From Escherichia phage vB_EcoM-Sa45lw: a stretch of 64,000 bases of DNA. Positions 1-64,000 of this stretch are shown here, one piece after another. A model generated the notes under the pieces. That model had not been told where the DNA came from. It searched no databases and was given only the letters and a program-made list of their open reading frames with translations. A program made the position numbers and the translations under genes. How positions within the stretch are numbered: the stretch's first letter is position 1; each line of letters begins with the position of its first letter. The stretch lies in the sequence record MK977694.1; one strand, given 5' to 3'.

Positions 1-761
1 CTTACTCTATTGAATTAGCACAAGACCTCCGCGCTGTTCATGGTATGGATGCTGATGCTGAACTGTCTGGTATTCTGGCTACCGAAATTATGCTGGAAAT
101 CAACCGTGAAGTTGTTGATTGGATTAACTACTCAGCACAGGTTGGTAAATCTGGTATGACCCTGACTCCGGGTTCTAAAGCTGGTGTATTTGACTTCCAG
201 GACCCAATCGATATTCGTGGTGCTCGCTGGGCTGGTGAATCCTTTAAAGCTCTGTTGTTCCAGATTGACAAAGAAGCAGTTGAAATTGCTCGTCAGACCG
301 GTCGTGGTGAAGGTAACTTCATTATCGCTTCCCGTAACGTAGTTAACGTTCTGGCTTCAGTTGATACCGGCATTTCTTATGCTGCACAGGGTCTGGCAAC
401 TGGCTTTAACACTGATACTACCAAGTCAGTATTTGCTGGTGTTCTGGGTGGTAAATACCGTGTATATATCGACCAGTATGCTAAACAGGATTATTTCACT
501 GTAGGTTATAAAGGTCCGAACGAAATGGATGCTGGTATTTACTACGCTCCATATGTAGCTCTGACTCCACTGCGTGGTTCTGATCCGAAGAACTTCCAAC
601 CGGTAATGGGGTTCAAAACTCGTTACGGTATCGGTATCAACCCATTTGCAGAATCCGCTGCTCAGGCTCCGGCTTCTCGCATTCAGAGTGGTATGCCTTC
701 TATCCTGAACAGCCTTGGTAAGAACGCTTACTTCCGCCGTGTATATGTTAAAGGTATCTAA
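1..761 (+). CDS. 23: Major capsid protein gp23, C-terminal part (5' end lies outside window)
   Basis: Open frame from window edge; translation ...YSIELAQDLRAVHGMDADAELSGILATEIM...FRRVYVKGI matches remembered T4 gp23 C-terminus. Confidence 0.93.
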   Translation, partial: YSIELAQDLRAVHGMDADAELSGILATEIMLEINREVVDWINYSAQVGKSGMTLTPGSKAGVFDFQDPIDIRGARWAGESFKALLFQIDKEAVEIARQTGRGEGNFIIASRNVVNVLASVDTGISYAAQGLATGFNTDTTKSVFAGVLGGKYRVYIDQYAKQDYFTVGYKGPNEMDAGIYYAPYVALTPLRGSDPKNFQPVMGFKTRYGIGINPFAESAAQAPASRIQSGMPSILNSLGKNAYFRRVYVKGI

Positions 762-776
762 TCTTTGACGATTTAA

Positions 777-797
777 GGGACCTTCGGGTCCCTTTAG
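777..797 (+). terminator. Rho-independent terminator after gene 23
   Basis: Hairpin GGGACC-ttcg-GGTCCC followed by T-rich tract. Confidence 0.7.
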
Positions 798-809
798 TTG
801 TTTTTATGG

Positions 810-817
810 TATAAATA
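810..817 (+). promoter_or_regulatory. T4-type late promoter (TATAAATA) for gene 24
   Basis: Exact TATAAATA about 28 bp upstream of the gene 24 ATG. Confidence 0.7.
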
Positions 818-844
818 AATCATATAAACTGAAAGGAAAGCGCA

Positions 845-2128
845 ATGGCTAAAATCAACGAACTTCTGCGCGAATCAACCACAACGAATAGCAACTCAAT
901 CGGTCGCCCAAATCTCGTTGCTTTGACTCGCGCTACCACTAAATTAATATATTCTGACATTGTAGCAACGCAAAGAACTAATCAACCTGTTGCTGCTTTT
1001 TATGGTATCAAATACCTTAACCCAGACAATGAATTTACATTTAAAACTGGTGCTACTTACGCTGGCGAAGCTGGATATGTAGACCGAGAAAAAATCACAG
1101 AATTAACAGAAGAGTCTAAATTAACTCTCAATAAAGGCGATTTATTCAAATATAATAATATCGTTTATAAAGTATTAGAAGATACACCATTTGCTGATAT
1201 TGAAGAAAGCGACTTAGAGTTAGCTCTTCAGATTGCAATTGTTCTTTTAAAGGTTCGTCTATTTTCTGACGCAGCGTCAACAAGCAAATTTGAAAGCTCT
1301 GATAGTGAAATTGCGGATGCTAGATTCCAGATTAATAAATGGCAAACCACAGTTAAATCTCGCAAACTTAAAACTGGTATCACAGTTGAATTAGCACAAG
1401 ATTTAGAAGCAAACGGATTCGATGCTCCTAATTTCTTAGAAGATTTGCTTGCAACCGAAATGGCAGATGAAATCAATAAAGATATTCTGCAGTCTTTGAT
1501 TACAGTATCAAAACGTTATAAAGTTACAGGAATTACTGATACTGGATTCATTGATTTGAGTTATGCATCTGCACCTGAAGCTGGTCGTTCATTATACCGA
1601 ATGGTATGTGAAATGGTTTCGCATATCCAAAAAGAATCAACTTATACAGCAACGTTCTGTGTTGCTTCTGCTCGTGCCGCTGCGATTCTTGCTGCATCAG
1701 GTTGGTTAAAACATAAACCAGAAGATGACAAGTATCTTTCACAAAATGCCTACGGGTTCTTAGCTAATGGTTTACCGCTTTATTGCGATACTAACAGCCC
1801 ATTAGATTATGTAATCGTTGGCGTAGTAGAAAATATCGGTGAAAAAGAAATTGTTGGATCAATTTTCTATGCTCCGTATACAGAAGGTCTAGACTTAGAT
1901 GACCCTGAACATGTAGGTGCATTTAAAGTTGTTGTTGATCCAGAAAGCTTGCAACCGTCTATCGGTTTATTAGTTAGATATGCTTTATCTGCAAATCCTT
2001 ATACTGTAGCAAAAGATGAAAAAGAAGCAAGAGTAATTGATGGTGGAGACATGGATAAAATGGCGGGTCGTTCAGATTTGTCTGTTTTATTAGGTGTTAA
2101 ATTACCAAAAATTATTATCGATGAATAA
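845..2128 (+). CDS. 24: Capsid vertex protein gp24
   Basis: 427 aa, same length as T4 gp24; gp23-like fold expected; SD AGGAAAG upstream. Confidence 0.93.
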   Translation: MAKINELLRESTTTNSNSIGRPNLVALTRATTKLIYSDIVATQRTNQPVAAFYGIKYLNPDNEFTFKTGATYAGEAGYVDREKITELTEESKLTLNKGDLFKYNNIVYKVLEDTPFADIEESDLELALQIAIVLLKVRLFSDAASTSKFESSDSEIADARFQINKWQTTVKSRKLKTGITVELAQDLEANGFDAPNFLEDLLATEMADEINKDILQSLITVSKRYKVTGITDTGFIDLSYASAPEAGRSLYRMVCEMVSHIQKESTYTATFCVASARAAAILAASGWLKHKPEDDKYLSQNAYGFLANGLPLYCDTNSPLDYVIVGVVENIGEKEIVGSIFYAPYTEGLDLDDPEHVGAFKVVVDPESLQPSIGLLVRYALSANPYTVAKDEKEARVIDGGDMDKMAGRSDLSVLLGVKLPKIIIDE

Positions 2129-2134
2129 AACAAA

Positions 2135-2155
2135 GGGACCGAAAGGTCCCTTTTT
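2135..2155. terminator. Bidirectional terminator between convergent 24 and rnlB
   Basis: GGGACC-gaaa-GGTCCC hairpin flanked by A-run and T-run. Confidence 0.65.
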
Positions 2156-2157
2156 AT

Positions 2158-3162
2158 TTAGCTCACCAACTCAATCCAAGCTGGACGAAGTACATCTTGC
2201 ACCATTTTAACTAATTCCTTTTTAATCAAAGAAGGATTATCCGCTTGAGTTAGAGTAATACCTTCACGAGAAGTTTCTTCCAAAATATCTTGGACAGTTA
2301 GCCCCATCACCTTTCCAAAATCTTTAGGACCAATTTCGCCAATTTTAGAAATAACGTTATTTACTCGGTTCAGTGTAACGTAACAAGCTAAAATTCCCAC
2401 TAATTTGTTATCAGCTTCTGATAGTTCAACTTTAGCTTTAATAGGCTTATCAGACTTTTTCTTTTCACTAAATTTGGAATTCTTGCATTTAATTGCTACA
2501 CGATTTCCATTACGAAGCCAAGAAGGATAACAAGGTTTCAATACATATCCTTCAGCGGTAAATACTTCGCCTTTTGCTTCGGCATTCCAAACGCATTTAT
2601 TTGCATCAACTAATCCAGCATGGTCTACTGTAAAATTATAATCTTGGACGACAGAATCTAAATCATTTGGCAATTTAATAAGCTCTTCAAATTTACCGCG
2701 ACCTAAAAGTGGAGCCATTTTAAATTTAAATGTATTGCAGAATGATTCCATCATATAATCATCGACATAAGTCACGTCACCACTTTCTGTAGTGACAATA
2801 ATGTCAAATACATAGAAATCTTTATCACCATAATCAACATTCTTCTGAATGCCAGGTCCAGCGAATTCGCCAAAAACTTGATAAGTCACAACAGCTGAAG
2901 TTTCCATAATATCTTGTACTGCTTTAATGGAATCAGCGTAATTCTTTAGAATAATTTCATACCCAAAGAAATCTTCAGCAGGAAGAATCGGTCCAGTACG
3001 TTTAGCGCAAGTTACTTTATCACGCTCAATAATCAAAGAAAAGTTTGTTCCATGAATTTTTTCACGAGCTACCCATTCGCCGCCAGTCAATCCCAAGCTA
3101 TAAAGTTTTTCAATAAATTTAGAGTTGTAATGATTTTCAAGACTGCTATACTTTTTAAACAT
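2158..3162 (-). CDS. rnlB: RNA ligase 2 (Rnl2)
   Basis: 334 aa; ligase motif I KIHGTN; N-terminus [16 protein letters not shown] matches remembered T4 Rnl2. Confidence 0.93.
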
Positions 3163-3171
3163 AATTAATCC

Positions 3172-3450
3172 TCAAAATGTAATTTCTAACCAATCACCAT
3201 CACGCTGATCACTATTGACTTTAAAATTAAATCCTTCTTTTCTCAGCCAATCACCAATTTCTTCAGTAATCAGTTTATCGCGAGCAGTACAATAATAACT
3301 AAAATATGTTTTACCTTGTTCAGCTGCTTTATTAGCAAGTTCTGAAAAATCTTTAATAAAACACTCTAGCTTAAACTGTTTACTTTTTAATGCTTTTTCA
3401 CGTAATTGATTAGCAAAAGATTCATTTTCATAAAGATCATACTGTTCCAT
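3172..3450 (-). CDS. Hypothetical protein (positional equivalent of T4 24.2)
   Basis: 92 aa ORF, synteny only. Confidence 0.55.
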   Translation of the reverse strand: MEQYDLYENESFANQLREKALKSKQFKLECFIKDFSELANKAAEQGKTYFSYYCTARDKLITEEIGDWLRKEGFNFKVNSDQRDGDWLEITF

Positions 3451-3652
3451 TTTTCACCTTTTTATTAATGTGTCTTTTTCTATAGACAACTTTTTCTCGA
3501 GTCTCAAATTTATTCTTTGCAGTCATAGCTCGAGCCCATAATACAGCCACTTCTTTCGCCTGTAAGTTTAATTCACGAGCAATTTCAATGAATGACTTTC
3601 CAGACTCATGAAGCGTAAACACCACAACTTCAGTTCTCATAATCAATCTCAT
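3437..3652 (-). CDS. Hypothetical small protein (positional equivalent of T4 24.3)
   Basis: 71 aa ORF, synteny; possible helix-turn-helix (SFIEIARELNLQAKEVAVLWARA). Confidence 0.5.
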   Translation of the reverse strand: MRLIMRTEVVVFTLHESGKSFIEIARELNLQAKEVAVLWARAMTAKNKFETREKVVYRKRHINKKVKNGTV

Positions 3653-3710
3653 GTTATCGAGTTGGTGCCATTATATACATCATTTTCTGATTGTGTTTTG
3701 TGTGCTTTCA

Positions 3711-3735
3711 AAATGAAGAAAGGGGCCGAAGCCCC
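3711..3735 (-). terminator. Terminator downstream of hoc
   Basis: On - strand GGGGC-ttcg-GCCCC followed by TTTCTTCATTTT. Confidence 0.6.
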
Positions 3736-3741
3736 TTTCGA

Positions 3742-4872
3742 TTATGGATAAGTATAGATGATACCAGTTTCTAAAGCAGTTTTATGAATGATGTATCCAT
3801 TGCGTGATTCTTGAACATCAACTTCTGGATAGTCTTTCATCATCTTCTGAAGAGTGTAACGATGCAGGTAGTATTTACTGTCTGGATCTTCAGTTTTCCA
3901 ATCTTTACCTTCTTCGGTCATTTTTTGGATTTCATCCATAACCCACCAACCGCACCAGATATAAGCTGAAGTACGATGTGGAAGAGGATGAACATAAGGC
4001 AATTCACCTTCTGGTTCCGGAGCAACTTTATCAGTTACCTGAACTTGGCCTGTTGCTTTAACTGTTTTACTATCATAGTCGGTTGCTGTAACGACAGCAG
4101 TAACTTCAATAGTTTGACTTCCAATAGATGAGGTGTCAACGGTGTATACGTTAGTTGACCCTTCTACAGGAGAAGAATCTTTCTTCCATGAATAAGTAAT
4201 TTGCGCTGCTTCAGGTGCGCCAGTGACATTAGCGGTAAATGTAGCTGAAGCATCTTGCTGAACGTTAATAGAAGGAGGAGTCAATGTAACCTGCGGATTC
4301 ATTGTCTTCTTATTAACTGTCAATGATACTTCATTAGAAGTAACTTCCTTTTCATTGTAATTTTCTGCTGTTACTTGGGCTACGCATTTAATTCTTTTTA
4401 CTCCACTTGTAGTTGGAGTATAGCTAAATGTAGAGTTAGTTTCTCCACCAACTTGAGAATCATCTACATACCATTTATATGTAGCAGACGCTCCATCAGG
4501 TTGAGAAGCTAAGGCAGCAGTAAATTGAACTGGGGTTCCAATTACTCCTGCTGGAGGACTATTAGGAGTTACTGCCAATGTAGTTGTCTGAGTTTTATTT
4601 TTAACCGTTATAGTAGTTGATGCTTGAGCTGTTTCAGGACTACTATCTGCAACTTGGTTTGTTGCAACAACTTTAATAGTCTTTTGACCAGCAGGACCTT
4701 TTAATACATAATCAAAAGTTGCTTCAGACCCATCTTGTGGAGCATTATCTACACTCCAAGCATAAGTAATAGTTCCACCTCCAGTTTCACCACTGGGTGC
4801 AGCAGTAAACTGCTTGGTTTCATCAATAACCCCTGTCGGTGTTTTAGGAGTTATATCAACTGTAAAAGCCAT
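3742..4872 (-). CDS. hoc: Highly immunogenic outer capsid protein Hoc
   Basis: 376 aa; N-terminus MAFTVDITPKTPTG; three tandem Ig-like repeats visible in the protein. Confidence 0.9.
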   Translation of the reverse strand: MAFTVDITPKTPTGVIDETKQFTAAPSGETGGGTITYAWSVDNAPQDGSEATFDYVLKGPAGQKTIKVVATNQVADSSPETAQASTTITVKNKTQTTTLAVTPNSPPAGVIGTPVQFTAALASQPDGASATYKWYVDDSQVGGETNSTFSYTPTTSGVKRIKCVAQVTAENYNEKEVTSNEVSLTVNKKTMNPQVTLTPPSINVQQDASATFTANVTGAPEAAQITYSWKKDSSPVEGSTNVYTVDTSSIGSQTIEVTAVVTATDYDSKTVKATGQVQVTDKVAPEPEGELPYVHPLPHRTSAYIWCGWWVMDEIQKMTEEGKDWKTEDPDSKYYLHRYTLQKMMKDYPEVDVQESRNGYIIHKTALETGIIYTYP

Positions 4873-4881
4873 AAGTTATCC

Positions 4882-5562
4882 TTATTTTAATGTTACGAAA
4901 GAAGAATTGCGTGTTTCACGAATTAAAACTGATCCGTCGCGATTAATGTAATAAATTAAGCTAAACAAAGTTTGGTGTGCTGACGCGTGCTCAAAACTAG
5001 TTGGATGAGATTTCCAATCAGGAGTTTCAGCGATCCATTGATAAATCCACCAAGGAACCGTACAGAATCCTGGATTTTTCCCCAATAATTGAAGATTCGG
5101 GCTAAAGTTTTCCGGAAGAGTAAATACAGACGGCTTTTCATATTCAATAATCTCAGCTACAGCTTGTTCGAATTTTTCTTCAACAAAAGGAGTATCTTCA
5201 ATCAAAACATCAGTATTTTCAGGAATTTTATCCGTTTCTACCACTTCAATTTTAATATCAGATTTAACTGGAGAATCAATCAGAAGTGCTGCTTCTGGAT
5301 TAACTTCTTCATCGTCATATTTTAATCCCTCTGCAGCATCAGCAGCATCAATTAAGTCTTTAATAGATAACCCATCAGTCTCTGGCATAGGTTCACTAGC
5401 GAGCTTCTGGAGGGCTTCTTCAATATCAGCAACGATATTATCAAAAGATTTATTCTTTTTGACCTTTATACCAAACTGTTCAGCATATTCAGCTAATTTA
5501 GCTTTAGCTTCTTTATTATCATCAAGAGCCTTCAGCTCTGCAATATAATCTTTATCTATCAT
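4882..5562 (-). CDS. inh: Inh-like protein (inhibitor of prohead protease)
   Basis: 226 aa acidic protein at the T4 inh position between hoc and uvsW. Confidence 0.7.
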   Translation of the reverse strand: MIDKDYIAELKALDDNKEAKAKLAEYAEQFGIKVKKNKSFDNIVADIEEALQKLASEPMPETDGLSIKDLIDAADAAEGLKYDDEEVNPEAALLIDSPVKSDIKIEVVETDKIPENTDVLIEDTPFVEEKFEQAVAEIIEYEKPSVFTLPENFSPNLQLLGKNPGFCTVPWWIYQWIAETPDWKSHPTSFEHASAHQTLFSLIYYINRDGSVLIRETRNSSFVTLK

Positions 5563-5575
5563 AATATTTCCTCAG

Positions 5576-5583
5576 TATAAATA
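5576..5583 (+). promoter_or_regulatory. Late promoter (TATAAATA) for uvsW
   Basis: Exact TATAAATA about 30 bp upstream of the uvsW ATG. Confidence 0.65.
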
Positions 5584-5612
5584 TAGATATATTTATTACA
5601 TGGTATTTAGAC

Positions 5613-7124
5613 ATGACTGACATTAAAGTACATTTTTATGATTTTAGTCACGTGAGAATTGATTGTGAAGAAAGTACATTTCATGAACTCCGTGATTTCT
5701 TTAGCTTTGAAGCTGATGGGTATCGTTTTAATCCGAAATACAAATATGGCCACTGGGATGGACGAATCCGTCTTTTAGATTATAATCGTCTTCTTCCATT
5801 CGGCTTAGTCGGGCAAATTAAAAAGTTCTGTGATAACTTTGGCTATAAAGCCTGGATTGACCCACAAATTAACGAAAAAGAAGAATTATCAAGAAAAGAT
5901 TTTGATGAATGGCTTTCTAAATTAGAAATCTATTCAGGAAATAAAAGAATTGAACCACACTGGTATCAAAAAGATGCAGTGTTCGAAGGATTAGTTAATC
6001 GTCGTAGAATTCTTAATCTTCCAACATCCGCTGGTAAATCGTTAATTCAAGCTTTACTCGCTCGGTATTATTTGGAAAATTACGAAGGTAAAATTCTTAT
6101 CATTGTTCCAACAACTGCTCTAACAACTCAGATGGCTGATGACTTCGTTGACTATCGTTTATTCAGTCATGCAATGATAAAGAAAATTGGTGGCGGAGCA
6201 TCAAAAGATGATAAATATAAAAATGACGCACCAGTCGTTGTTGGTACATGGCAAACTGTAGTTAAACAACCGAAAGAATGGTTCTCACAGTTTGGAATGA
6301 TGATGAATGATGAATGCCATCTTGCTACAGGAAAAAGTATTTCATCTATCATATCAGGTTTAAATAACTGTATGTTTAAATTTGGTCTATCAGGTTCATT
6401 ACGTGATGGCAAAGCCAATATCATGCAGTATGTTGGAATGTTCGGTGAAATATTTAAGCCAGTAACGACTTCTAAATTAATGGAAGATGGACAAGTAACT
6501 GAGCTAAAAATTAATAGTATTTTTCTTCGCTATCCCGATGAGTTCACTACTAAATTAAAGGGAAAAACTTATCAAGAAGAAATAAAAATTATTACTGGGC
6601 TTAGTAAAAGAAATAAATGGATCGCTAAATTAGCTATTAAGCTTGCGCAAAAAGATGAAAACGCTTTTGTCATGTTTAAACATGTATCACATGGTAAAGC
6701 TATTTTCGATTTAATTAAAAATGAATACGATAAAGTTTATTACGTATCAGGGGAAGTTGATACCGAAACCCGCAATATAATGAAAACCTTAGCTGAAAAT
6801 GGTAAAGGAATAATTATAGTAGCTAGTTATGGTGTATTTTCTACTGGTATTTCAGTTAAAAATCTGCACCACGTTGTTTTAGCACACGGTGTTAAATCAA
6901 AAATCATTGTATTACAAACAATCGGTCGTGTATTACGTAAGCATGGTTCTAAGACAATAGCAACAGTCTGGGACCTCATAGATGATTGTGGTGTTAAGCC
7001 AAAATCTGCTAATACGAAAAAGAAATATGTTCATTTGAACTATCTTTTAAAACACGGCATTGATCGTATTCAGCGCTACGCAGATGAAAAATTTAATTAC
7101 GTAATGAAAACAGTTAATTTATAA
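5613..7124 (+). CDS. uvsW: UvsW DNA/RNA helicase
   Basis: 503 aa; Walker A LPTSAGKS, DECH box; N-terminus MTDIKVHFYDFSH matches T4 UvsW. Confidence 0.95.
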   Translation: MTDIKVHFYDFSHVRIDCEESTFHELRDFFSFEADGYRFNPKYKYGHWDGRIRLLDYNRLLPFGLVGQIKKFCDNFGYKAWIDPQINEKEELSRKDFDEWLSKLEIYSGNKRIEPHWYQKDAVFEGLVNRRRILNLPTSAGKSLIQALLARYYLENYEGKILIIVPTTALTTQMADDFVDYRLFSHAMIKKIGGGASKDDKYKNDAPVVVGTWQTVVKQPKEWFSQFGMMMNDECHLATGKSISSIISGLNNCMFKFGLSGSLRDGKANIMQYVGMFGEIFKPVTTSKLMEDGQVTELKINSIFLRYPDEFTTKLKGKTYQEEIKIITGLSKRNKWIAKLAIKLAQKDENAFVMFKHVSHGKAIFDLIKNEYDKVYYVSGEVDTETRNIMKTLAENGKGIIIVASYGVFSTGISVKNLHHVVLAHGVKSKIIVLQTIGRVLRKHGSKTIATVWDLIDDCGVKPKSANTKKKYVHLNYLLKHGIDRIQRYADEKFNYVMKTVNL

Positions 7125-7149
7125 GGGCTTCGGCCCTTTGGAGAAAAAG

Positions 7150-7383
7150 ATGTTACTAGAATTTAAACAATTTCTTTATGAAGCTTCTATTGATGAATTT
7201 ATGGGTAAAATTGCCTCTTGCCAAACGATAGAAGGTTTAGAAGAACTTGAAGCTTATTATAAGAAAAGAGTTAAAGAAACTGAATTAAAAGATACTGATG
7301 ACATCTCAGTCAGAGATGCTTTGGCAGGAAAAAGAGCTGAATTAGAAGATTCAGACGATGATGAAGTAGAAGAAAGCTTTTAA
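7150..7383 (+). CDS. uvsW.1: UvsW.1 small acidic protein
   Basis: ATG at 7150 preceded by GGAG; ORF track start at 7138 is a TTG lying inside the upstream hairpin. Confidence 0.65.
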   Translation: MLLEFKQFLYEASIDEFMGKIASCQTIEGLEELEAYYKKRVKETELKDTDDISVRDALAGKRAELEDSDDDEVEESF

Positions 7384-7438
7384 ATTAAAAAAGGCCCAAC
7401 CAAAAAGGAAGGGCCAAAACTATAGACTAAAGGTCACA

Positions 7439-7606
7439 CTATAGCAAAAGTTGTGTTTCATTTAATTGTTCTTCCGAACTTTCTGAAACTGGTAGTTCTT
7501 TAATGTAATTATAGCAAGGCCCAGGATGTACAGGACCTTTGTCTGTTTCAACAACCAATGCAGAATCGATTGGAGTTTTACAGACAACACAAATCTTATC
7601 TGACAT
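7439..7606 (-). CDS. Small Cys-containing protein (uvsY.-2 position)
   Basis: 55 aa ORF MSDKICVVCKTPIDS..., below the ORF-track cutoff; SD GAGGAG upstream. Confidence 0.45.
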   Translation of the reverse strand: MSDKICVVCKTPIDSALVVETDKGPVHPGPCYNYIKELPVSESSEEQLNETQLLL

Positions 7607-7631
7607 GATTGTCTCCTCTGAATTATATATC

Positions 7632-7639
7632 TATTTATA
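7632..7639 (-). promoter_or_regulatory. Candidate late promoter (TATAAATA on - strand) upstream of the small ORF at 7439-7606
   Basis: Plus-strand TATTTATA, 26 bp upstream of the ATG. Confidence 0.4.
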
Positions 7640-7729
7640 ACCCCATCTTAAAGCGCATTTCTTGTACACGCTTTAAACATGCTTCCATTTCTGCTAAAAG
7701 TCTAAATACTTCTTTATAATTTGTCATAT

Positions 7730-7957
7730 TTACCCCATATCTCTCATATGCATATCAATGCCCATATCTTTAGAATAAAAATATTCATCAAGATATCCGG
7801 CAAATTTTCCTTTAATATAAAGGACATCTTCACCACACGGGTGGTCGGCCAGGATACGAATATCCTGACGCTTAAGATTATGCTTTTTCATTAAGAATTG
7901 AATCTCAGTTTCAAATTCTTCTTCATAATTAAAAGCATCATCAATGTTATATCTCAT
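7730..7957 (-). CDS. Hypothetical protein (uvsY.-1 position)
   Basis: 75 aa ORF directly downstream of uvsY. Confidence 0.6.
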   Translation of the reverse strand: MRYNIDDAFNYEEEFETEIQFLMKKHNLKRQDIRILADHPCGEDVLYIKGKFAGYLDEYFYSKDMGIDMHMRDMG

Positions 7958-8370
7958 TATTTTCCAGCCTCAAATGCCCGCATGTCTTGAATATGCTTAA
8001 TAGCAAATCCACGTGATTTAATAGCATCAAGAGCTCCGCTACAGAAATCCAATAAAATTCCCCAATATTGTAATGAAGTATCAACCTTTAAAACATCCTT
8101 ATCAGCTGATAGAACTGTTTTCATTTCTGATTTCTCGTAACGATCCATACTAAATTCATCACCATCTCCTCGTCCCGAGTAGTAGTCTAATTTAGCTTTA
8201 AGAGCAACTTTTTTCTGTGCTTCAATTCTAAGCATTTCCTTTTTAATACTTGAATGCTTATTAAGCCATTTACTATATAACATCACATTATTAGCTGCTT
8301 CATACTGTAATTTAGTCGAATCTATAAACACATCTTTCTTCAATTCTTCTTGAAGATCTTCTAATCTCAT
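7957..8370 (-). CDS. uvsY: UvsY recombination mediator
   Basis: 137 aa; MRLEDLQEELKKDVFIDSTKLQYEAANN matches T4 UvsY. Confidence 0.95.
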   Translation of the reverse strand: MRLEDLQEELKKDVFIDSTKLQYEAANNVMLYSKWLNKHSSIKKEMLRIEAQKKVALKAKLDYYSGRGDGDEFSMDRYEKSEMKTVLSADKDVLKVDTSLQYWGILLDFCSGALDAIKSRGFAIKHIQDMRAFEAGK

Positions 8371-8410
8371 ATTGTTCTCTATTCAATTGTTATTGGATGG
8401 ACTTAGATTC

Positions 8411-8436
8411 ATTATACCACGTTTATACGTGAAGCA
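8411..8436 (-). promoter_or_regulatory. Candidate MotA-dependent middle promoter for uvsY
   Basis: On - strand TGCTTCA (MotA-box-like), 13 nt, then TATAAT. Confidence 0.5.
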
Positions 8437-8835
8437 TTATACTCTATTACTGGAAGCCAGTTGTAGTTTTATCTGCTCAATATCATCAGGGTTATCGATG
8501 ACTGAAAAGCGTATTTCTACTATCAAAGTATAATCATCATAAACCGGTATTACATTAACTGCTAATTTATCAATACGTGGCTCATAGTTTCTTACTGCGC
8601 TTTCGATATTACGCTCAACCGTGTCAGCAGTAAGAGGAGTCATATTCTCAAAAAGTTGGTCAGATAAATCGCATCCAAATTCAGGGTCAAACGGTCTTGA
8701 ACCTTTTCTTGTTGTAATAATTCCTAAAAGACTATTTTTAATTGACCTTAATCCAAGTGATCTTGAAACGTCTTTGTTCCAATCCATTTTCATCTCTGGG
8801 TCAATATCAGAATAAAGCTTATTAATATTTGCCAT
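8437..8835 (-). CDS. 25: Baseplate wedge protein gp25
   Basis: 132 aa; [19 protein letters not shown]; T4 gp25 size and position. Confidence 0.93.
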   Translation of the reverse strand: MANINKLYSDIDPEMKMDWNKDVSRSLGLRSIKNSLLGIITTRKGSRPFDPEFGCDLSDQLFENMTPLTADTVERNIESAVRNYEPRIDKLAVNVIPVYDDYTLIVEIRFSVIDNPDDIEQIKLQLASSNRV

Positions 8836-9461
8836 TACAATAGCTCAAAGAATTCTTTGAGTCCTCTTATTACATGAGCGTGGGTTTTTCCACACTCTGG
8901 ACATTTAATTGGAACAGCCAAATAAACAGTAGGCTTTAAAAGCATATCTTTTATAGCTACAATATCTGACTCTGTGATGATAGAATATAAATCTTCCAAT
9001 TCTTTTTCATTTAAGTCTTCAACTGGAATGCTTTCACCGTTAGCATGAATCGTTTCTATACATGATACTATCATGTGGGCTATATTTTTATCATCAAAAA
9101 TTTTAGGGTAATGGAATTTAATTTTAATGTCACCCAGTGTATACCAGAGGTCTTCTGGTGCATCTATTTGTGTATGTAATAGATTTATATGGGTTGGTAT
9201 TTCAGTTCCACAGGTGCACTTCCAGGAGTTTTCGTGATTAACTTCTCCAAGAGAATGCGCCCATAAATGAATCAGTAATAGTTCTGATTCTTGGCGGTTT
9301 AAATCTTTTGCATTTGTGCAGTCTTTGATTAGCTTTTTAACAATTACTTCTACGGAACCATTATTTTTGGCAGTAATAAGTTCTAGATATTCTTTAAGAG
9401 TAAATGCACGACAGTTGATTATTTTAGAACCAACTCTCACGTCAAATTTGTATTCATACAT
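8835..9461 (-). CDS. 26: Baseplate hub protein gp26
   Basis: 208 aa at the T4 gene 26 position. Confidence 0.85.
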
Positions 9462-9483
9462 ATTTAGCTCCTTTATTTATCAT

Positions 9484-9491
9484 ATTTATAA
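9484..9491 (-). promoter_or_regulatory. Late promoter (TATAAATA, - strand) for genes 26-25
   Basis: Plus TATTTATA, overlapping the divergent + strand late promoter. Confidence 0.6.
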
Positions 9492-9494
9492 ATA
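9487..9494 (+). promoter_or_regulatory. Late promoter (TATAAATA) for gene 51
   Basis: Exact TATAAATA 18 bp upstream of the gene 51 ATG. Confidence 0.65.
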
Positions 9495-9511
9495 GAATAA
9501 AAGGAGCATCT

Positions 9512-10261
9512 ATGGCAAACATTATTCGTTGTAAATTACCTGATGGTGTTCATCGTTTTAAACCATTTACGGTAGAAGATTATCGAGATTTTTTGTTAGT
9601 TCGAAACGATATAGAACATCGGTCATCACAAGAACAAAAAGAAGTAATTGCTGATTTAATTGCTGATTATTTTGGAGACTATCCAAAGACTTGGCAACCA
9701 TTTATATTTTTGCAGGTATTTGTAGGTTCAATAGGTAAAACTAAAGTACCAGTCACATTCATATGTCCAAAATGTAAAAAAGAAAAGACAGTTCCATTTG
9801 AAATATATCAAAAAGAATTAAAGGAACCTATTTTTGATGTAGCTAATGTTAAAATTAAATTAAATTTTCCTTCTGAGTTTTATGAAAATAAAGCAAAGAT
9901 GATTACTGAAAATATTCATTCTGTTCAAGTAGATGAAATGTGGTATGATTGGAAGGAAATTAGTGAATCAAGTCAAATAGAACTTGTTGACGCCATCGAG
10001 ATAGAAACATTAGAAAAAATTCTCGATGCAATGAATCCTATTAATTTAACATTGCACATGTCGTGTTGTGATAAGTACATTAAAAAATACACTGATATAG
10101 TAGATGTGTTTAAGCTATTAGTTAATCCAGATGAGATATTTACTTTTTATCAAATTAATCACACGCTTGTAAAAAGTAATTATAGCTTAAATTCAATAAT
10201 GAAAATGATTCCTGCCGAGCGCGGATTCGTATTAAAACTGATTGAGAAGGATAAACAATAA
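9512..10261 (+). CDS. 51: Baseplate hub assembly protein gp51
   Basis: 249 aa at the T4 gene 51 position, divergent from 26. Confidence 0.85.
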
Positions 10262-11433
10262 TGAGTATGTTGCAACGCCCCGGATATCCAAATCTCAGCG
10301 TTAAATTATTTGAGAGTTATGACGCTTGGAGTAATAATAGATTTGTTGAATTAGCTGCTACTATTACCACATTAACTATGCGTGACTCTCTTTATGGTCG
10401 AAATGAAGGAATGCTACAATTTTATGATTCTAAAAACATTCATACAAAAATGGATGGAAATGAAATAATTCAGATTTCTGTAGCTAATGCAAACGATATT
10501 AATAATGTTAAAACACGAATTTATGGATGCAAGCATTTTTCCGTGTCAGTAGATTCAAAAGGCGATAACATCATTGCTATTGAATTGGGAACTATTCATT
10601 CTATAGAAAATCTTAAATTTGGTAGACCATTTTTCCCTGATGCCGGGGAATCTATAAAGGAAATGCTTGGTGTCATTTATCAAGACCGCACATTATTAAC
10701 TCCAGCAATAAATGCTATAAATGCTTATGTTCCTGATATTCCATGGACTAGCACATTTGAAAACTATTTGTCATATGTAAGAGAAGTTGCTCTAGCGGTA
10801 GGAAGCGATAAGTTCGTATTTGTATGGCAAGACATCATGGGAGTTAACATGATGGACTATGATATGATGATAAATCAAGAACCATATCCAATGATTGTAG
10901 GTGAGCCAACTTTAATAGGTCAATTCGTCCAAGAATTGAAATATCCATTAGCATATGATTTTGTTTGGTTGACTAAATCAAACCCGCATAAACGTGATCC
11001 AATGAAAAATGCTACTATCTATGCTCATTCATTTTTAGATTCTTCATTACCAATGATTACTACAGGAAAGGGTGAAAACTCTATTGTAGTGTCAAGGTCA
11101 GGTGCTTATTCTGAAATGACTTATAGAAATGGATACGAAGAAGCTATTCGTCTTCAGACTATGGCGCAGTATGATGGTTACGCTAAATGTTCTACTGTCG
11201 GTAATTTTAACTTGACTCCTGGCGTTAAAATTATTTTTAATGATAGTAAAAACCAATTTAAAACAGAATTTTACGTTGATGAAGTTATTCACGAATTATC
11301 AAATAATAATTCCGTAACTCATCTTTATATGTTCACTAATGCAACGAAACTGGAAACAATCGACCCAGTTAAGGTTAAAAATGAATTTAAAACTGATACT
11401 ACCACTGAAGAAAGTAGTTCTTCCGATAAGTAA
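10261..11433 (+). CDS. 27: Baseplate hub protein gp27
   Basis: 390 aa; T4 gp27 size and position. Confidence 0.9.
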
Positions 11434-11914
11434 TAAAGAAGTTTCTATTCCTAAGATGGGTCTTAAACATTATAACATTTTAAAAGATGTTAAAGGTCCT
11501 GATGAAAATTTAAAGCTTCTTATTGATTCTATTTGTCCGAATTTATCACCAGCAGAAGTTGATTTCGTTTCTATTCATCTATTGGAATTTAATGGAAAGA
11601 TTAAATCTCGTAAAGAAATAGATGGTTATACTTATGATATTAACGACGTTTATGTATGCCAAAGATTGGAATTTCAATACCAAGGAAATACATTTTATTT
11701 TAGACCTCCTGGAAAATTTGAACAATTTTTAACTGTAAGCGATATGTTATCCAAATGCTTGCTTAAGGTCAATGATGAAGTTAAAGAAATTAATTTTCTT
11801 GAGATGCCAGCATTTGTTTTAAAATGGGCAAATGATATTTCTACAACTTTAGCAATTCCTGGCCCTAATGGTCCAATAACCGGAATTGGCAATATTATTG
11901 GATTATTTGAATGA
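11381..11914 (+). CDS. 28: Baseplate hub distal subunit gp28
   Basis: Start placed at internal ATG ([11 protein letters not shown]...) to give 177 aa as in T4; overlaps the gene 27 3' end out of frame. Confidence 0.8.
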
Positions 11915-13683
11915 AAAAGCCACAAGAAATGCAAACGATGCGTAGAAAAGTTATTTCAGATAATAAACCAACACAGGACGCGGCTAAATCCGCTTCTAAT
12001 ACTTTATCTGGTCTTAATGACATTTCTACAAAATTAGATGATGCTCAAGCTGCTTCTGAATTAATAGCTCAGACTGTTGAAGAAAAATCAAATGAAATAG
12101 TTGGAGCAATTGATAACGTTGAAAGCGCAGTAAGTGATACTACTGCCGGTTCTGAGTTAATTGCTGAAACTGTTGAAATTGGAAACAATATTAATAAAGA
12201 AATCGGTGAATCGCTCGGAAGCAAATTAGATAAATTAACAAGTTTACTGGAACAAAAAATTCAGACAGCTGGAATTCAGCAAACTGGAACGAGTTTAGCA
12301 GTAGTCGAAAATGCTATTCCTGTTAAAGTCGTCGAGGATGATACAGCTGAATCTGTGGGTCCTTTATTACCGGCTCCTGAAGCAGTTAATAATGATCCTG
12401 ATGCTGATTTTTTCCCTACTCCTCAGCCAATTGAACCAAAACAAGAGTCTCCAGAAGAGAAGCAAAAAAGAGACGCATTTAACTTAAAAATATCTAATGC
12501 ATTAGATAAATTAACAAAGACAGTTGATTTCGGATTTAAGAAATCTATTTCAATTACTGATAAAATATCTAGTATGCTATTTAAGTATACCGTCAGTGCT
12601 GCTATTGAAGCTGCTAAAATGGTTGCATTGATAATGGCTGTTGTTATTGGAATAGACCTGCTGATGGTTCATTTTAAATACTGGTCAGATAAATTTTCAA
12701 AAGCCTGGGATTTATTTAGCACTGATTTTACTAAATTCTCTAGCGAAACCGGAACATGGGGTCCTTTATTACAGAGCATCTTTGATTCTATTGATAAAAT
12801 TAAACAACTTTGGGAAGCTGGAGATTGGGGCGGATTGACAGTAGCTATTGTTGAAGGGCTTGGAAAGGTTCTTTATAATTTAGGAGAACTTATTCAATTA
12901 GGTATGGCTAAATTATCTGCGGCAATTCTTCGAGTTATTCCTGGTATGAAAGATACCGCTGATGAAGTAGAAGGAAGAGCGCTGGAAAATTTCCAAAATA
13001 CTACAAATGCTTCTCTTAGCAAAGAAGATCAAGAAAAAGTTGCAAATTATCAATATAAAAGAATGAATGACGATCTTGGTCCAATAGCAAAAGGATTAGA
13101 CAAAATTGCGAACTGGAAAACTCGTGCTTCTAACTGGATTCGTGGTGTTGATAATAAAGAAGCACTAACGACTGATGAAGAGAGAGCAGAGGAAGAAGAA
13201 AAATTAAAGCAACTTTCTCCGGAAGAAGCTAAAATTGCTTTAATGAAAGCTAATGAAGCTCGTGCTGCTATGAATCGTTTTGAGCAATATGCCGATTCAG
13301 CTGATATGAGTAAAGACTCAACAGTTAAATCAGTTGAATCTGCCTATGAAGACCTTAAAAAACGGATGGATGACCCGGATTTAAATAATTCACCGGCAGT
13401 TAAAAAAGAACTTGCTGCTAGATTTTCTAAAATTGATGCTACTTATCAGGAGCTCAAGAAAAATCAGCCTAATGCCAAACCTGAAACTTCTGCTAAATCA
13501 CCAGAAGCAAAACAGGTCCAGGTGATTGAAAAGAACAAAGCACAACAAGCTCCTGTTCAACAAGCATCTCCTTCAATCAATAATACTAATAATGTTATTA
13601 AGAAAAATACTGTCGTTCATAATATGACACCTGTCACAAGCACAACTGCTCCTGGTGTATTTGGTGCGACGGGAGTTAATTAA
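11911..13683 (+). CDS. 29: Tail-length tape-measure / baseplate hub protein gp29
   Basis: 590 aa, T4 gp29 length; ATGA overlap with gene 28. Confidence 0.9.
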   Translation: MKKPQEMQTMRRKVISDNKPTQDAAKSASNTLSGLNDISTKLDDAQAASELIAQTVEEKSNEIVGAIDNVESAVSDTTAGSELIAETVEIGNNINKEIGESLGSKLDKLTSLLEQKIQTAGIQQTGTSLAVVENAIPVKVVEDDTAESVGPLLPAPEAVNNDPDADFFPTPQPIEPKQESPEEKQKRDAFNLKISNALDKLTKTVDFGFKKSISITDKISSMLFKYTVSAAIEAAKMVALIMAVVIGIDLLMVHFKYWSDKFSKAWDLFSTDFTKFSSETGTWGPLLQSIFDSIDKIKQLWEAGDWGGLTVAIVEGLGKVLYNLGELIQLGMAKLSAAILRVIPGMKDTADEVEGRALENFQNTTNASLSKEDQEKVANYQYKRMNDDLGPIAKGLDKIANWKTRASNWIRGVDNKEALTTDEERAEEEEKLKQLSPEEAKIALMKANEARAAMNRFEQYADSADMSKDSTVKSVESAYEDLKKRMDDPDLNNSPAVKKELAARFSKIDATYQELKKNQPNAKPETSAKSPEAKQVQVIEKNKAQQAPVQQASPSINNTNNVIKKNTVVHNMTPVTSTTAPGVFGATGVN

Positions 13684-13691
13684 GGAATAAT

Positions 13692-14786
13692 ATGGCAATT
13701 GTTAAAGAAATAACTGCTGATTTAATTAAAAAGTCCGGTGAAACAATTTCAGCCGGACAGAGTACTAAATCAGAAGTAGGAACTAAAACATACACAGCCC
13801 AGTTTCCAACTGGGCGTGCTAGTGGTAATGACACTACAGGGGACTTCCAGGTAACAGATCTATATAAGAATGGATTATTATTTACTGCATACAATATGTC
13901 ATCTAGGGATTCTGGAAGTCTTAGAACGATGAGATCTAACTACTCTTCTTCATCTTCGAGTATTTTACGTACAGCCAGAAACACTATTAGTAGTACAGTA
14001 TCAAAACTATCAAATGGATTAATATCAGATAATAATTCAGGAACAATAAGTAAAGTTCCTGTTGCAAATATTCTTTTACCGAGATCTAAATCCGATGTTG
14101 ATACATCATCACATAGATTTAACGATGTTCAAGATAGTCTTATTACAAAAGGTGGAGGTACTGCTACTGGCGTGTTAAGCAATATGGCTTCAACTGCAGT
14201 ATTTGGAGCACTGGAAAGTATAACACAAGGTATAATGGCTGATAATAATGAACAGATTTATACGACAGCCAGAAGTATGTATGGTGGTGCTGAGAATAGA
14301 ACTAAAGTGTTCACTTGGGATTTGACTCCGCGTTCCACAGAAGATTTAATGGCTATTATTAATATCTATCAATATTTTAACTATTTTTCTTATGGTGAAA
14401 CGGGTAAATCTCAATATGCTGCTGAAATAAAAGGATATCTAGATGAGTGGTATCGCTCTACTTTTATTGAGCCATTAACTCCAGAAGATGCAGTTAAAAA
14501 TAAGACGTTATTTGAGAAAATGACATCGAGTTTAACTAACGTTCTTGTAGTTTCAAACCCGACAATTTGGATGGTTAAAAACTTTGGCGCAACTTCTAAA
14601 TTTGACGGCAAAACAGAAGTGTTTGGACCGTGTCAAATTCAAAGTATTAGATTTGATAAAACTCCGAATGGTAATTTTAACGGATTAGCTATTGCTCCTA
14701 ACCTTCCAAGTTCTTTTACACTCGAGATTACTATGAGAGAGATTATTACGTTAAACCGTGCTTCTTTATATACGGGGACTTTCTAA
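13692..14786 (+). CDS. 48: Baseplate tail-tube junction protein gp48
   Basis: 364 aa, T4 gp48 length. Confidence 0.9.
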   Translation: MAIVKEITADLIKKSGETISAGQSTKSEVGTKTYTAQFPTGRASGNDTTGDFQVTDLYKNGLLFTAYNMSSRDSGSLRTMRSNYSSSSSSILRTARNTISSTVSKLSNGLISDNNSGTISKVPVANILLPRSKSDVDTSSHRFNDVQDSLITKGGGTATGVLSNMASTAVFGALESITQGIMADNNEQIYTTARSMYGGAENRTKVFTWDLTPRSTEDLMAIINIYQYFNYFSYGETGKSQYAAEIKGYLDEWYRSTFIEPLTPEDAVKNKTLFEKMTSSLTNVLVVSNPTIWMVKNFGATSKFDGKTEVFGPCQIQSIRFDKTPNGNFNGLAIAPNLPSSFTLEITMREIITLNRASLYTGTF

Positions 14787-15751
14787 TGTATTCTTTAGAG
14801 GAATTTAATAATCAAGCAATAAACGCAGACTTCCAACGTAATAATATGTTCAGCTGTGTTTTTGCTACAACTCCATCAACTAAAAGCTCATCGTTAATAA
14901 GCTCAATTAGTAACTTTGCTTATAATAACTTGGGTCTAAATTCAGATTGGTTGGGATTAACTCAAGGTGATATTAATCAGGGAATTACCACGCTAATTAC
15001 CGCTGGCACACAAAAACTGATAAGAAAATCAGGGGTTAGTAAATATCTTATTGGTGCCATGAGTCAACGTACAGTTCAAAGTTTATTAGGCTCATTTACA
15101 GTTGGTACATATTTAATTGACTTCTTTAACATGGCATATAACTCATCTGGATTGATGATATATTCTGTAAAAATGCCAGAAAATAGATTATCCTATGAAA
15201 CTGACTGGAACTATAATTCTCCTAATATTCGTATAACTGGAAGAGAATTAGACCCTTTGGTTATTTCATTTAGAATGGATTCAGAAGCTTGTAACTATCG
15301 TGCAATGCAAGACTGGGTTAACGCCGTTCAAGACCCAGTAACTGGATTGCGTGCTTTACCGCAAGATGTCGAGGCAGATATTCAGGTCAATCTTCATTCT
15401 CGCAATGGATTACCACATACTGCGGTGATGTTCACTGGCTGTATTCCAATATCTGTGAGTGCTCCTGAGTTATCATATGATGGAGATAACCAAATAACTA
15501 CATTTGATGTTACTTTCGCTTATAGAGTCATGCAGGCTGGAGCAGTTGATAGACAAGCTGCCCTTGAATGGCTTGAATCTGCTACTATAAATGGTATTCA
15601 AAGCGTTCTCGGAAATAGTGGAGGTGTTACTGGACTATCTAATTCGCTTTCACGACTTAGTAGATTAGGGGGAACTGCAGGAAGCATTTCAAATATTAAT
15701 ACTATGACAGGAATTGTCAACTCGCAAAGTAAAATATTAGGAGCAATATAA
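14786..15751 (+). CDS. 54: Baseplate tail-tube initiator gp54
   Basis: 321 aa; T4 gp54 size and position. Confidence 0.9.
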   Translation: MYSLEEFNNQAINADFQRNNMFSCVFATTPSTKSSSLISSISNFAYNNLGLNSDWLGLTQGDINQGITTLITAGTQKLIRKSGVSKYLIGAMSQRTVQSLLGSFTVGTYLIDFFNMAYNSSGLMIYSVKMPENRLSYETDWNYNSPNIRITGRELDPLVISFRMDSEACNYRAMQDWVNAVQDPVTGLRALPQDVEADIQVNLHSRNGLPHTAVMFTGCIPISVSAPELSYDGDNQITTFDVTFAYRVMQAGAVDRQAALEWLESATINGIQSVLGNSGGVTGLSNSLSRLSRLGGTAGSISNINTMTGIVNSQSKILGAI

Positions 15752-15755
15752 CAAT

Positions 15756-15778
15756 GGGGACCGAAAGGTCCCCATGTT
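15756..15778. terminator. Bidirectional terminator between 54 and alt.-3
   Basis: GGGGACC-gaaa-GGTCCCC hairpin followed by T-run. Confidence 0.65.
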
Positions 15779-15779
15779 T

Positions 15780-16070
15780 TTATTTACGGAATGAAATAAA
15801 AGCAGCAACTGAAGCAACAGAGGTTTCTTCAATATAAACCTCAATTTTTACCGGAGCTTCTGACTCAAATTTACCTGTTACTACACCCTGAAAAATACTT
15901 TCAGTCTGTTCTGGCTTTGAAAAATTTTCAGAAGGAAAAATTCCAAACTTTTTATCGGTTCCGAAAATTTTAATAAATTCATCGTAAACTGCTTCATTAA
16001 AAGCATTATCAGCAGGAATAACGCCTTCAACTACAAGTTCTTGACCTAAAAAGCGCAAAGAAGATTTCAT
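15780..16070 (-). CDS. Hypothetical protein (alt.-3 position)
   Basis: 96 aa ORF; strong SD GAGGA and early promoter upstream. Confidence 0.6.
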   Translation of the reverse strand: MKSSLRFLGQELVVEGVIPADNAFNEAVYDEFIKIFGTDKKFGIFPSENFSKPEQTESIFQGVVTGKFESEAPVKIEVYIEETSVASVAAFISFRK

Positions 16071-16077
16071 TTTGTGT

Positions 16078-16131
16078 TCCTCATGTTATGTCAGTAAGAC
16101 TACTATAACACAACACGAGGGACTTGTAAAC
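16078..16131 (-). repeat. 54 bp promoter-leader repeat, copy 1
   Basis: Identical to 31872-31925. Confidence 0.9.
16102..16131 (-). promoter_or_regulatory. Early promoter (GTTTACA, 17 bp, TATAGT) upstream of alt.-3
   Basis: sigma70-like hexamers with TG-extended -10; part of a 54 bp block repeated at 31872-31925. Confidence 0.6.
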
Positions 16132-18188
16132 TACATTTTGAACTTTTTAGACATTCCGTTAATGTTAACCAAAGAAGCTAAGATTTGAGAAACTTCGTTT
16201 TCCTCTTCTTTTGATTCTTCTACAAGGAATTGATTAAATCCAGCCATTGGACGAACTTCACCAGTTTCCATTAGATGGTCGCCATCATATACTGATTCTT
16301 CTAATTGTTCAGAAGGAGGAACGATTGTACCTTCGATTAGATACTTGTTATAAGCAGTTTCTTTCATAAAGTAAGTACTTACTTTATTAATCTTCAGTAA
16401 AATTCCACGTGGTAGAATAACTTCAGCTTCTGATGGAAATCCTGATAAATGACCCGGAACGATAACTTTAACTCGTTCAGCTCCTTTAATTACCATACCC
16501 ACGCTAGTTTCAGCATCTTCATTAGCATATGTAGAATGACTACCCATATGCATCAAATCTTCTGCATCAACGGAACCTTCTCCTTCACCAGAAAATACTG
16601 CTCCGGAATCATCTAAGGCCATATAATTTTTACCATACTCACCAAAGATATTTGGTTTAAGTGATGTAGATACGAAGTTCTTGAAATAGAACATTTTATT
16701 TTCAATGTTATGACGCAAAGTTTTAAAAGTAACTTCTTGTCCACGGTAAAGTGTAGTTCCTGGAGGAAGAACTGAACCTTTAGCAAACGCAGAATCCATA
16801 GTCTCGATGTGCTTAATAGCGCGCTCCATGTATTCTTCACGTGTAGAATCAGGTTTACCTAAAAGGAATGAGTTCATTTCAACATACGAATCTGCACAAT
16901 AATCTTCAATTACATCAGATTCAGCCTGAGTCAATCCTTTTGGAGTTACTTCAGTGCTTGCATATTCATACGCCTGAGCAGCGGATTCATCAATTAATTT
17001 ATAAATGCCATTCATGACAAATTGAATAATAGCTGTCTTTTCATCTGGCGTAGCTTTAGAACCTTTAACTAAATCATTGACAATTTTCTTAATAACATCA
17101 AAGCTATTAGAAATATTAATGTCAGCAAGATCGCTTAAAATTTTATCAGTTTTATAATCAAAGAATTCTTTATTCTTTAAATATTCTTGAGAACCTTGAT
17201 ATGTTATATCGCTCTGCAGCTTGATAGATGGATCACGTAAACGTGCATGGGCTAATGCAATATGATTTCGGAAGCTTTCTAGTTCATAATCACTAGATTT
17301 AAAACGAGAAGCACTCCTCATACCACCGATAGCTCCTTTGCCGAAGTTTGAACCAATCTGAATAACGCCAGAGTTCATTGGTCCTTCTGCTTTATATACC
17401 GGAACTTTAGATTCAAACTCTTGATATTTCTTAGCAGCAAAGCTATCACCCTGAAGTGAAGCATCAACAGTAGAATATTGAGCTTGTGCTGCTAATCGAC
17501 GACTAATTTTAGTTTTCTGAATAACAGCTTGATCCGTACGCTTATCATTTTCTAAAGCAATAGAAGCAGCAACTGCGACAGCTTTAGGAACAGCATTACC
17601 TGTTTTAACGTCTACATAAACATCACCGACTTTCGATTCAACTTTTGTGAATAACTCAGTTGAAATAGGAGGTACACCTGGAATGTCTTCTAAATTGGCA
17701 TTTTTACGGTAAACCATAATATATGCATATTTCTTATCATAGTCCCAGATTTCCTTTAAAAGAACATATCGACCTGCTCCTTTAGTACGTACTAAACGGT
17801 CAGCAATAACTTGCATTTGACGAGCAGCGCCATTTGTTTTACTTTTTAGTACGCGGAATAGGCATGCATCAATTTTATACTGTTTCATTGTTTGAAGAGC
17901 AGTATCAAAAACCGCATTAATGACACCAATTGGATTTCCACCCAAGTTTTTAAGCTTAACTAACGATAATTTCTCATTAACACCTATCATTACGATATGC
18001 ATCATTTTGTCGCCTGGCTTAACGTTTTTATTCGTATCACCGCCAGAGGTGTATGTACAAAATCGAAATCCAGGAAGAACGCTTTCTTCACCGGCTTGAA
18101 TAGCAAAAATTTGAGGTATTTTATGCTTAGGATTTAAGTTAACAACCGGCGCCGAAGCGCCGTCAAATAATTCTGTAATAAGTTCCAT
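16131..18188 (-). CDS. Alt-like ADP-ribosyltransferase paralog (intact)
   Basis: 685 aa; N-terminus MELITELFD as in Alt; ART motifs YRGQ, FVSTSL, EVILPRG. Confidence 0.85.
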   Translation of the reverse strand: MELITELFDGASAPVVNLNPKHKIPQIFAIQAGEESVLPGFRFCTYTSGGDTNKNVKPGDKMMHIVMIGVNEKLSLVKLKNLGGNPIGVINAVFDTALQTMKQYKIDACLFRVLKSKTNGAARQMQVIADRLVRTKGAGRYVLLKEIWDYDKKYAYIMVYRKNANLEDIPGVPPISTELFTKVESKVGDVYVDVKTGNAVPKAVAVAASIALENDKRTDQAVIQKTKISRRLAAQAQYSTVDASLQGDSFAAKKYQEFESKVPVYKAEGPMNSGVIQIGSNFGKGAIGGMRSASRFKSSDYELESFRNHIALAHARLRDPSIKLQSDITYQGSQEYLKNKEFFDYKTDKILSDLADINISNSFDVIKKIVNDLVKGSKATPDEKTAIIQFVMNGIYKLIDESAAQAYEYASTEVTPKGLTQAESDVIEDYCADSYVEMNSFLLGKPDSTREEYMERAIKHIETMDSAFAKGSVLPPGTTLYRGQEVTFKTLRHNIENKMFYFKNFVSTSLKPNIFGEYGKNYMALDDSGAVFSGEGEGSVDAEDLMHMGSHSTYANEDAETSVGMVIKGAERVKVIVPGHLSGFPSEAEVILPRGILLKINKVSTYFMKETAYNKYLIEGTIVPPSEQLEESVYDGDHLMETGEVRPMAGFNQFLVEESKEEENEVSQILASLVNINGMSKKFKM

Positions 18189-18191
18189 GAT

Positions 18192-20285
18192 TTATCCTTG
18201 AACGAACTTGTAAGGCATGTTTGTAATATCTATGCAAGACGCAATAATTCCAAGAGATGATTCTACTTTCTGTTTAATATTTGATGAAACAAATGATGCA
18301 AAGTCAACTCTGTCTTCTATTTCAATATCACCTGTCATTGCAACCAATTCACCAGTTTCCATTAAATGGTCTCCATCATAGATTACCGATTCGGTGAGCT
18401 CTTCCGTGGTCATAACTTCAGCTTGAATGAGTTTTGTATTATTAGATGTTGTTCCGTCATTATTAGAAGCATCAGTTATTTTATTAACCTTGACCATCAA
18501 TCCGCGTGGTAGAATAACTTCAGCTTCTGTTGCTATTCCGAGACTTCCTGGATATACAACATTAACTTTATGAGCTCCATCAATTGCCCATCCTATTTGA
18601 ACTTTAACATATTCAGGATTTTCTTTATACGCTCTTATTTCGTTTGGATTAATAGTTATTCCTTCTTCATTTTTATCAACTGTTAATTCGTTACGAGCTT
18701 CTGGTTCTAAAAGACCAATACCAGCATGTGTGATTCCAAAACGTCCAAAAATGATAGGAGTTAAAGAAGTAGATACAAAATTTCTGAAGTAGAACACTTT
18801 ATTTTTAACTAACGCTTCATATATAGGAGCAGTCATACTTTGAGCACGATAAACTGTAATGCCTTCTGGTATACGGTCACCATTTTCAAAAGCTGAATCT
18901 AAGTTATTTATAGCAGATTCAATTTCTTTTTCACTCATTACATCGTATCGTTCTGGATTGTAACGACCTAAAAGAAGATTATTGATGTCAGTATATCCTG
19001 AACCGCAATATTCTCTAATGCCACGCTTTTGTGATGGAGTATATTTAGAACCATCGCGGGCAATAGTAATATCAATCATTGGACCAGCACCAATTCCAGA
19101 AAAACTGTAAATCATTCGTTTGAGGAATTTAGTTTTTGCTGCGTTCCAGGAATTTTTAGTTATTTCTTCCCAGACTTCATCTGGTTGTCCTTTACGATTT
19201 TTATTATGATTAGCAAGCCATTTATCTTTATAATCTTCAAAGAATTGATTTACAGCTGCTGCGTATTTCTCTAAACATTTTATTGAAGTAGTTGGTTCAT
19301 TTTTAATTGCATTAAAAATTACTTCTTTAATTTTTTCTGAAACTTCACCGACTTGACTCATTGGAAAGAATTTATAATCATAGTGAAGTTCATCTGCCGT
19401 TCCTTCAGCAATAATTTTTGCTGCCTTTGTTTTAGAAGCTAATGAATTAATTCCAATTTTCATTTCTTCTGCTTCGGGAATTAAAGGTGCAGTAGCTGGT
19501 TTATTAAAATTAGCTGCTGTAGATTCATACTTCTGGAATAATTCACTTTCAAATCTAGAAGATTCCAATGACTGACTTTGTGCAATTGCTCTACGGGAAA
19601 TTTTAACTTTAACGATTACGGCTTGGTCAGAACGTTTATCATTTTCTTGTGCAATAGATGCAGCAATTGCCTCATTTTTGGTTACTTGAGCTCCAGTATC
19701 TTTATTGATATAAACATCACCGACCTTCGATTCAACTTTAGTAAAAAGCTCGGTGCTAATTTCTGGAACTCCTGGAATGTCTTCTAGTGATACATTTTTA
19801 CGATGTATAAGAATATATGCATACTTTTTATCGTAATCCCAGAGTTCCTTAAGAAGGACGTATCTGCCACCTGAACGACTGCGGATGAGTCTATCAGCAA
19901 TAAGTTGAATTTGTCGAGCTTGACCGGCGGTTTTAGACTTAAGAATACGAAGCATGCAGGCATCAATTTTATATTGACGCATTGTTTGCATTGCAACAGT
20001 AAAAACTGAATTGATATAATTAATCGGGCTTGGACCAAGACCTTTTAATTTAGCAATTGAACCTTTAGCAGTTAATGTAAAAGGAACAATGTGCATCATT
20101 TTATCGCCCATCTTTAAATCACGATTAGTATCACCTCCAGATGTATAGGTACATAAACGAAAGCCTGGTTGTTCAATTGCATCATCAACATGAACTGAAA
20201 AAATTTGTGGTATTTTCTTCTTTGGATTTAAGTTTGTAATCGGAAGAGTAGTATCTTCGTCAAATAATTCTGTAATAAGTTCCAT
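18192..20285 (-). CDS. alt: Alt ADP-ribosyltransferase (capsid-packaged, modifies host RNA polymerase)
   Basis: 697 aa; MELITELFDEDTTLPITNL...; ART motifs YRAQ, FVSTSL, EVILPRG. Confidence 0.92.
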   Translation of the reverse strand: MELITELFDEDTTLPITNLNPKKKIPQIFSVHVDDAIEQPGFRLCTYTSGGDTNRDLKMGDKMMHIVPFTLTAKGSIAKLKGLGPSPINYINSVFTVAMQTMRQYKIDACMLRILKSKTAGQARQIQLIADRLIRSRSGGRYVLLKELWDYDKKYAYILIHRKNVSLEDIPGVPEISTELFTKVESKVGDVYINKDTGAQVTKNEAIAASIAQENDKRSDQAVIVKVKISRRAIAQSQSLESSRFESELFQKYESTAANFNKPATAPLIPEAEEMKIGINSLASKTKAAKIIAEGTADELHYDYKFFPMSQVGEVSEKIKEVIFNAIKNEPTTSIKCLEKYAAAVNQFFEDYKDKWLANHNKNRKGQPDEVWEEITKNSWNAAKTKFLKRMIYSFSGIGAGPMIDITIARDGSKYTPSQKRGIREYCGSGYTDINNLLLGRYNPERYDVMSEKEIESAINNLDSAFENGDRIPEGITVYRAQSMTAPIYEALVKNKVFYFRNFVSTSLTPIIFGRFGITHAGIGLLEPEARNELTVDKNEEGITINPNEIRAYKENPEYVKVQIGWAIDGAHKVNVVYPGSLGIATEAEVILPRGLMVKVNKITDASNNDGTTSNNTKLIQAEVMTTEELTESVIYDGDHLMETGELVAMTGDIEIEDRVDFASFVSSNIKQKVESSLGIIASCIDITNMPYKFVQG

Positions 20286-20308
20286 GTTATCCTCTCTAGT
20301 GTTTATTC

Positions 20309-20316
20309 TATTTATA
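20309..20316 (-). promoter_or_regulatory. Late promoter (TATAAATA, - strand) for alt and the downstream alt paralog
   Basis: Plus TATTTATA, 24 bp upstream of the alt ATG. Confidence 0.6.
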
Positions 20317-20323
20317 AAATTAA

Positions 20324-20337
20324 AGGCCCGAAGGCCT
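20324..20337 (-). terminator. Terminator hairpin downstream of ORF 20342-20527
   Basis: AGGCC-cgaa-GGCCT with T-rich flank on - strand. Confidence 0.5.
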
Positions 20338-20341
20338 TTAA

Positions 20342-20527
20342 TTAATAGAGAGCTAAAAGAGTACGATATACTTCAAACTTTGGACCTTTTTCATATGGAT
20401 CAAATCTTTCCGTGAATTCATCATATGCTAGTTTATCTGGGAATTCAAGAATAACCTGCGATACCGCAGTGGAAACATCTCCACCTTCTTTTTGAGCCAC
20501 GACAATTGTTTCTAAGTAAGCTTTCAT
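20342..20527 (-). CDS. Hypothetical protein
   Basis: 61 aa ORF, ATGA-type overlap with gene 30 stop. Confidence 0.5.
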   Translation of the reverse strand: MKAYLETIVVAQKEGGDVSTAVSQVILEFPDKLAYDEFTERFDPYEKGPKFEVYRTLLALY

Positions 20528-21987
20528 AAACCAGTTACCTCATGAAAATCGCCAAATACATCTTCGAACGTATTAGCTTTAGTTTTATCTTCACGTAAAC
20601 GAATTGCAATTGGAAGAAATAGCTTAACGTAATCAGTACGTCCATCTAATTTTACCCAGCCGTTGCATTCGCACTCTAGAATTTTTCCAATATAATAATT
20701 TTGGTTTTCCATAATGCGAGTACGATCAAGTTCATGCGATTTTATACCGGCTTTATCTTTTAAGCCTGAACCAGCATTTACTTTAATTTTTCCACACTCT
20801 GATTCAAGAATGAAACCACCTGCTTTAGTAGGGTCTTTACGGTGAGGATAAATTCCTACAATTTTTAAATCAACATCAATTACTTCTTTAAATTTATAAA
20901 GATTTTTTGAACGAGCATTTTCCCATAATCCATCGATATTTTTGAGAATAATACCTTCAAGACCTTGGTCAATATACTTTTTATAAATTACCTTAGCTTC
21001 ATCTAGGTTATTTACTATCTGGTTTTCAATTAAAATTACTTTATCATAGCCTGATGTCATTTGTTCTAGTTTAGAAAAACGTACATCATATTTTAAACGA
21101 AATGCTGGAAGACCATATATTTCTACTAATGGAACATAGTCCCAGACCTGAAACTTCATGCATTGTGCTTCTTTTTCAGAAATGGTTCCCTTTAAAGATT
21201 TATTAGCGATTCCATTAGAAGTAGTACGTGATTCAGCTACTTCGGCGAATTCTTTAGCTTTACTAATTTCAGGATAAGCATCAAAAAGAAAATCTAGGCC
21301 TTCTGGTTCCTTTTCAACTTGCTCATGGTATACCAATTCGCCATCAATTAACACACCTTCTGGATGAATCTGGCGAGCTTCTGCAGTCATTTTGATTAAC
21401 TCTTCCTTGAGAAGATCTAATCCTAGATATTCATTACCAGCTCGTGATAAAAGACGAACATCATCTAATTCATCACCTCTGACTTCAGCAAAGCACCGAG
21501 CTCCATCAGCTTTTAACTGGGCAAAAGCTGGAAATTTGATATTCTTATTAATGCCTTTTTCATCATAAGAACTTGCCAGCATTTGAGGTTGTTCAGGAAT
21601 TAAACCTGGCCAAACTTTGTTTGCAATAGATACTGATGCACCACATTCAAGGTCTCGCATCATCACCCGACGCAAAACTTCAACATCATCTTTTTTACCG
21701 TCAGCAATATATCCAGTTAATTCCTCAATTGCCGCATTTCCGGTCAATTTCCGAGTAGCTAACGTGAATTCAATGAAGTCAAGCATATCGGTAAGAGTCA
21801 ACATTCCAAAACTCTGGGTAGTAATACCCGGTTTAGGCCATTTCTTGATATAATACTGTAACCCACGAGAATAAGTCAGACGATATACTCGTTTAAGCAA
21901 TTCATTATCTTTATTCTTTTCAAGAATTGCTTGCTTCTGCTTAGTTGAACCAATAGATGCTATTTCGTTCAGAATTTTAAGAATCAT
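20524..21987 (-). CDS. 30: ATP-dependent DNA ligase
   Basis: 487 aa; adenylation motif KADGARC; MILKILNEIASIGSTKQKQ matches T4 ligase. Confidence 0.97.
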   Translation of the reverse strand: MILKILNEIASIGSTKQKQAILEKNKDNELLKRVYRLTYSRGLQYYIKKWPKPGITTQSFGMLTLTDMLDFIEFTLATRKLTGNAAIEELTGYIADGKKDDVEVLRRVMMRDLECGASVSIANKVWPGLIPEQPQMLASSYDEKGINKNIKFPAFAQLKADGARCFAEVRGDELDDVRLLSRAGNEYLGLDLLKEELIKMTAEARQIHPEGVLIDGELVYHEQVEKEPEGLDFLFDAYPEISKAKEFAEVAESRTTSNGIANKSLKGTISEKEAQCMKFQVWDYVPLVEIYGLPAFRLKYDVRFSKLEQMTSGYDKVILIENQIVNNLDEAKVIYKKYIDQGLEGIILKNIDGLWENARSKNLYKFKEVIDVDLKIVGIYPHRKDPTKAGGFILESECGKIKVNAGSGLKDKAGIKSHELDRTRIMENQNYYIGKILECECNGWVKLDGRTDYVKLFLPIAIRLREDKTKANTFEDVFGDFHEVTGL

Positions 21988-22253
21988 TGTTCATCCTTTA
22001 GAGTTTGGTTTACAGCTCTATTATAAATCAATTCATCATTAAGCTCAGTCAAAGACCTGTGATACGTGGTTCTAACTTTATTTCCTTGCATCCAGTGCTT
22101 GACGTAAATGAAACCTTGCTCTACACATTTTTTAAAAATTCGTTCGTCTTTTTGAGCTCGGAATTCTGGATTGCATCTAAAAAATTGATTTACGTGACCG
22201 TAATCACGTGTAGTATTACCTTCATTTTCATAAATAGTGTGAACAACAAACAT
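21984..22253 (-). CDS. Hypothetical protein (30.1 position)
   Basis: 89 aa ORF, synteny. Confidence 0.55.
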   Translation of the reverse strand: MFVVHTIYENEGNTTRDYGHVNQFFRCNPEFRAQKDERIFKKCVEQGFIYVKHWMQGNKVRTTYHRSLTELNDELIYNRAVNQTLKDEQ

Positions 22254-23089
22254 TAGAATGCTCCTTGGAAAATATTATCACCGCTAGTAGGTCTATTATA
22301 CAAATACTCTATGCCACCAGGTTTAATATAGTTCCATGTCTGAAACGGATGCGTCTGATATGGATGATATAGATTATAAGGATTAAATCCAGGAGTTCTC
22401 CAGGTAGTGTTCCAAGGAAAAGAATCGTTTTTAATCATCTTTTCAATTACATCTTTTATAGCTTTTTCACTATCAAAACTTTCTTTATTTTCCTTCGATG
22501 GAAAAAGCTTATTCTCTACATCATTCCATGTATAAACTCGCTGTGCAGTTTTTGGAATACTGTCACGCTCCCCTCGAGCCATCCAATAAACAGGAACATT
22601 TAATATTTCACTCGCGTGATCGCAGTGGTGAGCGAGATCGTCAATATAACAAATTACGTTATATTTCTCTTTTGCCTTTTTGAACAACTCTTCTTTTGAA
22701 GAATCATGACCACACATCAATACTTCTGAGAAGGCACCAGGAAAAAGAGCATTCAAATTAAATTGACGATTCAGCAGAGCGTCAATAGAATCACCCAATG
22801 CTGTAACAGCTACAAAATTATAATCTTCTTTTAATTTGTTAATTACACATAGAGCATCTTTATATGGAGACAAATAACGAATAAAATCTGAACGATTATA
22901 CTTTTCGATTAATTTAACACCAAGTTCTTCATCGCAATTAAAGAGCTTACCAGGAGAAATAAATTTTTCGTCCTGAATCATTTTTAAAATATGTTCTAAT
23001 GGAAGATTATATTTTTGGGCAAAATAAGGAAGACCTGATTGCCAGCTTAAACATACACCATCAATATCAGTCAAAATAGTAGGCTTCAT
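22253..23089 (-). CDS. HAD-superfamily hydrolase-like protein (30.2 position)
   Basis: 278 aa; N-terminal HAD motif I ILTDIDGV. Confidence 0.65.
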   Translation of the reverse strand: MKPTILTDIDGVCLSWQSGLPYFAQKYNLPLEHILKMIQDEKFISPGKLFNCDEELGVKLIEKYNRSDFIRYLSPYKDALCVINKLKEDYNFVAVTALGDSIDALLNRQFNLNALFPGAFSEVLMCGHDSSKEELFKKAKEKYNVICYIDDLAHHCDHASEILNVPVYWMARGERDSIPKTAQRVYTWNDVENKLFPSKENKESFDSEKAIKDVIEKMIKNDSFPWNTTWRTPGFNPYNLYHPYQTHPFQTWNYIKPGGIEYLYNRPTSGDNIFQGAF

Positions 23090-23550
23090 AGAGAGTCTCT
23101 TAATAGGTTTAACACATCAATAAATTCAGCTTCGGTTAGTATTGTATCATCTTTTGTTAGACCACTAGCCATGCTGTGCTTCAAAACTTTTCCTTTCGAG
23201 GCTTGTAATGCATCACGAAAGCCCTTGTTTTGGATCGCTGCTTCAAAATATGCATTTGTGTATAATTCTTTCCACGCCGGGGAGTATCTTGAAAACGGAA
23301 CTCCAAGCCAGAAGAGGGTCCCACGGTCCTGAGCTCTAGCATAAGACCTTCCAGCTTGTTGGGCGGCAAGCCCGGATAACCCAAATATACGACGTTGTTG
23401 TTCAACATTTTTCACCTTGCATCCTTGGAGGAATCCTTCAAGACCTCCAAATTGAATACCATCCATAACGAAAGGCCATTGGGCGAAATTACTTAATGCA
23501 CATGATGGCCACCTAAAATTGCTTCTAATCTCTAACTCAGACATTTTCAA
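23086..23550 (-). CDS. Hypothetical protein (30.3 position)
   Basis: 154 aa ORF. Confidence 0.55.
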   Translation of the reverse strand: MKMSELEIRSNFRWPSCALSNFAQWPFVMDGIQFGGLEGFLQGCKVKNVEQQRRIFGLSGLAAQQAGRSYARAQDRGTLFWLGVPFSRYSPAWKELYTNAYFEAAIQNKGFRDALQASKGKVLKHSMASGLTKDDTILTEAEFIDVLNLLRDSL

Positions 23551-23743
23551 TGCTTATAATTTCAACATCAGCCCAATGACCATAGCAAGGAAGACGAAAT
23601 TCAACTGGCCAGTTAGGGTCCTTTTCTAATATAATAGACTCAACTCGTGGTTCTTCATGTTCATCAGTATATGGATTTTTATCTGTTACTTTATATGTGA
23701 CCTTAATGTACTGAATTCCAAAAATCTTATTAATTATATTCAT
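23537..23743 (-). CDS. Hypothetical protein
   Basis: 68 aa ORF. Confidence 0.45.
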   Translation of the reverse strand: MNIINKIFGIQYIKVTYKVTDKNPYTDEHEEPRVESIILEKDPNWPVEFRLPCYGHWADVEIISIENV

Positions 23744-23937
23744 ACTAATTCCTTTAATCCGTAAATAGGAGATAATTCATCACCCATGCGAAGGTCTTCA
23801 TTTCCATCTACCCAAGAAACAATATAAGCCTCTTTTATTTGAATACCACTCCATTTAAATGGAGGTAGAACCTTAGAAATTAATCCAGGTATACCAACTC
23901 CCTTTAATTCAACAGTTTGACCTAAAAAGAATTTCAT
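23740..23937 (-). CDS. Hypothetical protein
   Basis: 65 aa ORF. Confidence 0.45.
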   Translation of the reverse strand: MKFFLGQTVELKGVGIPGLISKVLPPFKWSGIQIKEAYIVSWVDGNEDLRMGDELSPIYGLKELV

Positions 23938-24224
23938 TAGAACCTCATCTGAAAGCCGTGTGATTTAACATTACCGCCGCCAATATCAGAAATATTAATT
24001 TCACGCGCAATTGAAGGGTCAATGTCAATTTCACGATTAAGTTTAGCTATAGCTAAAGTATCACGCCCATTTACTGTACGGAATTCTAAAGGACAAACCA
24101 CATCAACATAATTTTTAATCGATTCACTGGTAGGTTGCAAATGAGCAGGAAGGTCTTTAGGCGCCTTAGAGAAAACAACTTCACAGAAATTTTTGCGGGT
24201 ATCAAAATAAGTAGTCATAAACAT
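23937..24224 (-). CDS. Hypothetical protein
   Basis: Start moved to ATG at 24224 (SD GAGGA 7 nt upstream); the longer ORF-track start would read through a GC hairpin. Confidence 0.5.
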   Translation of the reverse strand: MFMTTYFDTRKNFCEVVFSKAPKDLPAHLQPTSESIKNYVDVVCPLEFRTVNGRDTLAIAKLNREIDIDPSIAREINISDIGGGNVKSHGFQMRF

Positions 24225-24264
24225 AGTATTTTCCTCAGTAAGGGGCCGAAGCCCCTGTTTTATT

Positions 24265-24630
24265 TTAAATATCAAATTCGTTAAGAACTACATCAAAGAT
24301 TGCTTCAAGATGCTCAGGTTTAGCTCTGTTACTCAAAATATGACGAATCCAAGTTTTAACCAGAAGCTTACGATTAGCGCCATTCCAGCAAGGATGGGTC
24401 CCTAAATCGCGTTGACGAAAATCATCATCCAGAGCGATTTTGAAGTTTGAACCTTCCATTGTGATTGAAACCGTGATGCCATTTTCAAATCGCATATAAA
24501 CGTAGTTAGGAGTCATATACTGTTCAATTTCGCATACTGATCCATTTTGATGTTTCCAAAGGCAAATAGTATCAATAGAACCTGCAATACCATTAGAAAC
24601 ATATTTACGTTCAAAGTTGATGTAGTTCAT
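24265..24630 (-). CDS. Hypothetical protein
   Basis: 121 aa ORF, early promoter upstream. Confidence 0.55.
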   Translation of the reverse strand: MNYINFERKYVSNGIAGSIDTICLWKHQNGSVCEIEQYMTPNYVYMRFENGITVSITMEGSNFKIALDDDFRQRDLGTHPCWNGANRKLLVKTWIRHILSNRAKPEHLEAIFDVVLNEFDI

Positions 24631-24667
24631 TTTTATTCTCCGAGATGTTTAATTGCGGTACAGGTAT

Positions 24668-24696
24668 ATAATATCATATCCTGTACCAAAGTAAAC
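24668..24696 (-). promoter_or_regulatory. Early promoter (GTTTAC, 17 bp, TATTAT)
   Basis: Hexamers on - strand; -10 embedded in the 8 bp inverted repeat GGTACAGG/CCTGTACC. Confidence 0.55.
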
Positions 24697-24698
24697 AA

Positions 24699-25031
24699 TT
24701 ATTTTACTACTTTCCAGTGCTTCATGTCAAGTTTACCAACTTTTTTCATCTTCTCAATCAAACGTTCGGCACGTTGGCGAGCTGTAACATAATACCATTC
24801 GCCTAATTCATTTTGTTCAATTTTTCCAACGATTACTGTATTCAATTCATAAATCCAACCAGTAAAGAAATTATGAACTTGAATTGTAAAGGTGAAATCT
24901 GTTCCCATACCTTCTGTTGTTTCTACTTCAATAATATCACCTTCAATTGCCATTAAGAACCACATAGTTTCATCATATTTACCATTGAAGCATTTAGTCT
25001 TAACTGCAGCGTTCAGATTAATCGTTTTCAT
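24699..25031 (-). CDS. Hypothetical protein
   Basis: 110 aa ORF. Confidence 0.55.
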   Translation of the reverse strand: MKTINLNAAVKTKCFNGKYDETMWFLMAIEGDIIEVETTEGMGTDFTFTIQVHNFFTGWIYELNTVIVGKIEQNELGEWYYVTARQRAERLIEKMKKVGKLDMKHWKVVK

Positions 25032-25058
25032 TTTATTCTCCTTTGTTTGTGTAAGATA

Positions 25059-25088
25059 ATACTATCACAAAGGAACCATACTGTAAAC
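25059..25088 (-). promoter_or_regulatory. Early promoter (GTTTACA, 17 bp, TAGTAT)
   Basis: Hexamers on - strand upstream of ORF 24699-25031. Confidence 0.5.
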
Positions 25089-25117
25089 AACTTTATGCAA
25101 TCTTTGGAAAATAAAAA

Positions 25118-25138
25118 AGGACTCCCGAAGGAGTCCTT
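25118..25138 (-). terminator. Rho-independent terminator
   Basis: AAGGACTCC-ttcg-GGAGTCCTT followed by TTTTTTATTTT on - strand. Confidence 0.75.
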
Positions 25139-25141
25139 AAC

Positions 25142-25318
25142 TTATGCTTTCTGCTTACCAAAACGAGAAGCATCATCTCGAAGAACCGCACGTGCTCGGC
25201 GCATGATCTTCTCAACAGTTTGATTGATACGAGAGTTCGACCCACGCTTGTAGCCAGCGCGTTTAGAATCACCAACTTTCTTTTCAACTGCTTTCTTTGC
25301 TTTAGCTTGTTTTGCCAT
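25142..25318 (-). CDS. Small basic protein (30.9 position)
   Basis: MAKQAKAKKAVEKK...; start choice uncertain (alternative 25360). Confidence 0.45.
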   Translation of the reverse strand: MAKQAKAKKAVEKKVGDSKRAGYKRGSNSRINQTVEKIMRRARAVLRDDASRFGKQKA

Positions 25319-25561
25319 TATAAATTCTCTTTTAAATGAAAATGCAGGACTTATTGGCATTGCCTGCGCAAGCCCTCAAGGGGAACATAGGTTTTGGATA
25401 TTTAACGACAGGATAACCATAAACCCGTCATCATTCACATTCAAGAGGTACACCATAAAACTGCCGGGATCTTAAAACTATAATGATTCGCAAATCATTA
25501 ATCAGACAGTTCGATGGCTCCTCGATTTTAGCTCACACTAAGGCAGTGAATCTCCAATAAA

Positions 25562-25810
25562 TTACTTCAGTGTTACCACAAAGTGACGAACTGCTTTTCG
25601 TGCAGCAGAAGCCAGAGGCTTAGCATACTTAAGTTCATCTTTTTCCTGAAGCTCAGCAGCTAATGCAGTTTGAGCAGGATTCAGATGTTTGAAATAACGC
25701 AGGATTTCAAGAGCTTCGGCTTCAACATCAATAGATGCGCCATAGTTTTCGTGACCATTATTCCATGCGTTTCGTTGCAGTTCAAGAGCGTGTTGTAATT
25801 GTTTAATCAT
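25562..25810 (-). CDS. rIII: rIII lysis-inhibition accessory protein
   Basis: 82 aa; MIKQLQHALELQRNAWNNGHENYG matches T4 RIII. Confidence 0.9.
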   Translation of the reverse strand: MIKQLQHALELQRNAWNNGHENYGASIDVEAEALEILRYFKHLNPAQTALAAELQEKDELKYAKPLASAARKAVRHFVVTLK

Positions 25811-25949
25811 TTAAAAATTCTCGTTAGAGATTAAAACTCGGTAGTCACGTTCTTCTGAATTTCATCTTCTTTCGACAGATCTCTCAGTTGTAGACTACCA
25901 CATAGAATTGTTCGGTTAACTTATTATTCCGACACCCAATTCATATTAT

Positions 25950-25957
25950 TATTTATA
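25950..25957 (-). promoter_or_regulatory. Candidate late promoter (TATAAATA, - strand) upstream of rIII
   Basis: Plus TATTTATA immediately after the gene 31 stop. Confidence 0.4.
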
Positions 25958-26293
25958 TCACTTATAAAGACACGGAATAGCTTTATAGTGACAAGTAACG
26001 AATTTTTGTTTAATTTCTTTTGGCTGCTTAAGACCCAGAGCTACAAAAGGATGCGGAACATTTCGAATTTGACCAACTGGAAGAGAAGTCAAATCACCAA
26101 CTTCGCAGAAACCTTCAGGAACATCAGGACCGACAGAGTGAACTACACACAGTTCAGGAACTTCACCTTGAACACGTTTACCGATAATAAGTCCTGATTC
26201 TGTAACTTCTTCATCACCGGCTTGTGCGGGTTCAGAAACTAAAATAACATATTCACCGACAGCACGAATTGGTAACTGTTGTACTTCAGACAT
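25958..26293 (-). CDS. 31: Co-chaperonin gp31 (GroES analogue)
   Basis: 111 aa; [26 protein letters not shown] matches T4 gp31. Confidence 0.95.
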
Positions 26294-26349
26294 CGTTTTT
26301 CCTTTTTGTTAACAGATGAATTAATAATAACAAATAATTCTTAAAGCAT

Positions 26350-26658
26350 TTATTTACCAATAAATTGGAGTAAATGCTCAACTTTCATACCATTAACAGA
26401 AATCAATTTGTCAATAGAAAAACCTCGCCACTCGCCAAGCTCAACATCAAATACTGGAATCATGTCAGTAGATTCTTTCCGAGTAGATTCAGTCAATTTA
26501 CCAGTTTGCATAGTTGGCATAAAGTCTGCATCACGCGTACCTTTCATAGTACGAATAGTACCATCAGACTTTTCAAAAACTACGTTTGAAACACCCATGG
26601 ACAGTTTAGTTTTCAAAATTTCACGAATTGCTACTTTCTGCTCAGTTGTCAGTTTCAT
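26350..26658 (-). CDS. Hypothetical protein (31.1 position)
   Basis: 102 aa ORF. Confidence 0.55.
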   Translation of the reverse strand: MKLTTEQKVAIREILKTKLSMGVSNVVFEKSDGTIRTMKGTRDADFMPTMQTGKLTESTRKESTDMIPVFDVELGEWRGFSIDKLISVNGMKVEHLLQFIGK

Positions 26659-26895
26659 TTATTTACCTATCACAGTTTTAATATGAGTTGTTCCACGTTC
26701 TTTAAGGGTGGAAAGTAATTTTTGGCATTTTTCTAAATCAGATTTCCAACTATATGGTCTATCAATACTAGTCCAATCAGTTTTATAATACTGTTTCCAT
26801 TTAGAGAAAAAATATTTCTTATACTCTACAGCAAACGAGATGTTCTCGTTAGAATAAGAACTAATTGCTGTAAGCTTTACCAAACGAAATTTCAT
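26659..26895 (-). CDS. Hypothetical protein (31.2 position)
   Basis: 78 aa ORF. Confidence 0.5.
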   Translation of the reverse strand: MKFRLVKLTAISSYSNENISFAVEYKKYFFSKWKQYYKTDWTSIDRPYSWKSDLEKCQKLLSTLKERGTTHIKTVIGK

Positions 26896-27476
26896 TATTC
26901 ACCACAGAATTCGTTGATATTTTCCCAGTTTAACTTATTCAAGTTTTTCTTAGGAACATTAAACACTTCAATACCTGCATTTCGCAGAATATCATCCCAG
27001 CCAGGTTTATTTTTATCGTATGTTTCGCAATAAACCAGTTTTTTAATACCAGATTGAGCTATCGCTTTTGCACAATCTGGACAAGGAGAAAGTGTTACAT
27101 ACATAGTAGCACCTTCAATAGAAGAACCATTTCGTGCAGCAAACAAAATTGCATTTAGTTCAGCATGAATTTCATTTTTAGACGACCATTCAGAGTGAGC
27201 ACTACGATGTTCTTTAGCCAAGACAAAGCGATCAGTTGAACCAAATGATACGCATTCAGGTTTATGGCCTTGAATGATAGTGTGTTTAGGCTTATTCAAC
27301 AACCAACCTTGCTCAGCAGCATAATCACAACAGTTCACACCACCAGCAGGTGAACCATTATATCCGGTAGAAATAATACGTCCATTCTTTTCAATTACTG
27401 CTCCTACCTTCCAGGAGCAACATTTTGATTCCTGCGATACTAAATATGCAATTTGAAGTACTGTACTCGCTTTCAT
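26895..27476 (-). CDS. cd: dCMP deaminase
   Basis: 193 aa; zinc-binding deaminase motifs HAELNA and PCPDC. Confidence 0.95.
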   Translation of the reverse strand: MKASTVLQIAYLVSQESKCCSWKVGAVIEKNGRIISTGYNGSPAGGVNCCDYAAEQGWLLNKPKHTIIQGHKPECVSFGSTDRFVLAKEHRSAHSEWSSKNEIHAELNAILFAARNGSSIEGATMYVTLSPCPDCAKAIAQSGIKKLVYCETYDKNKPGWDDILRNAGIEVFNVPKKNLNKLNWENINEFCGE

Positions 27477-27811
27477 TTCATAATCACCAGATAAGCAGAT
27501 TTAGCAGTTTCAACACGATAAATTTCGTGACGAAGTTTAGTTATACTTTTAATAACAGAACTAATTATATTCTGCCCATCTTTAAAGCGGTTTTTCTTAT
27601 CAATAAAAATTGCACCAACCATCTTTTTGTGAAGCTCAACTGGATACTTCGTCACAATAATAGCATCATACACAGAAGGATGAATACTATTCACTAGAGT
27701 GTCATTCATTAAAGTTATTCTAATGAACTGAGCTGTTTCAGAGTCAAGCGCTCTATGATCGCCAGTATCATTTTCAAGACAATTATCAATTATATCAGTT
27801 AAATTCATCAT
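27473..27811 (-). CDS. Hypothetical protein (cd.1 position)
   Basis: 112 aa ORF. Confidence 0.5.
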   Translation of the reverse strand: MMNLTDIIDNCLENDTGDHRALDSETAQFIRITLMNDTLVNSIHPSVYDAIIVTKYPVELHKKMVGAIFIDKKNRFKDGQNIISSVIKSITKLRHEIYRVETAKSAYLVIMK

Positions 27812-28044
27812 AGTACGCCATACACCCTTTGTGCTTCAACTAATCCATCAAAATCCAATTTGAGATGTGTTATTTGGTCACCATCACCTGGATTCACAAT
27901 TACTAATACTGAACGAGGAGTTTCTGTAATAACACGAACCGATGTTTCTGGAAATCGTTCAGAAACCTTATTTACCAATTCTTGAGCAAATAGTTTAACT
28001 TTTTCTTGGAATTCTTTAACAGTAATTGGTTTTTCGCTTAGCAT
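27808..28044 (-). CDS. Hypothetical protein
   Basis: 78 aa ORF. Confidence 0.5.
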   Translation of the reverse strand: MLSEKPITVKEFQEKVKLFAQELVNKVSERFPETSVRVITETPRSVLVIVNPGDGDQITHLKLDFDGLVEAQRVYGVL

Positions 28045-28565
28045 GTTGATCCTAGCTCCTTACTTTCAACGTTTTTAACTAATTTGACAGAAACTAATTC
28101 AGCATCTTGGGTAATCATTACCGGGCCTTCTTCATACTCTTCAAGATATTCTAGAGCTTTGTTTTTAGCTTCTTCCTTCGTATCAGTTTGAGCATAGATA
28201 TAGAACATACAACCAGTAATACCTACTACTTTCCACTTAATTTCTTTATCAGTTTTAATTTCAAATTTACTGACAGAATCATCTTTTTGAACTTCTTCGA
28301 AAAAAGAATATTCTAACATATAAGTAATTGAAAATAACGGGCTAACTTTATAGGATTCGCCCATTACATCAACAGCTTTATACCAACAGTCATCAATTTC
28401 GCGTTTAATGCTAATAACATTTTTCGCAGGATCTATTTTTACTTTAAATGAATTTTCCCCAATAAACTGGGCAATTCGTTTATTAGCCCCGCAAGTTTCA
28501 TTAAAAATATCTTTATACCCAGTTTTAAAGCGATAAACCTTATCTTCTTCAAACCATTCGCTCAT
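28038..28565 (-). CDS. Hypothetical protein
   Basis: 175 aa ORF; SD GAGGA; early promoter upstream. Confidence 0.55.
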   Translation of the reverse strand: MSEWFEEDKVYRFKTGYKDIFNETCGANKRIAQFIGENSFKVKIDPAKNVISIKREIDDCWYKAVDVMGESYKVSPLFSITYMLEYSFFEEVQKDDSVSKFEIKTDKEIKWKVVGITGCMFYIYAQTDTKEEAKNKALEYLEEYEEGPVMITQDAELVSVKLVKNVESKELGSTC

Positions 28566-28595
28566 TTCAATTTCCTCGTTTGTTTTGGTAGAGCT

Positions 28596-28625
28596 ATAAT
28601 ATCACAACTCTACCGTAAAGTAAAC
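28596..28625 (-). promoter_or_regulatory. Early promoter (GTTTAC, 18 bp, TATTAT)
   Basis: -10 flanked by 7 bp inverted repeat GGTAGAG/CTCTACC. Confidence 0.5.
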
Positions 28626-28627
28626 TA

Positions 28628-28903
28628 TTAAATTGCTTTGAATTCTGATGTCTGTGATTCAAAACGAATGTCGCCTTTGATAACTAGCTCAGCATCAAGA
28701 CCGAATACAACAATGATATGCGCGGAACCTGGATACAACGTGATGGCAACAGAATCCACCTGGTCTGGAAGCAAAGTGTTCAATACATGAGTCACTTGAG
28801 CATGAATTCGAAGCTCGGCTGCGTTATCAAGCTTTTCAAACATATTATTAGCGATAATTTGACTAAACACTACTTCTACAATTTTAGAATAAGTCGGAAA
28901 CAT
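28628..28903 (-). CDS. Hypothetical protein
   Basis: Start at ATG 28903 with GAGG SD (91 aa). Confidence 0.5.
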   Translation of the reverse strand: MFPTYSKIVEVVFSQIIANNMFEKLDNAAELRIHAQVTHVLNTLLPDQVDSVAITLYPGSAHIIVVFGLDAELVIKGDIRFESQTSEFKAI

Positions 28904-28905
28904 AT

Positions 28906-29106
28906 TTACCTCACATAATTTTCTTCGAGCCAATCAATAACATCCAACGCATTATCAAAAGTTGAACCATCTACTTTGTCTTCTGTTTCATAATCAAGAA
29001 CATCTAAGCCTAATCTTCCGTTAACAATAGGCCATAAACAAAATAGATATTTCTTTTCTTTTTCAATTTTATCACAAAGACGATAAATCTTTTCTATGTT
29101 ATTCAT
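28906..29106 (-). CDS. Hypothetical protein
   Basis: 66 aa ORF. Confidence 0.45.
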   Translation of the reverse strand: MNNIEKIYRLCDKIEKEKKYLFCLWPIVNGRLGLDVLDYETEDKVDGSTFDNALDVIDWLEENYVR

Positions 29107-29292
29107 AAGTTTTCCATGGTAAAGGCAGTTTAGTTTTCTTTACTGTTAGTTCAACATCAGGATTCTTTTCTCTTAATTTAAGGCATTCCTCCCAAGCTCT
29201 GATTTCACTAGTGAATACACAAAATTGCCCATTACTAGTACCGACTAAACCACTATTTACAATAATAGCCCAAGTTTCATGATGCCACGCCA

Positions 29293-29293
<1 letters not shown>
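29099..29293 (-). CDS. Hypothetical protein
   Basis: 64 aa ORF. Confidence 0.45.
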
Positions 29294-30493
<1,200 letters not shown>

Positions 30494-30497
<4 letters not shown>

Positions 30498-30724
30498 TTA
30501 TTTTTCTCAACCAATGATTGAATATAATCATGCAGGTCTTTAGATGCTTTACCCCACTTATTTTGATATTCATTTTTGAGATTAGCGCGTGATTGAGCTA
30601 ATAAAACATCATTAGTTGGAGGTAAAGATTCTAATCGTTGAATCTGTCGTCCATAAATCATTGCAGCCATCTCGGATTCATAAATTAATCCTTTTAGATG
30701 TTCAAATTGATACCATGAAATCAT
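30494..30724 (-). CDS. Hypothetical protein
   Basis: 76 aa ORF. Confidence 0.5.
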
Positions 30725-31020
30725 TTACATTTATCCTCTTTTAGCTCTTGACGATAATAACATATCATAGTTTTCTGGTCATGTACATATCGTTTTACAT
30801 CATTAAGCCAAATACGAAATTCCTGAGAATCTTCAAATGGCATACCTACCCAAGCTTTACCATCAATAACTTTAACTTGCCAAGATAGTTTAGCTTCGTC
30901 ATATGACTTTATTTGCACAGGCCAATTAGGATGAACTGTTTCTTTCTTTACTTCTAGAGGCTTTGTCGAACAACCAACTAGAAGACCAATAGATAATATT
31001 ACTGCAGATAATTTAATCAT
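30721..31020 (-). CDS. pseT.2: Outer-membrane spanin lipoprotein (Rz1 equivalent)
   Basis: 99 aa; lipoprotein signal MIKLSAVILSIGLLVGC with lipobox LVGC; follows the i-spanin gene. Confidence 0.7.
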   Translation of the reverse strand: MIKLSAVILSIGLLVGCSTKPLEVKKETVHPNWPVQIKSYDEAKLSWQVKVIDGKAWVGMPFEDSQEFRIWLNDVKRYVHDQKTMICYYRQELKEDKCK

Positions 31021-31370
31021 TTAGAAAGGTCCTGGATGTCTTCTGCGAACTTGTTGAAGGAGTTGTTGATTTGTTTTTCAACCAATCCTGGCTTACGAGC
31101 CACCACATCCGCCTTCTTTGCATCTTTGCGCAGTTTTTCATTTTCACGCTCAATAGCAGCAATCGCCTCACGATTTTTATTATTCATCGCATCAATATAA
31201 TTATACTGAATTCGCAAATTATTTAATGCTAAGGCGTTTTCATTGGCCGTTTTTGTAATTTCTACAACAGACGTTTCTAATCTTTCAATTTTATTTTTTA
31301 AAATTAAAGAAGTTCCGCCTAATGCAATTACAATTAATAGCAAACCTGCTGTCGTATTACTTAATTGCAT
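31017..31370 (-). CDS. pseT.3: Inner-membrane spanin (Rz equivalent)
   Basis: 117 aa; N-terminal TM helix GLLLIVIALGGTSLIL then coiled-coil periplasmic region. Confidence 0.7.
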   Translation of the reverse strand: MQLSNTTAGLLLIVIALGGTSLILKNKIERLETSVVEITKTANENALALNNLRIQYNYIDAMNNKNREAIAAIERENEKLRKDAKKADVVARKPGLVEKQINNSFNKFAEDIQDLSK

Positions 31371-31867
31371 AAAGTTTTAATAACCTCTATAATATCGTCT
31401 TGAGAAAGACCGTTAATTAAAATATGATGTTCAGCTGGAGATTTAGAAATTTTAAAGCATGCCGCAACATCTTCTGCCATATCCGATGCGCTACGATTTG
31501 GATTACTAATTCCAAGACGATGTTTTCCCGTCAAAGGATTAACGATGATATAGCATTTACAGTTGTTGATATGAACATTAGGTTGAGTCTGATTAATAAA
31601 CACTTCACAATCATACTTAGCGAGTTGATTTTCTAAAAAGACTTTCATCTCCTCAACCGCATTAGGAAGCATATCACGGGCTTGCTCAAGACGACGATTT
31701 CGATATTCTTTAATGGTCGTTTTCCGCTTGACTTGCTTAGCTAAATCTTTCTTAAGATCAGTGATATATCCAACTCGACGATTTCCTTTGAATACAGAAA
31801 TCCCATCTGTAGTATCACCGTATGCTTCAGCGACCATTTCAGTAGTAATAAGCTGCAAATCCATCAT
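31361..31867 (-). CDS. alc: Alc, inhibitor of host transcription on cytosine-containing DNA
   Basis: 168 aa at the T4 alc position between pseT.3 and rnlA. Confidence 0.8.
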   Translation of the reverse strand: MMDLQLITTEMVAEAYGDTTDGISVFKGNRRVGYITDLKKDLAKQVKRKTTIKEYRNRRLEQARDMLPNAVEEMKVFLENQLAKYDCEVFINQTQPNVHINNCKCYIIVNPLTGKHRLGISNPNRSASDMAEDVAACFKISKSPAEHHILINGLSQDDIIEVIKTLCN

Positions 31868-31871
31868 AAAG

Positions 31872-31925
31872 TCCTCATGTTATGTCAGTAAGACTACTAT
31901 AACACAACACGAGGGACTTGTAAAC
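31872..31925 (-). repeat. 54 bp promoter-leader repeat, copy 2
   Basis: Identical to 16078-16131. Confidence 0.9.
31896..31925 (-). promoter_or_regulatory. Early promoter (GTTTACA, 17 bp, TATAGT) upstream of alc
   Basis: Part of 54 bp block identical to 16078-16131. Confidence 0.6.
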
Positions 31926-31928
31926 AGC

Positions 31929-33516
<1,588 letters not shown>

Positions 33517-33543
33517 AATAAAATGGGCCTTGCGGCCCACTCC

Positions 33544-34722
33544 TTAAAAGTATTTTTTAAAACTCATCATAACTTTATCATCAACATCATTATCAATCTG
33601 TGCAACAAGATAAGATGACAGTTCTACTTCTTGCGGCGCGGATTGAACATTATCAGAATTAAGGTATTCACGAATCCAAGGATATGGATGTTTAACCGGA
33701 GCATCGGTAATCGGGCATGGAAGACCACACTGTTTCATACGAGATACAGTTAAGTAATCAATAAAGCTCCACATGCTATTTGTATTTAATCCAGGAACAT
33801 CGCCATCTTTAAATAAATGAACTGCCCAATCTTTTTCTTGGCGGTTAACTTCCATGAAAATATCAACTGCTTCTTGTTCACACTCTTTGGCAATTTTAAC
33901 CCATTCATCACCATCAGTGCCAAGTTGAAGTTGACGAATAATATATTGGGTGCCTTTAAGGTGAAGCTGCTCATCACGTGCAATGAACTTCATAATCTTG
34001 GCATTACCTTCCATGATTTCCATGTTCTTATGGAAGTTAAAGGTACATGCGAAAGATACATAAAAACGAATAGCTTCCAATGCGTTGATTACATGCAGAC
34101 AAAGGTAAAGAGAACGCATTAGTTCGTATTTGCATTCTTCTACATGCATAAGGCTATTTGAATATGCGTCCAAATCATATTCATTCTCTGAAAAACACCT
34201 AAAAATTTCTTTTGCGTTTTCCCATTCACGAGTTTTCTCAATAACATCATCATAATAACGACCAATAGATTCAGCACGTTTCATGATAGCTTTATCTAAT
34301 ACAATCTCATCAAATACCTTTGACGGATCAGTATAAAGATTTCGCATAATATGAGTGTATGAACGACTGTGAATAGTTTCACTAAAAGTCCATGTAGCAA
34401 CCCATGTATCAAGGCTTGGATCTGAAATTAATGACATAAGTACAGCAGACGGTGCACGACCCTGAATGCTATCTAAAAGTGATTGATACTTCAGGTTATT
34501 AGTAAAAATATCTTGCTGATACTGGGGAAGCTTGTTAAATTGTGCAGCATCCATCATCAAGTTTACTTCTTCAGGACGCCAGAAAAATGACAATTGCTTT
34601 TCGGTTAAATCTTCAAAAACTTTATGACGTTGAATATCATAACGCGCAATACCAAGACCTGAACCGAAGAACATAGGTTCTTTTAAAACATCAACTGGAT
34701 TTGTATTAAAAACTGTGCTCAT
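33544..34722 (-). CDS. nrdB: Ribonucleotide reductase small subunit, uninterrupted
   Basis: Continuous 392 aa ORF; no intron. Confidence 0.95.
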   Translation of the reverse strand: MSTVFNTNPVDVLKEPMFFGSGLGIARYDIQRHKVFEDLTEKQLSFFWRPEEVNLMMDAAQFNKLPQYQQDIFTNNLKYQSLLDSIQGRAPSAVLMSLISDPSLDTWVATWTFSETIHSRSYTHIMRNLYTDPSKVFDEIVLDKAIMKRAESIGRYYDDVIEKTREWENAKEIFRCFSENEYDLDAYSNSLMHVEECKYELMRSLYLCLHVINALEAIRFYVSFACTFNFHKNMEIMEGNAKIMKFIARDEQLHLKGTQYIIRQLQLGTDGDEWVKIAKECEQEAVDIFMEVNRQEKDWAVHLFKDGDVPGLNTNSMWSFIDYLTVSRMKQCGLPCPITDAPVKHPYPWIREYLNSDNVQSAPQEVELSSYLVAQIDNDVDDKVMMSFKKYF

Positions 34723-34773
34723 AAATTTTCCGCTTAGTTAATAGATAGTGACTCGTCCGTGAGTCAAATTATA

Positions 34774-37038
34774 TCATAATTTACAGGATGAACAATCTTC
34801 AGCTTTTGGAGTTTCTATTTCATAATCATCAGTACCAGAACCGTCACGGGTATTATGATAATAGAAATTTTTTCCGCCAAAATACCAAAAATACAAAAGG
34901 TCATCAATCATTATTGACATTGGAACCTTTCCTTTTGGAAAAATCTGTGGGTCATAATATGTATTCGCTGAAGCTGATTGACATACCCATTTCAGCATAA
35001 TAGCTACCTGCGTAAGATAAGGTTTATTACCTTTCTTAGCTAATTTCCATGTATAATCATATAGGTCTATGTTATGTTCAATATTGGGCACGACTTGATT
35101 AAAGGAACCCTCTTTTGATTCTTTAACAGAGACTGGTCCACGTGGAGGCTCGATACCGTTTGTACTGTTAGAAACTTGGGAAGATGACTCACATGGCATA
35201 AGTGCTGATAGTGTGCTATTACGGATGCCAAAGAGCTTAAGGTCTTCCCGCAGCGACGACCAGTCACAAACGTATTTTGGAGCTGCGATTTGGTCAATCT
35301 TTTTATTGTACCAGTCGATAGGTAATTCGCCTCGAGACCAACGAGTGTCTGAATAATATTCACAAGGTCCTTTTTCTTTGGCGAGTTTAATGGATGCTTT
35401 AATGAGTCCATACTGTAATCTCTCAAATAGTTCATGTGTTAAATCGTTAGCATCTTCATAAGAAGCAAAGTTACTTGCCAACCAAGCTGCATAGTTAGTA
35501 ACACCTACACCGAGGTTACGACGCTTTTTAGCTTTTTCTGCTTCAGGAACTGGATATCCTTGGTAATCCAAAAGATTATCAAGAGCACGAACCTGGACTT
35601 CTGCCAATTCATTAATTTTATCTTGGTCTTGCCAGTCAAAATTATCTAATACGAATGCAGAGAGAGTACACAATCCAATTTCAGCATCAGGACTATTCAC
35701 ATCATTTGTTGGAATAGCAATTTCACAGCACAAGTTACTCTGACGAATAGGTGCCTTTTCACGAATAAACGGAGTATAGTTATTCGTATTATCAATGAAC
35801 TGTACATAAATCCTTGCTGTTCCTGAGCGTTCAGTCATGAGCAATTCAAATAGTTCACGAGCTTTAATACGCTTTTTACGAATATTAGGGTCTTTTTCTG
35901 CGGCTTCATACAATTCACGGAAACGGTCTTGGTCTTTAAAATAAGAATAATAAAGCTCTCCGCCCATTTCATGGGGACTGAACAAAGTAATGTAATCGTT
36001 CTTTCCGAATCGTTCCATCATCAAATCATTCAGCTGAACACCATAATCCATATGACGAATGCGGTTTTCTTCTACGCCTTTGTTATTTTTCAAAACAAGA
36101 AGATTTTCAACTTCCAAATGCCAAATAGGATAATAAGCAGTAGCAGCGCCGCCACGAATTCCACCCTGTGAGCATGATTTAACAGCAGTCTGAAAATGTT
36201 TCCAAAAAGGAATAACACCAGTATGGCGTACTTCACCCATGCCAATCTTAGAACCTTCAGCACGAATCATACCAACGTTAATACCAATTCCAGCACGTTT
36301 AGAGATATATTCAACAATTGAAGCGGAAGCCTTATTGATAGACTTTAATGAATCACCTGCCTCAATAACAACGCATGAACTAAACTGCCGAGTTGGAGTA
36401 CGGCAACCAGCCATAATAGGAGTTGGTAATGAAATCTGTCGAGTAGATACCGCTTCATAAAAACGGATAACATGTTTTAATCTATCAGCAGGTTCATCTT
36501 GATGCAATGCCATTCCAATAGTCATAAATGCAAACTGTGGAGTTTCATAAATTTGACCAGTGGTTTTATCTTTAACTAGATATTTTTCTTTTAATTGCAT
36601 CGCCCCAGAATAAGTAAATTCCATATCCCGCTCGTGCTTAATTTTTGATTCTAAAAATGTAATTTCTTCTGCTGAATATTTTGACAATAATTCAGGGTCA
36701 TATTTACCTTCATTTACACAGTAAGAAATATGGTCAATAAATGAACGTGGTTCATACTGCCCATAAACATGCTTACGAAGAGCAAACATTAAACAGCGTG
36801 CAGCTACATATTGATAATCAGGTTCTTCAACCGAAATAGAATTCGCAGCGGCCTTAATGACAATAGTCTGAATATCATCAGTTGTCATTCCATCACGGAG
36901 ATAAGATTTAATATTTTCATATAATTCATAAGGATCTACTGATGTTCCTTCAGCTGCCCAAGATAAAACTTTAATAATTTTTTGTGGGTCAAAGCTCTGA
37001 GAAACACCACTACTTTTGATAACATTAATTAATTGCAT
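34774..37038 (-). CDS. nrdA: Ribonucleotide reductase large subunit
   Basis: 754 aa; active-site NLCCEI; ATP-cone N-terminus. Confidence 0.97.
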   Translation of the reverse strand: MQLINVIKSSGVSQSFDPQKIIKVLSWAAEGTSVDPYELYENIKSYLRDGMTTDDIQTIVIKAAANSISVEEPDYQYVAARCLMFALRKHVYGQYEPRSFIDHISYCVNEGKYDPELLSKYSAEEITFLESKIKHERDMEFTYSGAMQLKEKYLVKDKTTGQIYETPQFAFMTIGMALHQDEPADRLKHVIRFYEAVSTRQISLPTPIMAGCRTPTRQFSSCVVIEAGDSLKSINKASASIVEYISKRAGIGINVGMIRAEGSKIGMGEVRHTGVIPFWKHFQTAVKSCSQGGIRGGAATAYYPIWHLEVENLLVLKNNKGVEENRIRHMDYGVQLNDLMMERFGKNDYITLFSPHEMGGELYYSYFKDQDRFRELYEAAEKDPNIRKKRIKARELFELLMTERSGTARIYVQFIDNTNNYTPFIREKAPIRQSNLCCEIAIPTNDVNSPDAEIGLCTLSAFVLDNFDWQDQDKINELAEVQVRALDNLLDYQGYPVPEAEKAKKRRNLGVGVTNYAAWLASNFASYEDANDLTHELFERLQYGLIKASIKLAKEKGPCEYYSDTRWSRGELPIDWYNKKIDQIAAPKYVCDWSSLREDLKLFGIRNSTLSALMPCESSSQVSNSTNGIEPPRGPVSVKESKEGSFNQVVPNIEHNIDLYDYTWKLAKKGNKPYLTQVAIMLKWVCQSASANTYYDPQIFPKGKVPMSIMIDDLLYFWYFGGKNFYYHNTRDGSGTDDYEIETPKAEDCSSCKL

Positions 37039-37355
37039 AAGTCCTCAACTTGAAAATCGTCTTTAAACAATCGGTTAACTATATGAGCTATTATATCACC
37101 ATGACACGGCTTTGGTTTACATGTGCATCCTAGCCTCATTCCACGTAAAGGCTCTAAATGTGCTTTAGTTATTTCTCCGGATTTAATTCGACGTATAAAA
37201 TCTTTTTTGAATAATTCAATGGCAGCCTCCCGGCTGCCAGCATCTTTACCGACGTAATTTCCCCAAAATGTACCACGGTGAATATTAACATCAAAGTCGG
37301 ATTTATATTTATTCACTACTCGGCATATACGGCCTGCGCGGTTGTAAGTGTTCAT
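37029..37355 (-). CDS. Hypothetical protein (nrdA.1 position)
   Basis: 108 aa ORF. Confidence 0.55.
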
Positions 37356-37572
37356 ATTGTTCTTCCGTTAAAACAGTAATATCGTAGTAACAGTCAGAAG
37401 AAGTTTTAACTGTGGAAATTTTATTATCAAAATACTCACGAGTCATTTTATGAGTATAATATTTTTTGCCATAAATGATAATAGGCTGATTTGGTCCTGG
37501 AACTTCTAACTCACTTGGATTAGGAAGTGTAAAAAGAACTACACCAGAAGTATCTTTAAATCGTAAAATCAT
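37309..37572 (-). CDS. Hypothetical protein (nrdA.2 position)
   Basis: ATG at 37572 (ORF-track start is TTG); 87 aa. Confidence 0.45.
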
Positions 37573-37592
37573 ATATCCTCGCAATAATAAAA

Positions 37593-38453
37593 TTACACCG
37601 CCATCTTTCCTTTAATAGGAGGATGTGATTCATAGTTGTTAAGAACAAAATTATGAGGCTTTGCAAATTGACTCAACCAAAATACCTGCGATTCTGTGTC
37701 CCATTCATCAAATTCATCTGGAAATTTTAATTGTAATTCGCATAAATCCATAGGTTCACGACATAAAATTTCTTTACATTGTTCTACGTGATTCATATAG
37801 ATATGAGTATTACCACCAGAAAATATCAAATCTCCCGGAATAAGATTACACATCTTAGCTACAATATGAACTAACGTAGCATATGATGCAATATTAAATG
37901 GAAGACCGAGGAAAACATCTACCGAACGTTGATACCACTGAAGGTCAAGGTATCCATTACGCACATTAAACTGATAGAACATATGACAAGGCGGTAATGC
38001 CATATATTTAAGTTCAGCTGGATTCCACGCAGAAACAATTTGACGCCTATCATTTGGCAGTTTTTTAATACGATCAATAACTTCTATAATTTGATCTACA
38101 CCGCCAAAATCACGCCACTGTTTTCCATAAATTGGACCAAGTTCACCGCTATGGTATCCTAAATCTTTTGCTTGATTTTCGTAATTTTCATCCCAGACTG
38201 TTTTGCCTTGAATTAATGAATCATGTTGAATTAATCGCAAATCATTGACATTTGTGCTTCCTGATAAAAACCATATTAGCTCAGCAATGCATGCATTCCA
38301 GGCGAGCTTTTTAGTTGTTACTGCAGGAAAACCTTTGGTTAAATCCCAACGCAATTTAGTACCGAACAAAGCAATTGTTCCTGTACCCGTTCGGTCATCG
38401 GTTTCATAGCCATTTTCAAAAATGTCTTTAATTAAATCTTGGTATTGTTTCAT
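37593..38453 (-). CDS. td: Thymidylate synthase, uninterrupted
   Basis: Continuous 286 aa ORF with active-site LPPCH; no intron. Confidence 0.97.
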
Positions 38454-38498
38454 TTAGTACCTTATATAAATTATAATACATTTTATGAAGCTAAATAA

Positions 38499-38846
38499 TC
38501 AATACGGTTTAGCATCAAATTTTCTCTCAATTTCAGGCGTGAAATATAATTCTTTACCGCGTTTGGAAAAGCGACCAATAATATGATAATTATTCTCATC
38601 AAACGTGATATTACCAATATCCATAGCTTTCAACCAAATATCGATATTTCTATCCAGCTTTATGTCAAAATTCCAATACGGAGAACTATTACCGAAAATA
38701 CTACAAGCGGATTCAGTGAAACAACTGCTATAAATCTTGTCTTTAGGAACTACTAATTGATAGACACCTTTAATAAACTGAGGACCCTGCCACTTTGGCT
38801 GTTTCTCATCTTTTTCTAATAGAATAGGGTAATAATTAAAATTCAT
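38499..38846 (-). CDS. Hypothetical protein inserted between frd and td
   Basis: 115 aa ORF MNFNYYPILLEKDEKQPKW...; no recognisable motif. Confidence 0.6.
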   Translation of the reverse strand: MNFNYYPILLEKDEKQPKWQGPQFIKGVYQLVVPKDKIYSSCFTESACSIFGNSSPYWNFDIKLDRNIDIWLKAMDIGNITFDENNYHIIGRFSKRGKELYFTPEIERKFDAKPY

Positions 38847-38865
38847 ATTTCCGCCACGCGTTATT

Positions 38866-39824
<959 letters not shown>

Positions 39825-39877
39825 TTTTTAAAGCATTGCATAATAGAATTCATCATTCATAAACTCAAATACAAAAA

Positions 39878-40237
39878 TTATATTATCTCCCATCGAAAAG
39901 GGTCAGGAGCATATCCGATAGAATTAATCATTTTAACTAAAGTTACCATTCCTTTGTTAACTGCTTGTGCGATTTCATCAAAAACTTCATCGCTATCATC
40001 ATAAAGGTCATTAAAAAGTTCTAACACGTTCTTCTGAACTTTTAATTTACAGCCAACAAATTCGCCTACAGTAAATTCGTTTCCGCCAACTCCAGCGTAA
40101 AACGTAATTACACCAGTTAATGGTCTTTCACTAGAACATAGGTCGTGTGATAAATTAATATAAGCCGTCCCGGGTGCAGTTTTAAGTTGGCAACGAATAC
40201 TTACTCGAGCAATTCCAGCTACACGAATGTCAGACAT
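39878..40237 (-). CDS. Hypothetical protein (frd.2 position)
   Basis: 119 aa ORF. Confidence 0.55.
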   Translation of the reverse strand: MSDIRVAGIARVSIRCQLKTAPGTAYINLSHDLCSSERPLTGVITFYAGVGGNEFTVGEFVGCKLKVQKNVLELFNDLYDDSDEVFDEIAQAVNKGMVTLVKMINSIGYAPDPFRWEII

Positions 40238-40247
40238 ATTATTTTCC

Positions 40248-40490
40248 TCAAATAGACTTTTTCACAATTTTCCAATCAGCTTTAAACTGCTCGACGTCAG
40301 AATGGTAAATCCAAAATCCTGCGCTTTCTCCATCCTCATAAAGAGGGCATCCATCACATTCATCTTCCCATCCCATATCGCGTAAAAGGTGTTCAGCTTT
40401 TTCAACAAGTTCAGAATCTTTACCGATGATATTAAAATACCATTTACCTCTAACTTCTGAATCTTTGATACTCTGACGTTGTAATCTCAT
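40248..40490 (-). CDS. Hypothetical protein (frd.3 position)
   Basis: 80 aa ORF. Confidence 0.5.
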   Translation of the reverse strand: MRLQRQSIKDSEVRGKWYFNIIGKDSELVEKAEHLLRDMGWEDECDGCPLYEDGESAGFWIYHSDVEQFKADWKIVKKSI

Positions 40491-40599
40491 TTTATTCTCC
40501 TTAGCAAGCTTTAATCAAAAGATATAAACAGACCAACATAACTGCTGCCATAATATAAGGTGCGAACATTTTCTTTTCTCCATTAGTTTTGATAGGGTA

Positions 40600-40629
40600 A
40601 TAGTATCACACTACTACCCCGTTGTAAAC
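40600..40629 (-). promoter_or_regulatory. Early promoter (GTTTACA, 17 bp, TACTAT)
   Basis: Hexamers on - strand; followed by GGAG and a 22-codon hydrophobic mini-ORF. Confidence 0.45.
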
Positions 40630-40631
40630 AA

Positions 40632-40892
40632 TTATTTTTGAATTTTATCGAGCCACTTACCAAGCTTAATCATTTCTTTAGTAGCCTTTTCCATACTTCT
40701 GAACTTAACCAATAGAGGATAGGTATCGACACCCATAACTAAACTGGTTACAAGACTGTGTTCACCCACAAGCCATAATGAATACGTTTGAATATCGAGC
40801 CCGTAATTTCTGTCTTTATGGACCCGTACACCCATCACTTCAAATTTCTCACTAGCTTTTTCTACCGCATCCAGGAAATCATCTTTAGTCAT
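40632..40892 (-). CDS. Hypothetical protein
   Basis: 86 aa from ATG at 40892, one nt after the stop of the upstream ORF. Confidence 0.5.
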   Translation of the reverse strand: MTKDDFLDAVEKASEKFEVMGVRVHKDRNYGLDIQTYSLWLVGEHSLVTSLVMGVDTYPLLVKFRSMEKATKEMIKLGKWLDKIQK

Positions 40893-40893
40893 A

Positions 40894-41295
40894 TTAGGCC
40901 TTAAAAGTTTTTCGCAAAAGTTCAATGATTTCATCTACATTGTTTTCATCAACAATGCAGTGAATTTTTGTCACGTCAGAAACCTTGTCTTCGATTTCAT
41001 CTTCTTCAGAAGTCGGTTCTTTATATTCGCGGAAACAATAAAACTCTTCTTCACGAAGTTCAAAATAATCATCATCCATACCATCATCATTATAGATTTC
41101 ACCATTAGCACAAATGATTTCGGTTACATAATCAAAGCCATCTAAACTTAATATTGATTTAACTTCAAACCAACCACCATTTTCTTGAATGATGCCGACC
41201 ATACTAGCATTTAATGAACTAATATCAATGAAAGATTTAATATGACGTGGATTTAACTCGTATTTTTTTTCCAACTTCCACTTTGATTTCCTCAT
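40894..41295 (-). CDS. Hypothetical acidic protein
   Basis: 133 aa, net charge about -15, D/E-rich C-terminal half. Confidence 0.55.
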   Translation of the reverse strand: MRKSKWKLEKKYELNPRHIKSFIDISSLNASMVGIIQENGGWFEVKSILSLDGFDYVTEIICANGEIYNDDGMDDDYFELREEEFYCFREYKEPTSEEDEIEDKVSDVTKIHCIVDENNVDEIIELLRKTFKA

Positions 41296-41327
41296 TTTAA
41301 CGGGGCTATCAAATAGCCCCTTGATAA

Positions 41328-41558
41328 TTATTGTTCAATCAGTCCCATGTAAAATTCTGCGTCTTCAGAATCCATGCCATCGCAATATTCATTAGCCATA
41401 AAGCGGGTAAGGTCTTCAAGAGGACCTTCAATGACAATAGAAAAATTGCAATAATTGGGATCATCATGAATACTTGTGATACTAAGTTCAGGATAACGAT
41501 TACGAATAATCTCTTCAATATATTCAAAATCAACGATGTCAATATCAACTTTAGCCAT
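41328..41558 (-). CDS. Hypothetical small acidic protein
   Basis: 76 aa from ATG 41558 with SD AGAGGAAA; net charge about -15. Confidence 0.5.
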
Positions 41559-41601
41559 ATTATTTTCCTCTTTAATCATCAGCAGTATTGCCGATAGTTG
41601 T

Positions 41602-41631
41602 ATAGTACCATAAAGCCTTATGTTTGTAAAC
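41602..41631 (-). promoter_or_regulatory. Early promoter (GTTTACA, 17 bp, TACTAT) immediately downstream of the gene 32 terminator
   Basis: Near-identical to the cassette at 58309-58338. Confidence 0.55.
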
Positions 41632-41652
41632 CGTTTTGTGAAAAAATTTTTG

Positions 41653-41681
41653 AAATAAAAAAGGGGACCTCTAGGGTCCCC
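41653..41681 (-). terminator. Gene 32 terminator
   Basis: GGGGACC-ctaga-GGTCCCC followed by TTTTTTATTT on - strand. Confidence 0.8.
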
Positions 41682-41703
41682 AATTAATTAGTAATATAAT
41701 CTA

Positions 41704-42612
41704 TTAAAGGTCATTCAAAAGGTCATCCAGGTCCGTGTCATCAGCACTAGATGAACTGCCAGAGCTTGAGCTCATAAAATCATCTTCAGTTTTTGTATTG
41801 AAGTCATCAACATTGAATGCATCCAAATCATCAGCAACTTTATCAGCTTTCTTAGCAGCAGTTGCAGCGGCACCGCCCATCACAGCAGTTCCCATAACTT
41901 GACCGAATTTAGTATTCAGTTCTTCAAACGATTTGAATTTATCTTTAGAAGTCATTTCAGAAAGGTCAACCATTTGTTCGAACAGTTCTTTCTGGAAAGA
42001 TTCATCGTCAATGTTTGGAATCGCAGATTGATTCAGGAATTTAGATTCGTCGTAGTTACTAAAACCAGAAACTTGTTTAACTTTCAGTACAAAGTTAGCA
42101 CCTTCCCACGGACAAGTTACATCAACCGGAGTTTCACCCATTTCAACATCAACTGCAATCATTGCATTGATTTTATCCCAGATTTTCTTACCGAAACGAT
42201 ATTTAAATACTTTACCTTCGTTTTCTGGAGCAGCTGGATCTTTTACAACAAGAATGTTAGCCCAGTAAGAAGTTTTACGTTTAACAAGACCGTACTCTTT
42301 ATTGTCAGTGTTGTACAAATCATTTTTACTGATGTACTGACATACTGGGCAAGAATCGTAATCACCGTGGGTAGATGAACAGTTTTCAATATACCATTTA
42401 CCATTTTTCTTGAAACCGTGATTTACAAGAATTGCGAATGGTGCTTGTTCATCATTTTTAGACGGAAGAAAACGAATTACTGCTTGACCGTTACCCGCAT
42501 TGTCGAGTTTCAGTTTCCACTCGCCTTTATCTTCAGAAGAAAAACCACCTTTATTTCCAGCCAGTTTAGCCATTTGCGCAGCGAGTTCAGCAGTAGATTT
42601 ACGTTTAAACAT
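41704..42612 (-). CDS. 32: Single-stranded DNA-binding protein gp32
   Basis: 302 aa; zinc site [14 protein letters not shown]; acidic C-terminal tail. Confidence 0.97.
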
Positions 42613-42711
42613 TTTTATTTCCTTTTTAATTTAATTAACAGTTGGTGCTATGACGATGTATGACCTCATAGCTGGTCAGTGAGATAATTATAATCTATTT
42701 ATAATAAGCAA

Positions 42712-43365
42712 TTAATACTTGCAAGATTTCACAGTTTCAATAAAAACTTTTTTAGCTTCCTGTGAATCGATATTTAAAATTTTTCTATAAGCTTTTAACT
42801 TTATAGAATAATTGTTCCAAACTAAATTATCAGTTTGTTCATCATGTTTATCAATTATATTTAAAAACGAATCAAGCAAGATAAACGTCTCAAACGAAAT
42901 TATGTTCGATTGCAGAAGTTTAAAAATATAACTTGATTGAACTTTTGGATTATATTCAAAAATTTCTTTAAAAGCAGAAACTTCAACTTTTTTACTAAAA
43001 TAATAAATGTTGCGAATATCTTCTTCAAACTTAAATTTAATTTGCTTTAAGCGTCCGATATATTCACGATAAAACACAAGTGCATCAGCGTCAGAGATGT
43101 CGCCAATCCAAGCATCTTGGTTAGCAACCAAATTACTTATAAAGATTAAAGCAAGTTCCTTTAATTTATATTTTTCTGATAACTTCTGGAAAAAATACTT
43201 ATCCCTTCGCTTTTGATAAGCGGCATCAGACACCCGCATGCACCAATTATACTTAATAACATCATACTTTCCATTCATATGTTGTTTTATCATTAAGTAT
43301 AATTTATAAACTGATTTACCATCAATGTATCTTTCACCACCAGCAGGCATGCGGAGTTTAATCAT
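42712..43365 (-). CDS. 59: Helicase loader gp59
   Basis: 217 aa, T4 gp59 length and position. Confidence 0.9.
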   Translation of the reverse strand: MIKLRMPAGGERYIDGKSVYKLYLMIKQHMNGKYDVIKYNWCMRVSDAAYQKRRDKYFFQKLSEKYKLKELALIFISNLVANQDAWIGDISDADALVFYREYIGRLKQIKFKFEEDIRNIYYFSKKVEVSAFKEIFEYNPKVQSSYIFKLLQSNIISFETFILLDSFLNIIDKHDEQTDNLVWNNYSIKLKAYRKILNIDSQEAKKVFIETVKSCKY

Positions 43366-43700
43366 AGTAGAAAATCTAATGTATTAGTTTTTTCACAGCG
43401 AACAACAGAAGGACGTAAAAGATTTTCGTCAATGGCTTCTGACTGAATTTTTTCAATTATACCCGAAGGAATAAATTTAGCAAATTGAGTTTCAGGAATA
43501 GAGTTTTCTTCCAAGAATGCTGTCGTAGCTTCAAGATAACTCATTCCAAACTCTTCTACCATTTTTTCAATGATAAATCCATTTTCTTGTCGATCAAGAA
43601 GCTTTGCGATTTCATCTTTTTCCTTTTTAAGGGAAAGTTCTTTTTCTGAAAGCCCGGCCTCATCGACCGGACGAATATCATTTAGAGAAAACTGTGTCAT
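43362..43700 (-). CDS. 33: Late transcription co-activator gp33
   Basis: 112 aa from MTQFSLNDIRPVDE. Confidence 0.85.
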   Translation of the reverse strand: MTQFSLNDIRPVDEAGLSEKELSLKKEKDEIAKLLDRQENGFIIEKMVEEFGMSYLEATTAFLEENSIPETQFAKFIPSGIIEKIQSEAIDENLLRPSVVRCEKTNTLDFLL

Positions 43701-43947
43701 AAAGTTCAACTACCTCTTCAGTTTCAGCTTCAAACACATCACGGTTATCTTTATGATATAGAGCCAAAAGACGATTAAACATCTTGCCATCAACACCAAG
43801 TTCATCTTTGGCACGAATTCGAATATCTTTAATCAATTCATTATAACCGGAAATTTTCAGTTTATGATCAGATGCTTCTTTAATAAATTTAGCCAAGTCT
43901 TCGCCGTGGATAGCTTCATCAAATTCAACCATTTCTTTTTTAGCCAT
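43678..43947 (-). CDS. dsbA: Double-stranded DNA-binding protein DsbA
   Basis: 89 aa at the T4 dsbA position. Confidence 0.8.
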   Translation of the reverse strand: MAKKEMVEFDEAIHGEDLAKFIKEASDHKLKISGYNELIKDIRIRAKDELGVDGKMFNRLLALYHKDNRDVFEAETEEVVELYDTVFSK

Positions 43948-43955
43948 TATTCACC

Positions 43956-44873
43956 TCAAAATTCATTAATGCTATTAGTTAATTTAGAAAGACCCGCTTT
44001 TACAAAATATGAATAAATTTTGCCACGCGGTGGTAATTTATATGAATTATAGTAATTCACAATGTTTGAAGCAATATTATTAGGAATATAATCAAAATCA
44101 ATTAGAACTAAATTTTCTTTATAACGATTATATTCAGATTCTGTGAGAAGCACCTTAGCTTGCTCACGGTCATTAGCAATAGCTTCAACGATTGAAGTTT
44201 TCATTGAAGGAGTTCGTTCACCTTCAACTTTGGTAAACCAAAAGTCAGATCGTACTTTAACTGAAGCAACGTTATCCTTTTTATCGCCTTTAAGGATTTT
44301 AGTCATACAGTCAATTTCAGCAGAACCGCTTTTAATTTTAACCCATTTCTTGTGCATCGGTGACCATTGCTTAACATTTGGATATTTGTGAAGTTGAGTA
44401 AAGTCACCATCAGATGAAATGATTAAAATCTTGTGTCCTTCTAAAGAGAACTTTTTAACAAGAACAGCAATGTGGTCATCTGCTTCATACTTATCGATAT
44501 CCATAACAATGTATGGCATATAAGCTTTCAATTCATCTATAACTTTATGACTGGATTCAAAATAACCTTCCCAGTCCCAAGTAGATTCTTCTCGTGCTTT
44601 TCCACGGTTTTTCTTATAATAATACGCGAAATCACGACGCCAATATCCAGATTTCGCATTATCAATACACAGTACAATTTTAGTGTATCCAAGAGTTTTT
44701 GCTTTTTTGACATTAAACTTAATTGAGTTCAATATCAAATGACGAACCATTGATAAATTAATTTTTTCTTTATCTGGAAAGTTTACCAAAGCAGTTGAAA
44801 GCGCAATTTGACTAAAGTCAATAAAGCAAATTCCTTCTTTGTAATCTTCATCCAGCATCATTTCTAAATCCAT
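43956..44873 (-). CDS. rnh: RNase H (5'-3' exonuclease / flap endonuclease)
   Basis: 305 aa from MDLEMMLDEDYKEG. Confidence 0.93.
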   Translation of the reverse strand: MDLEMMLDEDYKEGICFIDFSQIALSTALVNFPDKEKINLSMVRHLILNSIKFNVKKAKTLGYTKIVLCIDNAKSGYWRRDFAYYYKKNRGKAREESTWDWEGYFESSHKVIDELKAYMPYIVMDIDKYEADDHIAVLVKKFSLEGHKILIISSDGDFTQLHKYPNVKQWSPMHKKWVKIKSGSAEIDCMTKILKGDKKDNVASVKVRSDFWFTKVEGERTPSMKTSIVEAIANDREQAKVLLTESEYNRYKENLVLIDFDYIPNNIASNIVNYYNSYKLPPRGKIYSYFVKAGLSKLTNSINEF

Positions 44874-44935
44874 ATGAACCTCGTTCAATTAGTGAGATTT
44901 CTATTATATACCATCCAAATCTTAAAGTAAACAAG

Positions 44936-44943
44936 TATAAATA
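44936..44943 (+). promoter_or_regulatory. Late promoter (TATAAATA) for gene 34
   Basis: Exact TATAAATA 35 bp upstream of the ATG. Confidence 0.65.
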
Positions 44944-44977
44944 CTTATTATTGAAAACACAATAGGAGCCCGGGAGA

Positions 44978-47900
44978 ATGGCCGAGATTAAAAGAAAGTT
45001 CAGAGCAGAAGACGGTCTGGACGCAGGTGGTGATAAAATAATCAACGTAGCTTTAGCTGATCGTGCCGTAGGAACTGACGGTGTAAACGTTGATTACTTA
45101 ATTCAAGAAAACACAGTTCAACAATATGATCCAACTCGTGGATATTTAAAAGATTTTGTAATCATTTATGATAACCGCTTTTGGGCTGCTATAAATGATA
45201 TTCCAAAACCAGCAGGAGCTTTTAATAGCGTACGATGGAGAGCGTTACGCACTGATGCAAACTGGACAACTGTTTCGTCAGGACCTTATCAATTAAAATC
45301 AGGCGAATCGATTTCAGTTAACACCGCAGCGGGTAATGACATTACATTTACTTTGCCATCTTCTCCAATTGATGGTGATACTATCGTTCTCCAAGATATT
45401 GGAGGAAAACCTGGAGTTAACCAGGTTTTAATTACAGCTCCGGTACAAAGCATTGTAAACTTTAGAGGTCAACAAGTACGCTCAGTACTAATGACTCATC
45501 CAAAATCACAGATAGTTTTAATTTTTAGTAATCGTCTGTGGCAAATGTATGTTGCTGATTATAGCAGAGAAGCTGTAGTTGTAACGCCTGCAAGTCTCTA
45601 TCAGGCGCAATCAAACGATTTTATCGTACGTAGATTTACTTCTGCTTCAGCAATTAATATTAAACTTCCAAGATTTGCTAATCATGGCGATATTATTAAT
45701 TTCGTTGATTTGGATAAATTAAATCCACTTTATCACACAATTGTTACCACATACGATGAAACGACTTCAGTACAAGAAGTTGGAACTCATTCCATTGAAG
45801 GTCGTACATCTATTGATGGTTTCTTGATGTTTGATGATAATGAGAAATTGTGGAGATTGTTTGACGGGGATAGTAAAGCACGTTTACGCATTATAACGAC
45901 TAATTCTAATATTCGTCCAAATGAAGAAGTCATGGTATTTGGCGCAAATAATGGAACAACCCAAACAATTGAACTTCAGCTTCCAACTGATATTTCTATC
46001 GGTGATACTGTTAAGATTTCCATGAATTATATGAGAAAAGGACAAACAGTTAAAATCAAAGCTGCCGGTGAAGATAAAATTGCTTCTTCAGTTCAATTGC
46101 TGCAATTTCCAAAACGTTCAGAATACCCACCTGAAACTAAATGGGTGACTGTTCAAGAATTAGTTTTTAATGGCGAAACCAATTATGTTCCAGTTTTACA
46201 GCTTGCTTATATCGAAGATTCCGATGGAAAATATTGGGTTGTACAGCAAAACGTTCCAACTGTAGAAAGAGTAGACTCTTTAAATAATTCTACTAGAGCA
46301 AGATTAGGCGTAATTGCTTTAGCTACACAGGCTCAAGCTAATGCTGATCTAGAAAATTCTCCACAAAAAGAACTGGCAATTACTCCAGAAACGTTAGCTA
46401 ATCGTACTGCTACAGAAACTCGTAGAGGTATTGCAAGAATAGCAACAACTGCGCAAGTAAACCAGGATACCACATTCTCTTTTGCAGATGACCTTATCAT
46501 CACTCCTAAAAAGTTGAATGAAAGAACTGCTACAGAAACTCGTAGGGGTGTCGCTGAAATTGCTACGCAGCAAGAAACAAACACAGGAACAGATGATACA
46601 ACCATCATTACTCCTAAAAAGCTTCAAGCTCGTCAAGGTTCTGAATCATTATCTGGTATTGTAACTTTTGTATCTACTGCAGGTGCTACTCCGGCTTCTA
46701 GCCGTGAATTAAATGGTACAAATGTTTATAATAAAAACACTAATAACTTAGTTGTTTCACCTAAAGCCTTGGATCAGTATAAAGCTACTCCAACGCAACA
46801 AGGTGCAGTAATTTTAGCAGTTGAAAGTGAAGTAATTGCTGGACAAAGCCAAGAAGGATGGGCAAATGCGGTTGTAACGCCAGAAACGTTACATAAAAAG
46901 ACATCAACTGATGGAAGAATTGGTTTAATTGAAATTGCTACGCAAAGTGAAGTTAATACAGGAACTGATTATACTCGTGCAGTCACTCCTAAAACTTTAA
47001 ATGACCGTAGAGCAACTGAAAGTTTAAGTGGTATAGCTGAAATTGCTACACAAGTTGAATTCGACGCAGGCGTCGACGATACTCGTATCTCTACACCATT
47101 AAAAATTAAAACTAGATTTAATAGTACTGATCGTACTTCTGTTGTTGCTCTATCTGGATTAGTTGAATCAGGAACTCTCTGGGACCATTATACCCTTAAT
47201 ATTCTTGAAGCAAATGAGACACAACGTGGTACACTTCGTGTGGCTACACAAGTTGAAGCTGCTGCCGGAAAATTAGATAATGTTTTAATAACTCCTAAAA
47301 AGCTTTTAGGTACTAAATCTACCGAATCGCAAGAAGGTGTTATTAAAGTTGCAACTCAGTCTGAAACTGTGGCTGGAACGTCAGCAAACACTGCTGTATC
47401 TCCAAAAAATTTAAAATGGATTGTACAGAGTGAACCTACCTGGGCAGCTACTACTGCGATAAGAGGTTTTGTTAAAACTTCATCTGGTTCAATTACATTT
47501 GTCGGTAATGATACAGTCGGTTCTACCCAAGATTTAGAACTGTATGAGAAAAATAGCTATGCAGTATCACCATATGAATTAAACCGTGTATTAGCAAATT
47601 ATTTACCGTTAAAAGCAAAAGCTGCTGATAGTAATTTATTGGATGGTCTAGATTCATCTCAGTTCATTCGTAGGGATATTGCACAGACGGTTAATGGTTC
47701 ACTAACCTTAACCCAACAAACGAATCTGAGTGCCCCTCTTGTATCATCTAGTACTGCTACGTTCGGTGGATCAGTTTCAGCAAATAGTACATTAACTATT
47801 TCTAATACTGGAACAGCAACTCGATTGATTTTTGAGAAAGGACCTCAAACTGGAACAAACCCAGCCCAAACGATGACTGTTAGAGTGTGGGGAAATCAAT

Positions 47901-48847
47901 TTAGTGGGGAATTAGATACAACACGTTCTACCGTATTTGAAGTTAGTGATGAAACATCTAGTCATTTTTATTCTCAGCGCAATAAAGCCGGAAATATAAC
48001 ATTTAATATCAACGGTACAGTAACACCGATAAATGTTAATGCTTCAGGAACATTGAATGCAAATGGCGTAGCAACATTTGGTAATTCAGTCACTGCAACT
48101 GGTGAAATTATTTCTCGAAGCGCAAATGCTTTCCGTGCTATTAACGGAAATTACGGTTTCATTGTTCGCAATGATGGATCAGTAACGAATTTTATGCTTA
48201 CTGCATCGGGTGATCAGACTGGTGGATTTAATGGATTACGCCCATTAGCTATTAATAATGCATCTGGCCAAGTAACGATTGGTGAAAGCTTAATCATTGC
48301 CAAAGGTGCTACTATAAATTCAGGTGGTTTGACTGTTAACTCGAGAATTCGTTCTCAAGGTACTAAAACATCTGACTTATATACACGTGCGCCAACATCT
48401 GATACTGTAGGATTCTGGTCAATTGATATTAACGATTCAGCTACTTATAACCAGTTCCCAGGTTATTTTAAAATGGTTGAAAAAACTAATGAAGTGACTG
48501 GTCTTCCATATTTAGAACGTGGCGAAGAAGTTAAATCTCCTGGTACACTGACTCAGTTTGGTAACACACTTGATTCGCTTTACCAAGATTGGATTACTTA
48601 TCCAACAACGCCAGAAGCGCGTACCACTCGCTGGACACGTACATGGCAGAAAACCAAAAATTCTTGGTCAAGTTTTGTTCAGGTATTTGATGGAGGTAAC
48701 CCTCCTCAACCGTCTGATATCGGTGCTTTACCATCTGATAATGCTACAATGGGTAATCTTACTATTCGTGATTTCTTACGAATTGGTAATGTTCGCATTA
48801 TTCCTGACCCAGTGAATAAAACTGTTAAATTTGAATGGGTTGAATAA
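44978..48847 (+). CDS. 34: Long tail fiber proximal subunit gp34
   Basis: 1289 aa (T4 gp34 length); internal repeated motif TATETRRG-IA-IAT. Confidence 0.95.
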   Translation: MAEIKRKFRAEDGLDAGGDKIINVALADRAVGTDGVNVDYLIQENTVQQYDPTRGYLKDFVIIYDNRFWAAINDIPKPAGAFNSVRWRALRTDANWTTVSSGPYQLKSGESISVNTAAGNDITFTLPSSPIDGDTIVLQDIGGKPGVNQVLITAPVQSIVNFRGQQVRSVLMTHPKSQIVLIFSNRLWQMYVADYSREAVVVTPASLYQAQSNDFIVRRFTSASAINIKLPRFANHGDIINFVDLDKLNPLYHTIVTTYDETTSVQEVGTHSIEGRTSIDGFLMFDDNEKLWRLFDGDSKARLRIITTNSNIRPNEEVMVFGANNGTTQTIELQLPTDISIGDTVKISMNYMRKGQTVKIKAAGEDKIASSVQLLQFPKRSEYPPETKWVTVQELVFNGETNYVPVLQLAYIEDSDGKYWVVQQNVPTVERVDSLNNSTRARLGVIALATQAQANADLENSPQKELAITPETLANRTATETRRGIARIATTAQVNQDTTFSFADDLIITPKKLNERTATETRRGVAEIATQQETNTGTDDTTIITPKKLQARQGSESLSGIVTFVSTAGATPASSRELNGTNVYNKNTNNLVVSPKALDQYKATPTQQGAVILAVESEVIAGQSQEGWANAVVTPETLHKKTSTDGRIGLIEIATQSEVNTGTDYTRAVTPKTLNDRRATESLSGIAEIATQVEFDAGVDDTRISTPLKIKTRFNSTDRTSVVALSGLVESGTLWDHYTLNILEANETQRGTLRVATQVEAAAGKLDNVLITPKKLLGTKSTESQEGVIKVATQSETVAGTSANTAVSPKNLKWIVQSEPTWAATTAIRGFVKTSSGSITFVGNDTVGSTQDLELYEKNSYAVSPYELNRVLANYLPLKAKAADSNLLDGLDSSQFIRRDIAQTVNGSLTLTQQTNLSAPLVSSSTATFGGSVSANSTLTISNTGTATRLIFEKGPQTGTNPAQTMTVRVWGNQFSGELDTTRSTVFEVSDETSSHFYSQRNKAGNITFNINGTVTPINVNASGTLNANGVATFGNSVTATGEIISRSANAFRAINGNYGFIVRNDGSVTNFMLTASGDQTGGFNGLRPLAINNASGQVTIGESLIIAKGATINSGGLTVNSRIRSQGTKTSDLYTRAPTSDTVGFWSIDINDSATYNQFPGYFKMVEKTNEVTGLPYLERGEEVKSPGTLTQFGNTLDSLYQDWITYPTTPEARTTRWTRTWQKTKNSWSSFVQVFDGGNPPQPSDIGALPSDNATMGNLTIRDFLRIGNVRIIPDPVNKTVKFEWVE

Positions 48848-48855
48848 GAGGTATT

Positions 48856-49971
48856 ATGGAAAAATTTATGGCAGAGTTTGGACAAGGATATGTCCAAACG
48901 CCATTTTTATCGGAAAGCAATTCAGTAAGATATAAAATAAGTATAGCGGGTTCTTGCCCGCTTTCTACCGCAGGACCATACGTTAAATTTCAAGATAATC
49001 CTGTGGGAAGTCAAACATTTAGTGCAGGTCTTCATTTAAGAGTTTTTGACCCTTCTACAGGAGCATTGGTTGATAGTAAGTCATATGTTTTTTCTACTTC
49101 AAATGATACAACATCTGCTGCTTTTGTTAGTTTCATGAATTCTTTTTCAGGCAATAGACTTGTTGCTATATTAACTAGCGGAAAGGTTAATTTTCCTCCT
49201 GAAGTAGTATCTTGGTTAAGAACGGCAGGAACATCTGCTTTTCCATCTGATTCTTTATTGTCAAGATTTGACGTATCATATGCTGCCTTTTACACTTCTT
49301 CTAAAAGAGCTATCGCACTAGAGCATGTTAAACTGAGTAACAGAAAAAGCACAGATGACTATCAAACTATATTAGATGTAGTATTTGATAGTTTAGAAGA
49401 TGTTGGAGCGACAGGATTTCCTAAAAGAACATATGAAAGCGTTGAGCAATTTATGTCAGCTGTTGGTGGAACTAATAACGAAATTGCCCGTCTACCTACA
49501 GCATCTGCAATAAGTAAACTTTCTGACTATAATTTAATTCCTGGAGATGTTCTTTATCTTAAAGCACAACTATATGCTGACGCTGATTTATTAGCGTTGG
49601 GAACTACTAATATTTCAATTCGTTTTTATAATGCGTCGAATGGATATATTTCCTCGACACAAGCTGAGTTTACTGGACAGGCTGGGTCTTGGGAATTAAA
49701 AGAAGATTATGTAGTTGTTCCAGAAAATGCAGTTGGATTTACGATATATGCACAGAGAACTGCACAAGCAGGTCAAGGCGGTATGAGAAATTTAAGCTTT
49801 TCTGAAGTGTCAAGAAATGGTGGCATTTCAAAACCTGCTGAGTTTGGCGTCAATGGTATTCGAGTTAATTATATCTGTGAATCTGCTTCACCTCCGGATA
49901 TAATGGTACTTCCTACGCAAGCATCGTCTAAAACTGGTAAAGTGTTTGGACAGGAATTTAGAGAAGTTTAA
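48856..49971 (+). CDS. 35: Long tail fiber hinge protein gp35
   Basis: 371 aa, position. Confidence 0.88.
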   Translation: MEKFMAEFGQGYVQTPFLSESNSVRYKISIAGSCPLSTAGPYVKFQDNPVGSQTFSAGLHLRVFDPSTGALVDSKSYVFSTSNDTTSAAFVSFMNSFSGNRLVAILTSGKVNFPPEVVSWLRTAGTSAFPSDSLLSRFDVSYAAFYTSSKRAIALEHVKLSNRKSTDDYQTILDVVFDSLEDVGATGFPKRTYESVEQFMSAVGGTNNEIARLPTASAISKLSDYNLIPGDVLYLKAQLYADADLLALGTTNISIRFYNASNGYISSTQAEFTGQAGSWELKEDYVVVPENAVGFTIYAQRTAQAGQGGMRNLSFSEVSRNGGISKPAEFGVNGIRVNYICESASPPDIMVLPTQASSKTGKVFGQEFREV

Positions 49972-49976
49972 ACTGA

Positions 49977-49999
49977 GGGAGCCTTCGGGTTCCCTTTTT
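49977..49999 (+). terminator. Terminator after gene 35
   Basis: GGGAGCC-ttcg-GGTTCCC followed by TTTTT. Confidence 0.65.
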
Positions 50000-50002
50000 C
50001 TT

Positions 50003-50010
50003 TATAAATA
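50003..50010 (+). promoter_or_regulatory. Late promoter (TATAAATA) for genes 36-37-38
   Basis: Exact TATAAATA 24 bp upstream of the gene 36 ATG. Confidence 0.65.
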
Positions 50011-50033
50011 CTATTAAAATAAAGGGGCATACA

Positions 50034-50690
50034 ATGGCTGATTTAAAAGTAGGTTCAACAACTGGAGGCTCTGTCATTTGGCATCAAGGAAATTTTCCAT
50101 TGAATCCAGCCGGTGACGATGTACTCTATAAATCATTTAAAATATATTCAGAATATAATAAACCACAAGCTGCTGATAACGATTTCGTTTCTAAAGCTAA
50201 TGGTGGTACATATTTAAATAAAGTAATTTTTAATAAAGGAATGACTGTTCCTGGTGCTGGGTCAGGTGACAACGGTATTTTTGCCGGTCCTGGTGATAAT
50301 GCTACATATGATACTACAAATATGGATATTGTTTCATGGTATGGTATCGGCTTTAAATCATCACAAGGGGCAGCAGGTAGAACTGTAGTAATTAACACAC
50401 GAAACGGAGATATTAGCTCAAAGGGTGTAATTGAAGCATCACAAATACGCGCAACTTCGTTATCACCAGTAAATAATTATGACCTTACGAGAAAAGATTA
50501 TGTTGATGGGGCAATAAATATTGTTACAACAAATGCAAACTCTAGAGTATTACGCTCTGGAGACACTATGACAGGAAATTTAACTGCGCCAAACCTTTTT
50601 TCACAGAATCCTGCATCTCAACCCTCGCATGTTCCGCGATTTGACCAAATCGTAATTAAGGATTCTGTTCAAGATTTCGGCTATTATTAA
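50034..50690 (+). CDS. 36: Long tail fiber distal connector gp36
   Basis: 218 aa, position. Confidence 0.88.
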   Translation: MADLKVGSTTGGSVIWHQGNFPLNPAGDDVLYKSFKIYSEYNKPQAADNDFVSKANGGTYLNKVIFNKGMTVPGAGSGDNGIFAGPGDNATYDTTNMDIVSWYGIGFKSSQGAAGRTVVINTRNGDISSKGVIEASQIRATSLSPVNNYDLTRKDYVDGAINIVTTNANSRVLRSGDTMTGNLTAPNLFSQNPASQPSHVPRFDQIVIKDSVQDFGYY

Positions 50691-50698
50691 GAGGACTT

Positions 50699-53600
50699 AT
50701 GGCTACTTTAAAACAAATACAATTTAAAAGAAGCAAAACGGCAGGTCAACGTCCAGCTGCTTCAGTATTAGCCGAAGGTGAATTGGCTATAAACTTAAAA
50801 GACCGTTTACTTTTTACTAAAGATGACCAGGGAAATATTATTGATTTAGGTTTTGCTAAAGGCGGTAGTATTGACGGGAATGTTATTCATAAAGGCAATT
50901 ATAACCAAACTGGCGATTATACTTTAAACGGTACATTCACCCAGACTGGTAATTTTAATTTAACTGGTATTGCTCGAGTAACTCGTGATATTATTGCTGC
51001 TGGGCAGATTATGACTGAAGGCGGAGAACTTATTACAAAAAGTTCAGGTACATCACATGTTCGTTTTCATGATTCAGCTGACCGTGAACGTGGAATCATT
51101 TTTTCTCCTGCTAATGATGGATTAACTACACAAGTAATTAACATCAGAGTTCAAGATTACAAAGCTGGTTCAGAAAGCACTTTCGCTTTTAATGGAAATG
51201 GTTTGTTTTCTTCACCAGAAGTTTTTGGGTGGAAATCTGTATCAACTCCGGTAATTTATACCAATAAAGTTATCACCAATAAAAAAGTTAAAGATGATTA
51301 TGACATCTATTCGATGGCAGATAATGTTCCATTATCTGAAAGCACTACTGCTATTAATCATCTTCGTGTTATGCGTAATGCAGTTGGTTCTGGTATTTTC
51401 CATGAAGTTAAAGATAATGATGGAATAACATGGTATAGTGGAGATGGATTAGACGCTTATCTTTGGTCATTTACTTGGAGCGGCGGAATTAAATCAAGTC
51501 ACTCAATTTCCATCGGTTTAACACCCGGACCTAAGGATTACTCAATATTAGGACCGTCTAGTATCGCTTTAGGAGATAATGATACTGGATTTAAATGGCA
51601 TCAAGACGGATATTATTTCAGTGTTAATAATGGCACAAAAACGTTTTTATTTAGCCCTAGCGAAACAACTAGCCTAAGAAAATTTGTAGCTGGATATTCT
51701 ACTAATGGAACCGATTTAACTACTCCTCCGACTGAAAACTATGCTCTTGCTACTGTCGTGACATATCATGACAATAACGCGTTTGGAGATGGTCAGACTC
51801 TTTTGGGGTATTATCAAGGCGGTAGATATCACCATTACTTTCGCGGAAGAGGAACAACTAATATTAATACTGCTGGAGGGTTATTAGTTACTCCTGGTAA
51901 TATTGATGTTATTGGCGGTTCTGTTAATATCGATGGTAGAAATAATGCTTCTACAGCTCTGTTTAAAGGTAACACAACAGGTAGTAGTTCTGTGGATAAC
52001 ATGACAATTTCTGTGTGGGGTAATACATTTACTAATCCTAGCGAAGGTAATCGCAAAAATGTCATGGAAATTTCCGATGCAACTAGCTGGATGAGCTATA
52101 TTCAAAGACTTACTACTGGTGAAGTAGAAATGAACGTTAACGGTTCATTTGAATCATCTGGTGTTACTGCTGGAAATAGAGGAGTTCACACAACAGGCGA
52201 AATTTCATCTGGAGCAGTGAATGCTCTTCGCATTTGGAATGCAGATTATGGAGCCATTTTTAGACGTTCAGAAGGTAGTCTTCATATTATTCCAACTGCT
52301 TACGGTGAAGGCAAAAATGGTGATATCGGTCCACTTCGTCCATTTAGTATTGCTTTGGATACTGGTAAGGTTGTTATTCCAGATTTAGAATCAAGTTATA
52401 ACACGTTTGCTGCAAATGGCTACATTAAATTTGCTGGTCACGGCGCGGGTGCAGGTGGTTATGATATTCAGTATTCACAAGCTGCTCCTATTTTCCAAGA
52501 AATCGATGATGCTGCTGTAAGCAAATATTATCCTATTGTTAAACAGAAGTTTTTAAACGGTAAAGCTGTCTGGTCTTTAGGTACTGAAATTAATTCAGGT
52601 ACATTTGTTTTACATCATCTAAAAGAAGATGGTTCACAAGGCCATACATCAAGATTTAATGCTGATGGTACAGTTAATTTCCCCGATAATGTTCAAGTCG
52701 GCGGCGGTGAAGCTACTATTGCTCGTAATGGTAATATCTTCTCTGATATTTGGAAAACATTTACTTCTGCCGGAGATACTACAAATATTCGCGATGCGAT
52801 AGCTACTCGTGTTGCCAAAGAAGGCGATACGATGACTGGCAAATTAATCGTTAGAAGAGGCTCTGACGCTATTAACATTGCTGCCGATGAAAATGATTCT
52901 TGCTATTTACTTGGAACATCGGGTGGAGCGAATTCATGGTACATCGGTAAAGGAGGAGCAGATGACACTGCTTCATTTTATAATTTCAAAACTACCGCAG
53001 GAATTACTCTTAATAGTGTTGGTGATATTGATTTTAACGTCAAAAATCAAGCTACTGCAGCTTCATTAAATTTTTATCGTTTATATTTAAATGGAAGACA
53101 ATGGACAGCTACACAAGGTCACGGCTATAATAATCAATGGCAAACAGAAGCCCCATTCTTCGTTGACTTTGGTGAATCTGTTCCGAAAGATAGTTATATG
53201 CCTATAATTAAAGGAAGAAGCCAAATCATTAACGAAGGATATGCCACAAAGGCAGATTTTGGTATTATTCGATTGGGTGGAAATGCTACTTGGGGAAATG
53301 CAGTAATTCGTGTTGGTTCTGCGGAAAGCGGAGATAGCAGCCATCCTAATGCAATATTTGTGTTTCAGGCTAATGGTGATTTTAAAGCTCCGGCTGGCCT
53401 TCGTGCTGGTGTTAACTTGGGCGTCGGCACAATTCCAGTATGGGGTGGAGCATCTATCGCCATCGGGGATGATGATACCGGTTTAGTTCATGGCGGCGAT
53501 GGTCGAATTAATATGTATGCTAACGCGCAGCATATAGCATCATGGGGCACGATGTATCAATCTCATCCAGGCCTTTGGGATTCAAATGGAGCTTTTTGGA

Positions 53601-54025
53601 CAGAAGTTGGCAAAGCAATTATTTCTCATGGCCATTTAGTTCAGGCGAATGACAGCTATTCAACGTATGTCCGCGATGTTTATGTCCGCTCTGATATTCG
53701 TGTTAAAAAGGACCTAGTTAAATTTGAAAATGCTTCTGAGAAGCTTTCAAAAATTAATGGTTACACTTATATGCAGAAGCGAGGCCTAGATGAAGAAGGT
53801 AATCAGAAATGGGAACCAAACGCTGGGTTAATTGCTCAAGAAGTTCAAGCTATTTTACCTGAATTGGTTGAAGGCGATCAGGATAGTGAAGCTTTACTTC
53901 GTTTGAACTATAACGGTGTAATTGGTTTAAATACAGCTGCAATCAATGAGCATACTGCAGAAATTGCAGAACTTAAGTCAGAGATTGAAGAGCTTAAAAA
54001 ATTAGTTAAATCATTGTTAAAATAA
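50699..54025 (+). CDS. 37: Long tail fiber distal subunit gp37 with C-terminal intramolecular chaperone domain
   Basis: 1108 aa; conserved N-terminus [36 protein letters not shown]; C-terminal ~110 aa resemble the S74-type self-cleaving chaperone module. Confidence 0.9.
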
Positions 54026-54030
54026 AATGA

Positions 54031-54044
54031 GGGGCTTCGGCCCC
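54031..54044 (+). other. GC hairpin between genes 37 and 38
   Basis: GGGGC-ttcg-GCCCC without strong T-run. Confidence 0.4.
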
Positions 54045-54056
54045 TTGGAGGTTTAT

Positions 54057-54851
54057 ATGGCAGTTGAAGGACCGTGGGTAGGATGGTCTGCGAGGGTACA
54101 AACTGGAGACCCTTGGATGGGTGGTGCCGCGCAGAGATTGAGAATGGGAATTCCGTTTTGGATGAGTAATATGATAGGTCGATCTGTTGAAGTAATTCAC
54201 ACCCTTGGAGCGGACCATAACTTTAATGGTCAATGGTTCCGAGATAGATGTTTTGAGGCAGGTAGTGCACCTATAGTGTTTAATATTACCGGAAATTTGG
54301 TATCATATTCTAGAGACGTTCCTTTATTCTTCATGTACGGAGATACACCTAATGAATATGTTCAGTTGAATATTGGTGGCGGCGTCCATATGTGGGGTAG
54401 AGGTGGACAAGGTGGATGGACTCATTCCGGCGGAGATGGTAATGGTCAACAAGGTGGTCATTGTATTCAAAATGACATCGGTGGACGATTAAGAATTAAT
54501 AACGGTGGAGTAATTTGTGGTGGAGGTGGAGGTGGAGGTGGTATCGCTTATCGTCCTCACTCTGGTGCAAATTGGCAAGATATTGGTGGTGGTGGAGGAA
54601 GACCATTTGGCCCAGGAGGAGGCGGAGGTTATTCCGGCGGCGCAGCTTCTTATGATGGCCCAGGAGGTGGTTATAATTATGGTAATGCTCACTCTGGCCA
54701 GGGTGGTGATGCTGGCGCAAATGGACAAAATGCCTGGTATGATGGCGGTAAAGTTCTAAAAGTTGGAGCTGGTGGCGCTGCCGGATATGCTGTTATAGGA
54801 TCAGCTCCAACATGGCAAAATGTTGGAGTAATATATGGTCCAAGGGTATAA
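54057..54851 (+). CDS. 38: T2-type gp38 receptor-binding adhesin
   Basis: 264 aa from [10 protein letters not shown] with GGAGG SD; conserved [22 protein letters not shown] block then glycine-rich motifs (GGGGGGGG, GGGGG). Confidence 0.85.
54519..54542 (+). repeat. (GGTGGA)4 hexanucleotide repeat inside gp38
   Basis: Read directly from sequence. Confidence 0.9.
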
Positions 54852-54882
54852 TTTTGAATAAATATCCTTAAAAGGAGGGTCT

Positions 54883-55539
54883 ATGGCAGCACCTAGAATA
54901 TCATTTTCGCCCTCTGATATTCTATTTGGTGTTCTAGATCGCTTGTTCAAAGATAACGCTACCGGGAAAGTTCTTGCTTCCCGGGTAGCTGTCGTAATTC
55001 TTTTGTTTATGATGGCGATTGTTTGGTATAGGGGAGATAGTTTCTTTGAGTACTATAAGCAATCAAAGTATGAAACATACAGTGAAATTATTGAAAAGGA
55101 AAGAAATGCACGCTTTGAATCTGTCGCCCTGGAACAACTCCAGATAGTTCACATATCATCTGAGGCAGACTTTAGTGCGGTGTATTCTTTCCGCCCTAAA
55201 AACTTAAACTATTTTGTTGATATTATAGCATATGAAGGAAAATTACCTTCAACAATAAGTGAAAAATCACTTGGAGGATATCCTGTTGATAAAACTATGG
55301 ATGAATATGCAGTTCATTTAAATGGACGTCATTATTATTCCAACTCAAAATTTGCTTTTTTACCAACTAAAAAGCCTACTCCCGAAATAAACTACATGTA
55401 CAGTTGTCCATATTTTAATTTGGATAATATCTATGCTGGAACAATAACCATGTACTGGTATAGAAATGATCATATAAGTAATGACCGCCTTGAATCAATA
55501 TGTGCCCAGGCGGCCAGAATATTAGGAAGGGCTAAATAA
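54883..55539 (+). CDS. t: Holin T
   Basis: 218 aa; MAAPRISFSPSDILFGVLDRLFKDNATGK matches T4 T. Confidence 0.95.
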   Translation: MAAPRISFSPSDILFGVLDRLFKDNATGKVLASRVAVVILLFMMAIVWYRGDSFFEYYKQSKYETYSEIIEKERNARFESVALEQLQIVHISSEADFSAVYSFRPKNLNYFVDIIAYEGKLPSTISEKSLGGYPVDKTMDEYAVHLNGRHYYSNSKFAFLPTKKPTPEINYMYSCPYFNLDNIYAGTITMYWYRNDHISNDRLESICAQAARILGRAK

Positions 55540-55812
55540 TTATTTGTTCGTATACATCTCTAGATATCGATATACACCCTCAAAACCCTCGTTGAATTCG
55601 TCGATGAGGGTTTTCTTATCTTCTTGAGTTAATTCAGAAACAATTTTACGGAATGAATTCTGATTTAATTTTCTACCTTCATGCATTACTCCAATCTCAT
55701 TCAGAAATGCAATAAAATTAGCACGATTCTCAACAATATCTTCTCTGGAAAATTTAATCAAAATAGACGCAACAGTAATAATTTCACGAACTGTATCAAT
55801 ATTTTTATTCAT
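55540..55812 (-). CDS. asiA: Anti-sigma-70 factor AsiA
   Basis: 90 aa; MNKNIDTVREIITVASILIKFSREDIVENRANF matches T4 AsiA. Confidence 0.95.
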   Translation of the reverse strand: MNKNIDTVREIITVASILIKFSREDIVENRANFIAFLNEIGVMHEGRKLNQNSFRKIVSELTQEDKKTLIDEFNEGFEGVYRYLEMYTNK

Positions 55813-55824
55813 TAACTATACCAC

Positions 55825-55977
55825 TCAATTAGTTGACTTTGTTATAATATCATCAGACGTTTGTTTTGTAAACTGGTCTGTGTTATTTTCTTGAAAAATT
55901 TTTTCTACGAATTCCTTGAACGACTCACGTTCCTGAGCTACATTATGCTCGATTACTTTTTCAAGATTATGACTCAT
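55825..55977 (-). CDS. Small hypothetical protein between arn and asiA
   Basis: 50 aa ORF with ATGA overlap to the arn stop; below the ORF-track cutoff. Confidence 0.4.
   Translation of the reverse strand: MSHNLEKVIEHNVAQERESFKEFVEKIFQENNTDQFTKQTSDDIITKSTN
55844..55873 (-). promoter_or_regulatory. Early promoter (GTTTACA, 17 bp, TATTAT) for asiA
   Basis: Hexamers on - strand, GAGTGG SD-like before the asiA ATG. Confidence 0.5.
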
Positions 55978-56252
55978 TCGAAATAATCTTCAATTTCATA
56001 ATCATGGACATAAATCATTATAGTTTTTAATACATCATCAATACTTTTTCCTGGAGCTGGAATTACGTAAAAATATCCTGCTTTTGAGAGGTCTTTATAA
56101 GTTCCAATCAAGAAATCATTATTCTCGAGATGTAGTTCTTCAACTAATTCATTAACAATTGAGTGGTATAAATTTGGTAGAAACTTATACAGCTTTTCTA
56201 GAATATCAATTTTGATTGTGTATTGAACCACAGACTGAGAATCAATAATCAT
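55974..56252 (-). CDS. arn: Arn anti-restriction protein (McrBC inhibitor)
   Basis: 92 aa acidic protein at the T4 arn position. Confidence 0.85.
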   Translation of the reverse strand: MIIDSQSVVQYTIKIDILEKLYKFLPNLYHSIVNELVEELHLENNDFLIGTYKDLSKAGYFYVIPAPGKSIDDVLKTIMIYVHDYEIEDYFE

Positions 56253-56335
56253 AGACCTTCCCCTTATGTTTCTGTTTGCGATTAGATTCTTTAAACGCTT
56301 TCTTCTTATCCTTATGAACAGAAGCTTTATTAAAA

Positions 56336-56554
56336 TTATGTTTTGCGACTAAATTGTTCATAATGCTGAATTACCTCTCTTAAACATTTGCATGTGAATG
56401 AGAACTTTTTAGCTACACCACATTCAAATATATGTTCTCTTAAATCACGTGTATCAGTATATCCCATCTCAACAATAAAATGCCTTATTAGATTTTTATC
56501 TTTATCATTGAGAGAATTAAAATAATCAGATTTTGAATTAATTTCCCTGGCCAA
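56336..56554 (-). CDS. Hypothetical protein
   Basis: 72 aa ORF. Confidence 0.45.
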   Translation of the reverse strand: MAREINSKSDYFNSLNDKDKNLIRHFIVEMGYTDTRDLREHIFECGVAKKFSFTCKCLREVIQHYEQFSRKT

Positions 56555-56834
56555 ATTGAATCACCTTCAGTTGACGTTTTAATTCTTTTATCATTTCTTC
56601 GTTCATCGCAATATAAAGATCGCGTAAAGCAGGTTTTAGCATTCCATTTACCGGAGAACTAAATGGGCATACATAATCTTTTCCTACAAGCTTTTTGGTA
56701 AATTCCATATCACAAAATTTAAATGCTGGCTCATTCGCATAAATTCCCCAATTAGTTGACATCATTTTATTGGCATATTCCAATGCCTGAATTTGATTCA
56801 TAATTCCATCGATTTGAAACTTTTTAATATTCAT
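56538..56834 (-). CDS. Hypothetical protein
   Basis: 98 aa ORF. Confidence 0.5.
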   Translation of the reverse strand: MNIKKFQIDGIMNQIQALEYANKMMSTNWGIYANEPAFKFCDMEFTKKLVGKDYVCPFSSPVNGMLKPALRDLYIAMNEEMIKELKRQLKVIQFGQGN

Positions 56835-57295
56835 TAGTAAAGGTCCTCAGAGTAAAGTTCTTTTTCACTACCACCACGTTCAATACGTACTTGTCCAGCG
56901 TAAGTTGCAATAATCATTGCTTCTTCACGTGTCCAATAATTACTATATTGGTCAATAAACCCTTGGTCATCATCACAAACTTGTTGAGTAACTAATTGAG
57001 GTTTAACTACATCTAAAACTTCGGCCATATCTTTAGAATAATGACGAGCACCTGGAATAATAAGAGTTCGTCCATCTTTTAATTTAAAACGGTTGGCTGC
57101 GCAGACAATTCGTCGTTGATACTTTTGGTTTTCATCCCAATATGCAGTCTGCCAACATATTTCAGGAACTTCTTTTAGAATATCTTCTTCTGTGCATTTA
57201 TAACCATGCGCTTTAAATTTTTCAGCAAGACTTTCTGGAGTTTCACGAGATAAAGGAACATTCAGCATTTTTAAACGATTGATAAATGGGTTCAT
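56834..57295 (-). CDS. Hypothetical protein
   Basis: 153 aa ORF. Confidence 0.55.
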
Positions 57296-57621
57296 TTAAA
57301 CCATCCTTTAATACGTTGCCACAAAGTTTTCTGTTGAGCTTTGTTAACACCAATTGAGCGAATAACTGGTTGAGATTCCTGGAATTCTTTATAATCAGCA
57401 AGGTAAATTTCGTAAGCTGCATCTGTAAAGGAACTTATCGCTGCCATGAAATTATTGCGAATACCTACTGGAGCATCTTTACTTTCACGAATAATCATGT
57501 ATTTACCAGTCTTAATCTTTACAATAGTTCCAAGATAAGCTCCATGGTACCAAATATCCCAACCCTCTTGAGTAGGTTCTGCACAACGACGAAGTTCATT
57601 GACAATTTCTAACTTGTTCAT
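57292..57621 (-). CDS. Hypothetical protein
   Basis: 109 aa ORF. Confidence 0.55.
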
Positions 57622-57631
57622 TATTTATTCC

Positions 57632-58267
57632 TCACAGTTCAGATGCTACAGTGATTACAGCTTCAATGTTTTCTGCCGAGCGTTTAATGTCAAGATACAC
57701 ATTACCGTTTTTAGCGATTTTACATGACATTCCGATATCAGTAAATTTCTGAATATGATGTTCCATCATTTTGTATCCAAAAATTCGCATATTTCCATTG
57801 TTGTTAATTTCAAAATTACGAATTCCGTGAGTGCGTTTTTCTAAAATAGCGAGATAGTTACTACGATAAGTTTCGACCTTTTTAAGAACAAATCCATTTT
57901 CATCTAAAAGTTTTAACATGAGGTCTTTATCTTCTTCCATATCAGAAGTAATTTCGCGAGCTTTACGAGTTGCTCGTTTTTTCAGCAGTTCCGGAGCATT
58001 TTCCTGTGCGTATAAAGTTGCTGCGTTTGAAATAATATCCTGAGCTTCACCAGTAATGATTAATCCATCACCAGATTTCTCCACTAGGCCTTTTTTAATC
58101 AATACCCCAATATTACTATTAACTACTGCGTTACCTAAATCTGGATGCACCTCACGAACTTCTGCAGCTGTAATGAAATCTTTCTTAGCAATAGTAATTA
58201 AAATCGCAGCAGTTTTTTCATTCAGAACATCGTTAGAAGCTTTGATGATGTAAGTTACTTTAGACAT
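57632..58267 (-). CDS. motA: MotA middle-transcription activator
   Basis: 211 aa; MSKVTYIIKASNDVLNEKTAAILITIAKKDF matches T4 MotA. Confidence 0.95.
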   Translation of the reverse strand: MSKVTYIIKASNDVLNEKTAAILITIAKKDFITAAEVREVHPDLGNAVVNSNIGVLIKKGLVEKSGDGLIITGEAQDIISNAATLYAQENAPELLKKRATRKAREITSDMEEDKDLMLKLLDENGFVLKKVETYRSNYLAILEKRTHGIRNFEINNNGNMRIFGYKMMEHHIQKFTDIGMSCKIAKNGNVYLDIKRSAENIEAVITVASEL

Positions 58268-58308
58268 TTTCTAATCTCCGTAATTCTGTATCAGTAGTTG
58301 ATAGTTGT

Positions 58309-58338
58309 ATAGTACCACAGTATGCTTTGGTTGTAAAC
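58309..58338 (-). promoter_or_regulatory. Early promoter (GTTTACA, 17 bp, TACTAT) for motA
   Basis: Shares a ~40 bp near-identical upstream block with the cassette at 41602-41665. Confidence 0.55.
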
Positions 58339-58370
58339 CGGTTTGTGAAAAAAATTTTTGAAATAAAAAA

Positions 58371-58390
58371 GGGAGAGCCTCGGCTCTCCC
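58371..58390 (-). terminator. Rho-independent terminator
   Basis: GGGAGAGC-cgag-GCTCTCCC followed by TTTTTTATTT on - strand. Confidence 0.75.
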
Positions 58391-58395
58391 TAAAA

Positions 58396-58545
58396 TTACT
58401 GCATGACTGTGATAACTGTCATGATAACACGTTGAATTCCGAACGCAAGAAGACCTCCTGCTACGGCTGGAACAACACCTAAACCCGTCAGTAAAATGCT
58501 ACCGGATACTAATGCAGCGCTTGTAATACCTATGAATGGACTCAT
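58396..58545 (-). CDS. Small hydrophobic membrane peptide
   Basis: 49 aa MSPFIGITSAALVSGSILLTGLGVVPAVAGGLLAFGI...; ATGA overlap with the gene 52 stop. Confidence 0.45.
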   Translation of the reverse strand: MSPFIGITSAALVSGSILLTGLGVVPAVAGGLLAFGIQRVIMTVITVMQ

Positions 58546-59870
58546 TTGATTTCCTCTAAATCTTTGGTGTATTCTGTAACTACATTAGTAGTTTTCCAAT
58601 ATTCGTTTTCTTCTTTTTTAGCTTTAGCTTCTTCAGCAAGTTTCTTTGCTTCGTCGGAAGTCATATGAAAAATATTCATTCCAACTAATTTATCAACATA
58701 AGAAGAATACATCTCAATTTTAGAAAGTTCTTCGGTCAGTTCTTTGCGAGTTTTACCCTGTACAACAATTTCACCTGAAATTACTTTCTTAATGAAATGT
58801 GCCTTGGCAAAGGCTAAACGAAATGCTGACTCAGTTTCTTTGATTTTGTTATCAATTCGTTTTTGGACATAAGTTTTACGAACTTCAACAAAGTCTTTAA
58901 TTAAATCGACTACGTTATCGTAAACTTGTAGTTTTCCTTTCTCATTAATAACCGTAATATTCTGAGAACGACGCTCAATCAACCCGAAGTCTTTCATAAT
59001 TTTTGCGTGGCGTTCTTCTTCATTATCGCTCAAAGAATATTCTTTACGGAATTTAACTTTGAATCCAAAACCGTGCTCACCGCAAGCATCATCCCATGTA
59101 ATGAAGCCTTTATCTTCAAGTGGGTCTAAGATTTTACTCACATAAGTTTCACGATCATACTTATACGGAATCTCAGTGATATGCATTTGAGTTCGTGAAG
59201 TAAACTTATATGTTCCACGAATTTCATATTGGCCATCAATCTCAACGACTTCACCACGAAATTCTGGGAATTCTACCTTCGGTTTAGTTACTTTCTTTCC
59301 TTGAAGAGCTTGTAATACAGCTTTCTTAACAGAAGAAACACTATGAGGAAGAATGTAAGTTGCATAACCAGTTGCAATACCGGAAACACCATTAAGAAGA
59401 ACAGTAGGAATAATAGGCAAATAGAAAGCAGGCGGAATGTGTTCTTTATCTTGATGTACCGGAGCATATTCAGTATCTTTATATACGTTATAGAAATTTT
59501 TACTTACACGAGCAAAAATATAACGACTTGCTGCTGCTTTTTGGACGGTACGAGAACCAAAGTTTCCTTGACCATCTAACAGAGGAAAGTTATTATTCCA
59601 AGTGTTAGCCATCAAAGCACCTGCGTCTTGTGCAGAGTTTTCGCCATGGTGATATCCAAGGTCCGCTACACCACCTGCAATAGAAGCGAGTTTGTGAAAC
59701 TTATCTTTATTTCCTCGTGCCAAATCAAGAGCTCGAGCAATAACAAATCGTTGAACTGGCTTAAATCCATCAATCATATTTGGAATAGCACGATTTTCAA
59801 CCGTGTACATAGCATAAGCCAATGCTTCATTATCAATGATACTTTTTAAATCGCGATTATTCAGTTGCAT
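58542..59870 (-). CDS. 52: DNA topoisomerase II medium subunit gp52
   Basis: 442 aa, position and length as T4 gp52. Confidence 0.95.
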   Translation of the reverse strand: MQLNNRDLKSIIDNEALAYAMYTVENRAIPNMIDGFKPVQRFVIARALDLARGNKDKFHKLASIAGGVADLGYHHGENSAQDAGALMANTWNNNFPLLDGQGNFGSRTVQKAAASRYIFARVSKNFYNVYKDTEYAPVHQDKEHIPPAFYLPIIPTVLLNGVSGIATGYATYILPHSVSSVKKAVLQALQGKKVTKPKVEFPEFRGEVVEIDGQYEIRGTYKFTSRTQMHITEIPYKYDRETYVSKILDPLEDKGFITWDDACGEHGFGFKVKFRKEYSLSDNEEERHAKIMKDFGLIERRSQNITVINEKGKLQVYDNVVDLIKDFVEVRKTYVQKRIDNKIKETESAFRLAFAKAHFIKKVISGEIVVQGKTRKELTEELSKIEMYSSYVDKLVGMNIFHMTSDEAKKLAEEAKAKKEENEYWKTTNVVTEYTKDLEEIK

Positions 59871-59874
59871 AAAT

Positions 59875-60021
59875 TTACCATACTAGTGAATGTAGTGCCA
59901 TAATAACATCAGAAATGAAAAGCACGACTTGAATTAATCCGAACATTACTCCATAATATAGTGCTACTAATAAAGCAGCAAGGGCTAATGAATAGCCCAA
60001 GATTTTCTTAATCATTTTCAT
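59875..60021 (-). CDS. Small hydrophobic protein (52.1 position)
   Basis: 48 aa MKMIKKILGYSLALAALLVALYYG... Confidence 0.4.
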   Translation of the reverse strand: MKMIKKILGYSLALAALLVALYYGVMFGLIQVVLFISDVIMALHSLVW

Positions 60022-60160
60022 TTAATAGCCAAAACAATGATAAAATTGCTAATACGCCTTGAGCTGTTGCTTGTAAAAATACTGAAGTTTCTCCAGTTAT
60101 TACTGTTCCGGCGAATAAAAAGGACCAGCAGAAAAAGGCTATACCATAAACAAATTTCAT
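60005..60160 (-). CDS. ac: Ac-like small membrane protein (acridine sensitivity)
   Basis: 51 aa MKFVYGIAFFCWSFLFAGTVITG...; SD GAGGAAA; size and position as T4 ac. Confidence 0.5.
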
Positions 60161-60167
60161 ATTTTCC

Positions 60168-60248
60168 TCACTGGCGTCCGAAGACGCCTTTAGTTTTAAG
60201 ATTGTTACGATAGAACTGCATCACATGTTCGTTATGGAAATTACTCAT
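60168..60248 (-). CDS. stp: Stp peptide (activator of host PrrC anticodon nuclease)
   Basis: 26 aa [26 protein letters not shown], matching my recollection of T4 Stp; start overlaps ndd stop (TAATG). Confidence 0.8.
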
Positions 60249-60706
60249 TAATATGCCTGTAAAACAAATTTAAAATTATCAGCCAACATACGGTTCATTT
60301 CTTCAAGTGTTTGATACTCAGAATGATGATTACGAGTAAACGCCAGAGCTAACTGACCTTTACCAAATCCCGTCGTCAGAGGTTTCATCTTAGAAGCAGG
60401 CAGATAAAATACTGTGTATGCCATATTGTTATTTGCAATAGTACGCGCAAGCTGAGACCGGCGTTGACGAATATGACTTAGAACTGCGCTGAATCCTTGC
60501 TTAGAACGCTGATTACCTACATAAAATCGTGCTGACACACATGGATTACTAAATGGACGACCATCTAATTTACTTACTAAAAAGTAAAATCCAGGTTTAG
60601 ATAAAATATCTTTATGCGGAGTTCCCAAAAACCACTCACCGCCCTTGATTGTACCAATAACAGTAGCGCCTGCATTATTTAGATCAGTAACAGTCATATA
60701 TTTCAT
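60248..60706 (-). CDS. ndd: Ndd nucleoid disruption protein
   Basis: 152 aa from [18 protein letters not shown] with GAGGA SD. Confidence 0.9.
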
Positions 60707-60764
60707 ATTAATTTCCTCTAAATTATTTTCTACTCCAAGGCCGCATGAATACGCGGCCATTAAA

Positions 60765-60980
60765 TTAATCGTCGCAGTCGACGCTCAATTCCCAAAACTC
60801 TTCTACTGTATAAGTTTCAGTATCATTTTCAATACAGAAACGTTCATTACTGTTATTTGCTAAAGTAGCGTTAACTGTCGGTTTCTCGCTAGTGCTCTTA
60901 AGAGGTGAAATACGAATTAACTGATCACCGTTATCTAAACAGAAAATTTCACCAACTTTTACATCTTTAAAACTTTTCAT
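60765..60980 (-). CDS. Hypothetical protein
   Basis: 71 aa ORF. Confidence 0.5.
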
Positions 60981-61095
60981 AATTCACCTCAAGGAGTATA
61001 AAATCCAAATGCAGTTGTTGACCATCCCATCCAATATGGAAAATTTGCACCAATGTAAAACATAAGAATATAAAACCAACCGCTCAGCAAATTCA

Positions 61096-61293
61096 TTATT
61101 TTACACCATTCCAAATTGTTTCAACCACAGATTTTAAACCATTTTGATGAATATCAATTCCGACTACTGTCATCAAATAGATTCCAACTACAACTGAACC
61201 TAAGGCGAAAATCAGCATAAAAATGAATAAAGCCGGAAAAATATTATCGAAAAACCATTCAATAAATGTAAAAGCACCGCGTTTACGCTTCAT
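61096..61293 (-). CDS. Small membrane protein
   Basis: Start placed at MKRKRGAFTFIEWFF; one TM helix; start uncertain. Confidence 0.4.
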   Translation of the reverse strand: MKRKRGAFTFIEWFFDNIFPALFIFMLIFALGSVVVGIYLMTVVGIDIHQNGLKSVVETIWNGVK

Positions 61294-61300
61294 ATTTTCC

Positions 61301-61414
61301 TCACATAAATCCAAAGTAAACGTTTAATACATCAATCATTAAAACGATTGGGAATATACTCAAAACTATTAGTATTATAACTACATTCCATATAGCTTTA
61401 ACAATCTTTTTCAT
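61301..61414 (-). CDS. Small membrane protein
   Basis: 37 aa MKKIVKAIWNVVIILIVLSIFPIVLMIDV...; strong SD GGAGG; early promoter upstream. Confidence 0.5.
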   Translation of the reverse strand: MKKIVKAIWNVVIILIVLSIFPIVLMIDVLNVYFGFM

Positions 61415-61442
61415 TTTCTGTTCCTCCGTAGTTGATAGTTGT

Positions 61443-61472
61443 ATAATACCACAGAGGAACAGTCTTGTAAAC
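61443..61472 (-). promoter_or_regulatory. Early promoter (GTTTACA, 17 bp, TATTAT)
   Basis: Same architecture and flanking ACAACTATCAAC as the other cassettes. Confidence 0.5.
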
Positions 61473-61689
61473 AACTTTTTTAAAAATATTCGTAATAAAT
61501 GTGAATACCAACTACTACCGCTGAAACCTGTGCAACCCACCACGCACAAGCAATAAGTACAGAATTAAAAATTTTCATAATAACCTCATCACAAAAGTAA
61601 ATGTTAAACAAATTAATGGAATACTAATTAACCAAACAAAACACCACCATAATGAACTCATAGTTCAATCTCAACGATTTTCATTTTAC

Positions 61690-61896
61690 TCAATAATCCG
61701 CTAAAAGATCGACGATTGCATCACGAAGACACTTATTCGCAATACGTTTAAGAGCAATTTCAGTTTCTGGAGCATTTTGAATAATCATTGAATTCAATTC
61801 AGCCTCAGCAAACTGAAGTTCTTTAACTAATTCAGCTTTATATTTTCCTTGCCCTTTCTTAGCTTTTGCTCGTTTTAATTCAGCTGTAGTAAACAT
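61690..61896 (-). CDS. Hypothetical basic protein
   Basis: 68 aa from MFTTAELKRAKAKKGQG with GGAGA SD. Confidence 0.5.
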   Translation of the reverse strand: MFTTAELKRAKAKKGQGKYKAELVKELQFAEAELNSMIIQNAPETEIALKRIANKCLRDAIVDLLADY

Positions 61897-61930
61897 TTTA
61901 TTCTCCAAATCCGTATCAGTTGATAGTTGT

Positions 61931-61960
61931 ATATTACCACAGTCCTTGTGGTATGTAAAC
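61931..61960 (-). promoter_or_regulatory. Early promoter (GTTTACA, 17 bp, TAATAT)
   Basis: Hexamers on - strand. Confidence 0.5.
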
Positions 61961-61976
61961 CGTTTTGTGAAAATTT

Positions 61977-62534
61977 TTAAATGGAAAGATACCATCCGTT
62001 GTAGTTGCTTTTTCTTACAACCTTACGAAGGTCTTCTCTGTCACCGATGAACTTCGGAGTGTACTGGATGACACCTGGATGAATTTCTTTAGTGTTGAAT
62101 ATAATTATACAGTCAGCGACTTGATGATTTAGAATAGGCCCTAGATTTATTCCAGAACCATATGGATACTCTCCGCTGCATCCCGTTGTTACCGAAATCC
62201 AACGCGAGTCAGTTTGATGTGTCTTAACTTCTACACGAAGCCCGCAGTATCTTGGATGCGCCAATACATCCCATGCGTATGTATACGGGTCATTAACGTC
62301 CTCTTGGCCTTTGTTAACATACCCGCTTAGCCAATCTGCTACAAAAAACTCTGCGTACACCGCGATACGGCATCTTTCGATAACTTCTGCTTTATCCTGG
62401 TTCGGGTTTTGTTTTAAAGAGTATCTTGCTGTATCAGCAATTTTGACCTTCATTTCACTAGTCAAATCACTGTTCGATAGGGTAAATGTCGGAATCTGAA
62501 ATAGTCTCTGTAAACCCGGATTCGTTTTCTGCAT
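61977..62534 (-). CDS. denB: Endonuclease IV
   Basis: 185 aa, T4 DenB length and position. Confidence 0.9.
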   Translation of the reverse strand: MQKTNPGLQRLFQIPTFTLSNSDLTSEMKVKIADTARYSLKQNPNQDKAEVIERCRIAVYAEFFVADWLSGYVNKGQEDVNDPYTYAWDVLAHPRYCGLRVEVKTHQTDSRWISVTTGCSGEYPYGSGINLGPILNHQVADCIIIFNTKEIHPGVIQYTPKFIGDREDLRKVVRKSNYNGWYLSI

Positions 62535-62796
62535 TTAGACTTTCCTTTTTACCGCTGAGATAAGCGTTATATACTTTAAGAGTGCCGTAATAAATTCGGT
62601 CATTTTCATCTAAAGACTCACGGTCAAGTTCATCGAGTTCCTTTTTATCCATGACTATAACATCATTGCAATAAAGAAACCCAAGTTTTTTGTGTCCAAA
62701 CTCAAATTTATTACAGTACACAATATTAGCGTGATGATTACCATGTAGAGAAATTTCTTTTATGTCGGAATCACCGATATTCATACAATAAATCAT
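62467..62796 (-). CDS. Hypothetical protein
   Basis: 109 aa ORF; its 3' end overlaps the denB 5' end by 68 nt. Confidence 0.4.
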   Translation of the reverse strand: MIYCMNIGDSDIKEISLHGNHHANIVYCNKFEFGHKKLGFLYCNDVIVMDKKELDELDRESLDENDRIYYGTLKVYNAYLSGKKESLNAENESGFTETISDSDIYPIEQ

Positions 62797-62813
62797 AATT
62801 CACCTTAAAACAA

Positions 62814-62843
62814 AAGGGCCGAAGCCCTTATTTAAATTGTTCA
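62814..62843 (-). repeat. 30 bp repeat (last codons EQFK + stop + terminator hairpin), copy 1
   Basis: Identical to 63037-63066. Confidence 0.9.
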
Positions 62844-63022
62844 ATTCTTTTCTCTAAACAATCTGCATAAGATTTCATTGAGATAAACTGTGAAAGCAGT
62901 AATTCTTGCTCAACTGCACTAACCGTTAGAAACTTTGCGCTTTCTAAAAATTTGCTCAGTGCATTAATTTTGAGCATTAATTGATCGTATTCTTCTTTTA
63001 CTCGTGCTTGATAACCTAACAT
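62828..63022 (-). CDS. Hypothetical protein
   Basis: 64 aa ORF ending ...IEQFK. Confidence 0.5.
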   Translation of the reverse strand: MLGYQARVKEEYDQLMLKINALSKFLESAKFLTVSAVEQELLLSQFISMKSYADCLEKRIEQFK

Positions 63023-63036
63023 AATTTTCCTTAGTT

Positions 63037-63066
63037 AAGGGCCGAAGCCCTTATTTAAATTGTTCA
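63037..63066 (-). repeat. 30 bp repeat, copy 2 (3' end of rIIB + terminator)
   Basis: Identical to 62814-62843. Confidence 0.9.
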
Positions 63067-63989
63067 GTAACGTCTTCAATTACTTCGTATTGGCAGGTAC
63101 GCATTTTAGCGTCGTTGTAATCAATCGGAATTGATACTACATCACGAGGATGAACTTTAACTTTTACAACTCGGCTGGTTGAACCACCGAAGTGACGAAT
63201 ATAAGATTTAGAACACACATGCAGACCACGAGAACAAGTTTGTGTATCATCGTCATTCACACGAGTACGCGGCATTTTAACTACTTTACCAGGACTGTTA
63301 TCAAAGGTATTTGAGTGACAGTCAAAGTAATTGCTGCGAACTACTTTCCAAGCATAGAAGTAACCATCTTCTGTAATTTCAATATCGTTTGCTACCAAGA
63401 AATCAAAAAGTCGAGATACCGCTTTCTGGCTTGGGTTTTCCAGCAGATTTTCCAAGAACGGAAAATAAAATTCAAAGTTTTCGCCTTTTTCCATCGAATC
63501 AAGAATACGATCAACCAAACCAGACCGCAATTCAATATTTTGATAGAATAAGCTTCCACCTTCAATTCGAACATCGCCGGAAATATATTTTTCAACAGCG
63601 CGACGAACATTAATTTTTTGTGCCGCTTCTTCCAGCTTATCCGCTACAAGCAGATTGAGAATTTCCTGGAAGTTTGAATGAGTATTAGGTGTTGCATTAT
63701 AAGTTACACCATCGACAGTAATCGAAATGAATTTTTTAGATGCATTCCAAATAATGTCAGATTTAGTAACTGGAGCAATAACTGCATCGCTATTAACTTT
63801 AACTGTAATATCACCGCTAATAGTAACTTTAGAGCGTTTAGCTTCTTCAGCATTTTTCAAAACACGACGGATTGTATCAACCGATACACCTTGCCAATCA
63901 GCCAATTCCTGCTGAGTATAATTACCGCTTGAATACAGTTTAACAATTTCAGCTTGTTCGTTTTTGGTCAGGCATTTAATATTGTACAT
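63051..63989 (-). CDS. rIIB: rIIB membrane-associated protein
   Basis: 312 aa; MYNIKCLTKNEQAEIVKLYSSGNYTQQELAD matches T4 rIIB. Confidence 0.95.
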   Translation of the reverse strand: MYNIKCLTKNEQAEIVKLYSSGNYTQQELADWQGVSVDTIRRVLKNAEEAKRSKVTISGDITVKVNSDAVIAPVTKSDIIWNASKKFISITVDGVTYNATPNTHSNFQEILNLLVADKLEEAAQKINVRRAVEKYISGDVRIEGGSLFYQNIELRSGLVDRILDSMEKGENFEFYFPFLENLLENPSQKAVSRLFDFLVANDIEITEDGYFYAWKVVRSNYFDCHSNTFDNSPGKVVKMPRTRVNDDDTQTCSRGLHVCSKSYIRHFGGSTSRVVKVKVHPRDVVSIPIDYNDAKMRTCQYEVIEDVTEQFK

Positions 63990-64000
63990 AATTTTCCTTA

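Follow-up and report, generated by a model that had tools for sequence, protein, structure and literature searches.

In a 64,000-nucleotide stretch of Escherichia phage vB_EcoM-Sa45lw (MK977694.1; hereafter the window), we found two intact, adjacent minus-strand ORFs, genes A and B, that probably form a late operon for two head-packaged Alt-type mono-ADP-ribosyltransferases (ARTs). Alt is the textbook example of host reprogramming by an enzyme that enters the cell together with the phage DNA, and to our knowledge all Alt biochemistry comes from T4, where the second gene has been lost. For the pair we document gene integrity, catalytic and cleavage motifs, purifying selection, a predicted ART fold, synteny and distribution.

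Two Alt-type genes in tandem

The initial annotation had described two intact paralogs of 697 and 685 aa, both opening MELITELFD and lying 3 bp apart. The ORF list bears this out, and at the junction the TAA stop of A (18192-18194) is followed by ATC and then by the ATG of B (18186-18188; Table 1). An AAGGA Shine-Dalgarno sequence for B sits within the final codons of A. The 30 nt before the B start, together with the first two B codons, show 100% identity across 10 phages and the alt/alt.-1 junction of T4, and this layout is consistent with translational coupling.

Pairwise alignment of the paralogs, proposed earlier as a check, gave 41% identity over their full length (E 6e-160) with the catalytic set present in both. 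Identity differed by module: 68% in the N-terminal domain, 21% in the helical region and 36% in the ART domain. The earlier claim of a divergent central and C-terminal region holds for the helical region, but it is too simple for the extreme C-terminus, which has a conserved second protease site and propeptide motif.

Table 1. Features of the tandem alt locus (window positions)
Feature	Position	Strand	Remarks
Probable terminator, ligase/alt.1 transcript	20322-20339	-	AAAGGCC-TTCG-GGCCTTT stem-loop, then T run
Putative late promoter TATAAATA of the alt operon	20309-20316	-	T4-type; 23 nt before A ATG
Shine-Dalgarno GAGAGGA of A	20290-20296	-	read from sequence
Gene A (upstream, alt locus)	18192-20285	-	697 aa
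Layout of A			N-terminal domain aa 1-240, variable helical region, ART domain, C-terminal propeptide
A catalytic residues	R480 18846-18848; S505-T-S507 18765-18773; E587-A-E589 18519-18527	-	
A predicted gp21 sites		-	after E6; after E632 (LTE)
Second TATAAATA, inside A	18905-18912	-	coding strand; 717 nt upstream of B start
A-B junction AAGGATAAATCATG	18186-18200	-	Shine-Dalgarno, A stop, 3-nt spacer, B start
Gene B (downstream)	16131-18188	-	685 aa; intact form of T4 alt.-1/alt.-2
B N-terminal domain, aa 1-240	17469-18188	-	common to Alt
B predicted gp21 sites	18171-18173; 16296-16298	-	after E6; after E631 (LEE)
B ART catalytic domain, aa ~411-625	16314-16958	-	Pfam and Foldseek
B catalytic residues	R482 16743-16745; S507-T-S509 16662-16670; E587-A-E589 16422-16430	-	
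B C-terminal propeptide, aa 632-685	16134-16295	-	starts SVYDGDHLMETGE; pLDDT <50, dN/dS 0.010
Direct repeat CTAAAAAGT (9 bp), copy 1	17841-17849	-	left edge of T4 deletion
Direct repeat CTAAAAAGT (9 bp), copy 2	16142-16150	-	right edge of 1699-bp T4 deletion
T4-early-type promoter for alt.-3	16102-16130	-	(G)TTTACA-17 nt-TATAGT, upstream TG; overlaps B stop codon

Catalytic set and predicted fold

The ART signature YR[AG]Q, FVSTSL and EVILPRG, reported for both proteins, was located in A at residues 479-482 (YRAQ), 503-508 (FVSTSL) and 587-595 (EAEVILPRG), and in B at 481-484 (YRGQ), 505-510 and 587-595, respectively. In A, VYR480 and E587-A-E589 align to the catalytic VYR and E-Y-E of CdtA, and the Arg and ExE align also to their catalytic counterparts in iota Ia. 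Loss of catalytic residues on careful alignment had been named as evidence that would tell against function; R, S-T-S and E-x-E are intact. Across 19 homologs, the most distant at 42% identity, B residues R482, S507, S509, E587 and E589 do not vary. Both proteins match Pfam PF03496 (ADPrib_exo_Tox) above its gathering score of 23.4 bits, A with 129.9 bits (E 9.6e-38) and B with 71.5 bits (E 7.5e-20). NCBIfam holds no family for either protein. A sequence search of the PDB returned only weak CdtA/iota matches for A and no match for B at E<=0.01.

In the AF2 model of B the region 250-625 has a pLDDT of 80-92. The alignments behind the AF2 models were shallow, with 19 and 8 sequences. Foldseek matched the B model to Vis, C3bot, CDTa, VIP2 and iota (E 2e-8 to 5e-5, probability 1.00; target-normalised TM about 0.6), so that the predicted fold of B matches that of the C3/Vis/CDTa toxins. 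C3bot, Vis, CDTa, iota Ia and VIP2 (PF03496) share with A and B both this fold and the R / S-T-S / E-x-E site at 15-20% identity, but these C3-like and binary toxins are secreted and have neither a head-targeting domain nor gp21 processing. In the ARTT loop, E-x-E as against Q-x-E is the basis for predicting Arg specificity, and both A and B carry E-x-E and are predicted to modify arginine. T4 Alt itself ADP-ribosylates RNA polymerase alpha at Arg265 (PMC2988021). ModA and ModB of T4 belong to the same R-S-E ART clade and the same phage group (PMC5512222); unlike A and B, they are small, early and unpackaged, with no N-terminal domain or propeptides.

Proposed head targeting and processing

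Prohead-protease cuts in T4 Alt were mapped by mass spectrometry at ITE-6 and LTE-619 (PMC5694885; PMC9026906), the latter setting off a C-terminal propeptide of 63 aa (PMC5694885). The N-terminal processing region attributed to A and B agrees with this, as their first six residues end in ITE-6, the known T4 Alt cut site (PMC5694885). The cleavage motifs of B read MELITE/L and LEE631/SVYDGDHLMETGE (slashes mark the predicted cuts), and the L-x-E site precedes SV(I)YDGDHLMETGE. Across the homolog alignment E6, E631 and the Y-D-G-D...E-x-G-E motif are invariant. The C-terminal propeptide of B, homologous to that of T4 Alt, is predicted to be removed by gp21; the last 57 residues are disordered in the AF2 model.

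From conservation patterns, we propose that the N-terminal domain of B is a prohead-core targeting module. It may have a weakly GNAT-like fold, and profile searches of Pfam and the PDB with this domain gave nothing at E<=10. A match to PHROG 802 (Alt-like) spans B from residue 1 to residue 685 (E 2e-256), and homologs of B are listed with PF26846 and PF03496 in the source database. Proteomic detections of ARTs in the literature we searched concern only single-copy Mosigvirus and Klebsiella phages; we found no virion proteomics, enzymology or genetics of the B protein there.

Putative transcription signals

The octamer TATAAATA upstream of A is identical in 10 related phages and in T4. It occurs 12 times in the window against 9.4 expected, which is no enrichment, and the case for a promoter here thus rests on position, on conservation in the 10 phages and T4, and on the finding that mRNA and protein of T4 alt appear late (PMC9697503). 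Immediately upstream lies the terminator hairpin (-17.7 kcal/mol, z -3.45), also kept in the 10 phages and T4. Motif, position and gene 30 / gene 54 synteny are, at the level of sequence, those of Alt-type genes. At the other end of the locus, the early-type promoter matches at 10 of 12 positions with the TG present and is kept in the same 10 phages and T4; alt.-3 therefore need not depend on the late operon.

Selection on B and its loss in T4

Over 10 phages, B had a mean pairwise dN/dS of 0.036 and A one of 0.049. All domains of B lay below 0.08 (N-terminal domain 0.014, ART domain 0.03), and its ORF of 2058 nt was intact in 10/10. By these measures B is a working gene under strong purifying selection. 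That the second copy is probably functional, as first suggested, is upheld by this rate, by the intact ORF and by the retained catalytic set.

T4 Alt (gpAlt, 682 aa, NP_049811) occupies the same locus, from gene 30/alt.1 to alt.-3/gene 54, with the same late promoter, leader, domain architecture and ITE-6 and L-x-E motifs. A is no plain ortholog of it: the two are 70.6% identical overall, but identity falls from at least 97% in aa 1-245 to about 20-27% in aa 250-440, then rises to 57-82% over the ART domain and to 87-95% at the C-terminus. B is 41% identical to T4 Alt overall. The earlier statement that T4 has its second copy as fragments proved correct: alt.-1 (61 aa, NP_049810) and alt.-2 (67 aa, NP_049809) are annotated as remnants, and they correspond to B residues 1-56 at 94.6% and 62-116 at 98.2% amino acid identity. 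Their junction with alt is identical to the A-B junction. The T4 ORF is split by the loss of 1 nt from a run of A, and a further 1699 bp have been deleted between the CTAAAAAGT repeats, the junction falling within the 9-bp repeat. The T4 record explains the remnants as a duplicated first portion of alt; sequence comparison shows instead the stump of a full-length gene. T4 lacks B, and B is dispensable in the laboratory.

Phage Elenatom has lost 14 nt at codon 540 of B, which shifts the reading frame; a sequencing error could also account for this. T4 and Elenatom suggested that a T4-type alt allele might be tied to loss of B. We rejected this link with a chimeric query joining B-specific DNA to the T4-type alt centre, which was at least 80% covered in 118 records (AR1, Sf21 and SH7 among them).

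Distribution and possible exchange of modules

B-specific DNA was present in about 400 phage records, T2, RB3 and RB14 among them. Annotated pairs in Tequatrovirus include those of T2, RB3, RB14 (as 'alt.-2'), RB51, ime09, Sf25 (gp48/gp49) and 6phi13; B is 93-100% identical among them, and the NiC89 B protein is identical. RefSeq names both genes 'Alt-like RNA polymerase ADP-ribosyltransferase', and a 2026 paper describes the paralog pair at 43% identity and proposes functional divergence (PMC13600099). The tandem pair has thus been annotated, and reported at the genomic level, before. For this genus it is the usual state, T4 being the exception, and our phage is one more member, its two genes being the same as those of the annotated pairs with no difference of substance. 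A scan of IMG/VR with B gave 5 loci only. Our additions are the pair in Dhakavirus, the contrasting patterns of N-terminal and effector modules, and a possible, weakly GNAT-like fold of the N-terminal domain.

Dhakavirus phages JS10 and dhaeg carry a tandem alt pair at the same position, with the same 3-nt spacing and motifs. The downstream JS10 copy is the positional ortholog of B, its ART module (57%) lying near the genomic background of 58-65%. Against this same background, the ART module of the upstream copy is 94% identical to that of A. The N-terminal domains are alike within a genome (A-B 68%, JS10 upstream-downstream 66%) and less so between genomes (A-JS10 upstream 46%, B-JS10 downstream 47%); effector modules show the opposite pattern, tracking locus. 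We considered recent gene conversion between A and B and rejected it: beyond the first 28 nt they share just scattered 14-mers, in runs of at most 25 nt, so there is no recent conversion tract to account for N-terminal domains that are alike within a genome. By its likeness within a genome and divergence across genera, the N-terminal domain may be a phage-specific adaptor.

Tentatively, the tandem Alt locus could be a cassette system. Such a system would combine a phage-specific head-targeting N-terminal domain, kept alike within a genome and perhaps a derived GNAT fold, with interchangeable helical and ART modules that move between genera and a conserved C-terminal propeptide that closes the protein. 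The host targets of the two injected enzymes would in that case differ and might include defence proteins. We regard this combination as possible rather than probable.

Proposed mechanism and alternatives

We infer that A and B are transcribed together, packaged, processed and injected, and that they are active enzymes with distinct targets, as follows. Late in infection, gp55-RNA polymerase would start at the upstream TATAAATA and transcribe A and B, with B translated by coupling over the 3-nt spacer. The conserved N-terminal domain (aa 1-240) would dock each protein in the prohead scaffolding core; behind it would come the variable helical region and a C3/VIP2-like ART domain with a putatively Arg-specific R / S-T-S / E-x-E site. 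The protease gp21 would trim six residues from the N-terminus, cutting after ITE, and about 54-65 from the C-terminus, cutting after L-x-E. The mature enzymes would leave the head together with the DNA and modify host proteins by ADP-ribosylation of arginines before phage gene expression begins. Because their effector modules are just 21% (helical) and 36% (ART) identical, A and B most likely differ in substrate range.

B has been lost at least twice, in T4 and through the Elenatom deletion, and T4 grows well without it, as would befit a redundant duplicate decaying toward the T4 state with no function of its own. The selection test already contradicts such decay, the dN/dS of B being below that of alt itself, and an ORF intact in all ten phages, B-specific DNA in about 400 records, invariant catalytic and cleavage residues and a positional ortholog kept in another genus make it highly improbable. 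Shared partners or mutual interaction could explain why N-terminal domains are alike within each genome, and B might accordingly be packaged as a non-enzymatic structural or regulatory partner of Alt, for example in a heteromer formed through these domains. We consider this very unlikely, since R, S-T-S and E-x-E are invariant even in distant homologs and the ART domain has a dN/dS of 0.03, which points to a maintained active site. B could also be an active late ART that is left out of the head and acts, within the cell that makes it, on proteins of host or phage; late expression alone fits either fate, and we found no proteomic evidence placing B in virions. Its full Alt N-terminal domain (68% identical, dN/dS 0.014), both gp21 motifs and the propeptide motif make sense only inside a prohead, however, and an unpackaged B is for this reason unlikely.

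The claim of one shared late promoter is probably right. The upstream octamer is conserved, but a second copy on the coding strand inside A means that a single promoter cannot be proven from sequence. T4 late (gp55) promoters need little beyond the octamer, and this exact copy is possibly an unconserved internal late promoter, maybe giving B its own transcript. A and B might then be separate transcription units, with B made mainly from the internal site. Against this, copies of the octamer in the window are about as numerous as chance predicts, no terminator was seen between A and B, and the internal copy is present in 8/10 phages only: in the other two a synonymous GCT>GCG change destroys it while B is still under selection. 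Separate units are thus rather unlikely, and we favour a late operon that delivers both enzymes in the phage head.

Significance

The tandem pair is real and probably functional, yet it is unremarkable within the genus and had been annotated before. Roughly 400 sequenced relatives, T2 included, probably deliver two different ARTs at infection. If the cassette reading is true, decades of work on T4 'Alt' cover only half of the ancestral arsenal of injected ARTs. Identifying the targets of B and of the non-T4 allele of A would add to what is understood of immediate-early host takeover, and anti-defence activities might come to light.

Two intact Alt-type genes lie in tandem

The window is a segment of a Tequatrovirus (T4-like) genome, and over 15700-20600 it shares 99.1% identity with Shigella phage Sf23. 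The initial annotation had described two intact Alt-type genes in tandem here, and ORFs of 697 and 685 aa are indeed present, which we refer to as A (upstream) and B (downstream). Both begin with MELITELFD, they are 3 nt apart (junction TAA-ATC-ATG), and the ADP-ribosyltransferase (ART) motifs named in that annotation were found in both. The two proteins align over their full length at 41% identity (E 6e-160), both score well over threshold for Pfam PF03496, and each matches PHROG 802 ("Alt-like RNA polymerase ADP-ribosyltransferase") along its entire length.

At the nucleotide level, A and B are identical over their first 28 nt (20258-20285 and 18161-18188), beyond which they share only scattered 14-mers, in runs no longer than 25 nt. 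The identical starts may have been kept by constraint, either on the region around the translation start or on the propeptide, or may stem from a short conversion tract.

Features of the alt locus, with the T4 region compared with B
Feature	Coordinates	Strand	Detail
gene 30 DNA ligase	20524-21987	-
alt.1	20342-20527	-	61 aa, Pfam Phage_blade
ORF A	18192-20285	-	697 aa
A aa 1-240	19566-20285		Alt N-terminal domain
ORF B	16131-18188	-	685 aa
B aa 1-240	17469-18188		Alt N-terminal domain
T4-early-type promoter	16102-16130	-	GTTTACA-17-TATAGT, in the spacer between B stop and alt.-3 start (16076-16130)
alt.-3	15780-16070	-	96 aa, DUF5498
baseplate genes 54 and 48	beyond alt.-3	+
T4 alt.-1/alt.-2 remnant	4033-4455 of the T4 locus (L001)		compared with B

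B is under constraint and keeps an ART active site

We compared A and B across ten phages (this window, RB14, RB3, T2, ime09, phiD1, Sf25, KIT03, EC121 and VIPECOOM02), among which synonymous divergence reached 0.26. The ORFs were uninterrupted in all ten, at 2094 nt (A) and 2058 nt (B), and mean pairwise dN/dS was 0.049 for A and 0.036 for B. Within B, dN/dS was 0.014 in the N-terminal part, 0.076 in the middle, 0.030 in the ART part and 0.010 in the C-terminal part. No catalytic residue had been lost: R482, S507, S509, E587 and E589 were invariant in an alignment of 19 homologs with identities as low as 42%. An alignment of A to Clostridioides difficile CdtA placed YR over the catalytic Arg of CdtA and EAE over its catalytic ExE. 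B is protein-coding and under constraint, and its arginine-type ART active site is intact.

The AlphaFold model of B had a mean pLDDT of 73, with residues 250-625 mostly at 80-92, and Foldseek matched it to Vis, C3bot, CDTa, VIP2 and iota toxin (E 2e-8 to 5e-5). From its sequence and predicted structure, B is almost certainly a working enzyme. Both the observation and the interpretation in the initial annotation were sound.

T4 carries the stump of a full-length B

A is 70.6% identical to T4 Alt, and B is 94.6% and 98.2% identical to T4 alt.-1 and alt.-2, respectively. As the initial annotation had stated, the second copy is fragmentary in T4: alt (682 aa) precedes two short ORFs, alt.-1 (61 aa) and alt.-2 (67 aa). 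Aligned to B, the T4 remnant shows exactly two lesions: a 1-nt deletion in an A run that splits the reading frame, and a 1699-bp deletion whose junction lies within a 9-bp direct repeat, CTAAAAAGT, both copies of which are kept in the window (17841-17849 and 16142-16150). What T4 retains is therefore the stump of a full-length gene rather than a partial duplication. Its record, in which alt.-1/alt.-2 are called remnants and a "duplication of the first part of gene alt", understates the loss.

In Escherichia phage Elenatom (L011, 3301-5344), B is split at codon 540 by a 14-nt deletion between TTGATG repeats, which falls after the STS motif and before ExE. Either B was lost independently a second time or the deletion is a sequencing error. 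Three ART ORFs are annotated in Shigella phage sb3.

Expression of the alt genes and alt.-3

The late promoter octamer TATAAATA reported upstream of A was located at 20309-20316, although in this AT-rich window the octamer occurs at chance frequency (12 observed vs 9.4 expected). All ten phages and T4 keep a terminator hairpin (20322-20339, -17.7 kcal/mol), the octamer and the leader, and none of them differs at the A-B junction; no terminator-like site was seen between A and B. T4 alt mRNA and protein are late (PMC9697503). The simplest reading would be a single late operon with translational coupling. A second TATAAATA copy inside A (18905-18912) is unlikely to be needed because a synonymous change removes it in two of the ten phages. 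Before alt, at 20283-20290, the window phage has ATAACATG where nine relatives and T4 have ATATGATG, and therefore lacks an alternative in-frame ATG one codon upstream.

Read-through RNA of 16076-16123 is predicted to fold into a hairpin of about 20 bp (-23 kcal/mol, z -3.8), the 3' arm of which covers the alt.-3 Shine-Dalgarno sequence GAGG; one-sided substitutions in RB14 and T2 preserve the pairing. Early transcripts would begin within the hairpin, with the alt.-3 Shine-Dalgarno exposed, but in late RNA reading through from the alt promoter it would be masked. This arrangement resembles the known logic of T4 genes e and soc, with the timing reversed. The alt.-3 gene is intact in the window, with 96 aa as in T4 and 58% identity to its JS10 homolog; mutations extending its C-terminus allow T4 to escape the CmdTAC defence system (PMC11618068). 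Between the convergent genes 54 and alt.-3 lies a hairpin (15754-15775) with a perfect 9-bp stem, ATGGGGACC-GAAA-GGTCCCCAT, and a T run that is found only on the plus strand. Transcription of gene 54 likely terminates here, and the alt/alt.-3 transcripts may end here as well.

B is probably packaged and processed like Alt

Alt is carried at about 40 copies per head. In T4 heads, two cuts made in Alt by the prohead protease gp21 were mapped by mass spectrometry, one after ITE-6 and one after LTE-619; they take off 6 residues at the N-terminus and 63 at the C-terminus (PMC5694885, PMC9026906). Predicted gp21 sites are present in A (ITE-6 and LTE-632) and in B (ITE-6 and LEE-631), in both cases with SV(I)YDGDHLMETGE directly after the C-terminal site. 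The 19 homologs all keep E6, E631 and the Y-D-G-D...E-x-G-E residues, and the B model is disordered beyond residue 629. The cleavage motifs and the conserved N-terminal domain together argue well, if indirectly, for entry of B into the prohead and for Alt-like processing, and B is probably packaged; we found no proteomic confirmation of B in virions in the literature.

Modelled alone (AF2), the N-terminal domain gave a confident structure (pLDDT 81.6, pTM 0.80). Most of its best structural neighbours were GNAT acetyltransferases, with marginal scores. The position of the would-be GNAT CoA-binding motif is taken by an invariant K117-x-x-G120-x-A loop that links a strand and a helix. Pfam and PDB profile searches gave no sequence-level support for this likeness, and the GNAT-like fold is a lead from modelling, not a result.

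A is mosaic relative to T4 Alt

Alt alleles were compared among the window (18192-20285), T4 (L001, 4455-6503) and Dhakavirus JS10 (L017, 6046-8130). A is at least 97% identical to T4 Alt over aa 1-245 but only about 20-27% over aa 250-440; identity then rises to 57-82% across the ART domain and to 87-95% at the C-terminus. A is thus mosaic, and the alt locus is polymorphic. Dhakavirus JS10 and dhaeg also carry a tandem alt pair with 3-nt spacing.

Identity by region within and between genomes
Comparison	N-terminal	Middle	ART
A vs B (one genome)	68%	21%	36%
JS10 upstream vs downstream (one genome)	66%	15%	35%
A vs JS10 upstream (across genera)	46%	67%	94%
B vs JS10 downstream (across genera)	47%	45%	57%

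Neighbouring proteins of the window phage and JS10 are 58-65% identical. The far higher ART identity between A and the JS10 upstream gene, which share 80% nucleotide identity across A nt 681-1943, indicates lateral exchange of A's effector module, whereas B looks to have been inherited vertically since before the genera split. The N-terminal domains instead track their own genome, as would fit a domain that docks to that phage's own prohead core.

The tandem pair is the usual state of the genus

B-specific DNA, the part absent from T4, was found in 401 phage records at a coverage of at least 80%, and tblastn with B recovered 402 records at a protein identity of at least 80%, including T2, RB3, RB14, RB18, RB51 and RB68. 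With a chimeric query, 118 records combined a T4-type alt centre with B; from records sampled at even intervals down the ranking, we estimate that about 270 combine an A-type centre with B and that only about 50-60 are like T4 and lack B.

In RefSeq, A and B both carry the name "Alt-like RNA polymerase ADP-ribosyltransferase", B is labelled "alt.-2" in RB14 and ime09, and the Sf25 record notes B as "distinct from Sf25gp49 and T4 Alt". Nolan et al. 2006 (PMC1524935) listed alt duplications in T4-like genomes, and a 2026 paper described two paralogs with 43% identity in a Tequatrovirus and proposed divergent targets (PMC13600099). The tandem pair was therefore already known as a genomic feature and, being the normal, annotated state of the genus, is of low novelty; our literature search found no experimental work on B. 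The interest that remains lies in the substrates of the second ART, which is predicted to be injected, and in the modular way in which the locus has evolved.

Follow-up and report, generated by a model that had tools for sequence, protein, structure and literature searches.

Why should two unrelated genes of a T4-type phage, 15.8 kb apart and with essential genes between them, be preceded by exactly the same 54 bp? In the 64,000-nt stretch of Escherichia phage vB_EcoM-Sa45lw analysed here (MK977694.1; hereafter the window), which is Tequatrovirus DNA, positions 16078–16131 and 31872–31925 are identical throughout, as the original prediction stated, and the identity ends with a mismatch on either side (T at 16077 against G at 31871; T at 16132 against A at 31926). 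An exact repeat of this length within 64 kb is not of chance origin. The two genes served by it are indeed unrelated, Pfam placing Alt.-3 in DUF5498 and Alc in PF17527, and the promoter, leader and Shine–Dalgarno (SD) sequence of both copies are read on the minus strand (GTTTACAAGTCCCTCGTGTTGTGTTATAGTAGTCTTACTGACATAACATGAGGA). Within the window the pattern GTTTACA-N17-TATAGT is found at two sites, which are the two copies (0 of 100 shuffles), and a search of both strands for a third copy of the 54-mer with up to eight mismatches returned none.

Each copy carries a sigma-70 early promoter (TTTACA, 17 nt, TGn-TATAGT) that agrees with the consensus at 10 of 12 positions in a consensus scan and is followed by a leader and the SD sequence GAGGA. 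This is the layout that had been read from the sequence beforehand, with two refinements. The −35 element, given earlier as GTTTACA, holds as the hexamer TTTACA, the preceding G being, at copy 1, the base that closes the TAG codon terminating the alt-like ORF; and the block, described as ending just before the start codons, leaves 7 nt to the ATG of alt.-3 and, at alc, 4 nt to the first ATG and 7 nt to the second (the start annotated in T4). The rnlA stop codon TAA lies 3 nt upstream of copy 2, and the 54-mer fills intergenic gaps of 60 nt (alt.-3) and 61–64 nt (alc). The sequence upstream of the cassettes is the 3′ end of a coding region, AT-rich at alt.-3 (ctaaaaagttcaaaatgta) and less AT-rich at alc. 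T4 early promoters are characterized by a GTTTAC −35 region and a TGn-extended −10, together with extra conserved positions of unknown meaning (Hinton, 2010; PMC2988021). The cassette has the GTTTAC region, the TGn and a −10 hexamer in common with that class, but differs from it in having coding sequence, with no dedicated UP element, upstream of the −35, and in the hexamer itself (TATAGT). Taking the seventh nucleotide after the −10 as the start site, from the −10 alone, transcription would begin at 16095 and 31889, in both cases at an A; the corresponding T4 positions are 123057 and 136300. We consider it plausible that transcription and translation are initiated in the same way at alc and at alt.-3.

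According to a T4 omics time-course, alt.-3 (a non-essential, uncharacterized gene) and alc are early at both the RNA and the protein level; among their neighbours, alt is classed as late and alt.-1 and alt.-2 as middle, and the RNA of rnlA is early and its protein late. Late-promoter motifs (TATAAATA) occur on the minus strand at 20309–20316 and 18905–18912, upstream of the alt genes, and none lies inside the cassette; nor did the consensus scan place a terminator-like site between either upstream gene (alt-like or rnlA) and the cassette that follows it. We found no genome-wide map of T4 start sites in the literature. RegB targeting was rejected, the SD GAGGA having no GGAG. A small ORF that begins at the ATG within CATGAGGA lacks a separate SD. 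In phage AnYang (MK234886.1) this ATG, which sits in ATGAGGAG and hence within the SD, is annotated as the start of alc; the start homologous to that of other phages is 12 nt downstream, and the annotated one is probably an annotation slip. The positions of all elements are collected in Table 1.

Table 1. Elements of the two cassettes and neighbouring genes, with positions in the window
Feature	Position	Strand	Basis
Cassette copy 1, alt.-3 site: early promoter, hairpin and SD	16078..16131	-	Exact repeat
Cassette copy 2, alc site; putative original site	31872..31925	-	Exact repeat, cross-genus comparison
−35 TTTACA, copy 1 (preceding G at 16131)	16125..16130	-	Consensus scan
−10 TATAGT, copy 1 (TGn at 16108-16110)	16102..16107	-	Consensus scan
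−35 TTTACA, copy 2	31919..31924	-	Consensus scan
−10 TATAGT, copy 2 (TGn at 31902-31904)	31896..31901	-	Consensus scan
Hairpin 5′ arm, copy 1: spacer with anti-SD CCCTC, plus −10	16101..16120	-	RNA fold
Hairpin 3′ arm, copy 1: leader and SD (GAGGA at 16078-16082)	16079..16096	-	RNA fold
Hairpin 5′ arm, copy 2	31895..31914	-	RNA fold
Hairpin 3′ arm, copy 2 (GAGGA at 31872-31876)	31873..31890	-	RNA fold
alt.-3, 96 aa, DUF5498; served by copy 1	15780..16070	-	Pfam, T4 annotation
alc, 167 aa from second ATG (T4 annotation); served by copy 2	31361..31864	-	
Additional in-frame ATG of alc	31865-31867	-	
alt-like ADP-ribosyltransferase paralogue; transcription through it would enter copy 1	16131..18188	-	
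rnlA (gene 63); transcription through it would enter copy 2	31929..33089	-	
Bidirectional terminator-like hairpin in the gene 54/alt.-3 gap; first such site downstream of copy 1	15754..15775	.	

The pair of cassettes is a feature of the genus. Matches to the 54-mer were found in 499 GenBank phage records, T4 included, at 997 places, with two copies per genome (one partial record excepted) and never three, and the best copy is identical to that of the window in 257 records. The 54-mer is accordingly not a sequence that stands before most early promoters, and the further copies that the original prediction had proposed to look for end at this one pair per genome. In T4 (NC_000866) the copies lie at 123040–123093 (one change, G to A) and 136283–136336 (unchanged). 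These two T4 cassettes agree at 53 of 54 positions, against a median of 25 of 54 over 780 pairs of early-promoter cassettes, and other early promoters have only the −35 and −10 motifs in common with the 54-mer; together with the finding of another cassette at alt.-3 in five other genera (see below), this upholds the earlier claim of a copied regulatory cassette as opposed to convergence on a promoter consensus. About 100 GenBank Tequatrovirus genomes have the T4 arrangement, in which homology to the window resumes 19 bp upstream of copy 1. The window itself has two tandem alt-like ADP-ribosyltransferase genes (16240–17770 compared with 18331–19864, with repeats spaced about 2094 bp apart), and T4 has only remnants of the second alt-like gene (alt.-1 and alt.-2). 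The region around alt.-3 (15500–16700) matches Shigella phage Sf23 and Escherichia phage NiC89 at 100% identity, and that around alc (31300–32500) reaches at best 99.0%, with vB_EcoM_ASO78A; these different nearest relatives suggest a recombinant mosaic genome across the 15.8-kb interval. The search for related loci covered five close relatives per gene, and degenerate-pattern scans of contigs from IMG/VR and metagenomes yielded few of T4-like type and many chance matches.

Perfect identity of the copies is confined to some genomes, while the pair itself is genus-wide. Across 15 genomes, the last five of which were picked as divergent, the copies differ from one another at 0, 1, 0, 4, 3, 1, 1, 2, 2, 3, 4, 5, 0, 5 and 0 positions. 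About 50 bp of homology suffices for recombination in T4, and ongoing gene conversion between the copies could in principle keep them alike with no function required. The same two changes (28A and 31A) are present in both copies of PP01 and of UFV10, and 15A and 26C in both copies of vB_ECOLIGBLB0003, which hints that the copies may exchange sequence occasionally. However, variants are mostly private to one copy, and sites 15, 26, 28 and 31 vary independently in other genomes; since, moreover, 28G>A creates the consensus TATAAT, the shared changes may be parallel mutations. The window sequence is the consensus of all copies, so that plain retention of the ancestral state explains the identity seen in it. 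We therefore reject concerted evolution as the main cause on account of the private variants, allow it as a minor contributor at most, and regard a conversion-based explanation of the repeat as somewhat unlikely.

A better reason for identity that extends through the non-consensus parts of the block is offered by the 54-mer itself, which as RNA is predicted to form a hairpin pairing the promoter spacer with the SD. This hairpin has 18 bp (−22 kcal/mol, z −5.4; 0 of 200 shuffles equally stable), 14 of them formed between CCUCGUGUUGUGUU and GACAUAACAUGAGG and four lying further in. Its 5′ arm consists of the promoter spacer and the −10 and its 3′ arm of the leader and the SD; the presence of the anti-SD arm makes the spacer unusually rich in G+C. 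By the geometry of the sequence, the −10 falls within the 5′ arm and the predicted +1 within the 3′ arm. Leaders taken from the base after the −10, which begin a few nucleotides upstream of the predicted start site, are no more stable than their shuffles (z 0.0 and −0.5). Opening the segment from the SD to the AUG is predicted to cost 12.1 and 13.3 kcal/mol in read-through RNA compared with 3.7 and 4.1 kcal/mol when the RNA begins at the predicted start, although in the alt.-3 RNA from that start the SD is also predicted to pair weakly with codons 3–5.

The repeat is an ordinary genus-wide feature that fits a published class, the PeSL (promoter-early stem-loop) cassettes of T4-like phages. A PeSL cassette is described as reaching from a stop codon to the next ATG and as made up of an early promoter, a stem-loop that lies over the promoter boxes or between them, and a 3′-terminal SD; its repeated copies are considered to be swapped by recombination, T4 and PST are covered, and the PST/T4 early-promoter consensus is given as TTTACW-N17-TAYWAT (Arbiol et al., 2010, PMC2839356; Comeau et al., 2014, PMC4122927). 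The cassette studied here resembles this class in its promoter (TTTACA-N17-TATAGT with TGn, the one departure being the G at the fifth position of the −10), in having a stable stem-loop within the promoter, in filling the intergenic gap from the stop codon to the SD, and in having been replaced among genera at alt.-3, presumably by recombination. It also differs from the class. PeSL stem-loops are read as terminators or attenuators and the PST/T4 ones are described as lying just upstream of the promoter, whereas the present stem extends over the spacer, the −10 and the leader; the SD itself forms its 3′ arm; and the copies are 15.8 kb apart across essential genes and not around a swappable ORFan. 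The minus-strand reading, the hairpin, the occurrence of the pair throughout the genus including T4, and the likeness to a published kind of cassette were not part of the original prediction; the spacer–SD hairpin, its covariation at alc, the direction of copying and the model of early-only translation are additions of the present analysis.

The hairpin is conserved at alc in other genera. We compared the junction upstream of alc in 14 phages from 12 further genera; in one of these, Acinetobacter phage 133, the gene that precedes alc is pseT.2. In nine of the genera (Dhakavirus, Gelderlandvirus, Moonvirus, Karamvirus, Winklervirus, Bragavirus, Marfavirus, Gualtarvirus and that of Klebsiella phage K65) a GTTTAC promoter directly follows the rnlA stop codon and its spacer is complementary to the alc SD, with the qualification that in Gualtarvirus the complementary segment is the −10 and discriminator, not the spacer. 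The hairpins of these nine genera have minimum free energies of −13 to −26 kcal/mol (z −2.5 to −7.8) and stems whose sequences vary by genus (UCUCCGUUUAGUU/AACUAAACGGAGA, UCUCCAUUUGGUU/AACCAAAUGGAGA and UCCUCAUUUCGUU/AACGAAAUGAGGA). When a nine-genus MAFFT alignment was submitted to RNAalifold no structure was returned, because the right arms were out of register, and we replaced it by folding per genus and by a gap-free MAFFT alignment of four genera. In the latter all 13 pairs are kept and the four pairs that vary do so in a compensatory manner (4/4), giving a covariation score reached by 1 of 500 shuffles. Tequatrovirus taken by itself varies too little for a significant result (107 of 500 shuffles reach the score): one pair is compensatory (C–G to U–A via U–G), and at four others just one side changes and no sequence loses the pairing. 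Natural variants that break a pair are 11C>A, 15G>T, 28G>A and 39G>T. The three phages of Mosigvirus have the alc promoter and no hairpin pairing with the SD, so that masking is dispensable in at least one genus.

This covariation also bears on whether the repeat is a neutral relic, that is, a recent duplication yet to diverge in which the hairpin is incidental. The cassette does diverge at about the rate of its neighbours (some 2–3% from the consensus compared with 2–4% in the flanks), as such a relic would. Yet the alc hairpin is kept with compensatory changes in genera whose Alc proteins are only 44–60% identical, and we find this explanation hardly credible. A function of the inverted repeat at the DNA level, as an operator for a host or phage protein or as a cruciform that tunes or shuts off both early promoters jointly, seems to us very unlikely on similar grounds. 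It would suit a long imperfect palindrome whose centre is the −10 and start-site region, serving two genes of the same early class in a phage whose mechanism of early-promoter shut-off is not fully explained. However, the G–T and T–G positions of the stem pair as RNA wobbles and not as a DNA palindrome, natural variants shift between G–U, A–U and G–C, no candidate protein is known, and a stem sequence that is free to change across genera while its pairing is kept is unlike a protein-binding site.

Considering that PeSL stem-loops have been proposed to act as terminators or attenuators, and that one RB49 stem-loop is reported to have cut lacZ expression about as much as a strong terminator, the hairpin might instead act on the upstream transcript, terminating or attenuating alt or rnlA or stabilizing a 3′ end, with the promoter restarting transcription. 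The alt.-3 hairpin of SA20RB has been annotated automatically as a rho-independent terminator, and in Acinetobacter phage 133 a hairpin containing the alc SD (AGTCCTCA...TGAGGACT) is followed by TTTTTT and so looks like an intrinsic terminator as well. Against this, no U-run comes after either copy in the window (ACACAAAAUG, CUUUAUGAUG), the consensus scan reports a terminator at neither site, and in the other nine genera the stem ends at the SD and is succeeded by A-rich, not U-rich, sequence. In every genus, moreover, the SD marks the exact end of the 3′ arm and an anti-SD sits in the 5′ arm, a precision that neither a terminator nor a stabilizer needs. We reject an intrinsic terminator at both copies, which lack the hairpin-plus-U-run signature, and consider an action on the upstream transcript unlikely in general.

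We argue for masking of the SD. RNA made from the internal promoter would begin inside the hairpin, at 16095 or 31889, and being devoid of the 5′ arm it would, we propose, leave the ribosome-binding site open, as the folding predictions have it. Read-through RNA from the late alt genes or from rnlA would carry both arms and bury the ribosome-binding site. With such RNA masked, we propose that translation of the downstream gene would depend almost entirely on its own early promoter and fall in the first minutes after infection. Precedents in T4 are e, soc, 49 and I-TevI, in which RNA from an internal late promoter evades a helix that masks the SD (Uzan and Miller, 2010; PMC3014915). In these genes and in mobE of phage Aeh1, long upstream transcripts bury the SD or the AUG, which is what folding predicts here; likewise the promoter lies inside the helix and the short RNA is without the 5′ arm (here from sequence geometry). 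In contrast, their internal promoter is late (gp55) and translation is late only, whereas the promoter of the present cassette is an early sigma-70 promoter and its anti-SD is the promoter's own spacer. The logic would thus be early-only, and since the internal promoter is early and not late, the cassettes are a variant of that family and not strict members of it. The reviews examined, that of Uzan and Miller included, make no mention of alc or alt.-3 in an SD-masking context.

If the hairpin is ancient at alc, is it equally so at alt.-3? At the alt/alt.-3 junction, Dhakavirus, Mosigvirus, Moonvirus, Kanagawavirus and Klebsiella phage kv_tblp5 have a different early-promoter cassette (for example GTTTACAACACCACAAGGATGTGGTACTAT...ACATGAGGAG), with a short spacer hairpin only, no anti-SD and nothing that pairs with the SD. 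That alc has a cassette of the hairpin type and these five genera a different one at alt.-3 implies a replacement at alt.-3; and since the design is found at alc in nine other genera and, outside Tequatrovirus, is missing at alt.-3, we take alc to be the most likely native site of the cassette. By parsimony of hairpin architecture, the hairpin cassette was most likely copied from alc to alt.-3 in the Tequatrovirus ancestor. Such copying into the alt/alt.-3 junction would have displaced the resident promoter cassette, and its junctions would lie in motifs common to both cassettes, GTTTACAA (−35) on the left and ACATGAGGA (SD) on the right. The flanks of the Tequatrovirus alt.-3 copy match the Dhakavirus alt.-3 site, on the left at TTCAAAATGTAGTTTACAA and on the right at ACATGAGGA..ATGAAATCT. 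Sequence identity does not discriminate between donors, the 54-mer agreeing with the Dhakavirus alc cassette at 42 of 55 positions and with its alt.-3 cassette at 41 of 56. Our overall reading, which we hold to be probable without regarding it as secure, is that the repeat comprises two cassettes of the PeSL kind, each with an SD-masking hairpin around an internal early promoter, of which the alt.-3 one was copied from alc.

The design is met with elsewhere in the window. On the minus strand at 61418–61472, upstream of an ORF for a small membrane protein (MKKIVKAIW...), the spacer CTGTTCCTCTGTGGT forms a stem with the SD-containing ACTACGGAGGAACAG (−23 kcal/mol, z −5.7), and at 25035–25088, on the same strand and upstream of the gene 30.8 homologue (24699–25031), the spacer TTCCTTTGTG is complementary to CACAAACAAAGGAG with its SD. 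The 30.8 hairpin is unchanged in six Tequatrovirus genomes, and the 30.8 spacer of Mosigvirus PhAPEC2, though different (TCTCC), is likewise complementary to the SD there. Inverted repeats at 28596–28625, 24668–24696 and 40600–40629 (minus strand) bracket the −10 only (e.g. GGTAGAG...CTCTACC), and look like a second class of promoter-spanning hairpin, one that does not reach the SD.

In an exploratory survey of T4 (NC_000866) covering 37 compact GTTTAC cassettes, 12 are predicted to pair the SD with sequence preceding the start site at a probability of at least 0.8, where shuffles lead one to expect 6.6, and eight mask the SD more than their shuffles do (p<=0.05); regB (62797), denV (65413), 30.8 (130310) and alc (136336) are among these eight. 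In several further cassettes the pairing falls below that of the shuffles, so that the distribution has a bimodal look, and the genome-wide mean masking score is not significantly raised (0.533 against 0.457, a value reached by 7 of 100 shuffles). We suggest, tentatively and somewhat short of believing it, that in a subset of T4-type early promoters the spacer doubles as an anti-Shine–Dalgarno sequence, the cassettes being self-insulating and an early mirror image of e, soc, 49 and I-TevI. Pairs of T4 cassettes have exact blocks of 58, 43 and 40 nt in common (55384 and 146875; 27080 and 167086; 27080 and 70696), and mosaic cassettes of this kind, common in T4, are consistent with cassette shuffling and are a further likeness to the PeSL class.

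Other repeats of the window may be recorded here. Three 75-nt blocks that are 65–79% alike (41593–41667, 58300–58374 and 61922–61996) each combine an early promoter with an A/T-rich upstream region (AAAATTTTTTCACAAAAC), and in T4 the same upstream block is exactly common to two distant promoters. A 30-bp perfect direct repeat, AAGGGCCGAAGCCCTTATTTAAATTGTTCA, is found at 62814–62843 and 63037–63066 with a G+C-rich terminator-like hairpin, and a related copy at 24228–24265. By T4 gene order the window presumably spans the nrdB–td region, in which T4 carries group I introns; no Rfam 15 family reaches its gathering score anywhere in the 64 kb, and hence none for a group I intron.

Finally, were this reading true, it would explain how the synthesis of Alc and Alt.-3 is confined to the first minutes of infection despite apparent late read-through from alt and rnlA, and the 54-bp repeat would be a clean natural example of a regulatory cassette moved from gene to gene with its junctions in the shared promoter and SD motifs. 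If the spacer does act as an anti-Shine–Dalgarno sequence, part of the unexplained extra conservation in T4 early promoters would acquire a function, the genes concerned would be silent on middle or late read-through RNA, alc would have the most ancient and best-conserved cassette of this design, and the repeat would be the trace of its transfer to another gene. Should the design hold, it would provide a compact insulating part for phage engineering and, if it holds for the 8–12 of 37 early promoters predicted in T4, it would amount to a general layer of temporal control.

Follow-up and report, generated by a model that had tools for sequence, protein, structure and literature searches.

Two early promoters of Escherichia phage vB_EcoM-Sa45lw contain conserved hairpins

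Two perfect inverted repeats in the DNA of Escherichia phage vB_EcoM-Sa45lw (AC No. MK977694.1) bracket the -10 elements of early promoters, and the question is whether this symmetry represents a protein binding site, a structure of the RNA that runs through the promoter, or an accident of base composition. The whole stretch analysed, 64,000 nt long, is referred to here as the window. Over the 7 kb around both repeats, identity is 98.9% with Shigella phage Sf23 and about 97% with T4, and the phage is a T4-type Tequatrovirus. Genes in this part are coded on the minus strand. Site 1 is placed in the 68-nt gap separating genes 30.8 and 30.7, and site 2 between cd.3 and a 175-aa gene similar to gp63 of Sf23, which is present in Sf23, RB32, JS98, and VR7 and absent from T4. 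Both site sequences occur also in T4. The T4 GenBank record names the site 2 promoter Pe133295, and the record of Yersinia phage fPS-2 labels it "predicted early promoter".

Position and folding of the two repeats

The repeats were noticed first in a reading of the sequence alone, and direct reading gave the same sequences and coordinates (Table 1). Reading and motif scans also confirmed that each repeat encloses the extended -10 (TGATATTATA) of an early promoter, found on the minus (coding) strand inside both spacers. The order on the coding strand is GTTTACTTT-GGTACAGG-ATATGATATTATATA-CCTGTACC at site 1 and GTTTACTTTAC-GGTAGAG-TTGTGATATTATAG-CTCTACC at site 2. According to motif scans, the promoters are TTTACT-16-TATTAT and TTTACT-17-TATTAT, respectively, both with TG at -15/-14. 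The 5' arm is within the -35/-10 spacer and the 3' arm just past the -10 at both sites. With start sites placed at the usual 7-nt distance past the -10, the 5' arms are at about -26 to -19 and the predicted +1 is inside the 3' arms. Because the predicted start lies within the 3' arm, RNA from the promoter itself should be devoid of the 5' arm, and the hairpin would therefore be foldable in read-through RNA only.

Table 1. Coordinates of the two repeats, their promoters and neighbouring signals, and helix types at the early promoters of the window
Feature	Position	Strand	Basis or remark
Site 1 repeat: GGTACAGG (24657-24664), 15-nt spacer (24665-24679), CCTGTACC (24680-24687)	24657-24687	plus	direct reading
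Site 1 -35 hexamer TTTACT (within GTTTAC) of the gene 30.7 early promoter	24690-24695	minus	motif scans; identical in T4; 3 nt past the 30.8 stop codon (24699-24701)
Site 1 5' arm GGTACAGG, in the -35/-10 spacer	24680-24687	minus	direct reading; invariant in all orthologs, four genera
Site 1 extended -10: TG (24675-24676) and TATTAT (24668-24673)	24668-24676	minus	reading, motif scan, folding
Site 1 3' arm CCTGTACC, about -3 to +5 relative to the predicted start (~24661)	24657-24664	minus	direct reading
Site 1 full RNA hairpin, 13 bp, one bulged A, AUAU loop	24657-24687	minus	folding
Gene 30.7 Shine-Dalgarno GGAG (24638-24641) and ATG (24628-24630), outside the hairpin	24628-24641	minus	direct reading
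Site 2 repeat: GGTAGAG (28587-28593), 14-nt spacer (28594-28607), CTCTACC (28608-28614)	28587-28614	plus	direct reading
cd.3 stop codon	28628-28630	minus	
Site 2 -35 hexamer TTTACT, promoter after cd.3 (T4 Pe133295)	28619-28624	minus	motif scans, T4 record note, fPS-2 annotation
Site 2 5' arm GGTAGAG, in the spacer	28608-28614	minus	direct reading
Site 2 extended -10: TG (28603-28604) and TATTAT (28596-28601)	28596-28604	minus	reading, motif scan, folding
Site 2 3' arm CTCTACC, over the predicted start (~28589)	28587-28593	minus	direct reading
Site 2 full RNA hairpin, 12 bp (three of them G.U), AUAU loop	28587-28614	minus	folding
175-aa gene Shine-Dalgarno GAGG (28574-28577) and ATG (28563-28565), outside the hairpin	28563-28577	minus	direct reading
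Non-flagged promoters with a helix enclosing the -10	16130, 25087, 31924, 40628, 44931, 61471		
Promoters with the spacer paired with the gene's own Shine-Dalgarno	16130, 25087, 31924, 61471		
Promoters with a bracket ending before the Shine-Dalgarno	24695 and 28624 (flagged), 40628, 44931 (weak)		
Promoters with a small hairpin inside the spacer	41630, 61959		
Promoter with a marginal helix (-5.6 kcal/mol)	58337		scored as without bracket

Perfect repeats with arms of at least 7 bp and spacers of 10-20 nt were found 81 times in the window versus 53.4 ± 6.6 times in shuffles, and an inverted repeat of 7-8 bp alone is common in this AT-rich DNA. Estimated from the shuffle rate, about 0.008 bracketing repeats are expected per -10 hexamer and, over all 11 promoters in the window, about 0.09; three were observed (24657, 25039, and 28587). 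The repeats are notable for their position and surroundings, not for their perfect arms.

The sense RNA folds with -16.1 kcal/mol at site 1 (z -6.1) and -16.3 kcal/mol at site 2 (z -7.0), and none of 200 shuffles was as stable at either site. The stems reach beyond the perfect arms into the extended -10 via A-U and G.U pairs, and this element makes up the inner stem and the AUAU loop of both hairpins. Both persist when folded in contexts of 96-101 nt (101 nt for site 1). No Rfam family matches; the sole overlap was a chance miR-like match with E = 0.61.

Conservation in related phages

The sequence-only reading had made its case depend on the stems of orthologous promoters being conserved or covarying, and the orthologs did not overturn it. 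At site 1, the same two arms, GGTACAGG and CCTGTACC, are found throughout Tequatrovirus, Mosigvirus, Dhakavirus, and Gaprivervirus. The loop is variable, indels have rewritten the leader, and different genes lie upstream. In 13 of 14 distinct upstream sequences the hairpin folds with -14 to -15 kcal/mol; in the remaining one, a C-to-U change gives a G.U pair and there is an inner mismatch as well. The pair at one inner position alternates between A-U, U-A, and U.G, and 98.3% of cells are paired across nine distinct orthologs. The outer eight pairs are invariant and, for this reason, silent on structure versus sequence recognition. Klebsiella phage SmallBear kept the 3' arm and lost the 5' arm. 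In Citrobacter phage CF1, an 11-bp hairpin (CUCCGUUGUAU/AUACAACGGAG) hides the Shine-Dalgarno of gene 30.7. T2 is without 30.8, and its gene 30.7 sits behind the 30.8 cassette with an anti-Shine-Dalgarno arm; the deletion junction is within the leader common to the 30.8 and 30.7 cassettes. As the ribosome binding site of gene 30.7 is free in T4 and hidden in CF1 and T2, the type of arm seems to be interchangeable in evolution. A metagenome scan for gp30.7 found nine loci only, none with a new arm variant.

At site 2, the arms are GGTAGAG/CTCTACC in Tequatrovirus, GGTGGAG/CTCTACC in most Mosigvirus genomes (an A-to-G change that gives a G.U pair), and GGTAGGAC/GTCCTACC in Dhakavirus, where three consecutive pairs changed from A-U to G-C, G-C to A-U, and U.G to C-G. 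VR7-type genomes lost the bracket and have a small spacer hairpin instead. In an alignment of 12 sequences, three pairs are changed on both sides, and 81.7% of cells are paired, a share that drops to 54% or less with a slid partner. A covariation score of 0.303 versus 0.242 was obtained, which three of 500 shuffles reach; in slid controls it is at most 0.119. This covariation follows lineages and could represent one or few events, possibly of templated quasi-palindrome mutation, a process first modelled from T4 frameshift mutations. Two compensatory differences, both C-G to U-A, were found also between the paralogous T4 promoters 20611 and 57989.

According to a note in the T4 GenBank record, an earlier report gave the inverted complement of the 14-nt site 2 loop. 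The flipped loop has no exact match in IMG/VR, and among 663 phage records the best match to the flipped-loop query, 96.5% identical, is the native loop. Loop inversion as a polymorphism was rejected, and the record note is taken to reflect an error in sequencing or cloning that was later corrected.

Behind the site 2 cassette, genomes either have or lack the gp63-like gene as a unit running exactly from ATG to ATG, and where it is missing homology resumes at the ATG after the cassette. In many genomes the upstream gene is swapped at the -35 edge. The cassettes are clearly recombination junctions. Both repeats are real, conserved hairpins built into early promoters.

Other early promoters and alternative explanations

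The window has 11 motif-defined early promoters, including the two flagged, and the sequence-only reading held that the others lack such symmetry. This proved incorrect, as six of the nine others have a helix enclosing the -10 (Table 1). The spacer and Shine-Dalgarno arms are TCCTTTGT/ACAAAGGA at promoter 25087 (gene 30.8) and CTGTTCCTC/GAGGAACAG at promoter 61471. The duplex energy of each promoter spacer with its own downstream 32 nt was computed for the whole T4 genome, the early regions of JS98 (Dhakavirus), and the window, with chimeras carrying the downstream segments of other promoters as a control that keeps composition and positional consensus. The mean was -11.4 kcal/mol versus -6.9 in chimeras in T4 (30 promoters), -10.4 versus -7.5 in JS98 (31 promoters), and -12.2 versus -7.1 in the window (11 promoters). 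Pairs at -14 kcal/mol or below made up 40% of real pairs and 2.4% of chimeras in T4, and 26% and 3%, respectively, in JS98. None of 2000 permutations reached the observed mean in any of the three. Complementarity of the promoter spacer to its own downstream leader is a general property of early promoters in T4, JS98, and the window, and since real pairs beat chimeras in all three genomes, the flagged repeats are two cases of it.

Roughly a third to half of early promoters have the Shine-Dalgarno of the gene itself as 3' arm. Such an arm is meaningful only in mRNA, which favours the sense-RNA reading. As a measure of which strand the element acts on, G.U pairs were counted in the outer helices and number 28 of 382 in the sense and 18 of 353 in the antisense orientation (p = 0.23). 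With shuffled spacers, the mean predicted Shine-Dalgarno accessibility in read-through RNA was 0.29 instead of 0.25 in T4 (p = 0.23) and 0.26 instead of 0.21 in JS98 (p = 0.05), and the count of strongly occluded sites fell to 6 in T4 and to 2 in JS98, from 14 in both. The reversed spacer is a poor control, as UCUCC reversed is still anti-Shine-Dalgarno. By these predictions, occlusion as a general feature of early promoters is only moderately supported.

At the DNA level, the repeats could be an operator for a dimeric regulator, as the sequence-only reading proposed, or a cruciform exposing the -10 as single strand and tuning promoter strength. The half-sites flank the -10 with about two helical turns between them, and at site 1 the arm sequence itself is conserved, beyond complementarity alone. 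However, palindromic operators repeat a half-site at co-regulated promoters, whereas the arms here differ at every promoter and those of the two sites have only GGTA...TACC in common. This candidate motif (GGTA-N-TACC) was rejected as a shared operator, with 11 occurrences in the window versus 9.7 expected and 28 in T4 versus 25.8. Also against a DNA element, the site 2 arms covary, and in one lineage, a Mosigvirus variant, they pair only via G.U. Folded as DNA, the hairpins have -8.4 (site 1) and -5.0 kcal/mol (site 2) on the sense strand and -7.6 and -4.9 kcal/mol, respectively, on the antisense strand, and with such weak hairpins and loops of 12-15 nt cruciform extrusion is unlikely. The operator idea is rejected as unsupported, and a DNA-level element of either kind is very improbable. 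An origin with no selected function, as a by-product of templated quasi-palindrome mutation, cassette recombination, or chance, has little probability too. Perfect repeats of this size are indeed common in the window, templated mutation can alter both arms together and so mimic covariation, and the cassettes are recombination junctions; but three brackets were seen where about 0.09 were expected over the promoters of the window, the advantage of real spacer-leader pairs over chimeras holds in three genomes, and the site 1 arms stayed unchanged across four genera next to a rewritten leader.

Two alternatives concern the RNA. From the proposal that a hairpin in read-through transcripts occludes the downstream start, the hairpin holds as a structure, given its folding energies, z-scores, and persistence in longer contexts, while the occlusion is not borne out at these two sites. 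The arms stop 15 nt (site 1) and 9 nt (site 2) short of the Shine-Dalgarno, whose predicted unpaired probability at site 1 is no lower in read-through RNA (0.50) than in the promoter's own transcript (0.34), and at site 2 it is mostly open (0.64 versus 0.83). The ribosome binding site is thus predicted to be left free at both. What speaks for occlusion are the sibling promoters 25087, 31924, and 61471, where the Shine-Dalgarno has an unpaired probability of 0.00-0.01 in read-through RNA versus 0.70-0.95 in the own transcript (0.00 versus 0.95 at 25087 and 0.00 versus 0.74 at 61471), and an extended helix at site 2, in which AAAUUG between Shine-Dalgarno and AUG pairs with the end of cd.3 and lowers the unpaired probability of the whole Shine-Dalgarno-to-AUG stretch from 0.75 to 0.43. 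This extension uses coding sequence, however, and ribosomes finishing cd.3 would open it. A hairpin hiding the start of the next gene is quite unlikely at the two sites. A terminator or attenuator, by which the hairpin would stop or reduce RNA polymerase coming from upstream and make the gene depend on its own promoter, is the reading of the authors who defined promoter-early stem-loops (PeSLs). In their work, one RB49/phi1 PeSL stem-loop reduced lacZ expression to an extent similar to that of the rrnB T1 terminator (PMC2839356), and the hairpins here are likewise stable and just past the upstream stop codon, as in intrinsic terminators. The RB49 stem that was tested is G/C-rich, though, unlike those of sites 1 and 2, and here the upper stem is AU-rich and the U tract is missing, with GCAAUUAAAC following site 1 and AAAACAAAC following site 2. 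A terminator scan picked up neither hairpin and listed only 25138-25117 on this strand in the region. This canonical terminator (25117-25138, minus strand), 450 bp away, has a UUCG loop and a T run and is annotated as a terminator in phage G29; because it lies in the same region, standard terminators seem to be used where the phage terminates. A terminator or attenuator of this kind is regarded as unlikely.

Relation to known stem-loops and proposed role

Both hairpins are best placed among PeSLs, in the subclass with the stem overlapping the -10 box, and a probability of about 0.6 is given to this assignment. The class is already known. PeSLs were defined in RB49 and phi1 as an early promoter with a stem-loop, with subclasses that include stems "between -35 and -10" and "overlapping the -10 box", and their cassettes recombine, with mini-circles as products (Arbiol et al. 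2010, PMC2839356). They were extended to PST and T4 with the consensus TTTACW-N17-TAYWAT, according to Comeau et al. 2014 (PMC4122927), where a legend puts the PST stems "just upstream" of the promoter. Site 2 matches the consensus given there, and site 1 has both hexamers with a 16-nt spacer. As in PeSLs, the sequence upstream is AT-rich (AT fraction of 25 nt 0.68 at site 1 and 0.76 at site 2), a stable stem-loop lies over the -10 box, and a Shine-Dalgarno and start codon end the cassette on its 3' side at both sites. PeSLs and both sites alike occupy variable early regions, and the link to gene insertions, deletions, and replacements is seen here in 30.8 of T2, in the gp63-like gene, and in the replacements at the -35 edge. 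The stems differ from those of RB49 and phi1, which are G/C tracts, in being of mixed sequence with a G.U extension into the -10 and no U tract. The PeSL authors did not discuss the start inside the 3' arm, and hence the folding in read-through RNA only, nor that the 3' arm is the Shine-Dalgarno in many siblings.

A similar logic is known from the T4 genes e, soc, 49, and I-TevI, whose hairpins mask the ribosome binding site and have a late promoter within them (PMC3014915, PMC2988022). There, too, the 5' arm is upstream of an internal start and only longer RNAs fold, which with the predicted starts is the arrangement found here. The 3' arm of the e/soc/I-TevI type contains the Shine-Dalgarno or AUG, which is not so at the two sites but is the case at 16130, 25087, 31924, and 61471. 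Its promoter is late (TATAAATA), while both sites have early promoters of sigma-70 type instead. According to reviews, all known cases of a promoter in a hairpin are late genes (PMC3014915, PMC2988022). As far as literature was found, the design rule is described only for late genes; earlier descriptions may exist.

With the 5' arm in the -35/-10 spacer, the extended -10 as inner stem and loop, and the 3' arm over the transcription start, RNA begun at the own promoter would have no 5' arm and no fold, while read-through RNA via 30.8 or cd.3 would fold a hairpin of 12-13 bp. This hairpin starts 11-13 nt past the stop codon of the upstream gene, and 9-15 nt separate its end from the next ribosome binding site. 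It would mark the cistron boundary on read-through RNA, with selection probably acting on the sense RNA. It is possible, though held only tentatively, that these hairpins are the non-occluding form of a general early-promoter design, in which the spacer doubles as the 5' arm in read-through RNA. Where the 3' arm is the Shine-Dalgarno, the gene would then be translated efficiently only from RNA of its own promoter and would be silent on long transcripts after early promoter shut-off.

Hairpins of the REP type and similar 3' stabilisers block exonucleases at cistron boundaries. The putative boundary hairpins share with them the intercistronic position and the lack of a termination signal, but they overlap a promoter, which stabiliser hairpins normally do not. 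Just downstream of site 1 is the GGAG of gene 30.7, a RegB cleavage site in T4 (PMC9409239). The hairpins of the two sites would most likely act as a barrier that keeps 3' exonucleases off the upstream message once the leader has been cleaved, as a shield for the AU-rich promoter sequence, or as a weak attenuator.

Taken alone, the finding is modest: two conspicuous repeats are assigned to a class already described, and the idea that T4 early promoters have a hidden repressor is dropped. If the spacers routinely encode an anti-leader or anti-Shine-Dalgarno arm, promoter and translational control would be coupled in one 60-nt cassette. This would help to explain why many early proteins stop being made despite continuing read-through transcription, and would explain the conservation of early-promoter spacer sequences. 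It would also bear on the design of T4-based expression cassettes and on how gene shuffling at these junctions is read.

Early promoters with spacers complementary to the Shine-Dalgarno sequence

Besides sites 1 and 2 (the inverted repeats at the early promoters of gene 30.7 and after cd.3, respectively), four early promoters in the window, designated by position as 16130, 25087, 31924, and 61471, have a spacer between -35 and -10 complementary to the Shine-Dalgarno sequence of their own gene (see the table). In predicted folds of read-through RNA from upstream promoters, the Shine-Dalgarno sequence is fully paired at 4/4. In the RNA started at the promoter itself, it is predicted to be open at 25087, 31924, and 61471, and to be still paired at 16130 (0.09). 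The T4 reviews of 2010 describe such promoter-in-hairpin logic for late genes only. Between 30.9 and 30.8 sits a canonical intrinsic terminator, and the early promoter immediately downstream of it retains an anti-Shine-Dalgarno spacer.

Features at the early promoters and around site 2
Feature	Coordinates	Strand	Basis
Anti-Shine-Dalgarno promoter hairpin, 16130	16076-16123	-	spacer/Shine-Dalgarno complementarity
Anti-Shine-Dalgarno promoter hairpin, gene 30.8 (25087)	25038-25075	-	pairing TCCTTTGT/ACAAAGGA
Anti-Shine-Dalgarno promoter hairpin, 31924	31870-31918	-	spacer/Shine-Dalgarno complementarity
Anti-Shine-Dalgarno promoter hairpin, 61471	61418-61462	-	pairing CTGTTCCTC/GAGGAACAG
Canonical intrinsic terminator	25117-25138	-	GGACTCCTTCGGGAGTCC + T run
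Site 2 14-nt loop	T4 133300-133313 (L002 8679-8692) = window 28594-28607		T4 GenBank note
175-aa gene after site 2	28038-28565	-	presence/absence among close relatives

When every motif-defined early promoter of T4 (L048-L051) and JS98 (L061-L063) was included, complementarity of the spacer to its own leader was found across the genome (0/2000 permutations in either phage). At the orthologous dexA and rnlA promoters of T4 and JS98, the arms differ and complementarity is kept. The shuffled-spacer control on mean Shine-Dalgarno accessibility was marginal only.

Site 2 in T4 and its relatives

The T4 GenBank record mentions an earlier version of the sequence in which precisely the 14 nt of the site 2 loop were given as their inverted complement. 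The loop is flipped in none of the deposited genomes, so that version was most probably an artefact of old sequencing or cloning, with the repeat as its cause. In the T2 copy of the site (L025, about 4108-4187), the -10 has lost 2 nt and reads TATTAG instead of TATTATAG, while both arms are intact. Close relatives either have or lack the 175-aa gene, and the variable unit runs exactly from ATG to ATG; cd.2 comes directly after the same promoter cassette in several Mosigvirus genomes and in T4, T2, and G8.

Site 1 and apparent exchange of promoter cassettes

Upstream of site 1, at a distance of 35 bp, the final part of gene 30.8 contains a further strong sigma-70 match, TTGACA-18-TAAAAT (11/12), at 24701-24730 (-), which is annotated as the promoter in one phage record. 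RNA from it would start just 5' of the site 1 hairpin and have that hairpin as a 5'-terminal stem-loop; site 2 has no counterpart of this match. Gene 30.8 is missing from T2 (L025 1069-1181 compared with window 24630-25090), and the deletion junction is within the leader GGAGAATAAAA, common to the 30.8 and 30.7 cassettes, so that 30.7 is under a 30.8-type promoter and site 1 is lost.

In phi25-307 and VR5 (L022 1054-1130 and 1499-1600; L024 2276-2380), the promoters of the 30.8 type contain TAGACTTGTACC and TAGACATGTACC, which nearly match the 3' arm of site 1, with the corresponding 5' arm absent beside them, and the 30.8 leader of VR5 is the 30.7 leader of JS98-type phages. These promoters look like chimeric cassettes from recombination inside promoters. 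In the window, the cassettes 16076-16130 and 31870-31924 (-), 16 kb apart, are near-identical (AGTCCCTCGTGTTGTGTTATAGTAGTCTTACTGACATAACATGAGGA), and T4 has the same near-identical pair at 123092 and 136335; the two window cassettes are duplicated regulatory units ahead of different genes.

Follow-up and report, generated by a model that had tools for sequence, protein, structure and literature searches.

The introns of td, nrdB and nrdD have been known since the late 1980s to be patchily distributed among T-even phages, and T2, the classical recipient in T4 × T2 crosses, is the standard intron-free recipient. In T4 (NC_000866), td and nrdB are annotated as joined coding sequences, interrupted by introns of 1017 nt and 598 nt that hold the endonuclease genes for I-TevI (GIY-YIG) and I-TevIII (H-N-H); the annotation marks the I-TevIII of T4 as defective. 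Introns of the RB3 type carry an active I-TevIII, which cuts nrdB at positions -14/-16 relative to the insertion site (PMC1865063). In T4 × T2 crosses, the neighbouring endonuclease MobE mobilises the T4 nrdB intron in trans (PMC2790892); because T4 I-TevIII is defective, the nrdB intron of a T4 donor would move only via MobE. I-TevI is described as tolerant of sequence changes, with C1 and G5 of its 5'-CNNNG-3' cleavage motif as the critical bases (PMC5009752). More broadly, T4 homing endonucleases exclude T2 markers, and T4 is an oddity in its endonuclease load (PMC2988022).

We analysed the td–nrdB region in a 64,000-nt stretch (the window) of the genome of Escherichia phage vB_EcoM-Sa45lw (MK977694.1) and compared it with T4 and other relatives. 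Both genes are uninterrupted (Table 1). Judging from the sequence comparisons, we place at about 0.9 the probability that they are ordinary, functional intron-free alleles in a T2/wV7-type Tequatrovirus that lacks mobE, with the target sequences for invasion present. The td product matches the Thymidylat_synt profile from position 1 to 266 of 266 (E=3.9e-94), has a PCH motif with the catalytic cysteine at residue 155, and is colinear with T4 thymidylate synthase, that is, with the product of the spliced T4 gene. In blastn alignments, td nt 1-549 pair with T4 nt 1-549 and nt 550-861 with T4 nt 1567-1878; the two blocks abut in this phage and lie apart in T4, so the T4 td intron is absent here. 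It would fall between td nt 549 and 550, where nothing is inserted and the exon sequences TTCCTCGGT and CTTCCATTT join without a break (window positions 37905 and 37904). The nrdB product matches Ribonuc_red_sm (E=1.6e-36; 126.6 bits, cut-off 33.6), is orthologous to T4 NrdB by colinearity with the spliced gene and by the sequence coding for the FFWRPEE tryptophan block, and shares its length with the homologues in T2, wV7, Isf-Pm2 and ECO4. Its nt 1-674 pair with T4 nt 1-662 and nt 677-1179 with T4 nt 1263-1765, and because these blocks adjoin here and are separated in T4, the T4 nrdB intron is likewise absent; its insertion point, nt 676/677 (T4 nt 664/665), is empty, with TCTTTCGCAT running directly into GTACCTTTAA. 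Overall, td and nrdB are orthologous to the T4 genes, in which the introns are inserted at the same codons, with 94% identity in td exon 1 and 97% in nrdB exon 2. The first-pass annotation had called td and nrdB single continuous ORFs of 286 and 392 aa and had described both as interrupted in T4 by introns with I-TevI and I-TevIII; ORF calling, Pfam and T4 alignment bear out the former for each gene, and the joined T4 coding sequences the latter.

Table 1. Features of the td–nrdB region (window positions; insertion points are given as the two flanking positions)
Feature	Position	Strand	Details
nrdB, ribonucleotide reductase (RNR) small subunit, 392 aa, uninterrupted	33544..34722	minus	One ATG-started ORF; Pfam PF00268
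Empty nrdB intron insertion site (-31..+25), within Cys-226 codon	34022..34077	minus	Insertion point 34047/34046
T2-type MobE nicking region, nrdB nt 114-156	34567..34609	minus	Codon 42 = AAG, plus FFWRPEE-coding block; TTTAACCGAAAAGCAATTGTCATTTTTCTGGCGTCCTGAAGAA
nrdA–nrdB spacer, 51 bp, empty	34723..34773	minus	T4 has mobE and nrdB.1 here; ECO4 has a 232-aa HNH endonuclease gene
nrdA, RNR large subunit, 754 aa, uninterrupted	34774..37038	minus	Pfam ATP-cone, Ribonuc_red_lgN, Ribonuc_red_lgC
nrdA.1 homologue (DUF4326)	37029..37355	minus	Pfam E=5.5e-22; position as in T4 and wV7
nrdA.2 homologue (DUF5496)	37309..37584	minus	Pfam E=3.1e-54; position as in T4 and wV7
td, thymidylate synthase, 286 aa, uninterrupted	37593..38453	minus	One ATG-started ORF; Pfam PF00303
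Empty td intron insertion site and I-TevI homing-site region (-27..+18)	37887..37931	minus	CAACGTTCGGTAGATGTTTTCCTCGGT / CTTCCATTTAATATTGCA

The genes between td and nrdB are nrdA, of the same length as T4 nrdA, nrdA.1 and nrdA.2, and this genome segment lacks the free-standing endonuclease gene mobE along with nrdB.1. Searches of the whole 64 kb with blastn and tblastn found no similarity to the T4 td intron or to the nrdB introns of T4 and Bas43, and no real match to mobE/nrdB.1, I-TevI, I-TevIII or MobE, the best hits being at chance level (E=0.011 for nucleotide and 0.44 for protein queries). An Rfam scan also reported no intron in the 64 kb; it misses both introns of T4 and the Bas43 locus as well, so its negative result carries no weight and the alignments are the evidence. 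A group I intron visible on alignment, the finding that would have overturned the first-pass reading, is absent at td and nrdB, both insertion points being empty. One GenBank record labels the 115-aa ORF between frd and td a putative homing endonuclease; Pfam gives no match for this ORF and it belongs to a PHROG of unknown function, so it is not treated as an endonuclease here. That the real phage has introns, which dropped out of the record when the assembly collapsed or was templated on an intron-free relative, has a negligible chance of being correct: we found no evidence supporting it, dozens of independently sequenced relatives align in a single piece with an identical, uninterrupted layout, and the junctions are in frame with lineage-specific silent variants.

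Uninterrupted td and nrdB are the already known, ordinary state among T4 relatives. Intron-free alleles of both genes are common in this group, and any suggestion of rarity is unsupported. Among 510 GenBank records covering at least 80% of window positions 33000-39500, 197 match the td intron over at least 80% of its length and 118 do so for the nrdB intron. In 200 GenBank records the 121-bp td site is contiguous; the identity bands of such short-query BLAST searches mix full with partial matches. In IMG/VR, which holds few Tequatroviruses and serves as a broad survey of the td site only rather than a population sample of close relatives, an intron occupies the site in only 3 of 75 td loci. 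The phage region itself is a mosaic Tequatrovirus sequence, 98.6% identical to wV7, with no record identical to it. The nearest relatives, wV7, RB51 and RB68 (HM997020, FJ839693 and KM607004), align over positions 33000-39500 in one piece at 98.4-98.6% identity, with the same gene order and a td site identical from -60 to +30; at the nrdB insertion site wV7 has -8A, -5T and -2G instead, and blocks of its nrdB differ as well. T2 (AP018813) shares the 286-aa td and 392-aa nrdB products, the absence of introns and mobE, the 115-aa ORF between frd and td, and the lack of segG between genes 32 and 59. It differs by a single nucleotide in the MobE nicking region and one at the nrdB insertion site, in the td -49..-37 block, and in a td 3' block (nt 701-861) that is just ~55% identical.

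At the nrdB insertion site, the only differences from T4 within -31..+25 are a C at -5 and an A at -2, with -31..-6 and +1..+25 unchanged. The I-TevIII cut positions fall inside the unchanged -31..-6 stretch, and -5C and -2A, located between the cut and insertion sites, depart from the T4 delta-intron sequence that served as substrate in vitro. A MobE target has been defined by an AAG at codon 42, a T2-type polymorphic block at nt 114-131, an adjacent FFWRPEE block and the absence of mobE (PMC2790892). The nrdB sequence of this phage has AAG at codon 42, the T2-type block, the FFWRPEE block and a 51-bp spacer without mobE, features that predict a MobE target; over nt 100-160 it differs from T2 at 1 position (nt 129) and from the mobE-carrying T4 and ECO4 at 13-14.

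At the td site, the I-TevI cleavage motif is kept as CAACG at -27..-23 (window positions 37931-37927), with C1 and G5 present. The -27..+18 region carries 7 silent differences from T4 (-22, -19, -6, -4, +3, +6 and +18) and 4 from T2 (-22, -19, -7 and -4). Within the ~20-bp primary binding region of I-TevI (-10..+10), 4 positions differ from T4 (-6, -4, +3 and +6) and 2 from T2 (-7 and -4), so that the site is identical to neither characterised substrate; at -19 both T4 and T2 lack the G, and at -22 and -4 the T and the C of this phage are third variants. The first-pass annotation had called for a search for intact homing-site sequence, and the outcome is divided: CAACG and nrdB -31..-6 are retained, and the td site is not literally that of T4. 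The silent differences are also clustered, 14 of the 41 that separate td from T4 over nt 1-699 lying within 70 nt around the insertion site, a concentration reached by 8 of 20000 permutations. Such clustering would fit an allele in which -22T, -19G, -6C and -4C had been selected to reduce I-TevI binding or cleavage, or to block splicing of an incoming intron, making the phage a poor recipient, and retained -6C and -4C would indeed break 2 of the 6 P1 pairs (exon 1 with the intron guide sequence). We regard this explanation as very improbable. The critical bases of the cleavage motif are present, I-TevI is sequence-tolerant (PMC5009752), and T2, an experimental recipient, is itself 7 positions away from T4 across the same region. 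In addition, -22T and -19G are retained in three intron-bearing genomes, and -6 and -4, which lie between the cut and insertion sites, are of the donor type in all invaded alleles observed. About 20 more genomes combine the intron with an upstream block of this phage's type, against roughly 40 intron-free genomes with exactly its 121-bp site (an estimate from a sample), a share similar to the overall intron frequency. We give still less credit to the specific proposal that the td allele, with its Leu codon CTC at -6/-4 and with -22T and -19G, is partly homing-resistant or splice-incompatible and is kept by selection against intron invasion; if it were true, the cluster of silent changes would be the trace of a phage–intron arms race rather than of earlier gene conversion alone.

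Relatives with introns on similar exons place these sites in context. In G2540, G2133 and PTE-Eco15 the td intron sits on an exon 1 of this phage's type, including -22T and -19G, and ~20 more genomes, counted by exact junction matches among the best rows of a repeated search, have the td intron together with its type of -49..-37 block. The match to the exon 1 of this phage extends up to -7 in G2540 and up to -37 in Isf-Pm2, which also has the td intron. For nrdB, the exons of Bas43 (TadeuszReichstein) resemble those of this phage at -32..-44 and in the MobE region, and on these exons Bas43 has a complete nrdB intron, I-TevIII included. Intron-bearing relatives differ from this phage by donor-type bases beside the introns: -6T and -4G in td, with +3A and +6G in addition in G2540, and -5T and -2G in nrdB. 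Shared exons of this kind could also reflect secondary loss from an ancestor with the td intron, the nrdB intron or both; exact removal, perhaps through recombination with a relative that had none, would mean that the empty sites mark a late stage of the homing-endonuclease cycle rather than a never-invaded state. Many intron-bearing phages have a td exon-2 flank (+1..+61) 100% identical to that of this phage, the region is mosaic with haplotype blocks common to intron-plus and intron-minus genomes, and the silent differences concentrate at the td insertion site. We consider such a loss unlikely, however, as the bases at -6 and -4 are not those of the P1-compatible TTGGGT that all intron-bearing alleles have; simple precise deletion is disfavoured because it would have left TTGGGT in place. 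An intron-free lineage in which some members were invaded explains the pattern equally well, and these data fit either order of events.

The first-pass annotation had gone further and named this phage a natural intron-minus recipient for homing. Its intron-minus state holds, the target sequences are kept and relatives have been invaded on the same exons; these features make recipient status plausible. Because the target sequences are present in these ordinary intron-free alleles, a co-infecting element-bearing phage is expected to target td and nrdB. In such a co-infection, the predicted cuts are at -23/-25 in td, made by I-TevI, and at -14/-16 in nrdB, made by an intact I-TevIII of the RB3 type, together with a MobE nick in nrdB near codon 42. 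Repair by recombination with the donor genome would then bring in the intron or the endonuclease gene, with co-conversion of adjoining exon bases. Intron-free td and nrdB carry little weight by themselves, and their use is a practical one for this phage: the td–nrdA–nrdB segment is predicted to be overwritten in co-infection with endonuclease-rich T4-like phages, which bears on phage cocktails and engineered crosses.

The co-converted bases would include the last six of exon 1, which must pair with the guide sequence of the intron in P1 for splicing. In all seven of the intron-bearing td alleles that we examined, exon positions -6..-1 are complementary to the guide sequence of their own intron, and L072 shows a compensatory pair, TTAGGT in the exon with GCCTAG in the guide. 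We judged P1 pairing in a fixed register, backed by the L072 change; RNA duplex energies between exon 1 and the 5' end of the intron were tried and set aside as a P1 test, the calculation having chosen alternative registers such as CCUC with GAGG. The hot spot of diversity at the insertion site and the covariation of exon and guide are known principles, seen again here in new data.

Both td and nrdB of vB_EcoM-Sa45lw align end to end with the spliced T4 genes, confirming the first-pass annotation that the two genes lack introns; the ends of the interval it assigned fall exactly on the nrdB stop and the td start. In T4 (NC_000866) both genes are, as the first-pass annotation correctly had it, interrupted: they are joined coding sequences holding I-TevI and a defective I-TevIII, and the space separating nrdA from nrdB is occupied by mobE and nrdB.1. 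Nucleotides 1–549 of td align with T4 td 1–549 (94.0% identity) and 550–861 with T4 1567–1878, and nrdB nucleotides 1–674 align with T4 1–662 and 677–1179 with T4 1263–1765 (97.4%). The insertion points, between 37905 and 37904 (between Gly-183 and Leu-184 of td) and between 34047 and 34046 (within the Cys-226 codon of nrdB), are empty. Pfam identifies the products as thymidylate synthase (E=3.9e-94, whole profile covered) and ribonucleotide reductase small chain (E=1.6e-36), and also matches DHFR, the three domains of NrdA, the T4 Rnl1 domains and, in DenA, a GIY-YIG domain.

Genes and spacer of the td–nrdB segment
Feature	Coordinates	Strand	Remark
frd	39447-38866	minus	
115-aa ORF	38846-38499	minus	between frd and td
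td	38453-37593	minus	286 aa
nrdA.2	37584-37309	minus	
nrdA.1	37355-37029	minus	
nrdA	37038-34774	minus	754 aa
nrdA-nrdB spacer	34773-34723	minus	51 bp
nrdB	34722-33544	minus	392 aa
denA	33540-33106	minus	
rnlA	33089-31929	minus	

When the td intron of T4, the nrdB introns of T4 and Bas43, mobE/nrdB.1 and the I-TevI, I-TevIII and MobE proteins were compared with the entire window, all matches were at chance level. An Rfam scan of the window reported no intron, and Rfam 15 at gathering threshold likewise misses the td and nrdB introns, both with ORF insertions, in the T4 and Bas43 loci known to hold them (L001 and L006). A negative scan therefore cannot exclude such introns and is worthless here; proof of absence comes from the alignment. 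Introns dropped through an assembly artefact are very unlikely, because the same layout recurs in many independent genomes.

Intron-free alleles are common among relatives. Among 510 GenBank phage records with coverage of the 6.5-kb segment of at least 80%, the T4 td intron is at least 80% present in 197 and the nrdB intron in 118; in 200 records the 121 bp surrounding the td insertion site form one unbroken stretch, and most of the others are split exactly at the insertion point. Three of 75 more diverse IMG/VR td loci (L040, L043 and L072) carry an intron at this site. Phage T2, the classical intron-free recipient in T4 × T2 crosses, has the same layout as the window, with a 286-aa td, a 392-aa nrdB, no mobE and the 115-aa ORF. 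The intron-free state is correctly called and, as introns are missing from many relatives and T2 shares this layout, unremarkable. Publications of 1987–1989 reportedly described that these introns occur variably in T-even phages and can move into relatives that lack them, and a 2004 survey is said to have covered the same ground. The finding is already known, and nothing departs from the published picture. Reviews describe T4 as an oddity in homing-endonuclease load, with endonuclease genes unevenly spread even among closest relatives and introns rarer than free-standing endonuclease genes (PMC2988022; PMC2993671).

The closest known counterpart is the T2 allele pair, and the nearest sequences are those of wV7, RB51 and RB68. 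Positions 33000–39500 match wV7 at 98.6% identity and RB51 and RB68 at 98.4%, each as a single alignment piece; positions 1–24000 are best matched by Sf23 (98.0%), and 40000–64000 are closest to UFV phages, KIT03 and wV7 (96.6–97.4%). Among GenBank phage records none is identical to the window or matches it along its full length, the best match shifting along it. Because the closest relative differs between its parts, this pattern indicates a mosaic member of the well-sampled Tequatrovirus group.

Counting from the insertion point, with negative positions in exon 1 and positive positions in exon 2, the td site reads, over −27 to +18, CAACGTTCGGTAGATGTTTTCCTCGGT before and CTTCCATTTAATATTGCA after the junction. 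I-TevI cleaves at −23/−25 inside a CAACG motif in which C1 and G5 are critical (PMC2988022; PMC5009752). Compared with T4, the homing sites are intact in part: the CAACG motif is kept and nrdB is identical to T4 at −31 to −6 and +1 to +25, differing at −5 (C) and −2 (A), whereas the td site carries seven differences from T4, all silent (−22, −19, −6, −4, +3, +6 and +18). T2 likewise has seven differences from T4 in this site and differs from the window at four positions only (−22, −19, −7 and −4), and T4 endonucleases exclude T2 markers in crosses (PMC2988022; PMC2790892).

Many intron-bearing phages have a td exon-2 flank (+1 to +61) with 100% identity to the window's. The intron is present in G2540, G2133 and PTE-Eco15, whose exon 1 equals the window at −57 to −7, including −22T and −19G; G2540, the only one of the trio compared base by base, differs from the window solely at −58, −6, −4, +3 and +6. 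In Isf-Pm2 and about 20 further genomes, a window-type block at −49 to −37 is followed by donor-type bases from −22 onward, the haplotype switching at the I-TevI cut site. G2540, G2133, PTE-Eco15, Isf-Pm2 and others provide evidence that the td intron has naturally invaded the window-type exon background. A td allele resistant to homing is suggested by the clustering of silent differences at the site but is unlikely: 14 of the 41 differences from T4 in td nucleotides 1–699 lie within 70 nt around it, a count reached in 8 of 20,000 permutations. Against resistance, the CNNNG motif is kept, T2 is as divergent from T4 as the window, and roughly 20-plus intron-bearing genomes share the window background, as against some 40 that have the exact site and no intron (an estimate from an evenly spaced sample); raised exon polymorphism beside mobile introns has, moreover, been described (PMC5378118). 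The proposal that this phage is a natural intron-minus recipient is plausible and supported at the sequence level, with the caveats that T4 I-TevIII is defective and that the homing sites differ silently from T4. The cluster at the empty site spans window 37884–37953 (td nucleotides 501–570), and the −49 to −37 haplotype is common to the window, wV7, Isf-Pm2 and G2540 and not found in T4, T2, ECO4 or Bas43.

In every intron-bearing td allele examined, the last six exon bases (−6 to −1) complement the guide sequence of the intron: TTGGGT with GCCTGA in T4, Isf-Pm2, ECO4, G2540 and L040, TTGGGT with GCCTGG in L043, and TTAGGT with GCCTAG in L072. The L072 pair is a compensatory change found in nature, and it fixes the P1 register. 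In intron-free alleles any Leu/Gly codons occur there (CTC in the window, CTT in T2, TTA or CTG elsewhere). Positions −6 and −4 sit between the cut and insertion sites, and they are donor-type in every invaded td allele examined, as co-conversion predicts. Secondary precise loss of the introns from the window lineage, although compatible with the recipient reading, is unlikely, the non-P1 bases at −6 and −4 speaking against simple deletion. The covariation was compiled over the three IMG/VR loci together with L001, L004, L005 and L087; a duplex-energy calculation for the pairing was discarded, the program having picked other registers.

At the nrdB insertion site T2 differs from T4 at −2 only, and Bas43 (TadeuszReichstein) has a 1,089-nt intron with a 229-aa I-TevIII in window-like exons bearing donor-type −5T/−2G. 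As the T4 I-TevIII copy is defective, mobilisation of the T4 nrdB intron falls to MobE, acting in trans (PMC2790892). MobE nicks T2 nrdB in codon 42, AAG in all mobE-less phages, and its presumed binding site is the FFWRPEE-coding block (PMC2790892). Because codon 42 is AAG in the window and nrdB nucleotides 100–160 differ from T2 by 1 base, versus 13–14 from the mobE carriers T4 and ECO4, window nrdB is predicted to be MobE-sensitive as well. ECO4 (L005, 2220–2918) has a single uninterrupted 232-aa HNH endonuclease ORF between nrdA and nrdB whose first residues are those of T4 MobE; in the T4 record mobE (141 aa) and nrdB.1 (83 aa) share the equivalent space (L001, 5717–6417). ECO4 nrdB is of T4 type at its 5′ end, suggestive of co-conversion or self-immunity.

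The 115-aa ORF is without counterpart in T4, whose frd and td overlap, and occurs also in T2, wV7, Isf-Pm2, ECO4 and Bas43. Pfam gives no match for it, and it belongs to PHROG 1928, a family of unknown function; the label 'putative homing endonuclease' that it bears in one GenBank record (MZ501106) has no visible backing. Two small minus-strand ORFs between frd and frd.1 (39444–40237), of 126 aa (PHROG 8592) and 119 aa, are missing from the T4 record, and the wV7 annotation compares its frd-adjacent ORF to phage JS98. Genes 32 (302 aa) and 59 (217 aa), at 41704–43365, are separated by about 100 bp, so the T4 free-standing endonuclease gene segG is missing there, as in T2. A strongly divergent block at nrdB nucleotides 490–600 (34123–34233), just upstream of the intron site, contains an insertion of 4 residues compared with T4 NrdB (392 versus 388 aa), and NrdB is likewise 392 aa in T2, wV7, Isf-Pm2, ECO4 and Bas43. 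Thymidylate synthase ends in a replaced C-terminal block, at roughly residues 232–270 (td nucleotides 701–861, window 37593–37753), whose switch starts about 140–155 nt downstream of the intron site; its DNA is 55–57% identical to T4 and T2 alike and 93–100% identical to wV7, Isf-Pm2, ECO4, G2540 and Bas43.

What the first reader, a model, noticed from the sequence alone, without database searches (positions are those of the whole stretch)
38454..38865. Extra 115 aa ORF inserted at the frd-td junction
In T4, frd and td overlap directly as I recall it. Here a 348 bp ORF (38499-38846) sits between them with about 20 and 45 bp linkers, in the same orientation. The protein has no motif I recognise. 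An insertion at an otherwise fused junction of two essential nucleotide-metabolism genes is the signature of a small mobile or accessory cassette.
Basis: partly seen in the sequence, partly recalled or inferred. Interest (0 to 1): 0.55.

Follow-up and report, generated by a model that had tools for sequence, protein, structure and literature searches.

The report
Accessory gene between frd and td
The extra 115-codon gene between the dihydrofolate reductase and thymidylate synthase genes is real, but it is an already annotated gene of unknown function carried by most T4 relatives (including T2 and T6), so T4 is the exception and this is not a new mobile element.

Summary
ORF 38499-38846 (- strand, 115 aa) lies between frd and an intronless td, with 19- and 45-nt linkers. 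In T4 the two genes overlap by ATGA.

It is not an oddity. T2, T6 and 362 phage records carry it at 90% or higher protein identity. In a sample of T4's close relatives about two thirds had it, about a fifth had a different 68-aa gene, and about a tenth had T4's fused junction.

More distant T4-like genera carry homologues at the same spot, often as two tandem paralogues plus the 68-aa gene.

The gene is under purifying selection (dN/dS 0.05-0.13). It has no Pfam, PDB or nuclease signature. A confident AlphaFold model shows only a weak resemblance to OB-folds.

The block is bounded by TAAATGAAA, the frd-stop/td-start motif. This allows precise gain or loss by short-repeat recombination. Fused haplotypes nest among ORF-bearing ones, so T4 probably lost the gene. 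Gene-tree incongruence also points to older lateral exchange.

Verdict: ordinary, already catalogued, function unknown. Interest is low.

The parts
38866..39447 (-). frd (dihydrofolate reductase), 193 aa; stop codon TGA at 38866-38868
   Evidence: PF00186, E=3.6e-19; RB51 annotation
38864..38872 (-). Left copy of the 9-bp direct repeat TAAATGAAA. It contains the frd stop codon (TGA) and a fossil-looking 'ATG AAA TAA' mini-frame.
   Evidence: (D2)
38847..38865 (-). 19-nt linker (AATAACGCGTGGCGGAAAT) with a weak Shine-Dalgarno-like GGCGGA. In slur03 and the Mosigvirus alleles, two extra A's let frd read through this linker for 11 more codons.
38499..38846 (-). ORF115 (= RB32ORF229c, PHROG 1928). 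A 115-aa accessory protein with a predicted OB-like beta-barrel and unknown function.
38454..38498 (-). 45-nt linker between the ORF115 stop and the td start. It carries the td ribosome-binding site (TAAGGT). Bases 38463-38494 are a 32-nt segment that is absent from the Mosigvirus alleles.
38448..38456 (-). Right copy of the 9-bp direct repeat TAAATGAAA. It contains the td start codon (ATG at 38451-38453).
   Evidence: (D2)
37593..38453 (-). td (thymidylate synthase), 286 aa, uninterrupted (no group I intron, unlike T4)

Best explanation
ORF115 is a genuine accessory gene under purifying selection. It belongs to the RB32ORF229c / PHROG 1928 family, whose normal home is the interval between frd and td in T4-like phages.

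In several other genera the interval holds a translationally coupled array: a 115-type gene, a tandem paralogue and a 68-aa gene. In the T-even phages the boundary exists in three states: nothing (T4), ORF115 (most phages, including T2, T6 and this window) or the 68-aa gene.

The ORF115 block encodes no mobility enzyme. It is bounded by an 8-9 bp direct repeat of the frd-stop/td-start motif TAAATGAAA. Recombination between these short repeats can remove the block, or reinsert it from a circle or a co-infecting genome, and regenerate exactly T4's ATGA overlap without damaging frd or td.

Within Tequatrovirus the fused allele is most likely a recurrent, precise loss. Deeper in the history, the T-even copy was exchanged laterally with a lineage like the metagenomic contigs L010/L011.

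The protein is a small, mildly basic, aromatic-rich beta-barrel with OB-like topology and no catalytic residues. It most probably acts as a dispensable binding or adaptor protein (for single-stranded nucleic acid or a protein partner), co-expressed with DHFR and TS early in infection.

Shown: the gene is real, the site is polymorphic, synteny holds across genera, the repeat is present and mobility domains are absent. Inferred: the direction of the gain and loss events, the recombination mechanism and the protein's function.
For: Identity and distribution:
- The window is about 99.8% identical to wV7/RB51.
- It is present in T2 and T6.
- tblastn finds 563 phage records, one place each: 362 at 90% identity or higher and 201 below 60%, the latter in Klebsiella, Enterobacter, Citrobacter, Edwardsiella and Salmonella T4-likes.

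Synteny:
- The order frd-[115 type]-[paralogue]-[68 aa]-td, or a subset of it, is seen in Entb_45, Merlin, Mexia, L010 and L011.
- Paralogy is supported by hhalign (98.7% probability, E=1.5e-16).
- The alternative ORF68 allele is visibly similar to the array's 68-69-aa gene in the alignment.

Three alleles:
- In an evenly spaced sample of relatives, the 31 rows closest to T4's junction were 3 fused, 21 ORF115 and 7 ORF68.

Selection:
- dN/dS is 0.05-0.13.

Repeat:
- TAAATGAAA lies at 38448-38456 and 38864-38872. Deleting between the two copies gives T4's junction exactly.

Loss:
- The closest relatives of G28's fused junction (±200 bp) are all ORF115 carriers (98.1% to RB32/RB33). Other fused alleles are no closer (97.0%).

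Lateral exchange:
- Window versus L010/L011: ORF115 is 63-66% identical, against frd 47-48, frd.1 45-47, DUF7247 33 and frd.2 35-37.
- L011 is closer to Entb_45 in td (90), DUF7247 (65) and DUF5417 (59), but not in the 115-type gene (50).

No mobility or catalytic signature:
- Pfam, NCBIfam, PADLOC and PDB sequence searches are all empty.
- The invariant residues are only Q, W, G, G, K, G.

Fold:
- AlphaFold2 pLDDT is 90.9, with strand and helix order beta1-beta2-beta3-alpha-beta4-beta5.
- The weak top matches are mostly OB-folds.
- Family pI is 6.8-9.4 and the window copy is 17% aromatic.
Against: - The direction of events is not settled. The 9-mer is a common gene-boundary motif (10 copies in the window against 3.6 expected, 3-4 of them at real boundaries). 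My rough estimate is a few percent probability that the flanking repeat is coincidental.
- ORF115 has the same base composition as its neighbours (GC 32.5%, GC3 29%), whereas L011 is 39-44% GC. There is no compositional sign of foreign origin, and no donor closer than 66% identity was found.
- Synonymous divergence is ambiguous. Among Tequatrovirus carriers it is lower than in the flanks (0.08-0.10 against 0.23-0.88). Between Tequatrovirus and Mosigvirus alleles it is 0.63-0.89, which is higher than frd (0.29-0.54).
- Nothing tests binding, interaction partners or phenotype.
- T4 grows without the gene.
Confidence: 0.6

Rival explanations
1. Purely vertical history. The 115-type gene has sat between frd and td since the common ancestor of the Tevenvirinae. 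The T-even ORF115-only and ORF68-only alleles are leftovers of the ancestral array after different deletions. T4 and the other fused genomes simply lost everything. No insertion or lateral acquisition ever occurred, and the 9-bp repeat is only the chance microhomology that the deletion used.
For: - Synteny holds across genera.
- Both ORF115 and ORF68 match members of the same array.
- All array genes are joined by ATGA-type overlaps, which supply microhomology for whole-gene deletions.
- The Dhakavirus C6 fused junction equals the UP19 ORF68 allele minus the segment between its AATGA repeats.
- The composition of ORF115 is native.
- The extended-frd variants (slur03, Mosigvirus) end in ...EF* inside ORF115, just as L010 does.
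- Deletion between short direct repeats is well documented in T4 (my own knowledge of the rII deletion literature).
Against: - The 115-type gene groups the window with L010/L011 (63-66%) although every neighbouring gene groups L011 with Entb_45.
- The left repeat copy leaves a fossil td start (ATG AAA TAA) after the frd stop. That is expected from an insertion into a fused junction and is otherwise a coincidence.
- None of the 31 sampled records closest to T4's junction carried both ORF115 and ORF68.
Confidence: 0.3
2. The ORF is a free-standing homing endonuclease or another self-mobile element, as the 'putative homing endonuclease' label in some BASEL-collection records suggests, and it drives its own insertion between frd and td.
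For: - Four BASEL-collection records (AugustSocin, TadeuszReichstein, KarlGJung, AlbertHofmann) are annotated this way.
- T-even genomes do hold free-standing endonuclease genes between nucleotide-metabolism genes, for example mobE between nrdA and nrdB in T4.
- The gene is a presence/absence polymorphism and is flanked by a 9-bp direct repeat.
Against: - No GIY-YIG, HNH, LAGLIDADG or transposase match was found in Pfam at E<=1 for any of 21 family members, in NCBIfam, or in PDB sequences and folds.
- No His, Cys, Asp or Glu residue is invariant.
- At 115 aa it is shorter than T4's annotated full-length homing endonucleases MobE (141 aa) and I-TevI (245 aa).
- There is one copy per genome, always at the same locus.
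- The block has no terminal inverted repeats.
- Other records give the same protein conflicting labels such as 'glucose-1-phosphate adenylyltransferase', which points to annotation noise.
Confidence: 0.03
3. Function-level rival. The protein is not tied to nucleotide metabolism or replication. It is a conflict gene, such as an inhibitor of a host defence (for example one that depletes or senses nucleotides) or of a competing phage, and it merely happens to sit in a permissive, early-expressed slot.
For: - It is variable between close relatives, dispensable (T4 lacks it) and laterally exchanged.
- It is small, has no catalytic motif, and occurs in tandem diversified paralogues that evolve fast: 36% identity between Merlin and Mexia, where Frd is 65%.
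- These are typical traits of phage counter-defence genes (general knowledge).
Against: - Position and translational coupling to frd are strictly conserved across genera.
- Purifying selection is strong within the T-evens.
- No homology to any known anti-defence or defence protein was found.
- There is no experimental hint in the literature searched.
Confidence: 0.3
4. The ORF is a non-functional relic or a chance reading frame in spacer DNA.
For: It has no known domain, and T4 does without it.
Against: - dN/dS is 0.05-0.13.
- It is intact in all 563 records, each covering at least 80% of the query.
- The family is conserved, with invariant residues.
- The structure prediction is confident (pLDDT 90.9).
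Confidence: 0.02

Closest known systems
RB32ORF229c and its orthologues (PHROG 1928), the hypothetical protein between frd and td in RB32, RB51, T2, T6, wV7 and others
   Same: It is the same gene. The window is 99.7-99.8% identical in DNA to RB51 and wV7. The protein matches PHROG 1928 at E=3e-36. The position and the 9-bp flanking repeat match the GenBank notes.
   Different: Nothing differs. The family has no assigned function, and no paper mentioning it was found.
PeSL-flanked ORFan cassettes and 'mini-circles' of RB49/phi1 (Arbiol et al. 2010, PMC2839356)
   Same: In both cases a single small non-essential ORF is present or absent between conserved genes of close T4-type relatives. In both it is bounded by a repeated boundary sequence, and recombination between the copies can excise or reinsert the ORF without any dedicated enzyme.
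   Different: PeSLs are ~100-bp promoter plus stem-loop modules in hyperplastic regions. Here the repeat is only 8-9 bp (a stop/start/Lys motif). No stem-loop or terminator is found and promoter-like sites do not exceed chance. The ORF is read through from the frd operon. No circle has been demonstrated.
Free-standing homing endonuclease genes of T-even phages (seg and mob genes, e.g. mobE between nrdA and nrdB in T4)
   Same: These are also intergenic presence/absence polymorphisms between conserved nucleotide-metabolism genes.
   Different: ORF115 has no nuclease domain or motif, is smaller, and is a conserved syntenic family with tandem paralogues across genera.
OB-fold ligand-binding domains (SSB/RPA, HIN, Cdc13/Teb1, RecO N-domain, S1)
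   Same: The predicted order beta1-beta2-beta3-alpha-beta4-beta5 matches. OB-folds dominate the weak structural matches. The conserved aromatic and basic residues (W19, Y29, R92, F93, K95) fall in the beta1-beta2 loop, on beta2 and on the beta4-beta5 hairpin.
Deletion between short direct repeats in phage T4 (rII deletion studies; from my own knowledge, not checked here)
   Same: A precise deletion whose end points lie in a 9-bp direct repeat would convert the window allele into T4's junction.
   Different: Here the event is inferred from natural alleles and was not observed. The reverse event, a gain, may also have occurred.

Membership tests
RB32ORF229c / PHROG 1928 family | Significant full-length match to the family profile | tested here: met
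   phrog_1928 E=3.1e-36, residues 4-111 of 115. The window DNA is 99.7% identical to RB51 across the region containing its annotated RB32ORF229c CDS.
RB32ORF229c / PHROG 1928 family | Located between frd and td on the same strand | tested here: met
   the same holds in the distant genera
Free-standing homing endonuclease (GIY-YIG / HNH / LAGLIDADG) | Recognisable nuclease domain or catalytic motif | tested here: not met
   No Pfam hit at E<=1 for ORF115, and only scattered chance hits for the 21 family members. NCBIfam is empty. No invariant His, Cys, Asp or Glu. No PDB nuclease match.
Free-standing homing endonuclease (GIY-YIG / HNH / LAGLIDADG) | Cleaves the ORF-less allele and is inherited preferentially in crosses | not testable with these tools
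   Needs biochemistry or mixed infections
Transposable element (IS / MITE-like) | Target-site duplication | tested here: inconclusive
   A 9-bp direct repeat flanks the block (D2). However, the motif is a common gene-boundary sequence and could equally be a deletion substrate.
Transposable element (IS / MITE-like) | Terminal inverted repeats and/or a transposase; several copies or several insertion sites | tested here: not met
   There are no inverted repeats at the ends of the block. The only nearby 9-nt inverted pair (38463-38471 / 38868-38876) is AT-only and one arm lies in frd. No transposase domain was found. There is one place per genome in 563 records.
PeSL cassette (Arbiol et al. 2010) | Flanked by a sigma-70-like early promoter plus a stem-loop terminator module | tested here: not met
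   No terminator-like sites were found. There were 6 promoter-like sites against 5.7 expected in 38300-39600, none flanking the ORF in PeSL fashion.
OB-fold nucleic-acid-binding proteins | Five-stranded barrel with the order beta1-beta2-beta3-alpha-beta4-beta5 | tested here: met
   DSSP on the model gives E6-12, E27-34, E62-64, H68-77, (E80-82), E86-96, E99-104, with pLDDT 90.9. This is a prediction only.
OB-fold nucleic-acid-binding proteins | Significant structural superposition on solved OB-folds | tested here: not met
OB-fold nucleic-acid-binding proteins | Binds single-stranded DNA or RNA | not testable with these tools
   Needs EMSA or similar

The most novel reading that the evidence does not exclude
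The 115-aa family, with its tandem paralogue, is an unrecognised beta-barrel fold family that works with phage DHFR and thymidylate synthase. It could be an adaptor of the dNTP-synthesising complex, or a counter-measure to nucleotide-targeting host defences. In addition, the stop/start boundary motif TAAATGAAA would serve as an enzyme-free 'attachment site' that lets whole genes be swapped in and out of an operon precisely. That would be a minimal version of the PeSL mini-circle mechanism.
Probability: 0.15. Interest if true: 0.55.

Novelty: already known. Interest (0 to 1): 0.22.

Why it matters
The main value is as a correction. T4 is not representative of its relatives at the frd-td boundary, so 'extra relative to T4' does not mean 'inserted' or 'mobile'.

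A modest residual interest remains for three reasons:
- A conserved, selected protein family confined to the DHFR-TS interval of T4-like phages has no known function and no convincing structural relative.
- Three alleles at one operon boundary, all joined through ATGA/TAAATGAAA overlaps, give a clean natural example of precise whole-gene gain and loss by microhomology in lytic phage genomes.
- Several public records mislabel the gene as a homing endonuclease or a sugar-nucleotide transferase.

Tried and rejected
- Homing endonuclease or transposon reading: rejected. No domains, motifs, inverted repeats or extra copies were found.
- PeSL cassette: rejected. There is no promoter plus stem-loop module.
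- Sequence searches for function gave nothing: Pfam, NCBIfam, PADLOC, PDB sequences, a profile search of 5.8 billion proteins and a scan of 1.8 billion representatives. Only about 20 clusters were found, all small stand-alone proteins with no domain fusions. One 838-aa hit (P0021) is a TPR protein and a chance match.
- Rfam scan of 37500-39600: only a chance hit at E=0.2.
- Middle (MotA-type) promoter in the 45-nt linker: the canonical pattern TGCTTYA-N11-13-TANNNT is enriched in the window (10 against 2.4 expected), but no match falls in the frd-td interval. The linker has only AGCTTCA, so this is not claimed.
- Synonymous-divergence dating of the block against its flanks: mosaic and inconclusive. 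My first dS run for frd was invalid because of indels and was redone with codon alignments.
- Base composition as a sign of foreign origin: none found.
- Literature: no paper mentions RB32ORF229c, and the accessory-gene screens I looked at do not cover this locus.

Full report
**1. Observation**

The ORF listing finds ORF 38499..38846 on the - strand, with an ATG start and 115 aa. It lies between frd (38866..39447, -) and td (37593..38453, -). Pfam confirms both neighbours: DHFR_1 at E=3.6e-19 and Thymidylat_synt at E=3.9e-94. The linkers are 19 nt and 45 nt.

In T4 (NC_000866) frd spans 145109-145690 and td ends at 145112. The two genes therefore overlap by ATGA with nothing between them.

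**2. What the window is and how common the ORF is**

The 2.2-kb interval is 99.7-99.8% identical to phages wV7, RB51 and RB68.

tblastn with the protein finds 563 phage records, one place in each. Of these, 362 are at 90% identity or higher and 201 are below 60%. T2 (AP018813, 138742-139089) and T6 (AP018814, 143968-144315) both carry it.

I searched 200 bp around T4's junction and listed 60 records evenly spaced down the ranking. The 31 rows closest to T4's junction split as follows:
- 3 were fused. One of these is a T4 fragment record.
- 21 had the 348-bp ORF. Nineteen of these had a ~416-bp insert and two had a ~387-bp insert.
- 7 had a ~206-bp insert.

The next 12 single-piece rows were fused. 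The few whose taxonomy I checked or know are Dhakavirus or Gaprivervirus. So T4's arrangement is a minority allele among its closest relatives.

**3. A three-allele site, and an older array**

The 206-bp insert is a different gene of 68 aa. It is joined to frd by ATGA and to td by TAATG. Examples are CHD16UKE1 (Tequatrovirus) and UP19 (Dhakavirus). The Dhakavirus C6 is fused. ORF68 occurs in 238 records, 135 of them at 90% identity or higher.

More distant T4-like phages hold homologues of ORF115 in the same slot, translationally coupled to frd:
- Klebsiella phage Mexia has frd-[105 aa]-td.
- Enterobacter phage Entb_45 (Kanagawavirus) and Citrobacter phage Merlin (Moonvirus) have two tandem copies.
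- Entb_45 and the metagenomic contig L011 have frd-[111-115 aa]-[113-119 aa]-[68-69 aa]-td. L010 shows the same order as far as its contig end, which falls just after the second copy.

The second copy is a true paralogue of the first (hhalign probability 98.7%, E=1.5e-16). The 68-69-aa gene is visibly similar to the T-even ORF68 in the alignment. Both T-even inserts are therefore members of an array whose home is the frd-td interval.

**4. Is it a functional gene?**

Yes, for four reasons:
- dN/dS between alleles is 0.05-0.13.
- All 563 tblastn matches cover at least 80% of the query.
- The start is conserved: relatives at 63-66% identity also begin MNFNYYPILLE.
- A 21-member alignment has invariant Q16, W19, G27, G91, K95 and G97, and near-invariant L9, Y29, N79, R92, F93 and F102.

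The family is small and confined to T4-like phages. A scan of 1.8 billion representative proteins found 19 clusters, one of which was a chance TPR hit. A profile search added no larger or fused proteins.

**5. What the protein might be**

There is no hit in Pfam, NCBIfam, PADLOC or PDB sequences. PHROG 1928 is listed as 'unknown function'.

AlphaFold2 run on the alignment gives a confident model, with pLDDT 90.9 and pTM 0.84. The element order is beta(6-12), beta(27-34), beta(62-64), helix(68-77), beta(86-96), beta(99-104). This is the OB-fold order.

Family members are neutral to basic (pI 6.8-9.4). The window copy is 17% Trp+Phe+Tyr. There is no conserved His, Cys, Asp or Glu.

My inference is low-confidence: a non-catalytic binding or adaptor protein, co-translated with DHFR. 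The labels 'putative homing endonuclease' and 'glucose-1-phosphate adenylyltransferase' in some records have no support.

**6. The borders**

On the coding strand the window reads ...GTATA**TAAATGAAA**TAACGCGTGGCGGAAAT-ATG[ORF115]TGA-TTATTTAGC...TATAAGGTAC**TAAATGAAA**CAATACC... T4 reads ...GTATATAAATGAAACAATACC.... The 9-mer copies lie at 38864-38872 and 38448-38456, 416 bp apart (D2). Deleting between them yields T4's junction exactly. The left copy leaves 'ATG AAA TAA' after the frd stop, which looks like a duplicated td start.

The motif is not rare. The window has 10 copies against 3.6 expected, and 3-4 of them sit at genuine gene boundaries. A chance repeat is therefore possible. My rough estimate is a few percent.

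The ORF68 allele is bounded by the shorter AATGA in the same way.

The borders vary between alleles:
- slur03 and the Mosigvirus alleles have two extra A's (TATAAAAATGAAATA...). frd therefore reads on for 11 codons and ends ...EF* inside ORF115, as in L010.
- The Mosigvirus alleles lack 32 nt of the 3' linker.

There are no inverted terminal repeats, no stem-loop or terminator, and no excess of promoter-like sites.

**7. Gain or loss?**

Evidence for loss in T4-like fused genomes:
- G28's fused junction has flanks 97-99% identical to ORF115 haplotypes on both sides.
- T4's first 131 nt of td are only 91-92% identical to everything else.
- In a ±200-bp search from G28's junction, the nearest records after itself are all ORF115 carriers (98.1% for RB32/RB33). 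Other fused phages (HY03, FL18) are at 97.0%.

Fused alleles are thus not one clade. They nest among carriers, as expected from recurrent precise deletion.

Evidence for older lateral movement:
- The window's ORF115 is 63-66% identical to that of L010/L011. The adjacent genes are only 47-48% (Frd), 45-47% (frd.1), 33% (DUF7247), 35-37% (frd.2) and 27-28% (frd.3).
- Against Entb_45, Merlin and Mexia the neighbours are about equally distant, yet ORF115 drops to 47, 30 and 32%.
- L011 is closer to Entb_45 than to the window in td (90 against 78), DUF7247 (65 against 33) and DUF5417 (59 against 46). In the 115-type gene the reverse holds (50 against 63).

Evidence against a recent acquisition:
- ORF115's GC (32.5%) matches its neighbours, whereas L011 is 39-44%.
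- dS between the Tequatrovirus and Mosigvirus alleles (0.63-0.89) is as large as or larger than that of frd.
- The Mosigvirus carriers have a Tequatrovirus-like frd 3' end (93-96% identity there against ~85% over the whole gene). Ordinary homologous recombination in the flanks therefore also moves the block between genera.

**8. Comparison with what is known**

The gene itself is already catalogued. The nearest described mechanism is the PeSL cassette and mini-circle model for RB49/phi1 (PMC2839356). That model shares the logic of repeat-bounded single-ORF gain and loss without a dedicated enzyme. It does not share the ~100-bp promoter plus stem-loop module. Free-standing homing endonucleases share only the genomic situation. 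The OB-fold resemblance is a lead and does not establish membership.

**9. Verdict**

The feature is an ordinary, previously annotated accessory gene at a known polymorphic boundary. T4 is the exception and probably a secondary loss. Two things remain open: the protein's function, and whether the boundary motif really mediates cassette exchange.

Noticed in passing
L006 1300-1506 (CHD16UKE1); L008 1290-1496 (UP19); not in the window: A third allele of the frd-td boundary is a 68-aa, very basic (pI 10.3) protein joined to frd by ATGA and to td by TAATG. It occurs in 135 T-even and Dhakavirus records (including JS98 and JS10) and at ~80% identity in Klebsiella phages. It also occurs at ~43% identity in unrelated Phapecoctavirus-type phages such as phAPEC8. 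It has no Pfam, NCBIfam or PADLOC hit.
   Followed up: partly
window 39444-39824, 39878-40237 and 40632-40934 (- strand): Three further ORFs upstream of frd (126, 119 and 100 aa) have no counterpart in T4's frd-frd.1-frd.2-frd.3 stretch. RB51 annotates them as ncORF236c, 237c and 239c. The 119-aa one matches the DUF7247 gene of L010/L011. The whole frd-to-gene-32 stretch is indel-rich relative to T4.
   Followed up: partly
window 37593-38453 and the downstream nrdA/nrdB region (RB51 annotation, L001): td here is uninterrupted, whereas T4 has the group I intron with I-TevI. In the near-identical RB51 record, nrdB follows nrdA directly, with no mobE gene and no nrdB intron. T6, ECO4 and CHD16UKE1 show that the td intron occurs together with either insert allele.
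   Followed up: no
window 38463-38494 (- strand): A 32-nt piece of the ORF115-td linker (TTAGCTTCATAAAATGTATTATAATTTATATA) is exactly what the Mosigvirus alleles lack. It contains a near-miss MotA box (AGCTTCA) followed by TATAAT/TAATTT, so it might be a small middle-promoter module for td. The canonical pattern does not match here.
   Followed up: partly
window 38847-38872; L015 (slur03), L007 and L012 (Mosigvirus): A 2-nt length difference in an A-run (TATAAATGA against TATAAAAATGA) decides how frd ends. Either it stops at ...VYK*, or it runs on 11 codons (...VYKNEIxxGGKYEF*) and overlaps the ORF115 start. This gives Frd proteins of 193 against about 204-205 aa in close relatives.
   Followed up: partly
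whole window: TAAATGAAA (stop, start, Lys codon) occurs 10 times against 3.6 expected, 8 of them on the - strand, and several copies lie at real gene boundaries (for example 30492-30500 and 26653-26661). The MotA-type pattern TGCTTYA-N11-13-TANNNT occurs 10 times against 2.4 expected.
   Followed up: partly
public records MZ501047, MZ501052, MZ501089, MZ501106, PQ571308, NC_054937: The same 115-aa protein is labelled 'putative homing endonuclease' or 'putative glucose-1-phosphate adenylyltransferase' in some records. Neither label is supported by any search made here.
   Followed up: yes
L004 2002-2516 (Enterobacter phage Entb_45): frd is annotated as two pseudogene fragments. Translation shows a frameshift in an otherwise intact DHFR, so this is either a sequencing error or a real inactivation.
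   Followed up: no
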